Assembly: GCF_963921235.1 (NCBI RefSeq)
Contig: NC_086107.1
Location: forward strand, 97,094,001 to 97,158,000
DNA: 64,000 bases
Source: Mobula hypostoma
Taxonomy: Eukaryota
Direction of reading: 5' to 3'
The translations under genes were made by a program, and so were the position numbers. The notes below the pieces were generated by a model, which was not told the DNA's origin, searched no databases, and saw nothing but the letters and a program-made list of their open reading frames with translations. Shown piece by piece: positions 1-64,000 of this stretch. How positions within the stretch are numbered: the first letter of the stretch is position 1; each line of letters opens with the position of its first letter.

Positions 1-325
1 TTTAATGGAGGTCGGGATTGAGGACGTGATTTTAAGTTTAACTCTGTTTGGTTTCAAGTTAGCCCATTGCTTTGCTCTGCTTTTAGTTAGTTGCACGGTG
101 GGTTTTTTTTTTGGGTTTTTTTTTCTTTTTTTCTATTGATATATATATAAAATTTAGTATACTATTATGTTATCTTGGTTTCTTATGTTTAAATTACATT
201 GTTTGTAGTATTTTTTTTGGTATTGATACCTTCTGTAATTTTATTATATTTTAACATTGTATTAATGTTTATATGGCTTACCTTTTTGTATACTTATTCA
301 ATAAAAAGATTTAAAAAGAAAGAAT
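1..325 (+). mobile_element. 3' UTR and A-rich tail of an L1/Tx1-like LINE (continues upstream of window)
   Basis: T-rich tract ending in CAATAAAAAGATTTAAAAAGAAAGAATAAAG; same 3'-end architecture as the L1 end at 57467-58000. No coding part visible. Confidence 0.45.
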
Positions 326-417
326 AAAGTATTTACAAAAGGCTAAAAGTTTGCAACATTCATGTTTCTAATTTCATTGTCACATTCCGGTGGTGATCAG
401 TGGAAAACTGGTGATAT

Positions 418-1062
418 TAGACCATAAGACAAAGTAACAGAAGTCGGCCATTCGGCCCATCGAGTCTGCTCCGCCATTTTATCATGAGCTGATCCATTCT
501 CCCATTTAGTCCCACTCCCCTGCCTTCTCACCATAATCTTTGATGCCCTGGCTGCTCAGATACCTATCAGTCTCTGCCTTAAATACACCCAATGACTTGG
601 CCTCCACTGCCGCCCATGGCAACAAATTCCATAGACTCACCACCCTCTGGCTAAAAAAATTTCTTCGCATTTCTGTTCTGAATGGGTGCCCTTCAATCCT
701 TAAGTCATGCCCTCTCATACTAGACTCCCCCATCATGGGAAACAACTTTGCCACATCCACTCTGTCCATGCCTTTCAACATTCAAAATGTTTCTATGACG
801 TCTCCCCTCATTCTTCTAAACTCCAAGGAATACAGTCCAAGAGCGGACAAACGTTCCTCATATGTTAACCCTCTCATTCCTGGAATCATTCTAGTGACTC
901 TTCTCTGAACCCGCTCCAACGTCAGCACATCCTTTCTTAAATAAGGAGACCAAAACTGCCCACAGTACTCCGTGAGGTCTCACCAGCACCTTATAGAGCC
1001 TCAACATCACATCCCTGTTCCTATACTCTATTCCTCTAGAAATGAATGCCAACATTGCATTC
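418..1062 (-). mobile_element. CR1 LINE 3' fragment (ORF2 C-terminus, 3' UTR, TCTTATGG-type tail)
   Basis: Minus ORFs give NAMLAFISRGIEYRNRDVMLRLYKVLVRPH and RRNFFSQRVVSLWNLLP...FKAETDRYL, the CR1 ORF2 C-terminus. Nearly identical to 19426-19975. Confidence 0.9.
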
Positions 1063-1074
1063 TGTATAGTAACA

Positions 1075-2140
1075 TCGGTTGCCCAGGGAGGGGTGGCACC
1101 GCTGGTGTAGGGGCTTGTCGAGTCTATTCCGGGGCTGCTCACTCACCTTTGATCCCCACCCGACGCGGTTCCCACCTGTGGGTCCAGGTAGCATGCTACA
1201 GCGGCCACACCCTGGTCTATCACTTCAACAGGTGGGTTGACCCAGGTGACGGCGGCCAGTGGCATCAAACTCCAGTGAGATAGAGACATGCCTGTCCTAG
1301 CATGCAAAGTCAGATGGGGCAGATTGGACTGATGAGATCTACAATGAGATGCAACGACTAGGATGGTGGTAATTCAACGTTCCGTGGAGAGTGAAGGGCG
1401 TGACAAGGTATTAGATTAGATTAGATTATGAGGACACTCAGTCCTCGTTTCTGGTCATTTAGAAATGCATGCATTAAAAAATGATACAATGCTCCTCCAG
1501 AATGATATCACAGAAACACAGGACAAACCAAGACTAAAACTGACAAAACCATATAATTATAACATATAGTTACAACAGTGCAAAGCAATATCGTAATTTG
1601 ATAAGAGGCATGGCAAAAAAAAGTCTCAAAGTCCCGATAGCCCCAACTTCTCACACAGATGGTAGAAGGGAGAAACTCTCCCTGTCATGAGCTGCCAGCG
1701 CCGCAAACTTGCCGATGCAGCATCCTGGAGGCACCCGACCACAGTCCAACTCTGAGTCCATCCGAAAACTTCGAGCCTCCGACCAGCCCTCCGACACTGA
1801 GCACCGAGCACCGAGCACCGAGCCCTATCTCTGCCGAGCACTTCGACTCTGCCCCGGCCCCAGCTGCCGAGCAACAAGCAAAACCGAGGATTCGGGGCCT
1901 TCCCCTCTGGAGATTTCCGATCACACAGTAGCGGCGGCAGCGAAACAGGCAGTTCAGAAGTTATAGAAGATGTCGTGATCATCCACTGCAACCACAGAAG
2001 ACCCCAGTTTGTGACACTTATTCATTCCACTGGACCTGGACTTCTGAGGGTGAGAGAGTGGAAATGCCCTAGTGCAATGGCTTTTCTACTTAAAAACTCT
2101 CCAGCACAGGTTTGCTGTCATTGTCAGACACGATCATTCA
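1075..2140 (+). mobile_element. Non-coding RTE-related retroelement, split by the 1411-1962 insertion
   Basis: Halves rejoin as GACAAGGTA|TAGAAGATGTCGTGATCATCCACTGC, similar to ACACAGAAGACGTCCTGGTCATCCACTGC at ~40133. Its 3' end GTCAGACACGAT resembles RTE/BovB-type ends. Confidence 0.5.
1411..1962 (-). mobile_element. Non-autonomous retroelement 'family A' (TAATC tail), 5'-truncated
   Basis: (TTAGA)3 tail, then ATGAGGACACTCAGTCCTC; colinear with 42335-43009 and 63454-64000. Confidence 0.85.
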
Positions 2141-2162
2141 AAACAGGGCTGTATGATACTTC

Positions 2163-2756
2163 TGTAACGCCCTGGTTCACATCTTCACTGTTATGCTGTA
2201 GGTATTTCATTATTGAAGATGAGGGATGATGTGGAATGTGTGTCACCCAATTAGCGTGAGGTTTTCTTGGTGAGGGACAATCAGATTGGACTTGGTGTTT
2301 TTTTTTTGTTTGAGAGGGGATGAAGGGCGAAGATGCTGGGGAGAACCGGTCGTAGCGTACGGTCCTGTGGGAGACCCGTTTGTTCGAGGTGGATTGTGAG
2401 TGACGTTCGGAAGGTGGTGTGGGCTTTCACATTGACCGAGGGCCCAGTGCATGAGTGACAGAGAAGGTCAAGATGAGCTCCAACTTGTGCACATGTGACT
2501 GTTTAATTAGAATGGGCCCTTTTCTTTTTGTTATCCTTTACTAACCCTTCAGTTAAGATTAATAAATATAATTCCAGTGTATGCAGTGTACTCTCTGTTA
2601 TTTTGCGGCACTGATTTGTAACAGGGTAGCAAATTACACAGCATCCACACAAACTAGGGTTTGGGGTGGGATCAAGCATGCTTCAATCTCACGAGTTTGG
2701 CGGGGCTGGAGGTTGCCATCCCTAGACTTACGCAGCCAAGGAAACTGGGTGTTTCA
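2163..2756 (+). mobile_element. Solo LTR, Gypsy-like, 594 bp
   Basis: TGTAACGCCCTGG...CTGGGTGTTTCA imperfect inverted termini; flanks CTTC/CCTC (4-bp TSD, 1 mismatch); internal AATAAA near 2561. Confidence 0.8.
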
Positions 2757-2789
2757 CCTCAATAACAGCTCAGGGTAACAAAGTGATTC

Positions 2790-4285
2790 AAAGCAATTAA
2801 GCAACACAATTCATACTGGCAGAATTTCAGATGGGCATTGAGGGGGCATACAGAAGTGAGACAGATCAGCTGGTTGAGTGGTGCAGCAGCAACAACCTTG
2901 CACTCAACATCAGTAAGGCCAAGAAGTTGATTGTGGACTTCAGAGAGAGGAAGTCGGGGTAACACACACCAGTCCTCATCGAGGGAAGTGGAAAAAGTGA
3001 GAATTTTCAAGTTCTTGGGTATCAGCATCTGAGGATCTATCCTGGGCCCAACATTGTGCTGCAATTATGAAGTAGATAAGCCAGCAGTTATATTCCTTTC
3101 GGAGTTTGAGGAGAATTGATAAGTCACCCAAGAAACTCGCAAATTTCTACAGATGTACCATGGAGGGCATCCCAATTGGTTGCATTGCCATCAGTTATGG
3201 AGGGACCACTACACAGGATCGGAAAAAGCAGCAGAACGTTGTGAATTCAGTCTGCTCCACCATGGGCACTAGCCTCCCTGGCATCCAGCCGACTCAGAAA
3301 GACGGCATCCTTCAATAAGTTCAAGTTTGTTTAATTATCATTCAACCATACATGAACACCCATAAATACAATGAATATAGCCAAGTGAAATAGCATTCTT
3401 CCAGCACCCAAGACATGCCATCTTCTCATTGCTACTGTAACGCTCAGCTATATCAGGAAAATATTTATCTAGGGGAAACACTGTCCGCCACCCAACCCTG
3501 TCTCCCGGTTGTGTTGGTTGCTCTGCAATGCCACCTGGTACGACCTCAAACCTCAAACATCAGACAGCACACAATGTACGCTTTACAGATTACACTTTAT
3601 AAATCTTACTGGGACTATGAGATTAATAGAGATACAATATAAAAGAAAAAGAAAAAGGCGCCAGACTTACCAAAGTTCAATTTCTTCGTGCACACACAGT
3701 TGGAGCTCAGATACGCAGGGTCTTCTCTCTTCACCCTGTGATCCACTCCGACCCCCTCGACTCGCCACTGGGGACCACCCAAAGTGATCAACCAGGGCAC
3801 CTCCAGCACGTCTGTCTTACTCCCGGTCTCTCCTGAAAAGCCCAACAAACACATCGGTTCCCAGCCATACGAGACAGAATATCCCCCCAGAAAAGAGAAT
3901 AACACGGACACCCATTGGTTCATTCGCTCCTTATCATTATTGATAACCCAAACAAGCTGCTAGCTGCTAGAAAAAGAATCACTGTCTCAGCAGTTAACAT
4001 CACAGAGAAACCATTTTAATTATAACATAACAAAGAAACCATTTTGATTAGCATACGCAGTGACATAAAAGAAGAAACCCCTTACACTACCATCAAGGAG
4101 GTGGTGCAGGAGCCTGAAGACACATACTCAATGTATCAGGAACAGCTTCTTCCCCTCCACCATCAGATTACTGAATTGATAATAAACCCATCGCTTTATG
4201 CACTATTTATAATAATACTATATATATAGTACTATTATGCATTGCAATGTACTGCTGCCCAAAAAACAACAAATTTCATAACAGT
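2790..4285 (+). mobile_element. Degenerate Rex1/Babar-type LINE 3' part, interrupted by a solo LTR
   Basis: Encodes WCSSNNLALNISKAKKLIVDFR and LANFYRCTMEG..GCI motifs, then RNSFFP-like sequence and the 3' UTR. Confidence 0.8.
3436..4086 (-). mobile_element. Solo LTR, 651 bp
   Basis: TGTAAC...CTTACA termini with perfect 4-bp TSD CTAC (3432-3435, 4087-4090); the host LINE rejoins across it; related to 23705-24297. Confidence 0.85.
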
Positions 4286-4294
4286 TTATGGTAT

Positions 4295-5160
4295 ACAGCA
4301 ATGACCTGGATAGGAATGTAGGAGGTATGATTAGCAAGTCTGCAAATTATACAGGTTGGTGGTGTTCTGGATAGCAAGGAAGTTTGTTTAAGCCTACAGC
4401 AGGATTTAGATCAGATGCAAAGTTGAATGCAGTGTTAGCAAATGGAACTTCATCCCAACAAGTTTGAGGTGATATACTTAGGGAATTCAAATAGGAGTCA
4501 GCCATCTACAGTAAATGGCAGAGTGTAAAGGGATGTTAGTGAATGGAGGGATCTTGTGGTTCAAGCCCATAGTTTTCATAAAGTGGCATACAGGTTGATA
4601 GGATGGTGAAGACATAGTGTAATATGCTTGCTTTCTCAGGCTGGGGTACAGAAAATAAAAGATTGCTTGTTATGTCTTAACTTTATAAAGAACTGGTTAG
4701 TCTGCATTTAGAATATTGCAGTTCTAGCTATTACACCTGAGGAAGGGTGTCATTACTGTGGATTCCAGGGCTTTAGAAATGGGGAGAGATAGAAGAGAGT
4801 GAGCTTAACTAATGGGGAGAGATTGGATAGACAGGGCTTTAGTAATCGGGTGGGGGGGGATAGAATGGATAGACGGGGCTTTAGTAATGGGGAGGGATTG
4901 GATAGACCAGACTTTAGTAATGGGAAGGGATTGGATAGACGGGGCTTTAGTAATGGGGAGGGATTGGATAGATCAGGATTTATTAATGGGGAGGGATTGG
5001 ATAGACCAGACTTTAGTAATGGGGAGAGATTGGATAGACTGGACTTATTTTCCCTGGAACAGAGGCTGAGGAATAACCCAACAGAAGTAAATAAAATCTT
5101 TTGGCAGTTAATCAAAATCTTTTTCTTATAACAGGGATATCAAACACAAGAGGGCTTAAA
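4295..5160 (+). mobile_element. Old CR1 LINE RT-region fragment (resumes at ~6945-7145)
   Basis: Decayed CR1 motifs (ISKxA, LQQDLD, YKELVSLHLEYC, RLDLFSLEQR). Confidence 0.75.
4768..5040 (+). repeat. 33-bp minisatellite, about 8 copies, inside CR1
   Basis: Unit ~GGGCTTTAGTAATGGGGAGGGATTGGATAGACC; seen as the 11-aa repeat GFSNGEGLDRP in ORF 4799..5131. Confidence 0.9.
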
Positions 5161-6945
5161 GTCATAGAATACTACAGCATAGAAACAGGCCCTTTGGCCC
5201 ATCTAGTCTGTGCCAAAATATCGCTCTGCCTAGTCTCATCGACCTGCACCAGGACCATAGCCCTCCATACCTCTCCCATCTAAGTACCTATCCAAATTTC
5301 TCTTAAATGTTGAAATCAAAGCCGCATATATCACTTCCACTGGCAGCTCGTTCTACACTCTCACCACCTCAGAGTGACAAAGTTCACCCTCGTGTTCCCT
5401 TAAATATTTTACCTTTCAAACATAACCCATGACCTCCAGTTCTAGTCTCACCCTGCTGGCATTACCCTATCTCTGCCCCTCAATTTCGTATACCTCTATC
5501 AAATCTCCCATCATTCATCTACAGCCCAGGGAATAAAGTTCTAACCTGTTCAACCTTTCCCTATAACTGAAGTCCTCAAGTTCTAGCAACATCTTTATAA
5601 GTCTTCTCAGTATTCTTTCAATCTTATTGATATCCTTCCTGTAGGCAGGTGACCAGAACTGGACACAATGCTCCAAATTAGACCTCACATACGTCTTATA
5701 CAATTTTAACATAACATCCCAACTCCTGTACTTAAGTACAATGATTTATGAAGGCCAATATGCCCAAAGCTTTCTTTATGACTATCTACCTGTGACATCC
5801 CTTTCAATAAATTATGGATCTATTCCCAGATCCTGGTGTTCTACTGCCCTACCACTCACTGTGGAAGACCTGTTTGTCCTCTCAAGGTGCAGCACCTCGT
5901 GCTTTCCTGCATTTATTTCATCTGCCAACTTTCAGTCCATTTATCCAGCTCTTCCAGATCCTGTTGCAAGCTTTGGTAACCTTCCTCGCTGTCCAGCACA
6001 CCTCCAATCTTGGTGTCAACTGCAATCCACAAATTTGTTGATCTATTTTACTATGAACAGTTAATATAGATGATGAACAACAAAGGACCCAGCACCATCA
6101 CCTGTGGCACTTCAGTAGTCACAGGTCTCCAGTCAGATAGGCAGCCATCTACTACCTCTCTCTGGCCTCTCCCATGAAGCCACTTTACTACCTCATCCTG
6201 AATGCCAAGCGACTGAACTTTCTTCACCAGCCTCTGATGTGGGACATTGTCAAAGGCCTTACTAAAGTCCATCCAGACAACATCCACTGCCTTGCCTTCA
6301 TCAACTTTCCTGTTAACTGCTTCAAAAAACTTTCTAGAGATTGGTTAGACATGACCTACCACACACAAAGCTATGTTGACTATCCTTAATCAGTCCTTAT
6401 CTTTTCAAAAACAGACAGTCTAAGAAGGTCTCTTAGAATGCCTTCCAATAATTCACCTATTACTGATATCAGGCTCACTGACCTATAATTTCCCATCTTT
6501 TTTTCGAGCCAGTCTTGGTTATTCTCCAATCCTCTGGAAATTCCCCCTTTGCTAAGGATATTTTAAATATCCCTGCAATTTCTGCACTAGCTTACTACAT
6601 GGTCCGAAGGAAAACCTTATCAGGCCCCAAGGATTTATCCACCCTAATTTGCCTCAAGACAGCAAACACTTCCTCCCCTCTGTCATTGATTCAGAGTCTA
6701 TGACCTCACTGTCGTTCTGCCTCATGTCTATAGACTCTGTGTCCATCTCCTGAGTAAATACAGATGCAAAGAAAAAAAATCCATTTAAGATCTCCCCCAT
6801 CTTTTTTGGCTCCATGCATAGATGACTACTCTGATCTTCCAGAGAACAAATTTTGTCCCTTGCTACCCTTTTGCTCGTAATTTATCTGTAGAAGCCCTTG
6901 GAACTCTCCTTTGCCGTGTCTGCCAGATCAATCTTATGTCTTCTG
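5161..6945 (-). mobile_element. CR1 LINE, 5'-truncated (RT domain to 3' tail)
   Basis: Minus ORFs DVVWMDFSKAFDNVPHQRL, VPQVMVLGPLLFIIYIN and LEHCVQFWSPAYRKDI; CR1 3' end at 5161. Confidence 0.9.
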
Positions 6946-7149
6946 GCAGGCAAAGTAAGAAGTATTAAAGGCTTAGGTTTAAATGTGAGAAGTATTATTT
7001 TTTAAATCACTGAGTAACTGAACTTGCTGCCAGAGGAGGTGGTGGAGTCAGATATAATCATTATGTTATGAGACAGTTGCTTGTAGTGTGGAGGGTAGTC
7101 TTAGGTTGTAAGATGATATTGATGTATTGGAGCAGCAGGAGTTTAATCC

Positions 7150-8345
7150 AAAATTCAAGTGCATTTATTATTAAAGTATATATACCATGTATAACCCTGA
7201 GATCCGTCTTCTTGCAGCTAGCCAGAAAATGAAGGAAGATGATAGAATCCACAGAAAAACATGCAGAGTAAAGACCTACAAACATCCAATGTGAAAAAAA
7301 GAAATCGTGCAAGTAATAAAAACGTGAACAAGTAACACATAGACCATGAACTTCAGCGTCTCCGAAAGTAAATCTGTATGCGGGGGAGCGGAGTGATGAT
7401 GGCACCAAACGGCGACTCCTCTGCTTGCATCTTCGGAAACAGCTCTATTTCCATCTTTAATATCTTTATTTTTCCCTTTCAGAGTTCTTTTTGAAGACCC
7501 TGACCTGGAGTTACATGTTGACTACAGTTCCTTGCGGGAATGGGACCTGCTCTCGGGGTTTCATGGCCGGCTGTTGTTTGGCACGCCGGGGGCTCGGCCT
7601 AAGGGTCCAGGCCGACTTTGGAAGCCCTGGATCCCGGGGCTCTGGAAACCAGGCGGACTGAGGGTCGGTGTCAGGGCAGGAGACCTGTGCGGCGTCAGGG
7701 GAGTCAGAATATCTGCGGCTATGTGCCCAGAGTCTCGTGATCTTTGGGCACAGAGCTCGAAAAAGGAGATGTTACAGACTTCTTTCATCGTAAACCAATG
7801 AGCTGATTGTTATGTCTTCCCACTCACTGTGAAAATGGAGACATTTCTTTCTCCCTTATTAGGTAGAGAGAGAGAGCCTGTGGTAGGTCAAATATTGGGT
7901 GAAACATGAAGTCTTTGGGGTAACTGCAAGTCTGTACCTTTGCTGTTGCTTTGCTCATGCTTGGTTGCTTGGTGGCGGGTGCCAATTCCTTTTTTTGCCA
8001 GTAGGGGAGGGGGGTTTGTTGCTTGCTGCCATTTACGCACTGGAGGGAGGGGAGCTGGGGAGGACTTTGGGGTTCTGACATTTAACTGTCATTCATTCTT
8101 TGGGGCACTCCTCAGTTTTCATGGATGTTTTGCTAAGAAAAAGCATTTCAGGATGTACAAACATATATTGTACACATTTCTCTGACATTAAATATACCTT
8201 TGAAACCTTTGAGGCTGCAGATTAGTCAATGCCGAGGCGAGTGAAGCCAGTCCAAGTGCCCGATGGCCGCAGGGCAATAACTGCTCCAGAATCTGTCAGA
8301 GTGAGGCCCAAGACTCTTGCATCTCCCGCCTGATGATAGAAGCGA
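7150..8345 (-). mobile_element. Rex1/Babar-type LINE 3' end, split by the 7380-8212 insertion
   Basis: TTCAAGTGCATTTATTATTAAAGTA...ACCCTGAGAT matches the Rex-type 3' ends at 21848 and 57278. Confidence 0.55.
7380..8212 (+). mobile_element. Non-autonomous retroelement 'family B' (ACCTTTGA tail)
   Basis: CpG-richer 830-bp non-coding insert starting GCGGGGGAGCGGAGTGATGATGGC and ending ATTAAATATACCTTTGAAACCTTTGA; the host element rejoins across it. Confidence 0.6.
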
Positions 8346-8489
8346 GGGAGGGAGGTGGGTTAAATGCAGGAAGATGGGACGGGCTCAGGTGGCGGGGGAT
8401 CTTAGCTGGAATGGAGGACACTGGCTAAGTTTCCGCTCTCGATCCTCAATGCTTTAATTTGACCCGAAGTCTGATGTGCCCAGACAATC

Positions 8490-9240
8490 ACCCTTGTGAT
8501 GGCCATAACTGCATTCTTGAGAGTCGAGTTTACTGAATCCTTCAGGAGACTGTAAAATCACTAGTTTGTTTAGATGGTTCAGGAAAAAACATTTCTTAAA
8601 GGGAAATTACAGGCTGCGGATTGTAGTGATCGTAGTCCAGAAGTAGAACTGTATATCTAGTAGTTTTGTGAGCTACCAGTAAAACATCACCATATATCAC
8701 CAGCACTATCTTGGAAAGAAGTTCAGGTGCATGTGAGGTGCTACACTGCAGGAGTACTTATGAGGCTAGGACATACACCATGATCAGCAGGAACTCAGGG
8801 AGTATTGAGTAGATTTTGGCATACAAGACCAAAGATCCTTGAAGATGGCAGGGAGCTAACCTGGTGAAGAAGACATGTAGAATACTGGCCTTCACCAGTT
8901 AGCACATTGAATACCACAGCGTGGAAGTTATGCTGTAATCTTATAAAATATTGGCCAGATCTCATCTGAATTACTGCATAAGGCTCTGGTTACCACACAT
9001 TGGGAAGGTTGAGATACCACTAGGAAGGATGGAGATGTTGTCTAGGGTGGATTGTTTCTGCTATGAATAGAGACTTGGGATTGCTTTCTTTGGAGAGGAG
9101 GTTGAGAGGGGACATTACTGTGGAAGCGTATAAAATGATGAGGGGTAATACAAAGGGAAAAGATTTCTGCAATTTTACCAATTTGAGAAGTTGGTAAGAA
9201 ACTAGAGGATGCAACCTAGGAACAGGAGTGAAAAAATTAA
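8490..9240 (+). mobile_element. Highly decayed CR1 fragment
   Basis: Residual LYKILARSHLNYC and GLLSLERRLRGD-like motifs. Confidence 0.55.
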
Positions 9241-9247
9241 CATGGAT

Positions 9248-12200
9248 ATGAACATAGAAGAGTACAGCACAGGAACAGGCCATTTGACCCACAATGTTGT
9301 GCCAAACTAGCGGAAAAGCAAGTCAAAAACACCTAAACATTAGTCCTTTCTACCTACACAGTGTCCATATCTCTCTATCTTCCTTACACCCATGTGCCTA
9401 TCCAAACGTCTCTGAAAAGCCTCTAATGTATTTGCCTCTGCCACATAACCAGGTAGTGCATTCCAAGCATCCACAACTCCAAGGAAAAAACTCACCCCTC
9501 ACATCCCCCTTGATCCTAACCCCTTTTTACCTTCAATACATGTCCTCTGGTATTAGACATTTCAACCTTGGGAAGCAGATACTCCCTGCCCACTCTATTT
9601 ATACCTTTCAATCTTGTAAAGCTCTATCAGATCTCTCCTCAGTCTCCAGCACTCCATAAAAATCAACCCAAGTTCATCCAGCCTCTCATGATAGCACATG
9701 CCCTCTAAACCAGGCAGCATCCTGGTAAGCCTCTTCTGCACCTCTCCAAGGCCCCAACATCCTTCCTATAGTGGGGCAACCAGAACTGAACGCAATACTG
9801 CTGCTGTGGCCTAACCAGAGTTTTATAAAGTTGCAACATAAGCCCTTGACTATTGAACTTATTGCCTCGACCAATAAATTAAGCCTTCTTAACCACCTTA
9901 TCGACTTGTGTAGCCACTTTCAAGAAACTATGAACTTGGACTCCAAAATCTCTTTGCTAAGCAACTCTGTTAAGGATCTTGCCCTTGACAGTGTACTGTC
10001 TCCTTACATTTTCCCTATCGAAGTGCAACACCTCACATTTATCTGGGTTAAACTCCATCTGCCATTTCTCAGCCCATATCTGCAACTGATCTATATCATG
10101 CTGTATTCTTTGTCTACCTTCTACACTATCCACAGTACCACCAATCTTCATTGATTTGCAAACCTAAGAAACCACCCATCCACATTTATATGCATCACAA
10201 ATAGCAGAGGTCCCAGTACAGATCCCTGCAGGACACCGCTAATCACAGACCTCCAGCTAGAATTATTCTCTTCAACCAGTATCCTCTGTTTTGTATGGGC
10301 AAGCCAGGTCTGTATCCAAATGGCCAATTCACTATGGATCCCATGCATCTTAATCTTCTGGATGAGGGACCTTATTGAACTCCTTATGTAGACAACATCC
10401 ACAGTTCTATCTTCATCAAGTACCCTTGTCACCTCATCAAAAGACTCACTCAAATTTGTAAGATATGACTTGTTATGCACAGAGTCTTGCTAATGGTTTT
10501 CCAAATGCTCATAAATCCTATCCTTAAGAATTTTCTCCAGGAACTTCCCTACCACTGACACTAGACTCACTGGTCTATAGTTTACAGGATTATCCCTAGT
10601 TTCCTCTTGAATAATGGAACATAAGCTACTTGCCAGTCTTCCAGGACCTCACCTGTGGCTAGAGAGGACGCAAAGGCATTAGTCGAGTCCTCAGCAACCT
10701 CTTCTCTTGAAGCTGGGTAATATTCCATTATACCCTGGGGATTTAAAGTCTTAAAGAGACCAAACACTACCTCCTCCTTTACTTCAAAATGCCCTAGCAT
10801 ATTAATACTCTCGGCACTGATATCCTTACCCTCCATATCCTTCTCCTTGATAAATACTAATGCACTGTATTCAATAAGGACCTCACCCACATTCGTCACC
10901 CCCCCACTTCATTCACCCCTTTATTCACCCCTTTATTTGCCCCTTTATTCACCCCTTTATCCCCCCCAATTTATTCTTGAGTGGTCGAATCATCTCACTA
11001 GTTATCCTTATGATCCTCATGTATGTATAGAATGCCTTGTGATTCTCTTTAATCCTATTTGCCAATGGGTTTTCATGGCCCTTCCTGGTTTTCCTAATTC
11101 CCTTCTTGAGTTCTTTTCTGGCATCTTTATAATCCTTAAGGATTCTGTTTGATTCTAGATTCCAAAGCTTTACATAATTTTCCTTTTTCTTCTTGACTAA
11201 ATTCATCACCTCTCCCGACATCCAAGGTTCCCTTACCTTGTTGTGTTTGTCCTTCCTTCTGACCAGAACATACCGGTCCTGTACTCTGTGCAGTTGGTTT
11301 CTAAACACCCTCCGCATGTGGATGTGGACTTGCCCCAAAACAGCTGTTCCCAATTAACTCTCCCTAGTTCCTGTCTTATACTCTCGTAATGTGTCCTGCT
11401 TCAATTAAGTGCTCTCCTGCAAGGTCCATGCTTATCCTCATCTTCTGGTCAGTGTTCCTTAATTGCTCTCCCACTGAAAGGTCAGTCACTTGGCCAGGCT
11501 CATTTCCCAACACCAGGTTCAGTACAGCCCCTCCTCTTGTTGGACTATCTATATACCCTCTTGGATACACCTAACAAATGCTGCCACATCTAAACTTTTG
11601 CACTAAGAAGGTACCAATTTATATTAGGGAAATTGAAGCCTCCCATGACAACAACCCTTTCCTTAAGACCTCCTTATTTATTCCTCAGTGTACCAATGGT
11701 TATTAAGGGGGGGTGTGGGAGTCTGTGATAGAAACCCATCAGAGTGATTGCACCCTTCCTATTTTTGTGTTCCACCCATATAGACCTAGTGGACAAGACC
11801 TCTATTCCAACGCCTTTTAGTGCAGGTGTAATACTGTCTCTCATTAGTAGCACAACTCTTTCTACCAACCGCCCCCCCCAACCTTTAACCTCCCTCTCTA
11901 TATTTTCTGAAACATTGATGCCCTGGGACATTAAGCACCCATTCCATCCCCACTCTCAACCAGATCTCTGTGATGGCTGCAACATCATAGTTCCATGTAC
12001 TGATCCATGCTCTAAGTTCATCACCTTTACCCATAATTCTCCCAACATTAAAATATACACACTTCAATCTGTCTGTCCCATTGTATCTATTATTTTGCTC
12101 CAGCCTATTTTCACTAACCCTGATATCTACCTTCCTCCCCATCCCACCACTGGTGCTCTGGTTCCCCTGCCAAACTACTTTAAATCCTCCCAAGTAGCAT

Positions 12201-13640
12201 TAGTGAACCTCATGACCAGGATATTGGTTCCCCTCCAGTTTAGGTGCAATCTCTCCTTCTGATACAGATCACTCCTTCCTCAGAAGAAGTTCTAATGATC
12301 CAAGAACCTGAAACCCTGCCCCCTTCACCAGTTCCTCAGCCACTCATTCTTCTGTACTATCATCCTGTTCCTGCCCTGACTAGCACTTGGCACTGGGATT
12401 AATCCAGAGATGACTACCTTGGAGATCCTGCCCTTCAGTCTCTTTCCTAACTCCCTATGCTCTCTGCATAGGACCTCTTCCCCCTTTCTACCTATGGCGG
12501 GAGGAGAGAGAGCAGTGGGCCGTGCGTGCGCAGCCCTCCGGTGAAAAATTATATCGTATCCATTAAATAGGGACCGTGGACAATTCTGATTTGATGGAGA
12601 CAGACGTGAAAACACAGAGGAACAGCTGGAGAAATTTCTGAAATGCCAGTTCGCTGCTGTTGTTACTGCGCGGTCGGGAATCTTCTGGAGGGAAGGTCTC
12701 AAAATCCCCGGCTTTGCCTGCTATTGGCGACCGAGATTGAGGTTGAATCATTCGGACAGAGAAGGCGCTCAGTACTTGGTGTCGGAGAGCTGAATCGGAG
12801 GCTCGAAGTTTTCGGATGACTCAGAGTCGGACTGTGGTTGGGCATGGCAGGGAGAGTTTTTCTTCCTTCTCCCGTCTGCGTGAGATGTGGGACATTTGAG
12901 AGACTTTGAACTTTTTACTGTGCTCATGGACTTCTTCATCAAGTTATGGTATTGTTGCACTGTTGTAACTATATGTTATAATTATGTGGTTTTTGTTAGT
13001 TTTTTCAGTCTTGGTCCATCCTGTGTTTTGTGATATCACACCGGAGGAAATATTGTGTCATTTCTGAATGCATGCATTACTAAATGACAATAAAAGAGGA
13101 CTGCGTGTCTTCATAATCTAATGTGTACCACAACCCCTGGTTGACCACCTTCCCTCCCACCTCCACTTTGACAATAGTCTGCAGCCATGCTGAGACATTG
13201 AGATGTCCTGAACCTTAGCACCTGGGAGGCAACACACATTCTGGTGCCTCTTGTGCAGCCACAGAATCTCGTGTCCATCTCTCTAACTATCAAGTCTCCT
13301 ATCATTATCGCTCTGCCTGATTTTACCCTTTCTACTGTGCCCTAACAGGTCACCAGCCCCACCCCCCCAACATTATCCAAAGTTGTATATGTTGCAGAGG
13401 GGAGTGGCCACAGAGGAACCCTGCACTGACTGGTTACTCCCCTTACATCTCCAGGTGGTCACCCATATACTTTATTAAGCCTGCACTCTGGGTGTGAGCA
13501 CCTCAATAAAAAGTTCCACCTTGCCAGTCAGGAGCTAAAGTTGGGTGCGCTTCCAGCATTTGTAGTCATCAGGGAGACCATTAGGTACCCTGAAATTCCA
13601 CATCTCGCAGGAGGAGCATGCCACCACCTTAACTGCTATC
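9248..13640 (-). mobile_element. Near full-length degenerate CR1 LINE (ORF1 esterase, APE endonuclease, RT)
   Basis: ORF1 SGNH-like IGDLIVR and SKVVISGLIPVP; endonuclease LKCVYFNVGRIMGKGDELRAWISTWNYDVAAITEIWL and PTRGGAVLNLVL; RT QGSVLGPLLF and WAEKWQMEFNPDKCEVLHF. Many stops and frameshifts. Confidence 0.9.
12496..13122 (+). mobile_element. Family A non-autonomous retroelement, full length (~627 bp), inserted in CR1 ORF1
   Basis: Starts GGCGGGAGGAGAG, ends AATAAAAGAGGACTGCGTGTCTTCATAATCTAAT; colinear with 44837-45460. Confidence 0.9.
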
Positions 13641-13647
13641 CTTCCTA

Positions 13648-13814
13648 ACAGCATCTATGGAAAAGAGCACAGTTGATGTTTTGGGCCGAGATGCTTTATC
13701 AAGACAGAAACGTCAACTATACTCTTTTCCATTGATGCTGCCTGGCCTGATGAGTTCTTCCAGCATTTTGTGTGTCGTTGCTTGGCTTTCCAGCATCTGC
13801 AGATTTTCTTTGCT
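13648..13814. mobile_element. Short inverted PLE pseudo-LTR insertion
   Basis: CAGCATCTATGGAAAAGAG is inverted by CTCTTTTCCATTGATGCTG; flanked by TGCTATCCTTCCTA/TGCCATCCTTCCTA (14-bp TSD, 1 mismatch). Confidence 0.75.
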
Positions 13815-14139
13815 TGCCATCCTTCCTACACTGATTTACAGTCAACGATAAAATGCTTACCTGTTCTTACCTGTGCCTTCTCTCTGAAGTTTTCATGCTC
13901 ACCTAGGTCACTTACTCAGCCTCTTCTCGCTGAGCTTGTTATACATTTGGTTCTAACTTCTGAAGCTTAAGTACACACTTGATCCTCTCATTGAAATCAC
14001 TGATTCTGATTGTGAAGAGCTGTCTTCAGCACTAATCCTTGCATCCTGAGCCTGCTCCCTGCTTTTACCCATCAATGAGTACTCAATCAATGAAAATACC
14101 ACCAACATCATGCACTTTAATTATGTTTAGTAGTTTCAC

Positions 14140-14380
14140 GTTTCAAGATTCAAGAGTGTTTAATGGCATTTCCAGTACACAAGGATAAAGGAGAATGAAA
14201 TAATTGTCACTCCAGATCCAATGCAGCACTAAAAAAACACCAATAAGATAGAAGCCACAATAATAAAAAGAAACACCATAAATATAAATACATAAGATAG
14301 CTTATATACATAGATTGAATGTATATCCATAACGTGATGCTAGGCACAGGAGTGTTTGCACGTAAGGTGGCTGACCACAT
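14140..14380 (-). mobile_element. LINE 3'-end fragment with (TCTTGAA)n-type tail
   Basis: TTCAAGATTCAAGAGTGTTTAAT tail followed by A-rich antisense 3' UTR. Confidence 0.45.
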
Positions 14381-15627
14381 CAAATTATTTGCCCTGATTT
14401 ATTTGACTAGTTGCAACCTCAAAAAGAAAATCAAGCAGATTTGTCAAACATGATTTTCCTTTCAAAAATCCATGTTGGCTTTGCCTAATCCTATAATTAA
14501 TGTCTCAGTGCCCTGCTGTGCTGGCTTACTTTCACTGCAGTTTGTGGGGGGCTTATCGTATGCAAATCTGGTGAGCAGCAAGCTGAAACTTTGAGTTCTG
14601 TTTGAATGTTGTCGTGGGGTGGGGGATTGTCAGCTCCCGGCATCATCTCCAATGTCCTGCTGTAGGAATGCAAATTTGAAACTGCGTTGAGTTTCACCGT
14701 GCAGTGCGGGGGGAAAATAGTTGCTTAATGACAGTGGACTTCTTTCCCATTAGTCAATCAAACAATTCACTTGGCTTTGTGATTTTATTCACTGCCTGTC
14801 AAAGTAATAAAAGTAATTGACAGGAAATGCATTACACTACGCAGTATCATCAGTATTGTCAATTCCAAGGTTGCTATATCTGTAACCATGCATGATATTT
14901 CAGTCTAAACAAACCCCCCTCTTGTTTCCTTTAACTTTCCTTCTCCTACATGCTTCTTCTACCATTCCTCCATCTTGCAACTATTTCTCTCCCTCTATCC
15001 CAAAATTCTCCTGGCCACAAGTTTTGTTTGGCTCCCTGTTCCTTTGTGCCTCTTTTCTTTCACTTGCCTTGGGCCAGTGAATCCTCCAATGTGTTTCAAT
15101 TGTGAGCGGCAGCTCATTATTGGAAAGTTACGGCAGAAACGACACTTAAATCGTGGAGATCCACAGCTCAGGATTATTGCATTTACTTGGTGTGAAAACA
15201 ACATCACTCATCAAATGATGAGAGCTCATTTTCAGCTCAATTTCACACTGCAAGCTCGATGGATATGTAAATAGGAGGGATCCAAGGATTTCTGTCAAGT
15301 TCCTAATCTAAATTTTCTCCATGAAAAACTATGAATAATCTAAAGACCAGAAATAGTGGCTCTGTTTGCTTGTGTGGAGGGGCCAACAAACGCAGGCTCC
15401 GTTCCATGGACTAGGATGGTGAGGACCAATGTCAGAGGCTCTTCCCTGATACCCTCACATGGCATGGATTTACCCCATTCTGATTTAGACTCCCCACCAA
15501 CTCTTCTCCCTTGCTACCTGAGTTTCAACGCAAACACGAGGAAATCTGCAGATGCTGGAATTTCAAGCAACACACATAAAAGTTGCTGGTGAACGCAGCA
15601 GGGCAGGCAGCATCTCTAGGAAGAGGT

Positions 15628-15667
15628 ACAGTCGACGTTTCGGGCTGAGACCCTTCGTCAGGACTAA
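15628..15667 (-). ncRNA. Minimal type I hammerhead ribozyme motif
   Basis: Reverse complement reads TTAGTC-CTGACGA-AGGGTCTCAGCCC-GAAA-CG-TC-GACTGT: intact core, stem I AGTC/GACT, stem II GGG/CCC. Confidence 0.75.
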
Positions 15668-15790
15668 CTGAAAGAAGAGCTAGTAAGAGATATGAAAGTG
15701 GGAGGGGGAGTCCCCCTCCCATCTTCTCCTATCATTTCGGATCTCCCCCTCCCCTCCCACTTTCTAATCTCTTACTAGATCTTCTTTCAG

Positions 15791-15830
15791 TTAGTCCTGA
15801 TGAAGGGTTTCGGCCCGAAACGTCGACTGT
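15791..15830 (+). ncRNA. Minimal type I hammerhead ribozyme motif
   Basis: TTAGTC-CTGATGA(15797-15803)-AGGGTTTCGGCCC-GAAA(15817-15820)-CG-TC-GACTGT; predicted cleavage after C15824. Confidence 0.8.
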
Positions 15831-17274
15831 ACCTCTTCCTAGGGATGCCGCCTGGCCTGCTGCGTTCACCAGCAACTTTTATATGTGTTGCCTGAGTTTC
15901 AAACTGGCCTGAGGGAAATTGACCCCCATGGATCAACAGTGAGACTGGCCACGATTGCCCCTTTGCCCATATTTCTCATCATTAGGACATGGCATCCAAA
16001 GAATAACAGTAGCTTGCATTTATACAGCAGCACTCATGTCATGAAATACCCCAGGATTGTTCACAAGAGAACTAGAGATTGAACAACAGCCACTCATAGT
16101 TTGGAGGTGAAAAGCAGCGGTATCTTCACCCAGGTCGATGAGAGAGCTTTAAAAATTGGCGCTTTGTAGCTGTTTTTTGGAGTTTGAACAACGACCAATT
16201 GGAGTTCAGGATTCATTCACAAGATCAAATAAAAATAAGGCAGGGGCAAGTGGAGTGGTTATTGTTGGAGTGCAGCAGTGTTAGAGTGGAGGGATTTTTG
16301 GCTTTGGCTCAACAGGCATGCGTGACGTAAGTAACTGATAAGCTTTCTCTTGTTCATTCTTCATCTGTAAGTGTAGAGATAAGGTAATAAGAATGGCTCC
16401 AGGGCTGTGCTATGTCCTTTGTGTGAGAGGTAAGAATTCTGGAAGATCTCTAGCTTCCTGGATTACCATGTCTGCATCAGGAGCACCAAGCTGCAGGTCC
16501 TCAGAGTTAAGGAACTGAAGCTTCAACTCGATGATCTTCAGCTCACAGGGGAAATGATAGTTAGGAGCTACAAGGAGGTAATCAGCCCTAGGTTGCAGGA
16601 GGTAGGTGGATGGGTGACTGTCAGGAGAGGGAAGGGAAATAAACAACAGGTACAGAGTGCCCCTATGGCCACTTCCCTCATTAATATATATACCACTTAG
16701 ATGCTGTTGGGGGCAATGACCTACCTGGAGTTGGGGGGGAGCCACAGTGACCAGGTTTCTCTGGCACTGAGTCTGGCACTGTAGCTCAGAAGGTAAAGGG
16801 CCAGAGGAGGAATGTAATGATGACTGGAGATTCCATAGTGAAAGGAGCAGATAGGAGAGTTGGTAGACCCAGATGGTATGTTGCCTCCCAGGTGCTAGAG
16901 ACAGAGATGTCTCAGGTCGGGTCCGTGACATTCTAAAGGGGAAGGGTGAGCAGCCAGATATCTTGGTACACGTTGATACCAACAAAAGAGAGGAGGTCCT
17001 AAAGAGCAAATTTAGAGAGCTAGGTAGAAAGCTAAAACACAGGACCTCCAGGGTAACAATCTCTGGAGCCACATGCCAGTGAGGGCAAGATCAGGATTAT
17101 TTGGCAGATACAGCTGCTACATTAGTGCAGGGGGCAGGGTTTCAGTTTTAGGCATCACTGAGATCTCTTTGGGTAAGATATGACCTATACAAAAGGGACA
17201 GACATCACCTGAACCCAAGGAGGACTAATATCCTTGTGGGCAGGTGTTCTAGAGCTGTCGGGGAGTGCTTAACT

Positions 17275-17487
17275 GTGCGATGGTCTGTTCTTATCAAATT
17301 ACGGTATTGCTTTGCACTGTTGTAACTATATGTTATAATTATGTGGTTTTTGTTAGTTTTTAAGTTGGTTTGTCATGTGTTTTCGTGATATCATTCTGGA
17401 AAAAACATTTTATTATTTCTTAATGCATACATTACTAAATGACAATAAAAGGGGACTGTGTGTCCTCATAATCATAATCATAATAAT
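17275..17487 (+). mobile_element. Family A 3' fragment with (CATAAT)n tail
   Basis: Matches the last ~210 bp of family A, including GGGGACTGTGTGTCCTC; host CR1 rejoins without a clear TSD. Confidence 0.85.
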
Positions 17488-19425
17488 ATAATTTGTCAGG
17501 GGGGTACAAACCGGGGTGGTAGAGCTCAGGATGGGGATGTTGATTTGCAAGCAGATGTAGTATCTAGTGAGACAGTCAAGAAGGACAGGTAGATGATAAG
17601 GCACAATTGCAGTCAATAGGACAGGTTACAGTGTAAAAGGGGAACAAAATTGAAAAGGGTGACAAATACAGGACTGAAGGTGTAATATTAGAATGCACGC
17701 AGCATATGAAATACTGCAGATTGTCTTGTAGCTCAGTTAGATATGACATAGTGGGTATCATGAGTCATGGTTGAAAGACGAGGAGCTGGCCAAAGTTGAT
17801 TGAAAGGGGACATTAGCAGGGATGATGGCAGAACAGTAATGGCTGGAGTTTCTGGGAGCCATTTGGGAGGTGCAAGATAGATACATCCCAAAGAAGAAGT
17901 ACTCTAAAGGTGGGATAATGCAACCATGGCTGACAAGGGAAGACAAAGTCAAATGAAACAAAAATAATAGAGCAAAAATTCATGGGAAGTTAGAGGATGT
18001 GGGAAATTTTTAAAAACCAATAGAAGGCAACTAAAAATCACAGGAAAAGATGAAATATGAAGTTAAGGTAGCAAATAATATTAAAACTGATACCAAAAGT
18101 TTCTTCAGCTATATAAAGAGTGAAAGAGAGGTGAGAGTGGATATCGGACTGCTGGAAAATGAGATAATAAGAGATAGTAATGGGGAGGGGGGACAAGGAA
18201 ATGTCGGATAAACTGAATAAGTATTTTGCATTAGTCTTCACTGTGGAAAACACCAGTTGTATACCGGAAGTTTGAGTCTCAAGGGGCAGAAGTGAGTGTA
18301 GTTGCTATTACCAAGGAGATGCTTCTTGGGAAACTGAAAGGTCTGTAGGTAGATAAGTCACCTGGACCTGACTGATTGCACCCCAAAGTTCTGAAAAAGG
18401 TGGCCGAAGATATTGTGGAGGCATTAGTAATGAACTTTCAAGAATTAATCAATTCTAGCATGATTCTGGAGGACTGTAAAATTGCAAATATCACTCCACT
18501 CTTCAAGAAGGGAGAGAGGCAGAAGAAAGGATTTATAGGTCAGTTAGCATGACATTAGTGGCTGAGAGGATGTTGGGGTCGATTGTTAAGGATATGGTTC
18601 TGTGGTACTCAGACACACATGACAAAACTGGACAAAGTCAGCATGATTTACTTAAGGGAAAATCTTGACTGACAAATCTGTTGGAATTCTTTGAAGAAAT
18701 AACAAGCAGGTTAGACAAAGGAGAATCAGTTGACATTGTACTTGGATTTTCAGAAGGCCTTTGACAAGGTGACATATGTGAGACTGCTTAACAAGTTAAC
18801 AGCCAATGGCATTAAAGAAAAGATTCTAGCATTGATAAAGCAGTGGCTGGCAGGAGGCAACGAGTGGGAATAAAGGGATCCTTTTTGAATTGGCTGCCAG
18901 TGACTAGTGGTGTTCCACAAAGGTTTGTGTTGGGACAGCTTCTCTTTACGTGGTACATCAATGATTTGGATGATGAAGTTGATGGCTTTGTGGCCAAGTT
19001 TGCGGACGATTTAAAGATAGGCAGAAGGGCAGGTAGTGTTGAGGAAGCAGAGAGGCTACAGAAGGACTTAGATTAGGAGAATGCGCAAAGAGGTGGCAGA
19101 TGGAATACAGTGTCAGGAAGTGTATGGTCATGGTCATGCACTTTGGTAGAAGGAATAAGAGAATAGACTATTTTCTGAACAGGGAGAAAATTCAAAAATC
19201 TGAGATGCAAAGAGATTTGGGAGTTCTCACGTGGGATTACCTAAAGGTTATCTTACAAGTTGAATTGTTGGTGAGGAAGGCAAATGCAATGTTAGTATTC
19301 ATTTCAATAGGACTAGAATATAAAAGCAAGGATATAATGTTGAGGCTTTATAAGTACTGGAGAGGCCTTACTTGAGTATTGTGAGCAGTTTTGGGCTCCT
19401 TATTTAAGAAGGGATGTTCTGATAT

Positions 19426-19975
19426 TAAGACCATAAGACCATAAGACAAAGGAGCAGAAGTCGGCCATTCGGCCCATTGAGTCTGCTCCGCCATTTTATC
19501 ATGAGCTGATCCATCAGATACCTATCAATCTCTGCCTTAAATACACCCAATGACTTGGCCTCCACTGCTGCCCGTGGCAACAAATTCCATAGATTCACCA
19601 CCATCTGGCTAAAAAAATTTCTTCGCATTTCTGTTCTGATTGGGCACCCTTCAATACTTAAGTCATGCCCTCTTGTACTAGACTCCCCCATCATGGGAAA
19701 CAACTTTGCCACATCCACTCTATCCATGCCTTTCAATATTTGAAATGTCTCTATGAGGTCCCCCCCTCATTCTTCTAAACTCCAAGGAATACAGTCCAAG
19801 AGCGGACAAACGTTCCTCATATGTTAACCCTCTCATTCCCGGAATCATTCTAGTGAATCTTCTCTGTACCCTCTCCAATGTCAGCACATCCTTTCTTAAA
19901 TAAGGAGCCCAAAACTGCCCACAGTACTCCAAGTGAGGTCTCACCAGCGACTTATAGAGCCTTAACATCACATCC
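19426..19975 (-). mobile_element. Young CR1 3' fragment inserted antisense into the host CR1
   Basis: ORFs MDVMLRLYKSLVRPHLEYCGQFWAPYLRKD and RRNFFSQMVVNLWNLLP; (AGACCATA)2 tail; ~60-bp deletion relative to 418-1062. Confidence 0.9.
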
Positions 19976-20934
19976 ATTAGAGAAGGTTCGGTGGAGGTTC
20001 ACTAGAATGATTCTGGAAATGCAAGGGTTATCTCTTGAGCAGCGATGAAAGGTTTTGGCCTTGTACTCGCTGGAATTTAGAAGAATGATGGGTGATCTCA
20101 TTGACACCTATTGAATGCTGAAAGACCTTTACAGTGGATGTGAAGAGGATGTTTCCTATGGTGGGTGAGACTAGGACCAGAAGACACAGCCTCAAAATAG
20201 AGGGACACCCATTTATAACAGAGATAAGGAAGAATTTAATTCACCAAGTGGGTGACGAATCTGTGGACTTCATTGCCACAGGCAGCAGTGGAGGCCAGGT
20301 AATTGAGTATATTTAAAGCAGAGGTTTATAGGTTCTTGATTAGTCAGGGCGTGAAAAGTTATGGGGAGAAGGCAGATGGAGTAGAGAGGGAAATGGATCA
20401 GGCATGATGAAATGGCGGGGCAGACTTGATAGCTCAAATGGCCCAATTCTGCTCCTTTGTCTTAGAGTCTTCTTATTGATCGAAACTTGCCTCTTAGAAA
20501 CATACAAAGATTATTAGGATTGGAAGTAGAGTTTAAGAAGCAATTTAATGAGGAAAGGTATTAAAGTGGCTTAGGGAGATGAATTTCAGAGTTTGGGGCC
20601 TCAGCAGATGAATGCTCAGCCGTCAGTGTTTCCTTGTGTGCAGCTGGTAAAGATAGCTTTCAAAGGGGGTGATGAATCCAGGAATGAATTGAGAATGAGA
20701 AAAGAATATTTTAAAAAATGAGAAGCTACTGACAGGTTTTTGAACTAGACAATGAAGGTTGGAGACATAAAAGGCTGTGTGCCCTGTGAAAGATCAGTGG
20801 ATAGACACAGGCATAAAGGTATGCAAGGAGAGCATTAAAGAAATATGAATGGGTGAAGGTTGTAACACGAAGGAAGCAAAAGCCCAATGGGACAATACAA
20901 AAGATTACAGGTTAACCTTCAAACTCGTTTTCAA

Positions 20935-21555
20935 AAAACCTCGGATGTTGCCAGGGATGGAACACTTCTGTCCCAAGGAAAGACTGGAAAGGTTAGGCCT
21001 GTTTATCCTGGAGTAGAGAAGGTTAAGCTGGGACACAATTGAGGTATAGAACATTGTGAGGGAGATATAATGAGTAGAGTGCAGGAAACTTTTCCAAATT
21101 TCAAAGGTAAGTAAAACTAGAGGACAAAGATTTACAAACGTTTGTAGGTTAGAAGGTTAAGATTTTTTTCTGGATCTATTAAGGACCATTTTCACCCAGA
21201 GAGTGGTGAGTACCTGAGATAAAGTACAGTGCCTGAGAGTCATTGACAGCACTTAAGAAGTGTTCAGATGAGCACTTGAATCACCTCAGTGTAACAGGGA
21301 CAGAGGCTATGGCCAAGTGTAGGAATATACAAAGCAGAGATTGATATGTTCTTGATTAGTCAGGGCATCAAAGGGTATGTGGAGAAGGCAGGAGACAGGG
21401 GTTTAGAGGGATAATAAATCAGCCATGATGGAATGGCGGAGTAGACTCCATGGACTAATTCTGCTCCTATGTCTCATGGGTGGGTGTCCACTGGGTATTG
21501 TGGATGTAATGGTCCCAGAGACTTGTTTCCATGCTGAATGATTCTATAATCTTAT
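20935..21555 (+). mobile_element. Decayed CR1 3' fragments (at least two)
   Basis: RLERLGLFILE and FTQRVV motifs; 3' UTR at 21335-21480 resembles 20320-20470. Confidence 0.65.
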
Positions 21556-23072
21556 GATATATTTCTGTTCTTGATGTAGGTCTGCATGGATTCGGTCTGT
21601 TTACCACCATAGTCTAAACATCATCCAACCATCAGACTTCCATTTCATTGGATGTTAAAAACTCTGATCACTGCCCAGTAAAAATGCAACATCCAGTTTG
21701 GGCATTATACACTTCCAAAGGGAAATACTGGCTTGGTACATCTCAATTTCACCAGAATGATGAGGCTAAAAGAGTTACATTTATGAAGACAGGTTGCTTG
21801 GGCTCTTCTTATATTTCCTGGAGTTTAAAAAGTTAAGGGATGCTTCAGTTCAAAGTTCAGAAGTAAGTTTATTATCAAAGTCCATATATGTCACCATATA
21901 CAACCCTGAAGTATTCTTGTGGGCTTACTCAATAAATCCATAACAGAATAATAATCATAATAGAATCAATAAAAGACTGCTCCAACTTGGGCATTCAACC
22001 AGTGTTCAAAAGACAACAAACCAAGTGAAAAAAGGAAGAAATAATAATAATAAACAAATAAACAATACATCTCAGGAACATGAGATGAAGAGTCCCTGAA
22101 AGTGAGCCCATAGGTTGTGGGAACATTTCGAGTAAAGTTGAGTGAAGTTATCCCCTTTCAAGAGCCAGATGATTGAGGTAATAACTATTCCTAAACCTGG
22201 TGGTGTGAGTACAGAGGCTCCTGTACCTTCTTCCTGATGGTAGCAGTGAGAGAGAGCATGATCTAGCTGATGGGGATCCCTGATGATGGATGCCTTTTTT
22301 CCTACGTCAATGCTTCATGTAAATGTGCTCAATGGTGGGGAGAGGTTTACCTGTGATGGACTGTGCTGTAGCCACTACTTTTTGTCAGATTTTCCATTCA
22401 AGGGCATTGGTGTTTCCATACCAGGCTGTGATGCAGCCAGTCAATATACTCTCAACCACACATCGATAGAAGTTTGTCAAAGTTTTAGGTGTCATGCTCA
22501 ATCTTTGCAAATTCCTAAGGAAGTAGAGGTGCTGCTGTGCTTTCTGCGTAATTACCCTTACATGCTGGGCCCAGGACAGGTCCTCCGAAATGATAACACT
22601 GAGGAACTAAAAGTTCGCTGACTCTCTGCACCTCTGATCGCCTGATGAGGACTGGCTCATGGACCTCTGGTTTCCTTCTCCAGAAGTCTATAATCAGCTT
22701 CTGGTCTTGCAGACATTGAATAAGAGGTTGTTGTTATGACACCACTCAGCCAGATTTTCAGTCTCTCTCCTGCATGCTGATTCATCACCACATTTGATTC
22801 AGCCTAAGACAGTGGTGTCATCAGCAAACAGTCATAAGTGTAAAGTGAGGAGAGTAGAGGTCTAAGCACACAGCCTTGTGGTGCACCTGTACCGATGGAT
22901 ATTATGGAGGAGATAATCCAAACTGATAGGTGTCTGCAAGTGAGGAAATCGAGGATCCAATTGCACAAAGAGGTATTGAGGCCAATATCTGGAAGTTTAT
23001 TGATTAGTTTTGAGGGGATGATGGTATTGAACACCGAGCTGTAGCGATAAGTAACATCCTGATGTATGCATC

Positions 23073-24489
23073 TGTCAACAAGGTTTACCCTTTAGTTACA
23101 ATAATCAGTTGGGCACAGAGAGAATCTGTATTTACTTACAAGTATCTTTATATTCTCAACTAACAAGCACATGCATTCATAAACTAAGTATTTGTTTGCA
23201 CACCTGCTCAGTTTCCCGGATTTGCCTGAATAGTCAAAGAATAGAAAAGATAAAGGAGTTTACACTGCCCGTGCATTCCTTGTAGTCCCAGTCTAATCTC
23301 CATGTGCCTGGTGTCAGGTTGCTCACAGCCATATCTGTGATGGTTATTCTCCAGAGCTGTCACTGCCTCGCATTCAAACCACACATTTTACACACCTTCC
23401 TTATCAAATGTTGCATTTTAATCTTGTTGGCTCAAGGTTATCTGACTGATCTGTGTCACCTTCTTATTGGCTCTGTCCAAGCCAGCATCCATTTATTTCA
23501 CTCTTCCACAATTGACTACAGGTAACTTATGGCTCTTCATTCTAAATTAGTTACCAAACTAGTAACCAGCTCGAATCACTCAGGGCAGACACAGACCTCA
23601 CCATTCACAAACCTGCATGTTGTATCATACCAAAGAACACCTGACAAATAACTTCTTATTTGGAAATGATCCAGCAGATTACCTGGAGTATCATTTTGTC
23701 TACTTGTAACCCTCAGGCTTGCCCAGCTCACGTTCGTCTAGGGGAATCAGCCTTCAGCCCCGCCAAACTGGGTAATCACGTTTGTGTGGATGCTGTGTAA
23801 TGTACCCCCAGTTACAAACCCACAACGCAAAATATCAGACAGTACACCATATGCAATTAAATGATAGACTTTATGAATCTTAATCTGAATATAGGGTTAG
23901 TAATGAAAATAAACAAAACAAAAATAGGGCCCAAGTCAAAGTCAAAGTCCCAGTTCGAGCTCACTCAGTAGTCATTCTTCCACCATCGGTCTCCTCCGAA
24001 TCTTGCCGACCTTCGGACCCTCAGATCCCAGTCCACTCCGTCCGGTGGTCTACCAGCTCTCTCCACACGCGTCTTCCCTCTTCATCTCTCCTCGACAAAA
24101 GACCACGAAAACCCAGCTCCCAGACACACAAGAAAGAACATTTCCTCATTGGCTAACCCCTGCATACCAAACCCTGTTATCTCCTAGCCATAACCCGAAT
24201 ATTGCTGCTACAGAGAACCCGTTACATCAGCAGAGAACATTACAGAGAAACCATTACATTAGTATTAGCAGTGAAACATTACAAAGAAGCTATTACATAC
24301 TTTAAAACACTAATTCAGCAGAGCAAAACCAGTTCACAAAATGGAATGATGCAGAGCAGCTTCACAAAATGGCAGCCTCCATTCCTTCGACCTCATGGGA
24401 AGAACAAGGACAATTGGTGTGCCAGCTTCCACTGTCCTTGATTCATTTGAATTCACTGATGCATAGACTGTGGTTCTTTCTGGCCAACA
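23073..24489. mobile_element. LTR-like insertion (TG...CA; ~820 bp excluding the nested solo LTR)
   Basis: Host LINE rejoins across it; termini TGTCAAC...GCCAACA; flanks CATC/CATT (4-bp TSD, 1 mismatch). Confidence 0.6.
23705..24297 (-). mobile_element. Solo LTR, 593 bp, nested
   Basis: TGTAAC...ATTACA with perfect TSD TACT (23701-23704, 24298-24301); shares motifs with 3436-4086 (TCTAGGGGAA, CAGACAGyACAC, CAGAGAAACCATT). Confidence 0.85.
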
Positions 24490-26079
24490 CATTTTTGTGG
24501 TCAGATGTTCCAGGGTTAAGTGAAGAGCCAATGAGATGGCATCTGCTGAGGACCTGTTGTGCCAGTAGGCAGATTGGAGCAGATCCCAGTTGATTCTCAG
24601 GTTGGAGTTGATATGTTTCATCACCAGCCTCTCAAAACACTTCACTGTGTGGATGTATAGTCATAGAGGCAGGTTACCACGTTCTACTGGACAATAGTTA
24701 TAGAGACAGGTTACCATGTTCTACTTAGGCACAGGTATAAGCAAAGTCTGCTAGAAGCAGGTGGGTACCTCAGACCGCTGGAGAGATTAAAGATCTAAGT
24801 AAACACTCCAGTCAGTTGATCTGCACAGATCTTTAGTACTTGGCCAGGTACCCCAGCTGGGCTGGTTCATCCTCCTGTGAATGCTCGTACATCAGCCTCA
24901 GAGACTGAAATCACAGGATTATCAGGGGCTGTGGGAGTTTGTGACGGTTTGTCCATGTTTTCATGGTCAAAACAAACATAGAAGCTCATTCGGAAATGAG
25001 TCCCTGTTGTTGCCTGTTTCAACCTTATAAGAGGTGATAGCTTTCAAGCCCTGCCACAACTGTTGAGCATCCTTTGTTGATTCAAGTTTAGTCTGGAATT
25101 ACCACTTCACCTGTGAGATGTCTTTCTGAAGATCATACCTCCACCTCTCGGTCACCAGACTTGAATACCTCTGCTATGAGGTGTTTAAGGATAAAATTAC
25201 CTTAATACATTAGTTAGAGGGAGTCAATTTCCTCTGGTAGGACCGCCCAGAAGAAGGGGAATAACTTTATCATTGGAACAAGACTGTTAGGGGAAGATGT
25301 CAGTATTTCACCAAGAAAAGGTTAGTGGATAGCTGAAATTCTCTCCTGTAAAAACCTGTTGAGAATTGAGGTTAAGTGAAACTTTAAAAATGGGAATCAC
25401 TAGATTTAGTGAGGCAAGGGTTACAACACCAAGGCAATAAAAAGGAGCGATGTGCCTGAGGCTCAGGAGGGCGAAATGATCTCCTCCTGTTGCGTGGGTG
25501 CTGGCTTTTAAATGTCAAAGTCAAATCTACACAGCCATCTTTCTCCATTAGCAACTGTGTAACTGCACTCTGTAAATATGTCAGTGGATGATGGAGTCGG
25601 TACCAACAAGCAGATTATTTTGCCTGCAGTGTGGCAAGCTTACTGTGAGATACTGTGTCACCAAAATATTGCACAAGAAAGCCTGAAGACCCTGTGCGAC
25701 ATAGTGTGTACTCTCCTTCCAAATGACCATGCCTGTCATTTTTATTAACCCCTCAAAAACAAGGGGAATTGTGGGAAATTTGTTGCCTCACCTCAGATCT
25801 TCACATTCAAGCTGGAAATTTTCTATGTCTGTGACTTAGAGATTACAATAACTGCAATATTTATTACACAAGAAATTATATAGGATCTAATAATTTCTAG
25901 ATAGAACTTATTTCTATTCATTATCATTTTATAAAATTCAGAAAGGTACTCACAATTTTTTTCGACGCTATATTTAACTTCAGCAAATCGAAATTTTTGT
26001 TGTTCTCTATATATGAGTGTGTCAGTTCAATAAAACATAGCTCAAAAGCTTTCTCGTTCCCCAAATGCTAATAGATTGA

Positions 26080-29000
26080 TCAGAATGCGAATCAGGTTTA
26101 ATATCACTAGCGTATATCGTGAAATTTGTTCCTTTGCAGCAGCAGTACATTGTGATACTTAATCATTTTAAAAACTATGAATTACAAAAAGGAATATATG
26201 TAAACAATTAATTAAGTTGTGCAAAAAGTGAGCAAAAACAGAAAGGTAATATTCATGAGTTAATTGTCCATTCAGAAATGTGATGGTGGAGGGGAAGAAG
26301 CTATTCCTGAAATATTGAGTGAGTGTCTTCAGGCTGGTGTATCTCCTCCCTGACGGTAGGAATGAGAAGAGGGCATGTCCTGGGTGATGGGGGTCCTTAA
26401 TGACGGATGCCACCTTCTTGAGGCTTTGCCTTTTGAAGATATCCTTAATGCCGGGGAGGCTAGTGCCCACGATGGAGCCGGCCAAGTTTACACCTTTCTG
26501 CAGCTTTTTCCGATCCTTTGCAATGGCCCCTCCATACCAGATGGTGATGAACCCAGTTCGAATGCTCTCTATGGTACATCTGTAGAAATTTGTGAGAGTC
26601 TTTGGTGACATACCAATTCTCCTCAAACTCCTAATGAAATATAGCCACTGTCTTGACTTTGTATCAATAGGCATCAATAGCATCAATAGGCTGGACTCAG
26701 GATAGATCCTTAGAGATGCTGACACCCAGGAACTTGAAACTGCTCACCTTTTCCATTTCTGATCCCTCGATGAAGACTAGTGTTTGTTCCCTGACTTCCT
26801 TTTCTGTCATGGTCCGGTCGTGAAGTCCGCATTCCGGTTCATGGTCTGGTCTGTGGACTCAGGACTCCGGGTCTTCCAGCTGTCCCTCGTTTCAGTTGGG
26901 TTAATCATAGGCACCTGATTCCCATCTTGGGGCTTGGAATATAAGTAGCCTTGGGGTTGAGTGTGGGCTGCTGGTTTGTCTTGTCAAGATTTTATGGGAG
27001 CAACCTGCCAGTGGAAGGCTAGAGCAGCCACTTGCCATTTTTAGGCCGCATTGGGGAACCATCTCCTCATGGAGCCTTGTTGTTGGTAGTCGGAGTTGTC
27101 TTTGCAGTATGGATTCGGCTGTTTCCCAGGCCAGCTGAGTGGCTGTCAGCCACTCCAAGCTAGGTAGGGATCCGGCTTTTTCCGAAGCCAGCCGAGGTTG
27201 CTGGCTGTAACCGCGACTTAAAGCAACCCTGATGCAGAGATAGAACTGTCTGTTGTTCTTCGGTGTTTGTCTTGTCTTGTCCTCGCCTCTGTGGGGTAAG
27301 TCGGGCTGTTCTGTCATTGCCCTGCGGAGGCACCTGTCTTGTCTTGTCTTTGCCTCTGTTGGGTAAGTCCGGCCGTTCTGCTGTTACCCAACGGATGGAC
27401 CTGTCCCACCTTGGTGTGGAGATAAAGTTGAGTCCTGGCTTGTCTAAGGGTAAGTCCTGGCTCTATGTCTATGTACTGTCCAGTCTCATGTTAGTGTCAT
27501 GTTAAAGATGAGTCCCAGCTTTTCGAAGGATAATTCTCGGCTCTATGTTGATGTGCTGTTCCCAGTCTGTCTCTGAGCTCCAGCCTCCGAGTTATCAGCT
27601 TCCACATTTCAAGACCCCAGCCTGCAGCCCCCAGACCCGGGACCCCAGCCACATCCTGTCCTGTAGCCATGTCATATCCTTGCCTAGTTCTGGGGTCCGA
27701 GCCTGAGGCAAGACCCAGGTTCTGGGTCCTTGTCCAGTCTCTGGCTCGGAGTCCAAGCCCAGGCTCCCAGTTCATAGTTCCCTGTCTGGATTACCTGTTT
27801 CTAGTCCATATCCTAGCCCAAGTCTGCGTTCTTGTCCCTGCTCCTTGTCTGTATCCTGTCACGTCCCTACTCTAGTCAAGTCCTGTCCCTAGTACTTCAG
27901 TATCTGTGTCTTGCATTTGGGTCCGTTCCCAACACCCCCCACTGTGACACTCTCCTGAAGTCCGCAATCAATTCCTTGCTTACTGTCGCCGCGTGCAAGG
28001 TTGTTGTTTCAACACCACTCAACCAGCTGATTCATCTTGCCACTGTACACTTTCTCATCACCATCTAAAATTCCGCCTGCAATAACCTTGTCATCAGCAA
28101 ATTCATAGATGGAGTTTGAGCTGTGCCTAGGCGCACAGTCGTAGGTGTAGAGAGGGTAGAGCAGTGGGCTAAGCATGTGTCCTTGAGGTGCGCCAGTGCT
28201 GATTGCCAGCGAGGAGGAGATGCTACTTCTGATCCATACTCACTGTGGTCTCCCACCGAGTAAGTCAAATATCCAGTTGCAGAGGCCCGGGATTTGGAGC
28301 CAGTTGATTAGTACTGTGAGTATAATTGTATTGAACACTGATCTGTAATAAAAAAGCAGCAGCCTGAGGTAAGTTTTGCTATTGTCCAGGTGACCCAAGG
28401 CCAAGAGTGAGCGGAGATTACATTTGCTGTAGACCTATGTGGCAATAGGAAAATTGCAGTGAGTCTAAGTTCTTTCTTAGGCAGGAGTTGATTCTAGCCA
28501 TGACTAATCTCTCAACTTATTTCATCACTGTAGATGTGAGTGCCACTGGGTGATAGTCATTGAGGCAGCTCACTCTGCTCCTCTTGGCCACAGTATAATT
28601 ATCACCCTTTTGAAGCAGTTGGGAACCTCTGACAGCAGCAGTAAGAGACTGAAGATGTGCTTGAACACTCCTGTCAGTTGGTTGGCACCGGTTTTCAGAG
28701 CCCTGCCAGGTACACCAAGAGGGCCTGATGCCTTGCGAGGCGTCACGCTCTTGAAAGATGTTCTGACGTCGGCCTTTGAGATAGAGATCACAGGGTGACC
28801 AGATGCTGCAGGGATTTACACAGCTGTAGTTTCATACTCCCTTTCATAGTGTCTGTAGAAGACATTGAACTCATCTGGGAGTGAAGCATCAGAGACAATT
28901 ATGTTGTTAGGTCTTGCCTGCAAACCCTGCTAGAGCTGACGTGCGTCTGATTCCATCTCTAGCTTCAATTGGAATTGTTTTATCACCCTTAAAATAGCCT

Positions 29001-29590
29001 TTCATAGGTCATACCTGGACTTCTTGTGTAGTTCTGTATCAACAGTTTTTTTGTAATTCAAACTTTTGTTATTATTTATTCTTATTTAGTATTAACAGTC
29101 TTGAATGCCACAGGTCTCACCCTCAGCAGACTATGAGTCTCCTGGTTCATCCACGGCATTTGGTTTGGGTATGTTCTCGAAGGAATACACTCACCCACAC
29201 AGGTCTTGATGAAGTTGGAGACAACTGTGGTGTATTAGTTCAGATTCAAAGATGAGTCCCTGAATATTGTCCAGTCCATTACCTCAAAGCAGTCCAGTAA
29301 GCACTCTTCTACCTCCCTGGACCGTACCTTCTTGGTCCTCAACACTGGTATTGCAGTCTTTAATGTCTGCCCAGAATGGACTGGGCATGAGAAGGCACGC
29401 TAAGAGTTCATGATGATGACATAACAGTGGTCAAGTGTGTTGGCTCCTCTGGTTCCACGTGTGATATGTTGGTGATAGTTGTTCAGAGACTTCTTCAAGC
29501 TAGCCTGGTTGAAATCTGCCACAATGACAGGGAAGCTTTCAGAGTGTACTGTTCATGACTGCTGGTTACAGTGCTCAGCTTGACCACTAG
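26080..29590 (-). mobile_element. Rex1/Babar-type LINE, long degenerate copy
   Basis: ORF 26168..26725 (RQWLYFIRSLRR..NFYRCTIES..IKDPHHPGHALFSFLPSGRRY..FRNSFFP) and 28570..28791 (RKASGPLGVPGRALK..ANQLTGVF). Confidence 0.9.
26805..27949 (+). mobile_element. Solo LTR, Gypsy/chromovirus-like, ~1145 bp
   Basis: TGTCATGG...CTGTGACA termini; TATAAG at ~26940; internal ~65-bp direct repeat (27267-27390); TGCATTTGGGTCC near the 3' end; host LINE rejoins. TSD is degraded (TTTTC/CTCTC). Confidence 0.8.
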
Positions 29591-29716
29591 GTGTTCGACA
29601 TCCCTCTCCTTTCCATGAACTCCCAGTGGACCAAAACTCTCTCTATTTTTTTGTCACTGTAAAATTCCAGTGGATCAAACTTCTTCCATGGTATGTCCAC
29701 CCCACAGAAATGAGCT

Positions 29717-29998
29717 TAGAGTCGTAGATCATAGAACACTAGAGCACAGAAACAGCCCTTTGGCCCATCTAGTCCATTCTGAACTATTAACCTGCCTAGT
29801 CCCAATGACCTGCAACTGAACCATACCCCTCCCATCAATGTAGCTATCCACATTTCTCTAAAAATGTTGAAATTGAACCCGCATTCACCACTTCCGCTGG
29901 CAGCTCGTTCCATGCTCCCACCATGCTCTGAGTGAAGAATGTTCTCCTCATGCTCCCCTTAAATATTTCACCTTTCACACTTAGCCTCTAGTTCTAGT
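29717..29998 (-). mobile_element. CR1 3' end
   Basis: Antisense CR1 3' UTR (CATAGAACACTAGAGCACAGAAACAG) and FTQSMVGAWNELP motif. Confidence 0.75.
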
Positions 29999-30425
29999 AA
30001 CGTGATGAAACTTTATCACCTACCTTATAAAAGTTCAATGCATCAACCTCTGTCCACTCACCCCCAGTTCTGTAGAATTCCAAGAGTTGTCTGACTGTTA
30101 TTGGATAAAGAGTTGGAGGAGATATGCTGGAGAGGCCGCCTGATGTTTCTGGAAACAATGTGGATCATCACTATCAAAAAGCCAGACAAATGCTGGGAAA
30201 AGTCTCTTTAGAAGAGATGAAAGAGAAATTTAGAGACGAGAACATCTCACGCCTATTGCCCTGAAGTCCTGCTCCCTGATCATTTATTAAGTCTGCCTTG
30301 TGTGCTTGCCTTTAGCTTTAACTAAATAGAGGGAGTGCAAAGTATTTGTAAATGATAATAGTAAAAAAAGTTATTCATGCTAGAAATCTGAAATAACAAC
30401 AGAAATGCTGCAGCTTTGCCAGAAT

Positions 30426-30835
30426 AACCATATAACCATATAACAATTACAGCACAGAAACAGGCCATCTCGGCCCTTCTAGTCCATGCCAAACTCTTAC
30501 CCTATCCTAGTCCCACCGACCTGCACTCAGCTCATAACCCTCCATTCCTTTCTTGTCCATATATCTATCCAATTTAACTTTAAATGACAACATCGAACCT
30601 GCCTCAACCACTTCTGCTGGAAGCTCGTTCCACACAGCTACCACTCTCTGAGTAAAGAAGTTCCCCCTCATGTTACCCTTAAACTTTTGTCCTCTAATTC
30701 TCAACCCATGTCCTGTTGTTTGAATCTTCCCCACTCTCAATGGAAAAAGTCTAACCACGTCAACTCTATCAATCCCCCTCATAATTTTAAACACCTCTAT
30801 CAAGTCTCCCCTCAACCTTCTACGCTCCAAAGAAT
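30426..30835 (-). mobile_element. Young CR1 3' end
   Basis: Open ORF 30507..30830 ERRRLRGDLIEVFKIMRG...NFFTQRVVAVWNELP; (TAACCATA)2 tail. Confidence 0.9.
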
Positions 30836-31299
30836 TTTCTGTTTTTGTTTCTAAAAGATGTTGGAACAGGATGTAACTTTGACCATTACGTCAAAATCTG
30901 CTCATGGTGCTATATTAGGGAAGCAACAGGGGTGACTTGTACAAGTTACTGACTGCAAGGAAACTTTGTAAAAGTTTATCATTTTACATCATTTAGTGCA
31001 CGCCCACCTACAGTGAGCACAGGATAAAAAGCATAATTTCCTTTTGCGTCATTTGTATGTGTCAGGGTTTGAATCTCTGATGTACAGTATGTTGTTGGGT
31101 GGAACACACAAGATCTGAGGGGAGCTGACCCTGATCTAAGTAAGCAGAGCTGGCCACTGCCAAGGCTCCAAGGCACAGGCCTTGAACAGCAAAACTAAAA
31201 AGGGTCTGACACCCAAGCAAAAGCAAACAGTGAGCTCAGCATTTCTGTACTACCACAGTATTTATTAGTGTAATTTTTGGCTCTACACTCCCCTTCTGG

Positions 31300-31450
31300 A
31301 CATAATAATAATAACTGATTTATAGAGCACTTTTCGTACAGATGATATAGTTCAAAGTACTTTACAATGGGATAACATGCAAGTATGAACATTAAGTTAA
31401 AAATAAACATGAAAATAAATGACAAAAAGATCTTAGCTAAAAGCAATGTT
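31300..31450 (-). mobile_element. L2-type 3' tail
   Basis: Reverse complement TTGTAAAGTACTTTGAACT...AAAGTGCTCTATAAAT followed by (TAT)n, the typical L2/L2-SINE end. Confidence 0.55.
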
Positions 31451-31899
31451 AAATAAATAGGAGATAAACAAGGAAATAGACAACCCAGAGAGAGGGCGTG
31501 CTGAGGAAGAATGCAGCCACAGAATTATAGAAAGCTGACTTGTGAGAGAGGACTCTGGGCGGAGGGGAGAGCTGTCCTGGGGCAGCAGTGGAGTATGGGG
31601 GACAGGGATAGTCCCTGAGAGAGGAGTTCTGTGCTGAGGCCTGACGTGAAGAACAAAGCACTAGAACATCTGACGGGGAGGTGGTAGATAGAGCCGGGCT
31701 TGGTAGGGGAATTCTGGAAAGGATGGAATTTTGGGAGGGGGAAATGGTGTTGAAAGGATTTACAACAGGTTTATAGCCCATCGTGTCCAAGGTATATCTC
31801 ATCTTCCAATGCTCTGTCTGCAGCCAGCAGTCAATGGCACAACCAACTAGTCTTTGAGAGGAGGATCTCTGCTCCTACAGTCTTACTATCAGCAAATTA

Positions 31900-32722
31900 C
31901 AGACAATAGGTGCAGGAGTAGGCCATTCGGCCCTTCGAGCCAACACCGCCATTCACTGTGATCATGGTTGATCATCCACAATCAGTACCCTGTTCCTGCC
32001 TTCTCCCCATATCCCTTCACTCCGCTGTCTTTAAGAGCTCTATCTCTTTCTTTAAAGAATCCAGGGCATTGGCCCCCACTGCTTTCTGAGCCAGAGGATT
32101 CCACAGATCCACAACACTCTGTGTGAAAAAGTTTTTCCTCAACTCCGTTCTAAATGGTCTACCCCTTATTCTTAAACTGTGGCCTCGGGTTCTGGACTCC
32201 CCCAACATCAGGAACATGTTTCCTGCCTCTAGTGTGTCCAATCCCTTAGTAATCTTATATGTTTCAATCAGATCCCCTCTCATCCTTCTAAATTCCAGTG
32301 TATACAAGCCCAGTTGCTCCAATCTTTCAACATATGACAGTCCCACCATCCCAGGAATTAACCTCATGAACCTACACTGCACTCCCTACATAGCGAGAAT
32401 GTTCTTCCTCAAATTTGGAGACCAAAACTGCACACAATACTCCAGGTGGGGTCTTACCAGGGCCTTGTACAACTGTAGAAGGACCTCTTTGCTCCTATAC
32501 TCAACTCTCCTTGTTATGAAGGCCAACATGCCATTAGCTTTCCTCACTGCCTTCTGTACCTGTATGCTTACTTTCAGTGACTGATGAACAAGGACACCCA
32601 GATCGCGTTGTTCTTCCCCTTTTCCTAACTTGACACCATTCAGATAGTAATCTGCCTTCCTGTTCTTGCCACCAAAGTGGATAATCTCAGATTTATCCAC
32701 ATTAAACTGCATCTGCCATGCA
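31900..32722 (-). mobile_element. Young CR1 3' fragment
   Basis: ORFs 32386..32712 and 32017..32382 (QFNVDKSEIIHFGGKN, LVRPHLEYCVQFWSP, RRMRGDLIETYKI). Confidence 0.92.
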
Positions 32723-33228
32723 TCTATGTCAGTCTTGGCTTTTAAAATTTATTTTTCAGGATCACTGCCCATACCAGTATATACCGCCTGTCAAATTAAT
32801 GGCTCGTTTGGTCACCCACATTGGAAGTGTAGACACAACATAGAGGTCAAATCAGGGTAAAGATAGCTTCTTTGCCTGAATGTTATTGGTGAGCCAGAGG
32901 GGTTTGATGAAAATCTTATTGAATCATAAATAATCCGACAATACAGAAATGGACCCTCTTTACCCACATTGTCCATGATGTCTGTTCAGTACTAATCCTA
33001 ATTGTCCACATAACCTCTTGTGTCTCCTTTAAATTTCTTCCCTCTCAGCTTAAGCTGTGTCATTTAATTCAAGATTCCCCTGTACTGGGATAAATATTTT
33101 AACAATCTTATTTTTGACCCTCCTAACTTTATAAACCTCTGTAACTTTATCCCTGATCGGTATTCCATTCAAAGCAGCATCCTGGTGAATCACTACTGCA
33201 AGTAATATACTTTGGTAACATATTACCA

Positions 33229-33472
33229 ACTGGGCAAGGTTGTATGGAAGACCAGCAGTTGCCCATGCTGCAGGTCTCCCCTCTCCACGACACCGGTGTT
33301 GTCCAAGGGAAGGGCACTAGGGCCGATACAGCTTGGCACCGGTGTCATCGCAGAGCAATGTGTGGTTAAGTGCCTTGCTTAAGGTCACAACATGCTGCCT
33401 TGGCTGGGGCTCGAACTCGTGACCTTCAGGTTGCTAGTCGAATGCCTTAACCACTTGGCCACGTGCCCACAC
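33229..33472 (-). mobile_element. tRNA-derived CORE-like SINE, lacking its 3' tail
   Basis: Minus strand: A-box TGGCCAAGTGG, B-box GTTCGAGCC, CORE-like TGTGACCTTAAGCAAGGCACTTAACC; paralog of 52189-52506. Confidence 0.8.
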
Positions 33473-33628
33473 AAACAATATATATTAATTAAATAGAATG
33501 AAAGTTGAGGTTTCAGGTATTTATCACTCATCAGCATCACAAAGGTATACTGTTATTACATGAAGAAAATTACAACAGATTCATCAATGAGTACATTTCA
33601 TGTTCGGTATCAAATTGCGTTAGCTTTC

Positions 33629-34273
33629 TGTCACGATGTATGCTGGCAATGTCAGAACCCAAGTGAGGAGGAAAGACAGACTCCAATGTACAGACAGCAA
33701 CCAGATTTTACTCATGAGAATTCCAGTAGAACATCTGTGCCTCGTCCAAGGGACGCCGTGAAATGTAACATTCTCATAAGTAGGACCCCGCGATTACCGC
33801 TAATCAGGTGTCCACTTAAATAATGCAAGTAACATGGATCTCTTTACGAACTTGCTCCTCTAAATCCCTCGGGCTGTGGGTGGTCTGTAATATAGCCCCA
33901 TTAGGGTGGTCTTACCTTCCTTATTACTCAGTTCCACGCATAACGCCTGACTAGCTGTGTTCTCCAGTCTGTCCTGCCAGAGAACTGGTTGACATTTTCC
34001 CTGATTTGTCCTTCTGTAATCCCTCCCACTCTGTCACATCCAAAACAATGGAACTCCGGAACACTGAGCTGCTGGTCCTGCCCCTCCTGCTACCAAATGG
34101 CAACAGCATCATAATTCCAGGTGTTGATCTATGCCCTGAGCTTATCCGCCCTCCCTCCTTACTTATTGCATTGAAATAGACACAGCTCGGGACTAGTCAC
34201 ACCTTGCTGAACTCCAGTAAGATGAATCATTGCAACCTGGGATTAATCCAACAACTGTCAGTAGCTTGTGACA
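33629..34273 (-). mobile_element. Probable Gypsy solo LTR interrupted by a CR1 fragment
   Basis: TGTCACGA...TTGTGACA inverted termini; GAACCCAAGTG is antisense to the TTGGGT motif near the 3' end of the 26805 LTR. No TSD seen. Confidence 0.45.
33832..34210 (-). mobile_element. CR1 endonuclease-region fragment
   Basis: Minus strand LSCVYFNAIS..ADKLRA, homologous to 11885-12070. Confidence 0.7.
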
Positions 34274-34349
34274 ACAGGACAAATCACAAATTACAACACC
34301 ATTAGACTGTTTGCTGTGGTTTCATTGAGGGAATTATGGCTTTATTAGA

Positions 34350-34622
34350 CGCCACAATAGTGTAGTGGTTAGCATGACACTTCTACAGCAGGGGGCATCA
34401 GAGTTCAATCCCATTGTCTTCTGTAAGGAGTCTGTATGTCCTCCCTGTGGACTGCATGGGTTTCCTCTGGGTCCAAGGATGAACTCTGTAAGTTAATTGG
34501 TCACTGTAAACTGTTCTGTGATTATGTTAGGGTTAAATCGGGGTTGTGGTGGATTGCTGGGTGGTGTGGCTCCAAGGGCCAAGAGGGACTATTCCACACT
34601 GTATCCCTAAATAAATAAATAA
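34350..34622 (+). mobile_element. tRNA-derived V-SINE (HE1-like)
   Basis: A-box TAGTGTAGTGG, B-box GTTCAATCC, V-domain-like GGAGTCTGTATGTCCTCCCTGTG...GGGTTTCCTCTGGGT, CR1-like tail and (AAAT)n. Confidence 0.75.
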
Positions 34623-34629
34623 TCTCCCG

Positions 34630-35325
34630 GTGTGGCCTCCTGTATATCAGTGAGATCCGACATAGATGAGGGGAACACTGTTGAGCACCTTTGCTTTATC
34701 CACAACAAGCAGGATTTCGCTGCGGCCAACCATTTTAATTCCAATCCCCATTCCTATTTGACATGTTGGTCCATGGCCTCCTCTACTGTCATGATGAGGC
34801 CACACTCAAGTTGAAGGAGGAACACCACATATTCCATCTGGGTAGCTTTCAACCTGATGATATGAATATCGATTTCCTATTTTCCAGTAATTTTTTCCAT
34901 CCTCCCCCTTCTTTTTTTCCATTTCCCATTCTGGCTCCCTACTTACCTCGTATCTTCTCCTCACCTGCCTATCACCCCTGCCTGGTGTCCATCCTCCTTC
35001 CCTTTCTCCCATGGTCCCCTCTCCTCTCCTATCAGATCCCTTCTTCTTCAGCCTTTTTTCCACCTATCACTTCATTCCCACTCCACCACTCATCTACCTT
35101 CCCCCTCACCTGGCTCCACCTATCACTTTCCAGCTTGTACTCCATCGCCCCCTCCCCACCACCTTGTTCTGGCCTCCTCCCCCTTTGTTTTCAGTCCAGA
35201 TGAGGGTCTCAGTTCAAAATGCCAACATTTTATTCCTTTCCATAGATGCTGCCTGCCCTGCTGAGCTCCTCCATCATTTTGTACCTGTTACTCTGGATTT
35301 CCAGTATCTGCGGAATCTCTTGTAT
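34630..35325 (+). mobile_element. PLE fragment (GIY-YIG C-terminus and pLTR)
   Basis: HGLLYCHDEATLKLKEEHHIFHLGSFQPDDMNIDF is homologous to 50405..50668; pyrimidine-rich pLTR with a decayed hammerhead motif near 35195. Confidence 0.85.
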
Positions 35326-35954
35326 TTGTTGAGGGAAAGCAAATTGAACAGAGCACTTAAAGTTGTAACTGGCGTAAATACTGACGAGCTTTCGGACTCT
35401 TCAAGTGCAAAGGTCTTGAATTTACTGGCCAAATACCACCAGCGATTTCCTGGATGCACTTCACTGCTGGAGGCCACACAGAGATCAATAGTGGAACTGA
35501 TATGTCCCAGAGTGAATGTTGGCCAGTAAAAGGCCCAATCGGTTTGTTTCAGTGCTTTTGCATTAGTGATATTAATCAGTTTAACATTATTTTCAATACC
35601 TTTGATTAATAGATGATCAAATGAATGGAAATTATAGAACTACAGGGAAGTAAAGCACCACTAAAGCAAGTGATGGTTTGGTGAAGTATTTATGCTTGGT
35701 TAAATGTCATTTCAGTATCTCAAGAGGCTTGACTTTAAGTTCATCTTTTCTGGAGCCTTATCACTTTTAGATGTATTTTTTTTTAGCTGTTTGAGTTGTT
35801 TATAAGATCTTCAGAAATGAACTCATCAAGGGAACTCACGCCATGCGTGACAGCCATGTCCTGTTGCTCACAAAGTGGAACCCCAGAAACAGGCCATTGG
35901 CCAAGTTGCCTTCAGACCACTGAGTCTACAATGACGATCAGTCACCTGCTTTCA

Positions 35955-36265
35955 TACTGTCCATTACGCCTGCTGGCGTTTAGGGCAGCAATGAAGGTCC
36001 TCCACCTGTCTGTCCTTGGCCACTCAGATGTAGGAGGATTCTTCATTGCTGTATCTATAACAGTTTTGATTTACCAGTAGGCCTGAGCTGAAGCCCTGAA
36101 CTTGGACGTCCAGTGGACCACTCTTCGTCTGGCTCTTACCCTTTGACCTGTTTGGCATGGGTGACCCTACCAAGAGTCCTGACTCCAGCCAGCATCACTC
36201 TCCAGGTCACTGAGGGAGGCATGCACGCCTCCAAACCTCAATAAGGTTGTGGTCCTCTCGGAGGG
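35955..36265 (-). mobile_element. RTE-derived non-autonomous element (Bov-A-like)
   Basis: Minus strand GGACCACAACCTT...GGGTCACCCATGCCAAACAGGTCA...GTGGTCCACTGG resembles RTE/BovB 5' UTR motifs; paralog at 55865-56162. Confidence 0.65.
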
Positions 36266-36561
36266 TTCCTACCCTAACCCATTTTGTTTTCCCAGTCACG
36301 TTAATTGTCCTTGGATTCTACCATTGATCTACACATTGGCCATTAATTCACAATGGCCAATTACCAGTTTTGTGAGGAACCAGAGCAGCTGGAGGAATGG
36401 CATGTGGGTGCAGCGAGAACGGGCATGTACCAGAGAGTCAGTGCAGGATAGACCCCAGGTCACTGACACAGTGAGCTGCACCTTTACCAGCTGCACTGCT
36501 ATGCTGCTCAGTGTTGTTAGATTTCCTGCCTTTCTCATCAGCATATTTCACACAGATCATA

Positions 36562-37072
36562 ACCACAAGAGATTCTGCAGATGCTGTAAATCCAAAGCAA
36601 CACACACAAAATGCTGGAGGAACTCAGCAAGTCAGGCAGCATCTATGGAAAAGAGTAAACAGTCGACATTTTTGGCCAAGACCCTTCAGCAGAACTGGGG
36701 AAAATGATGAGAAGTCAGAGCAGGAAGGTGGGGGGGGGGTTGGGGGGAGAGGAGGAAGAAGTACAAGGTGGTGAAGCTGGGGGGGGGAGTGGTGGTGAAG
36801 TAAAGAACTGGGAAGTTGGTAAAAGAGATAAAGGGCTGGAGAAGGGGGAATCTGACAGGAGAAGGTAGAAGGCCATGGAAGAAGGGGAAGGGGAAGCAGC
36901 CAGGTAGGTAAGGAGATGAGAGAGGGAGGTGGGAATGGGGGAATGGTGAAGGGTGGAGGCAATTATCAGAAGTTCGAGAAATCGATGTTTCAACCCGAAA
37001 CATCAGCTGTTTACTCTTTTCCACAGATGCTGCCTGGCCTGCTGAGTTCCACCAGCGTTTTGTGTACATTGC
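36562..37072. mobile_element. Inverted PLE pseudo-LTR pair (long minus arm, short plus arm)
   Basis: 36605-36680 is inverted by 36992-37065 (GCAGCATCTATGGAAAAGAGTAAACAG / CTGTTTACTCTTTTCCACAGATGCTGC). Confidence 0.75.
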
Positions 37073-38245
37073 GTTAACTTTGTGAAACGCAGGGATAAGG
37101 AGTTGCACATTACAGCCACTTTCTGAATAAAGAGGTTTCTCCCCAGGTCCATATTAGATTCATTAGTGACAGACTTCTATCAATGAACTCCACATTTGCT
37201 CTTCTCCTTGAATAGAAGTGTTCTTGATAAAATCGGTATAAAATAATGCAGAAGAGGAAAATATGAAATTAAAACAGATGATACTGGAAATGCCCGGTAG
37301 GGCAGGCATTATCTGAAGAGGGAAATATCAGTTATTGAGTTGGATCAATAATCTGATTTTATGTTGGCCCAACACCTCTACTTGCCTTGAGCAGAATGCC
37401 TGGTGGCTTACTTCTCAGAAATTCCCTTTGCTCTTCTTACAGTCATTCCCAATGGAGCGGATGGGGATGTGGGCAGACCAAAGGAGAAATGGAGCACACC
37501 GTACTCCCACAGGAGAATGTTAATACAATGGCAAAAGCAGAGCTAATTATATTTCTCTATCTATTGTACCAGTAAAGAAATGAGACCTGAACTAAATCAA
37601 CACAACTGATGCTGCCGAGACTATAAGGGGATCAATTTAAGTAGCTGGACAGATCATTGGTTCCAGGGAGAATGTTGGTCTCATTATGATCTGTAATGTA
37701 CTGGAGGATCTGTGGTTCTGAATGAAATGTTCTGAACATTAGGCTTCATTTTCTTTCTCATAAAGCAGGATTTTCATTTCTCGGGCAATAAACTAGTGTC
37801 TGCTAAATGTCAGCATAAGGATTTGGAATTATTCAAAGACCATTTGTTTCAGGTTTACACGTACAGAACAAGTCTGATTTTTAGCTATAACCTCAATCTA
37901 CACAATGATTATGTTGCAAGCTGTGTTAAGATTTGCACTTGAAGTCTCTTCCTTCACTGGGATCAACGCTACATCGAATGTTTAGTGAGGATTGCACATA
38001 ACCCTTGAGATTACTCTGGCACCAGACCCCAATTCTTTCTCTGCTCCATCAATGTTGCCTCCAGAACTGGGGCACAGCCTGTCAATTTCATCAGCTTCAC
38101 TACCATCACCTTCCCCTCCTTCAAATTCCAACATTTATGGAACATTTCCAACATCCTCTCTCTCCTTTCTTGATCTTCCTGCCTCCATTTCAGGAGACAA
38201 ACCATCCGGCGACATTTGCTATAAACCCACTGATTCCCACAGCTA

Positions 38246-38760
38246 CAGTACTGTACAAAACTCTTAGGGACATATATGTAGCTAGGGTGCCAAGACTTTT
38301 GCACAGTACTATGTTAGTCAACATGGAGCGGAGAGCAAGTTTGTCAATTTGACGGAAGCAAGAGATGTTGGAAATGGTGAGGGTGGAGTGCTGGGAGGGG
38401 TGTAGGGCAGGTGGTAGGGAGTTGGCACAGGCGCAGACACACCCAGCCCTGAGACACCAGGCAAGGTCATTTGATTCCAAATAATTGGTTTAGTGATCAT
38501 TACAGAACGTCTCTCTGGTGGTCCTCACTCCCTCCCCTTTCCCTTCCCCTTTTCTCAACCATGATTCCCCCCTCCCTTCCCTTCTTCCCACTTTCTGTCC
38601 ACAACAGAGACTCATATTAGAACCAGGTAATTCATCACTCACATATGTCATGAAATTTGTTTTTTTGTGTGGCAGCAGTACAGTGCAATACAAAAAATTA
38701 CTGCAAAAGTCTTAGGCACCTTGGCTATATATATGTGCCCAAGACGGTTGCACAGCACTG
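38246..38760. mobile_element. Tc1/mariner-type MITE, 515 bp, TA TSD
   Basis: TA|CAGTACTGTACAAAACTCTTAGGGAC ... GTGCCCAAGACGGTTGCACAGCACTG|TA; the host PLE reads CACAGCTACTTGGACTAT (HSYLDY) when it is removed. Confidence 0.85.
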
Positions 38761-38914
38761 TACTTGGACTATACCTCCAGTCTCTCTGTACTTGTGAGGA
38801 CCCCAATCACTTCTCTAATTTTCCATCTCTTCTTCATCAGTTCTCAAGATGAAAACCTCATCTCCAGAACCTCCAGGATGACCTCTCTTTTCGGAAAATT
38901 TGGTCTCATCCCCC

Positions 38915-39147
38915 AGTGGTCAACTTCCTGACCTGGATCTGGGCCGTACCCTCCAAACCTCCAGACTTGCCTCTCGGTTTTCTTTGCACTACCTTACTTT
39001 CCATTTTCTATTTTCTATTTATGATTTATAATTTAAATTCTTAACATTTACTATCGACGTACTCCAGGGAGCAGGAAGCGCAGAATCAAATATTGCTGTG
39101 ATGATTGTACGTTCTAGTATCAATTGTTTGGCGACAATAAAGTAAAA
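38915..39147 (+). mobile_element. LINE 3' UTR fragment nested in the PLE
   Basis: T-rich block ending GACAATAAAGTAAA, absent from the reference PLE copy. Confidence 0.45.
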
Positions 39148-40015
39148 TTTCTCTTCTCTTCTCTTCTCAATGGAAGAGCATTCCCTCTCACCTCCTTTAT
39201 TTCCTGCACTTCTGCTCTTACCTCACCCCCACCCCCACAGACAGAACATGGCTAGAGTCTCCTTATCCCTAACTTTCCACCCACCCAGTTGATGGATCCA
39301 GCACAACATTCTTCAACATTTCTGCCAGCTAAAGTGTGATCTCACCACCAGCTGCATCTTCCTCTACCTACCATTCCTCTCTGGTTTCAGTAGAGACCTC
39401 TCTCTCAGTACCTCCTTGTTTACTCATCCTTCCCTGACAACTGACCACCAGGCACTCTCCCCTGCAACCACAGGAGGTGTAACACCACCGCCCTCCACAC
39501 CATCCAGCTCCCCACAGCTCTCCCAGGTGAGGCAGACATTCACCTGCATCTCCTCCAGCCTGGTTTATTGCATTAGCATGAGATCAAGCGCAAACTTGGT
39601 GATCACTTTGCCGAACACCGGCGCTCAACTACCAATCATTTTCCTTCCACTTCCCATTCCCACACCAACCTCTCTGTTCTCGGCCTCCTCCACTGCCAGG
39701 GTGAGGCTAAACACAAACTAGAGGGACAGCAATTTACATCCTGGCTGGTTTGTCTACAAGCTGAAGGCATCACAGAATTCTTCAATTTCAGGTAGGGTGT
39801 TCCCTGTCTGTCCCTTTTCTATCTTCTTCTAACCAGCCCCGATCACTGTCTCACCCTCCTACTCCATTTTCCAATTCCTCATGCACCCCTCCCACCATTC
39901 CCCTTTCCCCTACTCGCATCTGCCCTTTCCATTTATTCCACGCTCCATCCTCCTCTCCTATCCAATTTCACCATGCCTAGCTCTTTGTCATTTTTCATCT
40001 CTCACAGCCATACTG

Positions 40016-40338
40016 TCTATCCCAACATGTGAAGACGGACTCCAGCGGACTGAGCGGTTGAGACCAATGGAAGATCCAACGGTCAAGAAGGCGGTCTCTG
40101 AAGCGTCGTGGAACGTGTGGAGCACAACAAGACACAGAAGACGTCCTGGTCATCCACTGCGCCTAGTCCCATCTCCAGCTGTCTAGACTCTGTCTTGCCA
40201 CTGGATCCGGATGGGAATTGGGAAGAGAGAGTGAGGCTGATGCTGCGCAACTCTCCCTCACTTAAATCCAAATCACGCGCTAGTCTCGATACCATCATCA
40301 TGGTGTCGAGGTCCTCATCGACGTCAACGATGGACGAG
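40016..40338 (+). mobile_element. RTE-related short insertion
   Basis: CpG-rich block inside a pyrimidine-rich pLTR, flanked by CATACTG repeats (possible TSD); shares motifs with 1075-2140. Confidence 0.55.
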
Positions 40339-40602
40339 CATACTGGTGCTATTACCACATTCCCTTCCCTTATACTAGATCCACCTACTGCCTGTCAGTT
40401 CCTGCCCCCCACCTTCTCTTCACCTTTTCATACTTGCTACCTCCCCTCTACCTTTCAGTTCCGATGAAATGTCCTGACCTAAAACATCGCCAGTCCATTT
40501 CCATCCATAGATGCTGCCTGATCTGTTGAGGACTGCTTAGAGGAGCTATGTAAGGTGAGAAGGAGTGGGTTGACTCAGGAGCTTGGCACAGGTCCTTCCA
40601 AA

Positions 40603-40604
<2 letters not shown>

Positions 40605-40634
<30 letters not shown>
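40605..40634. repeat. (AAT)n microsatellite
   Basis: About 10 AAT units next to an antisense LINE tail. Confidence 0.95.
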
Positions 40635-40635
<1 letters not shown>

Positions 40636-41090
40636 TGAAGAAGAAGTACTTTATTGATCCTGAGTGGGAAATTATTTCATTACGGTAGCAACATTTAAAA
40701 ACACACTTAGCAATAGTACTAAATAATAATAATAAATATAATAATATTAACTGATATAAAGTACAGAATAATAATATACACAATAATAATTTACCAATGC
40801 ACAATAATGTTCAATAATAATGTATGAAATAATAAAACAGAGACTATTGTACTATGATGTGTGCTCTCCTGTTGCACGGAGATGAACTATTGTATATGTT
40901 TATTGCATTTGGTAGGAAAGAGTTTCTGTAACGATGCCTATGAGAGGAACTGAATGAGTCTATTCAAAAGGGTGCTCCGCTGCTTATTCAGCAAGTTATG
41001 GAGAGGATGTGCCAGATTTTCCTTGATAGATAACAGTTTGTTTAGTGACCTCCTCTCCACCACCAACTCACATGAGTCCATTGATGTACA
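40635..41090 (-). mobile_element. Rex1/Babar-type 3' end
   Basis: TACTTTATTGATCC (antisense GGATCAATAAAGTA, as at 46830); antisense YRNSFLPNAI motif. Confidence 0.65.
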
Positions 41091-41096
41091 ACCTCT

Positions 41097-41437
41097 ACGT
41101 ATAGATTGATGGAGCAGATGTGGAAAGTGTGTTTCCTATGGTGGGGGAGTCTAAGACCTGAGGACACAGCCTCAGAGTAGTGGAGTGTCCTTTTAAATGG
41201 GGATGAGGAGGAATTTCTTTAGCCAGAGAGTGGGTGGTGAATCTATGGAATTCGTTGCCACAGGCGGCTGTGGAGGTCAAGTCATTGGGTATACTTAAGG
41301 CAGAGGTTGATAAAATCTTGATTAGTCAGGGCATGAAGGGATACGAGGAGAAGGCAGGGGATTGGGGCTGAGAGGGAAAATGGATCAACCATGAGTCAAA
41401 TGGCCTAATTCTGCTCTTATATCTTATGGCCTTATAT
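41097..41437 (+). mobile_element. CR1 3' end
   Basis: MRRNFFSQR..VNLWNSLP; tail TCTTATGGCCTTAT. Confidence 0.8.
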
Positions 41438-42240
41438 GAGCTTTTGAGGGACCTGTGGGATGGATTGGTTTCTTCTGCCATATGGGAACTTGGTTTGTGG
41501 CTGAATTTCTAACTTGCAAACTGTTCAACTTACAAAGAGTTGACAGGAACGGAACCCTACCATTATCCCTAGCACTATTACTTCTGCTGATTTACATCAA
41601 ATACTTTGGGGGTTGGATTGAAGATTTGTGAAATAGAGCATAAAACAGACAACAGTGGCAGTTTATTTTATATCTCTTCTTTGTTTTAATTTCCAGTGGC
41701 TTCCATCAGGAGAGTTGTATAAGGATCTGCATTTCTGGTCAAATTCCAATGTCAAATACTTTCTGATTTTCCCAGCTCTCTGGCCTACATATCAATCCAG
41801 CCTGAAAAAGCAGATGTTGTAAATAGGACAAGCTCCCTTATAGGTAGGGCTGAATAAAGGGCAGAGACAATGGATTTTGACCAGGCCCGTATGTCAAGGA
41901 TAAACAGACCTGGAGGCCAGTGGGCAATTGTCACTCCACTAGGACAGCAGACTGCTCCAATCAGAATGCTGCTTTCACATGACCTGTCCAATCCCCTTAT
42001 CCTTTCAAGCATGAAGGGAATATAGAGCAGTTAATGGTGGAGACCCACATTCAATGAAGTGCCATTGGTAGAAAAGGAATTCAGCAGCATCTGCAGTGAG
42101 ATATCATTCTTCAAAACAGAGCAAGTTAGAATCAGAATCAGGTTTAATATCACCGGCTTACGTTGTGAAATTTATTGATTTTGCGGCAGCAATACAATGC
42201 AATACATAATAATAGAGAAAAAACTGCGAATTACAGTAAG

Positions 42241-42272
42241 TGTATGTGTGTGTATATATATATATATACACA

Positions 42273-42335
<63 letters not shown>
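42241..42335. repeat. Compound (TG)n(TA)n(CA)n(TA)n microsatellite
   Basis: Read directly from the sequence. Confidence 0.95.
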
Positions 42336-43009
42336 TAGATTATGAGGACACGCAGTCCTCTTTTATTGTCATTTAGTATGCATGCATTAAGAAATGATAC
42401 AATGTTTCTCCAGAATGATATCACAGAAACACAAGACAACCGACTGAAAAACTGACAAAAACCACATAATTATAACATATAGTTGCAACAGTGCAAAGCA
42501 ATACCGTAACTTGATGAAGAACAGACCATGGGCACGGTAATAAAAAGTCTCAAAGTCTCTCAAAAGTCCCATCATCTCACGCAGACAGTAGAAGGAAGAA
42601 AAAAAGCTCTTCCTGCCATGAGCTTCCAGCGCTGCAAACTTGCCGATGCAGCACCCTTGAAGCACCCGACCACAGCCGACTCTTGAGTCCGTCCGAAAAC
42701 TTCGAGCCTCTGACCAGCCCTCCGACACTGAGCACTGAGCACCATCTCTGCCGAGCGCTTCGACCCTGGCCCCAGCAACAGGCAATAGGCAAAGCTGAGG
42801 ATTTGGGGCCTTCCCCTCCAGAGATTCTCAATCGCACAGTAGCAGCGGCAGCGAAGCGGGCATTTCAGAAGTTTCTCCAGGTGTTCCTCCGTGCTTCTCA
42901 CAGCTATCTCCATCAAATCAGGATTGTGCTCGGCCCCTAGTTAACACATACGATATCATTTCGGAGCGGCCGCGCGCGCTGCGTCGTGCCGCCATCTTCT
43001 CCTCCCTCT
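42335..43009 (-). mobile_element. Family A element, full length, second subfamily (~675 bp)
   Basis: Minus-strand 5' end GAGGGAGGAGAAGATGGCGGC...GCGCGCGCGGCCGC; 3' end GAGGACTGCGTGTCCTCATAATCTAA. Confidence 0.9.
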
Positions 43010-44836
43010 TTATATATAAAATAGTTAACTTTAAAAAGTAATTCAAAAATAGAAATAAAAATGTAGTGAAGGAGTGTTCATGGGTTCAATGTCCATTCAG
43101 AAATCCAATGGTAGAGGCGAAGAAGTTGTTCCTGAATTGTTGAGTGTGTGCTTTCGGGCTCCTGTATCTCCTTCCTGCTGGTATCAATGAGAAGAGGGCA
43201 TGTCTTGGGTGATGGGGGTCCTTAATGATGGATGCTGCCTTTGTGAGGCATTCATTGCCTTTTGAAGATATCCTGGATACTACGGAGGTTAGTGCCCATG
43301 ATGGAGCTACAGTAAACTGGCTGCAGCTTACTGTACTTCGATCCTATTCCATAGCGGCCCCCCCCCACCCATACCACCATACCAGATGGTGATGCAGCCA
43401 GTTAGAATGCTCGCCACCAATAACATAATATAAGGAAGCTAATCTTTGGTGTTCAAAATGCAAATGAGTTGTATAGCAGCCAAAATTCTGATAATGAATG
43501 CGCACTTAGGATTGTATAGCAAAAAACAATTTAAGCTGAACCAAAACTGTGCATTTGTCCTAAAACCTTTCACTGACCTTCTTGTTCACCGACATCAACA
43601 TCTGATTTTCGAGACACAGATATATATTAATTTGCAGCCTAATTTTTCAAACTTCTCCTTCTTCCTGTGTTTGTAACCTCCTTTAGCCCCGCAGATTGCT
43701 GCTCTCTTCCTATTCTGGCCTCTATCACATCCCCAAATTTTAGACCTAAACATAAAAACTACAGGTGCCAGAAATCTGAAATAAAATAATCCTCAAGGTC
43801 ATTAACGTCAAGCCTGGAGCTGGGGAGGATTTATGAGTGTGAACTAATTCTCAAAGATTCTCGGGATTCTTAAAGATTGGTTAACACTCCAGCTCGTCTG
43901 TTAGACATTTGCCAGTTTTAACAATATCTAGCATGTCTTTGTTAAAATAACTATCACATATCACAAAGAGCCCAGCTGAAAGGATTGAACACTATTACTC
44001 TAAGAATAGAAACAGTGCCATGGCAATCAAAAGATTAGACCTAAACATTACAGAAAAAAAATTTAGCCTTTGTTTAATGGATGGTAATCAAAACCAAATT
44101 TATGTATATTTTGCTCTGAACAGTTTTAAACCAACACTGGGGGAAATGTTGACCTAGTTTTTGTCTCAACGGTGAATCTAATCCTGTTGCCAATAGCTTT
44201 TGATGTCCTTTCGCATTTATGTCTTTAATGTTTTTGGGTAGCTGGATGCTGAGCATATGAGCAATAGATGATATGTCAACACCAGGCATTCACAATCTGA
44301 ATGTCAAGGCAAACAACAGGTATTTCCTGAGCCCATCAGAATGAAAAGTAAACAACCACAAGGAATGGAAGAAAAATGTCAACTGGTAGGGGAAATTCAA
44401 TAGGAAATGGTCCACAGAAAGAGAAATAAAGTGAAGCAAGAAAAAAGGAAGGAAAATTAAATAACTTTAAAGTATTATATTTAAAAAATCAACAGCAACA
44501 ATTAAAGTTTGAAATAGAATGTACACTTGTATTAATCAATATTCAGTGAAAATGAATACTTATCTCATTTTTAAAAAGCTGATTAAGACTTGACAAATCA
44601 AGACAACTTTCCATGGTGAGTTTAGCTTGAGCATTACTCTCAGGACTAATACACCAACCTCTCCCTTGTCAGTGCATGAGTATAGTGAGGGAAAACAGCA
44701 GGGACTTTGTTTAAGTGTATGTATGTAAGAATAAAAGCTTATTAAACAACATTAATGAACTTCGGGCGCAATAAGGCAGACTTGGCAGCAAAAGGGCAGG
44801 GATGGTTTCTAAATCCAAGGCGTCCAAGGCGTCCAA

Positions 44837-45460
44837 GGCGGGAGGAGAGGGAGCAGCGCGCCGCACGTGCGCACCCCTCCGGTGAAAAATAATATCGTAT
44901 CCGTTATATAGGGGCCGTGGACAATTCTGATTTGATGGAGATAGACGTGAAAGCACAGAGGAACATCTGAAGAAATTTCTGAAACGCCAGTTCGCTGCTG
45001 TTGTTACTGCGCGGTCAGGAATCTTCTGAAAGGAAGGCCTCAAAATCCCCGGCTTTGCCTGCTGTTGACGACTGAGATTGAGGTCGAATCATTCAGACAG
45101 AGATGGCGCTCAGTACTCGGTGTCGGAGAGCTGATCAGAGGCTCAAAGTTTTTGGATGTCTCAGATTCGGACTGTGGTCGGGCATGGCAGGAGGAGGTTT
45201 TCTTCCTTCTCCCAGCTGCGTGAGATGTGGGACATTTGAGAGACTTTGAACTTTTTACTGTGCTCATGGACTTCTTCATCAAGTTATGGTATTGTTGCAC
45301 TGTTGTAACTATATGTTATAATTATGTGGTTTTGTTAGTTTTTTCAGTCTTGATCTGTCCTGTGTTTTGTGATATCACACCGGAGGAAATATTGTATTAT
45401 TTCTTAATGCATGCATTCCTAAATGACAACAAAAGAGGACTGCGTGTCTTCATAATCTAA
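44837..45460 (+). mobile_element. Family A element, full length, inserted in a decayed CR1 endonuclease fragment (~44711-45640)
   Basis: Colinear with 12496-13122; TCTAAAT occurs on both sides (44808-44814, 45456-45462). Confidence 0.9.
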
Positions 45461-46094
45461 ATATTACTGGATACAGGGTGTTCATTAAAGATAGGGAAAA
45501 GGAAGAGGGTGAGCAGTATTATTGATTAACAAGAAGATTTCAGTGGAGAGAGACAGTATTGTGGATCAATCATGGATAGAACAAATTTCTTTTGCATTAA
45601 GAACTATAGGGATGTCATTTCACTAATGGAACTATTCTGCTATTCAAGTTCAAGTTTAATTCTCATTCAGTCATACACATGAATACAGCCAAATGAAACA
45701 GAATTCCTCTGGGGCTAAGGTGCAAAACACAGTACCAACAGTCACACAGAGCACAAGGTACAGATGGCACATATATTTACAATAGCAGTAAAACACAGTG
45801 ACAAAAAAAGTGAATCAGATAGCCCAAGTCCCTGAATATCATGACCTGAAGATTGGTGGTGAATGGTGCGAAAATATATCTGTTATCTTGTAGTGTTTAT
45901 GAATTTATCACTTTTGTAAAATGTAATATGACAAAATGGAACCTGTATGATCCCAAGGTGCTTTGCTGGTTTGGATGGAGGCTTACAAGAAGAGTGTGTG
46001 TGTGTTTATGAGAGAGAATGTTTTTACAACAGAGAGAAACAGGACAGAGCTGTCATGGGGGTGGGGGGCGGGGGGAAGAGAAGCCTCAAGACAA

Positions 46095-46867
46095 GCCTGC
46101 AGCTTAATGTGAAAAAGACTAAGGAGCTGGTGGTAGACCTGAGGAGAGCTAAGGTACTGGTGACCCCTGTTTCCATCCAGGGGGTCAGTGTGGACATGGT
46201 GGAGGATTACAAATACCTGGGGATACGAATTAACAATAAACTGGACTGGTCAAAGGACACTGAGGCTGTCTACAAAAAAGGTCAGAGCCGTCTCTATTTT
46301 CTGAGGAGACTGAGGTCCTTTAACATCTGTCGGACGATGCTGAGGATGTTCTACGAGTCTGTGGTGGCCAGTGCTATCACGTTTGCTGTTGTGTGCTGGG
46401 GCAGCAGGCTGAGGGTAGCAGACACCAACAGAATCAACAAACTCATTCGTAAGGCCAGTGATGTTGTGGGGATGGAACTGGACTCTCTCACGGTGGTGTC
46501 TGAAAAGAGGGTGCTGTCTAAGTTGCATGTCATCTTGGTCAATGTCTCCCATCCACTGCATGATGTATTGGGTGGGCACAGGAGTACATTCAGCCAGAGA
46601 CTCATTCCACCGAGATGCAGCACAGAGCGTCATAGGAAGTCATTCCTGCCTGTGGCCATCAAACTTTACAACTCCTCCCTTGGAGGGTCAGACACCCTGA
46701 GCCAATAGGCCGGTCCTGGACTTATTTCATAATTTATTGGCATAATTTACATATTACTATTTAACTATTTATAGTTCTATTACTATTTATTATTTATGGT
46801 GCAACTGTAACGAAAACCAATTTCCCCCGGGATCAATAAAGTATGACTATAACTATGACTATGACTA
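46095..46867 (+). mobile_element. Young 5'-truncated Rex1/Babar LINE
   Basis: Open frame LNVKKTKELVVDLRR..YKYLGIRINNKLDWS..RLYFLRRLRSF..RHRKSFLPVAIKLYN to 46708; AATAAA and (ATGACT)n tail; possible TSD AAGACAA. Confidence 0.92.
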
Positions 46868-47269
46868 AAAGACAAAAAGACTGACTAAAGAACAGAGCCA
46901 TTAATCCAGATAAGGAAGGAATGCCATTATGGGATGGAATGATCTCAAAGACATGAAGTTGATCAATTACTGGTCTCTGTAAAAGTATAAAAATGCTTTT
47001 TCTGAGCTGTAGGATTGAAGCTACCTACCAACGTAGTGTATGGAGGTGGACCTTCCCTCGCAAATAATAAATATGCTTATAATTTGATCCACTCTGAATT
47101 TGTTGTAGTTTGTTACTGTATATTAGAAGACCTAGCTGAAAGGTACACAACAATGGGATGTTGCCCTGACGCCACGTTTCTGCAAAAACAAGAATGCAAC
47201 AGTTCTTCTTCACGCCCTAGTGCAGCCATAGATGAATGCATTCTAGCTTGATTCCAGTGACGCTTTCAG

Positions 47270-47625
47270 CAGTCCTTAACTATCTGTTGCAGGGTCTTGC
47301 AATCTGATGCATTGTAATTTCCATGCCAGATGGTGATGCAGCTGGCTGGGACTGCTTGACGGTGCTCTGGTAGAAAGTGGTGAGAATGGTGGGGTGGTGG
47401 AGGATTCTCATTTACCTCAATCTCCTCAGGAAGTGGATATTTGGCTAGAGAGGCAGCATGAGCGACTAAGTGAGATCATCAGTAATGTGCATGCTGAAAA
47501 ATCTGGTGCTCTTGACCCTCTCTACAGAGAAGCCATTGATGTGCAGTAGAGAGTGGCCAGCCTGCACCTTCCTGAAATCCACAATCATCTCTTTAACCTT
47601 TAATATTGAGAGTCAAGTTGTTGCC
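47270..47625 (-). mobile_element. Decayed Rex1/Babar fragment
   Basis: Antisense EMIVDFRK and FYQSTVK motifs. Confidence 0.6.
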
Positions 47626-47964
47626 CCAGTGAGTAGTCAGGAAGTGCCGGAACCCATGCCCTGGGGAAATGGTCAAAGTGCACTGAAAATGAGTAAGCTG
47701 TCAGAAACCACAGGAATCAGTGGATGAACAGTCCAGAAACTGGGACCCAAGTGGGCAAAATTGCAAATAGCACTCAGTAAGCTGGACCCCAAACTATCAG
47801 AATGGTCAGATAGTGGATTATTTGAGGTTTACTTTAGTGTGGATAATATTTGGTAAATCCGCAGAAAATTGTAGAAATCTATGCAAGAGCCATAGACTAT
47901 GAAAATGGGAGAATTCCACTACCCAAATACAGAGGTAGTAATTAGGGGACAAGAGAATTGCACT

Positions 47965-48860
47965 TGTCACGAGCACGGACTCTGTTGCTCAGTCTGCAGT
48001 TAAGTCTGCATGCCCTCGTAGGACGACAACAGAAAAGAATCGACGATCATGCTCATGAGTATGAACATTCGAGCCAGTTAGGGTTTCCTTGCAATTGTGC
48101 TTAACCCCTTTCCTTTCGTTTCAGTCTTGTCAGGACTTGACCAAAACACAATGCTCCTTGTTTACCTCAGAGCATGCTTCAGAAAGGTCACAATTTAGTT
48201 TGACCCTATCAAAGAGCAATGTTAATTTTATATTAAATTAGTGCTTCTGAGCTACAGTGATGGCGTTAGATTCTAGTTTGAGTTTTACTGTAGTTAGCAG
48301 CTCTATTGGCCCAGCAATTATTATTTTCCTTTTGTTCTGCACAGTTCTCATTCACGCTCAATGAAATGTTCATTCCACTTGCGTCTACCCTTCTGCACCT
48401 GGGCCATCACCAAACACTGTGTCAGCAAGACTCGACCATCAGAATTGTCCTAGTGGAGAACGAACAGCTGACCTTGCCCTTGAATTTTGCCGGTCAGCTG
48501 GAGGAGAAGTTAAAGTCAGTGGAGGCTGGGTTGGCAGATGTAGCTTATGCAGTGCGACAACCTACCTCAGAGTGGAAAGCCCAGCCCAAGCTGAAATTTG
48601 CTGGACAGATGGCAGTCTCATCAGCCTCAGCCACTAATGCCCCGATCCTCTTGGTAGCACCTGGAGCCAAACCTCTTACCCAGTACTATTCCTCCCCAGG
48701 GAAAGCCATGGAAGAGTATATCAAGGAAGCATTGGCCTTAGGGTTTATCCATCTGTCAACTTTGTCAGCAGGGACGGGCTTCTTTTTTGTGAGCAAGAAG
48801 GAAGACAAGCTCCATCCCTGCAGTGATTATTGGCCCCTCACAGCGGGTATTGCAATAACC
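47965..48860 (+). mobile_element. Gypsy (Tf1/Sushi-like) remnant: 5' LTR (47965-48424) and deleted gag-pol
   Basis: TGTCACG...TGTGTCA LTR; ORF 48306..48905 contains [43 protein letters not shown], a decayed chromovirus-type RT N-terminus. Confidence 0.8.
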
Positions 48861-49095
48861 GCTATCAATGAAGAAGACCACTGCAAGATTCCTATGGACA
48901 AGTGAAACAGATCAAGCATTCTCAGAACTAAAGCGATGCTTAACCACTCTCCCAGTGCTGCAACACCCAGACCCATGTTGGCTTAGTGTTTGTTCTTATT
49001 AAAACTTGGTGAGCTTTTCATTCCACTTCTGTGTCTGTCCCTCTGCACTTGGGCAATACCGAACGGTGTGTCAGTGTTTAAAAGTGTGTCCCTTG

Positions 49096-51003
49096 TTGAC
49101 ACGGTTTTATCCCCCCTTGTTCAATCCCTTCCTACCTATGTTCGTGACACTTCTCACGCTCTTAAACTTCTCGATGGTTTTAAGTTCCCTGGCCCCCACC
49201 GCTTTATTTTCACCATGGATGTCCAGTCCTTATATACTTCCATCCCCCATCAGGAAGGTCTCAAAGCTCTACGCTTCTTTTTGGATTCCAGACCTAATCA
49301 GTTCCCCTCTACCACCACTCTGCTCTGTCTAGTGGAATTAGTCCTTACTCTTAATAATTTCTCCTTTGGCTCCTCCCATTTCCTCCAAACTAAAGGTGTA
49401 GCTATGGACACCCGTATGGGTCCTAGCTATGCCTGCCTTTTTGTTGGGTTTGTGGAACAATCTATGTTCCGTGCCTATTCTGGTATCTGTCCCCCACTTT
49501 TCCTTCGCTACATCGACGACTGCATTGGTGCTGCTTCCTGCACGCATGCTGAGCTCGTTGACTTCATTAACTTTGCCTCCAACTTTCACCCTGCCCTCAA
49601 ATTTACCTGGTCCATTTCCGACACCTCCCTCCCCTTTCTAGATTTTTCTGTCTCTGTCTCTGGAGACAGCTTATCCACTGATGTCTACTATAAGCCTACT
49701 GACTCTCACAGCTATCTGGACTATTCCTCTTCTCACCCTGTCTCTTGCAAAAATGCCATCCCCTTCTCGCAATTCCTCCGTCTCCGCCGCATCTGCTCTC
49801 AGGATGAGGTTTTTCATTCTAGGACGAGGGAGATGTCTTCCTTTTTTAAAGAAAGGGGCTTCCCTTCCTCCACTATCAACTCTGCTCTTAAACGCATCTC
49901 CCCCATTTCACGTACATCTGCTCTCACTCCATCCTCCCGCCACCCCACTAGGAATAGGGTTCCCCTGGTCATCACCTACCACCCCACCAACCTCCGGGTC
50001 CAACATATTATTCCCCGTAACTTCCGCCACCTCCAACGGGATCCCACGACTAAGTGCATCTTTCCCTCCCCCCCCTCTCTGCATTCCGCAGGGATTGCTC
50101 CCTACACAACTCCCTTGTCCATTCGTCCCCCCCATCCCTCCCTACTGATCTCCCTCCTGGCACTTATCCGTGTAAGCGGAACAAGTGCTACACATGCCCT
50201 TACACTTCCTCCCTTACCACCATTCAGGGCCCCAAACAGTCCTTCCAGGTGAGGCAACACTTCACCTGTGGGTCGACTGGGGTGATATACTGCGTCCGGT
50301 GCTCCTGATGTGGCCTTTTATATATTGGCGAGACCCGACGCAGACTGGGAGACCGCGTTGCTGAACACCTACGCTCTGTCCGCCAGAGAAAGCAAGATCT
50401 CCCAGTGGCCACACATTTTAATTCCACATCCCATTCCCATTCTGACATGTCTATCCACGGCCTCCTCTACTGTAAAGATGAAGCCACACTCAGGTTGGAG
50501 GAACAAGACCTTATATTCCGTCTGGGTAGCCTCCAACCTGATGGCATGAACATTGACTTCTCTAACCTGCTAATGCCCCACTTCCCCCTCGTACCCCATC
50601 TGTTACTTATTTTTATACATACATTCTTTCTCTCACTCTCCTTTTTCTCCCTCTGTCCCTCTGAATAAACCCCTTGCCCATCCTCTGGGTCCCCCCCCAC
50701 CTCCTTGTCTTTCTTCCCGGACCTCCTGTCCCATGATCCTCTCGTATCCCTTTTGCCTATCACCTGTCCAGCTCTTGGCTCCATCCCTCCCCCTCCTGTC
50801 TTCTCCTATCATTTTGGATCTCCCCCTCCCCCTCCAACTTTCAAATCCCTTACTCACTCTTCCTTCAGTTAGTCCTGACGAAGGGTCTCGGCCTGAAACG
50901 TCGACTGCACCTCTTCCCAGAGATGCTGCCTGGCCTGCTGCGTTCACCAGCAAATTTTATGTGTGTTGCTTGAATTTCCAGCATCTGCAGAATTCCTGTT
51001 GTT
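49096..51003 (+). mobile_element. Young 5'-truncated PLE: RT, GIY-YIG endonuclease and pLTR
   Basis: RT motifs FTMDVQSLYTSIPH, QTKGVAMDTRMGPSYA, LRYIDD, YYKPTD; GIY-YIG GVIYCVRCS*CGLLYIGET. One frameshift near 50070 and a stop at 50306-50308. TSD TCCCTTG (49089-49095, 51004-51010). Confidence 0.95.
50869..50908 (+). ncRNA. Minimal type I hammerhead ribozyme motif in the PLE pLTR
   Basis: TTAGTC-CTGACGA(50875-50881)-AGGGTCTCGGCCT-GAAA(50895-50898)-CG-TC-GACTGC; predicted cleavage after C50902. Confidence 0.8.
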
Positions 51004-51194
51004 TCCCTTGATCAGTTTGGTTTTGGCTCAACCAAGGCCAGTGATATTGCTGAAGTTAGTTCCAGGCCAAGTGGAACCGTTATCCGTAGGACAACATCTA
51101 AACAAGCAAAGTGCTTCGAATAGCTGTAAGATAGGATCTAAATCACCGCTGTAAAAGCGGTTAATTGGAGAAACAACGGTTCCAATGGGATGAG

Positions 51195-51555
51195 AACATA
51201 TTTGACATATCACTGACATATGTTGTGAAACATCTTGTTTTGTGGCTGCAGTACGGTGTAAGACATAAAGGTTATTATAAGTTACAAAAATAAATAGAGC
51301 AAAAGTCAAATAACAAGGTGGTGTTCATAGTTTCATGGACCAATCAAAAATCTGAGAGCGGAGGGGAAAGAAACTGTTCTTGAAAACATGAGTGTGGGTC
51401 TTCAGGCTCCTGTATTTCCTCCCTGATGGTAGTAATGAGAAGAGGATATGTTCTGGATGGTTGAGGGTCTTTAATCACCAATGCTGTCTTCATGAAGTAC
51501 TCACTCTTGAATATATACTTGATGGTGGGGAAGGTTGTGCCTGTGATGGAACAAT
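51195..51555 (-). mobile_element. Rex1/Babar-type 3' fragment
   Basis: Homologous to 26080-26480 (antisense VIKDP and NSFFP motifs). Confidence 0.7.
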
Positions 51556-52188
51556 CTAATGTCAGAACATTTGGATATAGCCCAAGTGCGGAGAGAGAGA
51601 GAGAGATAGAGACACTGAAGTGGGTCAACATTTCACACACTTTAATGCGACCTTTGCAGAATTTTAAGGGAAAAGAAAACAATAAACACCAGACCGACAC
51701 CGTTAGCTAAAACTCTCAAACAGGAAGCAAAATGCCAACACTGCCACTGAAAGCAACATCTAAACCAATACTGCTCCTTTCCAGCCTCAGTCGAAACGAT
51801 AGTCCTGTTTCTCAGATAACGATGAAGGTAATCAGGGAGTGTAATGTTGTTGTGCCTTGCTCAAGTCTTGACAAGACTACAATGAAAAGAAGGGAGTTAA
51901 ATACTGCCATAATGAAGCAGTAATTAGCTGGAATGTGCATATTCACGAGCACTGTTGCCAAACTTGCTTGCCTGTGGTGCCACACAGGGTCGGTGATTAT
52001 GACGCCTAAGTCTACAGCGCTCTGTGGCGTATTGCAATCCCGTGCATTCGAGGCTCCATCCCAGGTTGTGACGTTGACGATACTTGCAGGAGGTAAGTCC
52101 AGCTGCTGCTCCTCTCAGTCTCCATGGCTCGGTCGGTGCAGCGTAGAGGAGGCAGAAAGGGTTGTATATGCTGAATAGATAAGTTTCA

Positions 52189-52506
52189 CGTGTGGGCACG
52201 TGGCCAAGTGGTTAAGGCATTGGACTAGCCAATGAAGGACGTCAGTCCGAGCCCTAGCCGGCAGCATGTTGTGTCCTTGAGCAAGGCACTTAATCACACA
52301 TTGCTCTGCGACGACACTGGTGCCAAGCCCAATGGGTCCTAATGCCCTTCCCCCGGACAACATCGGTGTCGTGGAGAGGGGAGACTTGCAGCATGGGCAA
52401 CTGCTGGTCTTCCATACAACCTTGCCCAGTCCTGCGCCCTGGAGAGTGAAGACTTTCCAGGTGCAGATCCATGGTCTCGCAAGACTAACGGATGCCTTTA
52501 TTTATT
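52189..52506 (+). mobile_element. tRNA-derived CORE-like SINE, full length
   Basis: A-box TGGCCAAGTGG (52201-52211), CORE-like TGTGTCCTTGAGCAAGGCACTTAA, (TTTA)n tail, 9-bp TSD TAAGTTTCA (52180-52188, 52507-52515). Confidence 0.85.
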
Positions 52507-53084
52507 TAAGTTTCAGGGAGATGGCCACACTGCTGGTTCAGACAGACAAATGGAAAGTGGCCAGTGTGGAGAACACAAGTAGTACAGGAGTCCCCTCTGG
52601 CTATTCCCCTCTCTAATAAGTATATTGTCTTGTATGAAGTTTAGGGGTGGGGTGCTTTCTCAAAGGAAAGCAATGGTAGTGGCACTATGACCTGCTCCCT
52701 GGTACCAGGGTCAAAGATGCCTCTGAGGAGGCACAGGACATTCCTAAAGGGCAGGATGAGCAGCCAGAGAGCATCGCCCATATTTGTACCAATGCCATGG
52801 GCAGGAAAAGAGATGTGAGATGTGAAAGAGGTTAAAACCAGGACCTGTAATACCAGAATTACTCCTTATGCCACATACTACTGAGGGTAGGACTTGGAGA
52901 ATAAGGCAAATGAATGAGCAGCTGAAGGACTGGTGCAGCCATCAGGGATTCAGTTTCTTAGACCATTGGGATCTCGTCTGGGGCAGAGGTGACCTGTATA
53001 AGAATAAAGGGCTGCACCTTAAGTGGAAGGGAACCAATATCGTTGTGGGGAGGTTTGCTAGAATAATTCAGGAGGAATTGAATT

Positions 53085-53560
53085 GACTTTATTTCTTATG
53101 TCCTTCACCTACACGAGGGATAAAAATCTTTATGTGACATCCCCGCCTGAATGTACAATGTGCAAATTATAGTCATTTGTAATAAATAGTATGTGCAGTA
53201 AGATATACAACAGAACAGTCAATATAGCTTAAAAATACAATTGTGTCAGAGTGAATGAATCAGTCTGATGGCCTGGTGGAAGAAGCTCTCCCGGAGTCTG
53301 TTGGTCCTGGCTTTTACGCTGCAGTACCATTACCTGGATGGTAGCAGTTAAAACAGTTTGTGGTTGGAGTGTCTTGGGTCCCCAGTGATCTTCCAGCCCC
53401 TTTTTATGCACCTGTCACTGTAAATGTCCTGAATAGTGGGAAGTTCACATCTACTGAGAGTCCGCACCACTCTCTGCAGAGTCCTGCGATTGAGGGAAGT
53501 ACAGTTCCCATACCAGGCTGCAATTCAGCCAGTCGGAATGCTCTCAATTGTGCCCCTGTA
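53085..53560 (-). mobile_element. Rex1/Babar-type 3' fragment
   Basis: TTGAATTGACTTTATT tail; antisense SFFHQAIRL and LRAFRLAEL motifs. Confidence 0.65.
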
Positions 53561-53874
53561 GGACTTTCCAGTAAGGAGGTGTAACCCAAACTAGTAGTGT
53601 ATCATATGAGAAAACTGAGGGAAATACAGAGGTTACAGCAAACAGTGGGCAGTCCAGAGCAGGATGGACAGGGAACATTAACAGCAAACAGGTAAACTCA
53701 GAAGGTGTGGTATTGCAGCCCTTACATAAACATGGGAATGACTGGCTGATCAATCTTCCAAGGTACAGATGTTTCTGCTGTGACAGAGATCGAAGTAAGA
53801 GAGGAACAGGGGATGAATTATTCACTGGGGAGAACATCACAGCAGTACTTAAGAATATCCCAGGGGCTAGCGGA

Positions 53875-54590
53875 GTGGGGGGACCCCCCCACCACCCTGA
53901 CCATGCCCTCTTCTCACTACTACTATTGGGCGGGAGGTACAGAAGCTTTGGGTGCTACACCATCAGCTCAGTGACAGTTATTACCCTACAGCCATCAGGC
54001 TCCTAAACCAGCATGGGCAACTTCTTCTACGACCACTCTGAACTGATTGTACGACCTACAGACTCACTTTCATGTTCTCGGTAGTATTTGCTATTTCCAC
54101 AGTTTGTCTTTTCTGTCCTTGGTGCTTGTCAGTCTTTTCCTCTTTATGCACAGATTTCTGTCAAGGTTGTATAAGGGTGGCGGGATGAAAAAACTCTCTA
54201 CCAAAGGAGGAGTCAGGCGCTCCTTCCCTCCGCTACCCTGCAGGTCTCCCTTGGGTAAAGTGTAATACCCTCTTAGCCCCCAAAACAGGGTCACATGAAG
54301 CCCTGGGAGCAGGCGGTGGACGGTCGTATGAGCAGCCGATGCATATTGTAAGTCCTGGTTATGTGACCACTGATGCCAGGCAGACAATCTCTGAACGGTA
54401 TTGATAATGGCTGGGGTCACCTGCCTTGTTAAGACACTGCCCAGAAGAAGGTAATGGCAAACCACTTCTGTAGAAAAAATTGCCAAGAACAATCATGGTC
54501 ATAGACTATGATCACCCATGTCATATAACACAGCGCACGAAGAATATATTGTTACACATATGTACCTTGATAATAAACTTTCTTTGAACT
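53875..54590 (+). mobile_element. Rex1/Babar-type 3' fragment, split by an RTE-derived insertion
   Basis: PPHHPDHALFSLLLLGGRYRS; ends TTGATAATAAACTTTCTTTGAACTT. Confidence 0.7.
54165..54545 (+). mobile_element. RTE-derived non-autonomous element
   Basis: Contains GAAGAAGGTAATGGCAAACCACTTC, similar to the Bov-A/BovB GAAGGCAATGGCAAcCCACT motif; non-coding. Confidence 0.65.
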
Positions 54591-55864
54591 TCTGAGCATC
54601 CAGCAAGGCAATATGGATAGAACAGAGAAAGGGAAAATGGGGGAATCACTTTGATAGGGTTATAGGATCGGCTCTCCAATGGTCTGTGGAAATTAGAGAA
54701 ACAAATGTGGAGAGAGATTGCAGAGGTTTTTAATAGCAGGAGTTTTTAACTTCCCTAATATTGACTTGTACTACCTTAATGCTAAGTGATTAGATGGATT
54801 ACAACTTGAGTGTGTTTAGGCTAGTCTTCTTAACTAATAGGTGGATGCCCCACTGTACAACCACGATGAAGAGACCAACTATTGTTTGCTCAGAATCATG
54901 ATTAATATCATGCAAATTAAATCTAGCTATCCATTCAGTGTGATATGCTTTAGAATTGTCTAGGTGCCTGGGAGAGTGTAGGTGCCTTTACTAGTTTCAT
55001 TAATGATCCCTGGGAATTAGGAATTTTACATTTATGGAGTTTCTCTCATTCCATTAAACAGGGTTTGGTGCATGTTATCTCCAATAATCTAAACTTGCCC
55101 CAGAAAACTCAACCGCCAGCAGAGAGGTGAGCACTCATTGACCTCCTTTGAGGAGTTAGGTCAGATTTTGACCTCATAACCTGTCAAGCCTACTCCCTCA
55201 TTCAATAAGGCAAGCTGGCCATACAGCAAGAAAGAAGGGAGTAGCAGTGGTATGTTTATTTTTGTACATTGGAGCCTCGTGCGTGTCAATGCCTTTCTTG
55301 AAATACATTAATGATTAGTCTTCGACTCCGTTTCCAAATCTGCCAATGTGGTGCTGATGACAGCAATACTGTTGGTTGGTAGAACAGTGAGGACAAGGAT
55401 TTTCTACCCTTCTACTTTATCCAATCTCCACATCCCTTTATTCTACTGGTGCATCCCTTTATTTTACTGCTACTAGAAATTAATGATTTGGAGCCTTAAG
55501 ATGATCTGCTGATTCAAAGGCTTCTGAGTGAATGCAATCCCCTGCATCTTGCAAATGGTTTTGCACTTGATCTCTGACTCTCCATGTTGGTTTGGAAGCT
55601 ACTATTCTTCCCTCTACACTGCCCAATAAATCTTGAAGTGAGACATGTAATGGATCTATTACACATGGGGTTCTGATGAAAGGTAAGTTTTCTTCAATAT
55701 TATATTATTTTCTTCAATCCAGAGTTACTGCCTGACCTGCTGAATGCTTCCAATAAATTTTTGCTTATATTTCAGGTTTACAGCATCCTTAGGGTTTTGA
55801 TTTTGTTATGATCAGACAGTAATGTTTATGCTTGTTTTTAAATTTTGCTAACTATTAAGGATGT

Positions 55865-56162
55865 ACTTACTTACTGTCCTTTATGCTGCAGGCATTCTGG
55901 GGAGAAATGAAGGTCCTCCATCCGTCTCTAAAGAGGTATTCTTTGTTGCTGTTCCCATAACAATTGGTTTTGATCAGTCAGGGTTGTTGGCCCTGAGCTG
56001 AACCCCGGAACCTGGAGGACCAGTGGACCACTGCCCTTTGACCTGTTTGTGTTGGGTGACCCCACCCAGCACAAGGTCCTGACTCCAGCCAACACAGCTC
56101 TCTGAGTCACTGAGGCACGCAAGCCTTCAAACCCTACGACAAGGTTGTGTCCTCTTGGAGGT
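55865..56162 (-). mobile_element. RTE-derived non-autonomous element (Bov-A-like)
   Basis: Paralog of 35955-36265; (TAAG)n-type tail at ~55865. Confidence 0.65.
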
Positions 56163-57277
56163 GCTGAGGATGTGAAGGGGGAAGAAATGCTTAAACATCT
56201 GAGTAACTAAGGTTAGAAGAGGATTTTCAGTTGGCGGAGTCCTGTGCCAAAGCATTGAAGGATATACAGAACTCAAGTCACCAATCAGCAACTGACTGTC
56301 AGAATAGCTAAATAGGCCAGTCCTGTTCCTGTGGGCCTTTATTACTTTGAACATGGACAAGGGGGTTTATGAAAGGTGAAAAGAATAAAATTGCTGCAGG
56401 AAACTGATGAGGCCCTTATACTTCTCATAAGGTATGGTGATTCCTTTAAGAATTACCTCTAGAAAGATAATTACACAATGCAGCAGAAGAATTTTAAGTT
56501 CTAAGGGTTGCATAGGATCATAAACATAAGTAATGCACATAAATGTCAAAGTTGGCTTGAAGAATTATGTAGATACACATTGTGATCTTGCTTTTATGTT
56601 AAGGATTTAGAATAATGTTTCTTATGCTTAGATTGATCAAGGACATTTTTTAAGAGAGAAGCCTCCAAGGACCTGTAATAATAGGGCGGTGTGAGTACAA
56701 AAATTATATTAAATAGAGTACAGTACATTGGAAAAACACAGCAGATCAGGCTTCATCTGTGAAAAGGGAGGAAATTATGTTTCAGGTGCACAATCCTTTA
56801 TGAGGACTAGGAGAGAGAGATCTTAGAGTCCTACAACGAGAAAACAGAGCCTTCGCCCCAGATGGTCCATGCCGACCAAGCTGTGGGTTAGTATTCAGCA
56901 GGAGAGAAGGCTGGGAAGGACCAAGAAGAACAATGGGAATGTTTGTGCCACATTGAGTCAAATGGCTTAATGGCGGCAGGTACCAGAGCATTAGCTCCCT
57001 TCTATTTTTTAGTTAATGGTGGGGCATGAATGGCAGGCTAGACATACACGGCAATGATAAGAAAAACTGAGCCAACATGGTATAAGAATTTGCTGGAAAA
57101 ACTAAGCAGATCATGCAGCATCTGTGGAATGAGCAGTAATTAACATTTCAAATGGAGGATATTTCATCAGACTTGTGAGAGAGAAACAATTTAGTCTGTA
57201 TGGGTGTAACATTTTACTGTTAGACTAACACATTGCTCTCTCGAGTCTGATGTAGAGCCCCTATGTATGAAATATTA

Positions 57278-58415
57278 ATTCAAAATTCAAAGTAAGCTTA
57301 TTATCAAAGTACATAAATGTCACCATATACTACCCTGAGATTCATTTTCTTGCAGGCATAATAGAATAAATATAATAATAATAATAGAATATATTTAATA
57401 TAATATATAATATGCATAATAATAAACCCACAATAGAATAATAACCATAATAGAATCAATGAAAGAAGACATCTTTAAATGTGAAATACCCTTAGAGAGT
57501 AAGACCATATATTTTGGGAATATACCTCAAGAATGGTTTAAAAGAAATAAATATTTAATGAATATACTACTGGTGGCTGGTAAAAAGACCCTTACCAGGA
57601 AATGGTTATCACAGGAGAACCCAACTTTAAATGTATGGATGAAAATTACAATGGATATTTACAGAATGGAGATAACAGCATCTGTTAATCATAAATTGTA
57701 ATAATTTGATTCATACTGGGAAAAATGGTTTAACTACATAACTCCTCATAGGCCTGATTTTATTCTCACAAGTCAATGAATATGTTGTAAAAATAATCAC
57801 TCCCTATTCTGTACATAGTTTTCTTCTTTCGATTGTTCTTTCTTTCCTCTCCTTTCTATAAGTGTATACCTCAGATAAATATTATATGGAGATTTGTGAC
57901 AAATATGATTATATGATATATATGTACAGTATCTGAAATACATCTTACGGAAATGTTTGTTTGAGGATGAACTTCAATAAAAAATAAATTACAAAAAAAA
58001 AGAATCAAAGAAAGACTGCACCAACTTGCACATTCAACCTATGTGCAAGGACAGCAAATTGTGCAAATACAGAAAGAAAAAAAATGATAATAATAAATAA
58101 ATAAGCAATAAATATTGAGAACATGAGATGAAGAGTCCTTGAAAGTGAGTCCATGAGTTGTGGGAATGATGGGACAAGTGAAGTTGAGTGGGATTATCCC
58201 CTCTGGTTCAAGGTTGCGGGGTAATAACTGTTCCTGAACTTGGTGGTGGGAGTCCTGAGGCTCCTGAACCTTCTTCCTGATGCCAGCAGTGAGAAGAGGG
58301 CATGACCTGGGTGGCGGCGGGGCCGGGGGGTTGAGTGGTCCAGGATGATGGGTGCTGCTTCCCTGTGTCAATGCTTCATGTAGATCAGTTCAATAGTGGG
58401 GAAGGCTTTACTCAT
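57278..58415 (-). mobile_element. Rex1/Babar-type 3' fragment hosting an L1 insertion
   Basis: Homologous to 21848-22360. Confidence 0.8.
57467..58000 (+). mobile_element. L1/Tx1-clade LINE 3' end (ORF2 C-terminus, 3' UTR, poly-A)
   Basis: LLVAGKKTLTRKWLSQENPTLNVW..IYRME; AATAAA and A-tail; 15-bp TSD AGAATCAATGAAAGA/AGAATCAAAGAAAGA (57452-57466, 58001-58015). Confidence 0.9.
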
Positions 58416-59029
58416 TTTTTTTTATCTTTCCACAGATGCTGTCAGACCCGCCGAGTTTTTTTTTCACTTTGCTCCATTGTTTTTTAGCATTTCAGTATCT
58501 GCAATAGTGTTGATATTCATTCTGTGTCCAAAAGATGTTTGACGTGGAAAATGATGTCACAACGAGCTGAGAGTTATCATCTCTGTCCTTTTACTCTCAT
58601 TCCGTTCCTACCCTCACATTATGCTGACCTCACTTTACACTCATGAAGTCAGTTTGACATTTAGAGAGCAGCTCAAAATATCAAAGACTCAAAGTTTCCA
58701 CAGCGTTCTCAGCATAGTCACATCTCTCAGAAGTAGTTTAAAAAATCAGCATATATAAGAGTAATAAATGAGCAGGAAAATATTGTACAAAGGCAGATAC
58801 TTAATATATAATTTGATTTTATATATTTATTGTCAATCACTGAAATATGCAGATGCATTACTTCCATCAGTACAGCAAATATGTAACAATAAGGATTCTT
58901 TTAAGCTCTCAAACTGATCTCAAACTAAGCTAGGAATGAGAAAAGGTTGCCTGGTTGGGCCTTAAGTTTCCCTGAGGTGACCAGTACCATTAAACAATAT
59001 TGAGTGATCCTTTCCTGCCCTGCTAAATA

Positions 59030-60080
59030 CATAGAAGATAGATCAGTATAGGATCATGATGTGCTGACCTTTTTGCCTACACTAAGATCGATCTCACTCC
59101 TTCCTCCCACACAGCCCTCCATTTTTCTATCATCCAAGTGCCTATCTAAGAGCTTCTTAAATGTCCCTAATGTATCTGCCTCACCACCACTCCTGGCAGG
59201 GTGTTCCACACACTCACCACCCTTTGTGTAAAAAATCCTACCCTTGACATACCCCCTATACTTTCTTCCAGTCATCTTAAATTTATACGTCTAAAGTTAG
59301 CTACTTCCTCTCTGGAAAAAAAGTCTTTGGTTGTCCTCTTGATCTATGCCCCTTATCAACTTGTACACCTCTATCAAGTCACCTCTCATCTTTCTTTGCT
59401 CCAAAGAGAAAAGCCCCAGCTCGCTCAATCTATCCTAAGACATGCTCGCTAATTCATAGTGCATCATATTAAATCTCCTCTGAAGCTTCTCCATCTTTCC
59501 TATAATTTGGCGACCAGAACTGACCGCAACATTCCAAGTACAGTCTAACCAGAGTTTTATAGAGCTGCACCATTATCTTACATCTCTTCAACTCAACTAA
59601 TGAAGGCCAACAAACCATATGCCACCATACGTGGATCTCAAGATCCCTCTTTTCCTCCACATTGATAAGAACCTTGCGATTAACCCTGTGTTTCCCTTCA
59701 AATTCTACCTTTCAAAATGAATGACTTGACACCTTCATCTGCCACTTCTCAGCCCATGTCTGCATCCTGTCAATGTCCAATTATAACCTACGGCAACCTG
59801 CGACACTGCCCACAACACCACCAACTTTCATGTCATCTGCAAACTTACTAACACCCCCCCCCCCTTTCCACTTTCTCATCCAAATCATTTATTAAAAACC
59901 ACGAAGAGTAATGATCCCGTAACAGGTCCCTGTGGAACAGCACTGGTCACTGACCGGGCAGAATGCACTCCAGCTACAACCATCCTCTGCCTTCTGTGTG
60001 CAAGCCGATTCTGAGTATTGGCTCCGGTTCTGATCCTTGAGGTCAGTCTCATTTGCAAGCACCCTTTCCAGCCATGGCCT
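59030..60080 (-). mobile_element. CR1 3' fragment
   Basis: QLYKTLVRLYLECCGQFWSPNYRKD; RT-region homology to 9248-10300. Confidence 0.85.
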
Positions 60081-61097
60081 GAACAGAATGCTACAGTACA
60101 GCACTAGAAGAGGCCTTTTGGCCCACAATGCTCTGCCAAACTAATTAAACTAGTTAACAAATGCCTAACTAATCCCCTCTGTCCACACAATGTCCCTCTG
60201 TTCACTGTATTTGCTTATCAAAGAACCTTTTAAACACTTTGATTGTATTTGCCTCCACCACCAACATTGGTAGCAATTCCAGGCACCAGCTCTCTACAAA
60301 AAAAACTTGCCCTCCACCTATTCTTTGATTTCACCTCCTCTCACCTAGTCTGAGGCATCTTGATCCTGGTAAATAGATAATGGCTGTCTATCCCCTCTAT
60401 GCCTCTCATAATCTTATAAGCGTCTCTCAGGTCTCCCTTAAGCCTCTGCCACTCCAGAGAAAACAACCCAAGTTTGTCCAAACTCTCCTTATGTCATTTA
60501 ATCCAGACAGCCTTCTTGTAAACATCTTCTGCACCTTCTCCGAAGCCTCCATATCCTTCTATAATGGGGCAACCAGAATAAAATGCAATACTTCACGTGC
60601 TGTCTTTGCAACATGGCTTTGTGACTCTTGAACTCAGTACCTTGGCTAAGAAAGGTGAAAGCCATATGCCTTATTCACCACCCTATTAACTTGTGCAGCC
60701 ATTTTCAGGGCTGCTATGGACTCGCTGTCTCTGTACATCAACACCATTAAGGGTCTTGCTGCTAACGGTGCATTGTCCCTTTTACATTTGATCTCACAAA
60801 GCGCATCACTCATATGCGCTGGTTCAAGGTCCATCACCTTATATCTGCAACTGATCTATATCTCACTGCATCTTTTGGCAAGCTTCTACATTATCCCACA
60901 ATACCACTAGTCTTTGTACCGTCTGCAAACGTATTAACTAATGCATCCATGTTTTCATCCCAAGTAATTTCTGTCACAAATAACAGGGGTCCCAGCATTG
61001 ATCCCTGCGGAACAAAGCAGTGACAGACCTCCAGCCATAATAAATCCCATTCATCATTGCCCTCTATGTTCTAAGAACCAGCCAAATTTGAATCCAA

Positions 61098-61460
61098 ACA
61101 CGAGGAATTCTGCAGATACTGGAAATTCAAGCAACACACATCAAAGTTGCTGGTGAACACAGCGGGCTAGGCAACATCTCTAGGAAGAGGTACAGTCGAC
61201 TTTTTGGGCCAAGACTCTTCGTCAGGACTAACTAAAAGAAGAGCTAGTAAGAGATTTGGAAGTGGGAGGGGGAGGGGGAGATCCGATATGATAGGAGAAG
61301 ACAGGGGGGGAGGGATCGGATCTCCCCCTCTCCCTCCCACTTTCAAATCTCTTACTAGCTTTTCTTTCAGTTAGTCCTGACGAAGGGTCTCGGCCCGAAA
61401 CGTCGACTGTACCTCTTCCTAGAGATGCTGCCTGGCCTGCTGCGTTCACCAGCAACTTTG
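61098..61460. mobile_element. Palindromic PLE pseudo-LTR mini-element
   Basis: Inverted pLTR arms; TSD AAATTTGAATCCAA/AAAGTTGAATCCAA (61084-61097, 61461-61474). Confidence 0.9.
61371..61410 (+). ncRNA. Minimal type I hammerhead ribozyme motif
   Basis: TTAGTC-CTGACGA-AGGGTCTCGGCCC-GAAA-CG-TC-GACTGT; the minus-arm partner (61192-61231) has lost GAAAC. Confidence 0.8.
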
Positions 61461-61889
61461 AAAGTTGAATCCAAGCCTCTTAACCTTCTGGATGAGCCTA
61501 CAGTGAGGGATCTTGTTAAACATCTTCCTAAAATCTAAGTAGATAGCGTCCACAGCTCTACTTTCAATCAGATAATCTGCTCAGATCCAAGTCATTGATA
61601 ATCTAATTTTGGGCAATCCTTGGTGGACCATCCATCAGCTTTCCTGCACTCGCATACGAATGGCCGAACGGAGCTGAGCAGATGAATGATTCCTCTCCTA
61701 ATGTCACAATTGCTAGAACGGGTGTTGGACAAGCTGTTGCTGGCAGAGAAATATAGTTTGAGAAACAAGTTTTAACATTGTTCCTTTGCCGAGAATTAGG
61801 TCATCTCCCATTTATTTAACCATGTACATGTCTGACGTACTGTGGCTGAATCAATACCCAACCCAAATGTGTTGCGTATACCCTCCAAA

Positions 61890-62208
61890 TGGAGTTATTT
61901 ATTTTTCATTCATTTATGGGATGTGGGCATCACCAGTTAGGCCAGCTTTTATTGCACATCCTTATTTTTAAGAGTCAACCATTGCTGTGGATCTGGGCCA
62001 GAGCAGGTAAGGATGGCAGGATTCCTCCCCTAAAGGACATTAGCGAACCAGATGGGTTTTTACGACAATCAACATGGTTTCATGATAAACAGATTTTTGT
62101 TTATTGAATTCAAATTCACCATCTGCCCAGATGGGATCCGAACTCCTGTCCCCAGCGTATAACTGGGTCTCTGGATTACTGATCCAGTGGTGATTACCAC
62201 TGCGCCAC
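61890..62208 (-). mobile_element. tRNA-derived SINE with LINE-type tail
   Basis: Minus strand A-box TGGCGCAGTGG and B-box GTTCGGATCC; tail GCAATAAAAGCTGGCC...GCCCACATCCCATAAATGAATGAAAA. Confidence 0.75.
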
Positions 62209-63453
62209 ATCATAGAAAAGAAACGTGGGCTCTTGTAGTCAAGCATTCTCAGTCCGGTGACCAAGAGTGCAGTCCACCCTAATTATTAAAAATTCCTGGC
62301 TGCAATATATTCACCTTTGGCCTTCTTTAATTGCTAACGAGAAGATGATGATGAGGCAAAGCCTTTCCGGTGGAGACTCTCCCACAGTGATGTTGGGGTA
62401 GGAGTTCCAGAACTGACACCCAGTTACGCTGAAGGGCCAGCAACATATTTAGAGGTCAGGTAGTGTAACTTGGAGATGAAATTGGTGGCAGTGGAGTACC
62501 CATAGCCTTACTCTTCTTTCCTTCTTGGTGGTAGAAGTCAGAAGTTTGGGAATACGTCCAAAATATGTAATGCATCGCTGTAGCTACTGTGCACTGTTTG
62601 ATGGTGGGAATGTTTGATAAGATCTCATTCAAGTAGGTTCCTTTGTCCTGGATGCTGTTGCAGTTGCATTCATCCAGCAAAGTGGAGAGCATTCTATCAG
62701 ACTCCAAACTTGTGCCTTGTTCGCTCGGAATGACAGGAATTAAGTCAGGATATCCAGCCTCATACCTGTTCTTGGAGTCAAGTATTTGTGTAACAGGTCT
62801 GATTGAGATACAAATGATTTAAACTTATTGTTGTTATCGGTATACACACTTAATGTGTAAATGCCATGAAAATTTAGTGTCTTGAAGCAGCACAGTACAC
62901 AAGATAAGGACGAACATAAGTTAATTTAAGTTGTACACACCTTGCACATCTGCAAAGTAAACAACAAAATAAACAGAACAGTGCTGGTGCAAGATTGAGA
63001 AAGAGAAAACAATTATTGTCCTAGGTAGGGTTGGGGATCTTCATGTCAGTTCATGAACCTGGTAGCAATGGATAAGAAGCTGTTGTTGAACCTTGAGGTG
63101 TAGGTCTTCTGGCTCCTGTATCTCACTTTCAAGGACACTTCATCTCATGCTCTCGATATTTATTGCTAATTTATTGATTATTATTATGTGTTTGCTTTTG
63201 TATTTGCACAGTTTGTTGTTGTTGTCTCCTGAACATTGAGTGAACACCCAAGGGTGTGGTCTTTCATTGATTCCATTATGGTTATTATTCTATTATGCAT
63301 TTATTGAGTGTACATACAAGGAAATGAATCTCAGGGTTGTACATGGTGACATATATGTACTTTAATAATACATTCACTTTGAACTTTGACTACTACCCTT
63401 TGATAGCACTGAGAAGTTGAGAATCTCTGATGATGGATGCTGCCATCCTAAAA

Positions 63454-64000
63454 TTAGATTAGATTAGATTATGAGGACACGCAGTCCTCTTTTATTGTCA
63501 TTTAGTAATGCGTGCATTAAGAAATGATACAATATTCCTCCAGTGTGATATCACAGAAACACAGGACAGACCAAGACTGAAAAACTAACAAAAACCACAT
63601 AACTATAACATATAGTTACAACAGTGCAACAATACCATAACTTGCTGAAGAACAGGCCATGGCACAGTAAAAAAGTTCAAAGTCTCTCGAAAGTCACACA
63701 TCTCACACAGACGGGAGAAGGAAGAAAACTCTCCGAGCCATGCCCGACCACAGTCCGACTCTGAGTCGTCCAAAAACTTCGAGCTCTGATCAGCCCTCTG
63801 ACATCAAGTACCGAGCACCATCTCTATCCGAACACTTCGACCTCAGCCTTGGTCGCCAGCAGCAGGCAAAGCCGGGGATTTTGGGGCCTTCCTTCCGGAG
63901 ATTCTTGATCGCACAGTAGCAGCAGCAGTGAACTGGGCATTTCAGAAATTTCTCCAGATGTTCCTCTGCTTCTCACGTCTGTCTCCATCAAATCAGAATT
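63454..64000 (-). mobile_element. Family A element (runs off window end)
   Basis: (TTAGA)3 tail; perfect GAGGAC/GTCCTC stem (63473-63489); colinear with 12496-13122. Confidence 0.9.

Follow-up and report, generated by a model that had tools for sequence, protein, structure and literature searches.

The palindromic insert at 15.5 kb of the window (the whole stretch of DNA analysed here, 64,000 nucleotides) very probably goes back to one insertion, dead on arrival, by an endonuclease-bearing Penelope-like element (PLE); both of its arms are truncated, and its hammerhead motifs would be passengers. One event produced the locus, the two arms lie head to head, a tail is found on one arm, and the insert has decayed at the neutral rate. 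This layout is the published typical form of insertion and not that of a special element; the motif has likewise been published.

Structure and age of the 15.5-kb insert

The locus has the following features (coordinates of the window).

15517 to 15528, plus strand: left copy of the TSD, CCTGAGTTTCAA; exact repeat, empty site in organism C
15529 to 15531: CGC, three bases between the TSD and the element end; the alignment to the parent stops at 15532
15532 to 15710, minus strand: left arm, covering the final 179 nt of the element, 3' end leftward; 91% identity over 179 nt to 50826 to 51004
15532 to 15567, minus strand: Penelope "tail," 36 nt, left arm only (from alignments)
15630 to 15665, minus strand: minimal type I hammerhead of the left arm; core intact, one loop II change, predicted cut after 15634
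15699 to 15721: central junction, a perfect 11-bp palindrome with the single base 15710 in its middle, from self-comparison and parent alignment
15711 to 15890, plus strand: right arm, element -217 to -37, tail-less, 3' end rightward (from alignments)
15793 to 15828, plus strand: minimal type I hammerhead of the right arm; core intact, N7 and loop II changes, predicted cut after 15824
15891 to 15902, plus strand: right copy of the TSD; in register with the tail start, 9/12 positions identical

The insert is 362 bp long (15529 to 15890) and lies between CCTGAGTTTCAA at 15517 to 15528 and an identical copy at 15891 to 15902 (12 bp, zero mismatches). Contigs were compared over 14900 to 16500 in 4 of 24 runs. 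In organism C (run X9), a single 1323-nt contig joined 15516 straight to 15891, covering 14903 to 15516 and then 15891 to 16254 without a gap (611 and 364 letters either side); it had no insert and carried the 12-mer once. Because this contig shows the empty site, the 12-mer is a true TSD, and the preliminary description of a 362-bp insert of two inverted pLTR 3' ends within a perfect 12-bp TSD was borne out. The CGC next to the left TSD copy is either a templated extension or an untemplated addition. Contigs from the window's own organism matched both outer junctions with zero differences, reaching 24 to 25 letters into the insert. Both outer junctions were also seen in organism B (run X5), with 24 to 26 letters inside the insert and a bridging rule of 31; judging from these contigs, the insert is likely present in organism B. 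The flanks diverged from the window by 1.6% in organism B and by 6.7% in organism C. Together, the flank divergence and the empty site suggest that the insertion postdates the split from organism C and probably predates the split from organism B. A second repeat, of lower copy number, starts in 16090 to 16500, where depth rose from ~16090 in three DNA or unlabelled runs and from ~16200 in a fourth run.

Given these contigs, it is barely credible that the palindrome reflects two independent insertions at one spot or a fold-back introduced by assembly. Repeated hits would be easier to accept in a very abundant family such as this one (run X2 yielded 114,364 records, a figure that does not measure copy number), which may also prefer targets similar to its own sequence; however, a single TSD spans both arms, and the empty site of organism C has neither. 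An artefact is opposed by the arms themselves, which do not span the same extent and disagree at 11 of 145 positions, as well as by the same-organism contigs that cross both outer junctions.

Alignment to a long copy of the element (see below) placed the 5' sides of the arms in the centre and the 3' ends outward, the orientation first proposed. Over 150 nt each (15558 to 15707 and 15751 to 15900), the arms were 91% complementary. In element coordinates that count back from the 3' terminus of the long copy, the left arm runs from -179 to -1 and the right arm from -217 to -37 (local alignment of the right arm extends to -27 solely through the likeness of the TSD to the tail), leaving the arms unequal, with a 36-nt tail on the left only and ~38 nt of extra 5' sequence on the right only. 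Both arms start in one register of a pyrimidine repeat, of which the parent has two copies spaced by 39 nt. Each strand folds as one long hairpin (about -270 to -278 kcal/mol; z ~ -27).

Some further regularities were observed at the arm ends. In all four young arms, the 5' end (15710, 15711, and 61316 to 61320) lay inside one ~45-nt segment of the element (-225 to -179), in or beside pyrimidine tracts; these clustered ends may mark an RT pause region or an RNA start. Two of the four tail-less arms (ending at 15890 and ~37074) stop at one element position, the tail boundary. In the young family, a GTGTT-like motif precedes both start sites.

The source element and related pairs in the window

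Four further loci of the window are needed for comparison.

13638 to 13828: older pair, related subfamily; 10-bp TSD, right-arm tail only
36561 to 37075: older pair, related subfamily; tail confined to the left arm
49096 to 51004, plus strand: long copy, 5'-truncated, of the parent type, with an RT frame, GIY-YIG, and a 3' end with hammerhead and tail
61088 to 61474: second young pair, same family; 8- to 10-bp TSD, left-arm tail only, different centre, left hammerhead broken

By sequence comparison, the arms appear to derive from an endonuclease-bearing PLE with an RT plus a GIY-YIG domain at the C terminus. The long copy was 88 to 91% identical to the arms, in agreement with the Penelope pLTR origin first assigned to them. 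Its RT frame matched RVT_1 below the cut-off (E = 0.0088), and its GIY-YIG region fell 0.1 bit short (E = 0.00014; 22.5 bits versus a cut-off of 22.6), lying in a different frame from the RT and containing one in-frame stop. Atlas neighbours of the RT frame, at 0.97, carry PF26215 and PF00078. An RT followed by GIY-YIG is the canonical order of an endonuclease-bearing PLE. The family presumably belongs to the Penelope/Poseidon clade, which it resembles, and its host is presumably a cartilaginous fish. The long copy (49089 to 51010) has a possible 7-bp TSD, an open RT frame, and a frame change before GIY-YIG, and it stands without an inverted partner. Beside it, a 203-aa minus-strand frame (48294 to 48905) may be a fragment of an LTR-retrotransposon pol, which it resembles.

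The terminal module occurred at 6 loci in the window, 4 of which were head-to-head pairs (at 13.6, 15.5, 36.5, and 61.1 kb). The tail was confined to one arm in every pair, and a TSD (10 to 12 bp) flanked three of them; the TSD search found none for the 36.5-kb pair or for the single copy at 35 kb. Across five young arms, 134 columns were common and 32 of these varied. Thirty-one of the 32 were private to one arm, and the sole exception grouped both arms of the 61.1-kb pair, which share a variant base missing from the other three young arms. At the right junction of the 61.1-kb pair, we observed a small snap-back, CAACTTT-G-AAAGTTG, running into the TSD. The arms of the 13.6-kb pair overlap by just ~33 nt, and its centre lies within the hammerhead region.

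All four pairs in the window had distinct centres. In family contigs, we counted at least 635 distinct joints; each of the 15 given in detail rested on no more than 7 contigs per run. Many joints came from other subfamilies, the contigs collapse identical copies, and the centre of the 15.5-kb locus itself was not among the joints reported. This diversity, together with the predominance of variable columns private to one arm, argues against a non-autonomous, retrozyme- or MITE-like palindrome that was transcribed and reinserted whole, which we regard as very unlikely. Such a unit would be served by the terminal sequence bindable by RT that both ends retain, and pLTRs were sufficient for mobilisation in trans in a rotifer according to the part of PMC3846280 considered here. 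Some other joints also reached contig depths of ~230 to 260, far above the 11 of the unique flanks, and given these depths small groups of copies with a common centre are possible. Pattern scans for further copies in metagenome, viral, and prokaryote genome contigs found none.

The comparison with retrozymes gave the same outcome. Active non-LTR retrozymes of animals are defined, in 10.64898/2026.07.22.740005, as tandems with consecutive hammerheads. The insert resembles them in being non-coding, PLE-derived, of similar size, and equipped with a type I hammerhead. However, retrozymes are head-to-tail tandems in which each unit carries a sense hammerhead, whereas the locus consists of a lone inverted pair whose strands each hold a single sense motif. 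The earlier proposal of a retrozyme-like unit found no support, given the missing tandem and the four different centres.

Priming of the two arms

Inverted-pLTR insertions have been described before, in the following respects within the portions of the reports drawn on here. Arkhipova et al. (2013; PMC3846280) found an insert with a 9-bp TSD (8 to 10 bp in the rotifer accounts) that was completed by an inverted pLTR, a tail of 31 bp confined to one of the inverted pLTRs, junction palindromes, and a head-to-head arrangement as the most frequent one. The same scheme is given as typical, with a one-sided tail of 30 to 40 bp, by Craig et al. (2021; PMC8557442), and Schostak et al. (2008; PMC2377424) reported inverted-pLTR insertions of endonuclease-bearing PLEs. 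The present insert resembles the Pen2a_Av type in its head-to-head inverted termini within one TSD, its one-arm tail of 30 to 40 bp, the palindrome at its inverted junction, and its strong 5' truncation. Unlike that type, it has no ORF on either arm and looks like a small palindrome, and its TSD is 12 bp long versus 8 to 10 bp in the rotifer.

We propose the following course of events. The target would have been cut with a 12-nt stagger that left 3' overhangs. From the top-strand end, cDNA would have been primed at a distal RNA start, yielding the left arm with its tail, while the bottom-strand end, helped by partial base pairing to the RNA, would have primed at a proximal start 36 nt inside and so yielded the right arm, which has no tail. 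After ~180 nt, each cDNA would have halted in the pyrimidine repeat, and the two would then have been joined end to end. The hammerheads would be passengers, and in read-through RNA each motif would be locked within a 150-bp hairpin. Within the single-insertion reading, we infer with some confidence that two separate priming events took place, from the staggered cut through end joining. This course is favoured because each arm holds sequence missing from the other. The arms were non-nested, each with private sequence, in 2 of the 4 pairs (15.5 and 13.6 kb), so that neither arm is a plain copy of the other at these loci. On the same evidence, the suggestion that pLTR RNA primed both DNA ends now stands as probable.

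Biochemical work on Poseidon PAc of Anolis carolinensis (Frangieh et al., 2024; PMC11167929) is consistent with this course. In purified form, the anole enzyme nicks the two strands and extends them, uses two starts that bound the tail, and does not depend on hammerhead cleavage. The two RT starts bounding the tail, the extension of both target strands, and the uncut RNA template all fit the anatomy of the 15.5-kb locus. PAc differs in starting homology-free and in preferring AT-rich targets, whereas the present target is similar to RNA sequence around the proximal start.

The perfect 11-bp palindrome argues against the two-primer step, since PMC3846280, in the part considered, interprets junction palindromes as self-priming. 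Alternatively, a tail-primed cDNA could have primed itself at the centre, copied itself, and been captured by the other target end via the 9/12 likeness, with an additional slip between the pyrimidine repeats, later or concurrent, that removed ~39 nt from the left arm. The perfect palindrome with its 1-nt loop and the start of both arms in one repeat register are as expected of such a fold-back, as is the nesting of the tail-less arm within the tailed arm in 2 of the 4 pairs (36.5 and 61.1 kb). The variant shared by the two arms at 61.1 kb and absent from three other arms points the same way, but it is equally compatible with two transcripts of one source. Moreover, a fold-back requires an extra deletion at 15.5 kb and another at 13.6 kb, in a pair whose tail-less arm extends further in the 5' direction. 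We therefore consider it possible but doubtful. It competes solely with the two-primer step and otherwise assumes the same ordinary insertion.

In twin priming of L1, both target overhangs prime cDNA, the second via short pairing with the RNA, and an inversion within one TSD results. The two parts then copy adjacent, largely non-overlapping stretches of one RNA. The 15.5-kb insert is unlike such a product in that both of its arms copy one stretch, and it follows that either two templates or a fold-back is needed.

The likeness of the target to the tail bears on how the second template would be engaged. The preliminary description had noted that the target resembles the continuation of the pLTR, which held in part: the TSD matched the tail start in register at 9/12 positions in two window copies, but at 8/12 in the left arm itself, and the first base of the target as quoted there (T at 15511) was C in organisms B and C. 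A 9/12 match was reached by 92 of 118,790 control 12-mers at fixed register and by 671 of 16,974 (0.04) at any register in the last 70 nt. The 61.1-kb TSD starts with TTGAAT like the tail, offset by a small rearrangement, and the 13.6-kb TSD showed no likeness to the tail start. In the parts consulted of PMC11167929, the RNA sites at which synthesis started in vitro had no homology to the cut DNA, an observation that speaks against a requirement for pairing. We found no description of a TSD bias toward the tail start in the portions of the literature consulted, and we do not claim that none exists. The 9/12 match, the TTGAAT at 61.1 kb, and the non-nested arms in 2 of the 4 pairs hint at integration from two templates by a dimeric enzyme, in which the distal tail start would be used without homology and the proximal start via pairing of the 3' overhang with the tail. 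We advance this only tentatively and think it rather unlikely. If true, the two-template step would explain both the one-sided tail and the head-to-head layout, and it predicts a genome-wide bias of TSDs toward the tail start.

Hammerhead motifs, hairpin, and decay

An intact minimal hammerhead core had been claimed for both arms, and our own minimal hammerhead descriptor, combined with the five-arm comparison, recovered it in each (15793 to 15828, plus; 15665 to 15630, minus). Both arms have the CUGANGA and GAAA core, a cleavage triplet, stems I and II, and a palindromic remnant of stem III. The descriptor matched 4 sites in the window, every one in the Penelope family, versus 2 in 20 Markov-resampled windows. 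Covariance models, the check that had been suggested, did not confirm the motif: Rfam returned no hammerhead for the window when gathering scores were applied, and with the limit relaxed to E = 10 over 15400 to 16000, all 39 matches were to models other than hammerheads. Such a miss would be expected for a motif without a real stem III. Matches to microRNA families in Rfam all lay far below gathering scores and were dismissed as generic hairpin matches.

The motifs resemble the min-HHR of Cervera and De la Pena (PMC4209133) in the short stem I, the bulged base before stem II, the palindromic 15.2-16.2, and the absence of a real stem III. They differ from those of Schistosoma in stem II (3 to 4 bp here versus 7 to 8 bp) and in being predicted from sequence. 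In that study, a single minimal motif gave no detectable cleavage and dimers gave low cleavage, and dual motifs on opposite strands, 100 to 700 bp apart, were described in Schistosoma. The anole hammerhead motif required protein, according to the part of PMC11167929 considered. We rejected the idea that the arm ends are linked to hammerhead cleavage: the arms start 77 and 114 nt upstream of the predicted cut and read through it, so the templates were uncleaved there.

With the 5' sides in the centre, the antisense arm is transcribed before the motif on both strands. When stems I and II were imposed, with the core kept open, on an RNA prefix ending just past the motif, the penalty was 58.6 kcal/mol on the plus strand and 47.2 kcal/mol on the minus strand, compared to 4.1 and 6.5 kcal/mol for single arms (secondary structure only). 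Each strand holds one sense motif and no dimer partner on the same strand. The folds agree with the earlier view that any transcript across the site would contain one ribozyme and its antisense in a ~150-bp hairpin. However, with the antisense arm first, a cost of 47 to 59 kcal/mol, and no dimer partner, a switch or retrozyme role is unlikely; the proposed cleavage switch thus found no support, and the modeled hairpin should block the ribozyme rather than switch it. According to the same folds, dsRNA would form if the site were transcribed. Run X23, which we guess to be RNA, held 6528 family records and no cover on the unique flanks, and it is evidence neither way.

At the 15.5-kb locus, 9 private changes in 268 positions amount to 3.4% (95% interval, 1.5 to 6.3%), equal to the flank rate of 3.4% per lineage (organisms A versus C). 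The motifs had not changed more slowly than the remainder (3/72 versus 6/196 outside; P = 0.71). These rates suggest that the insert decays neutrally. All 3 changes within the motifs fell at tolerated positions, and both 30-nt critical sets were unchanged, an outcome with a chance of ~0.13 if decay is uniform and a smaller one once CpG decay is given weight; this pattern counts against the neutral-passenger reading, although the locus was picked for intactness and its sister pair has one broken motif. A co-opted regulatory RNA element, acting as a cleavage switch or selected because it supplies dsRNA, small RNA, or a substrate for editing, could also account for two intact cores in an insertion apparently common to organisms A and B, and its 150-bp hairpin would form on either strand. 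Decay at the flank rate with no sign of arm homogenisation, the antisense arm lying before the motif on both strands, and the missing cis dimer partner nevertheless make co-option highly improbable. Passenger hammerheads in a single truncated insertion remain the preferred reading.

The single locus carries little weight, being a typical decaying Penelope insertion, and its value is as material. The origin of inverted Penelope ends and of the one-sided tail is called unresolved in the parts of PMC8557442 and PMC11167929 considered. A genome with four pairs in 64 kb, along with empty sites in relatives, affords a very large natural sample for deciding between the two-primer step and the fold-back. 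Finally, such stumps call for caution in annotation, as they mimic MITEs and score as microRNA-like hairpins.
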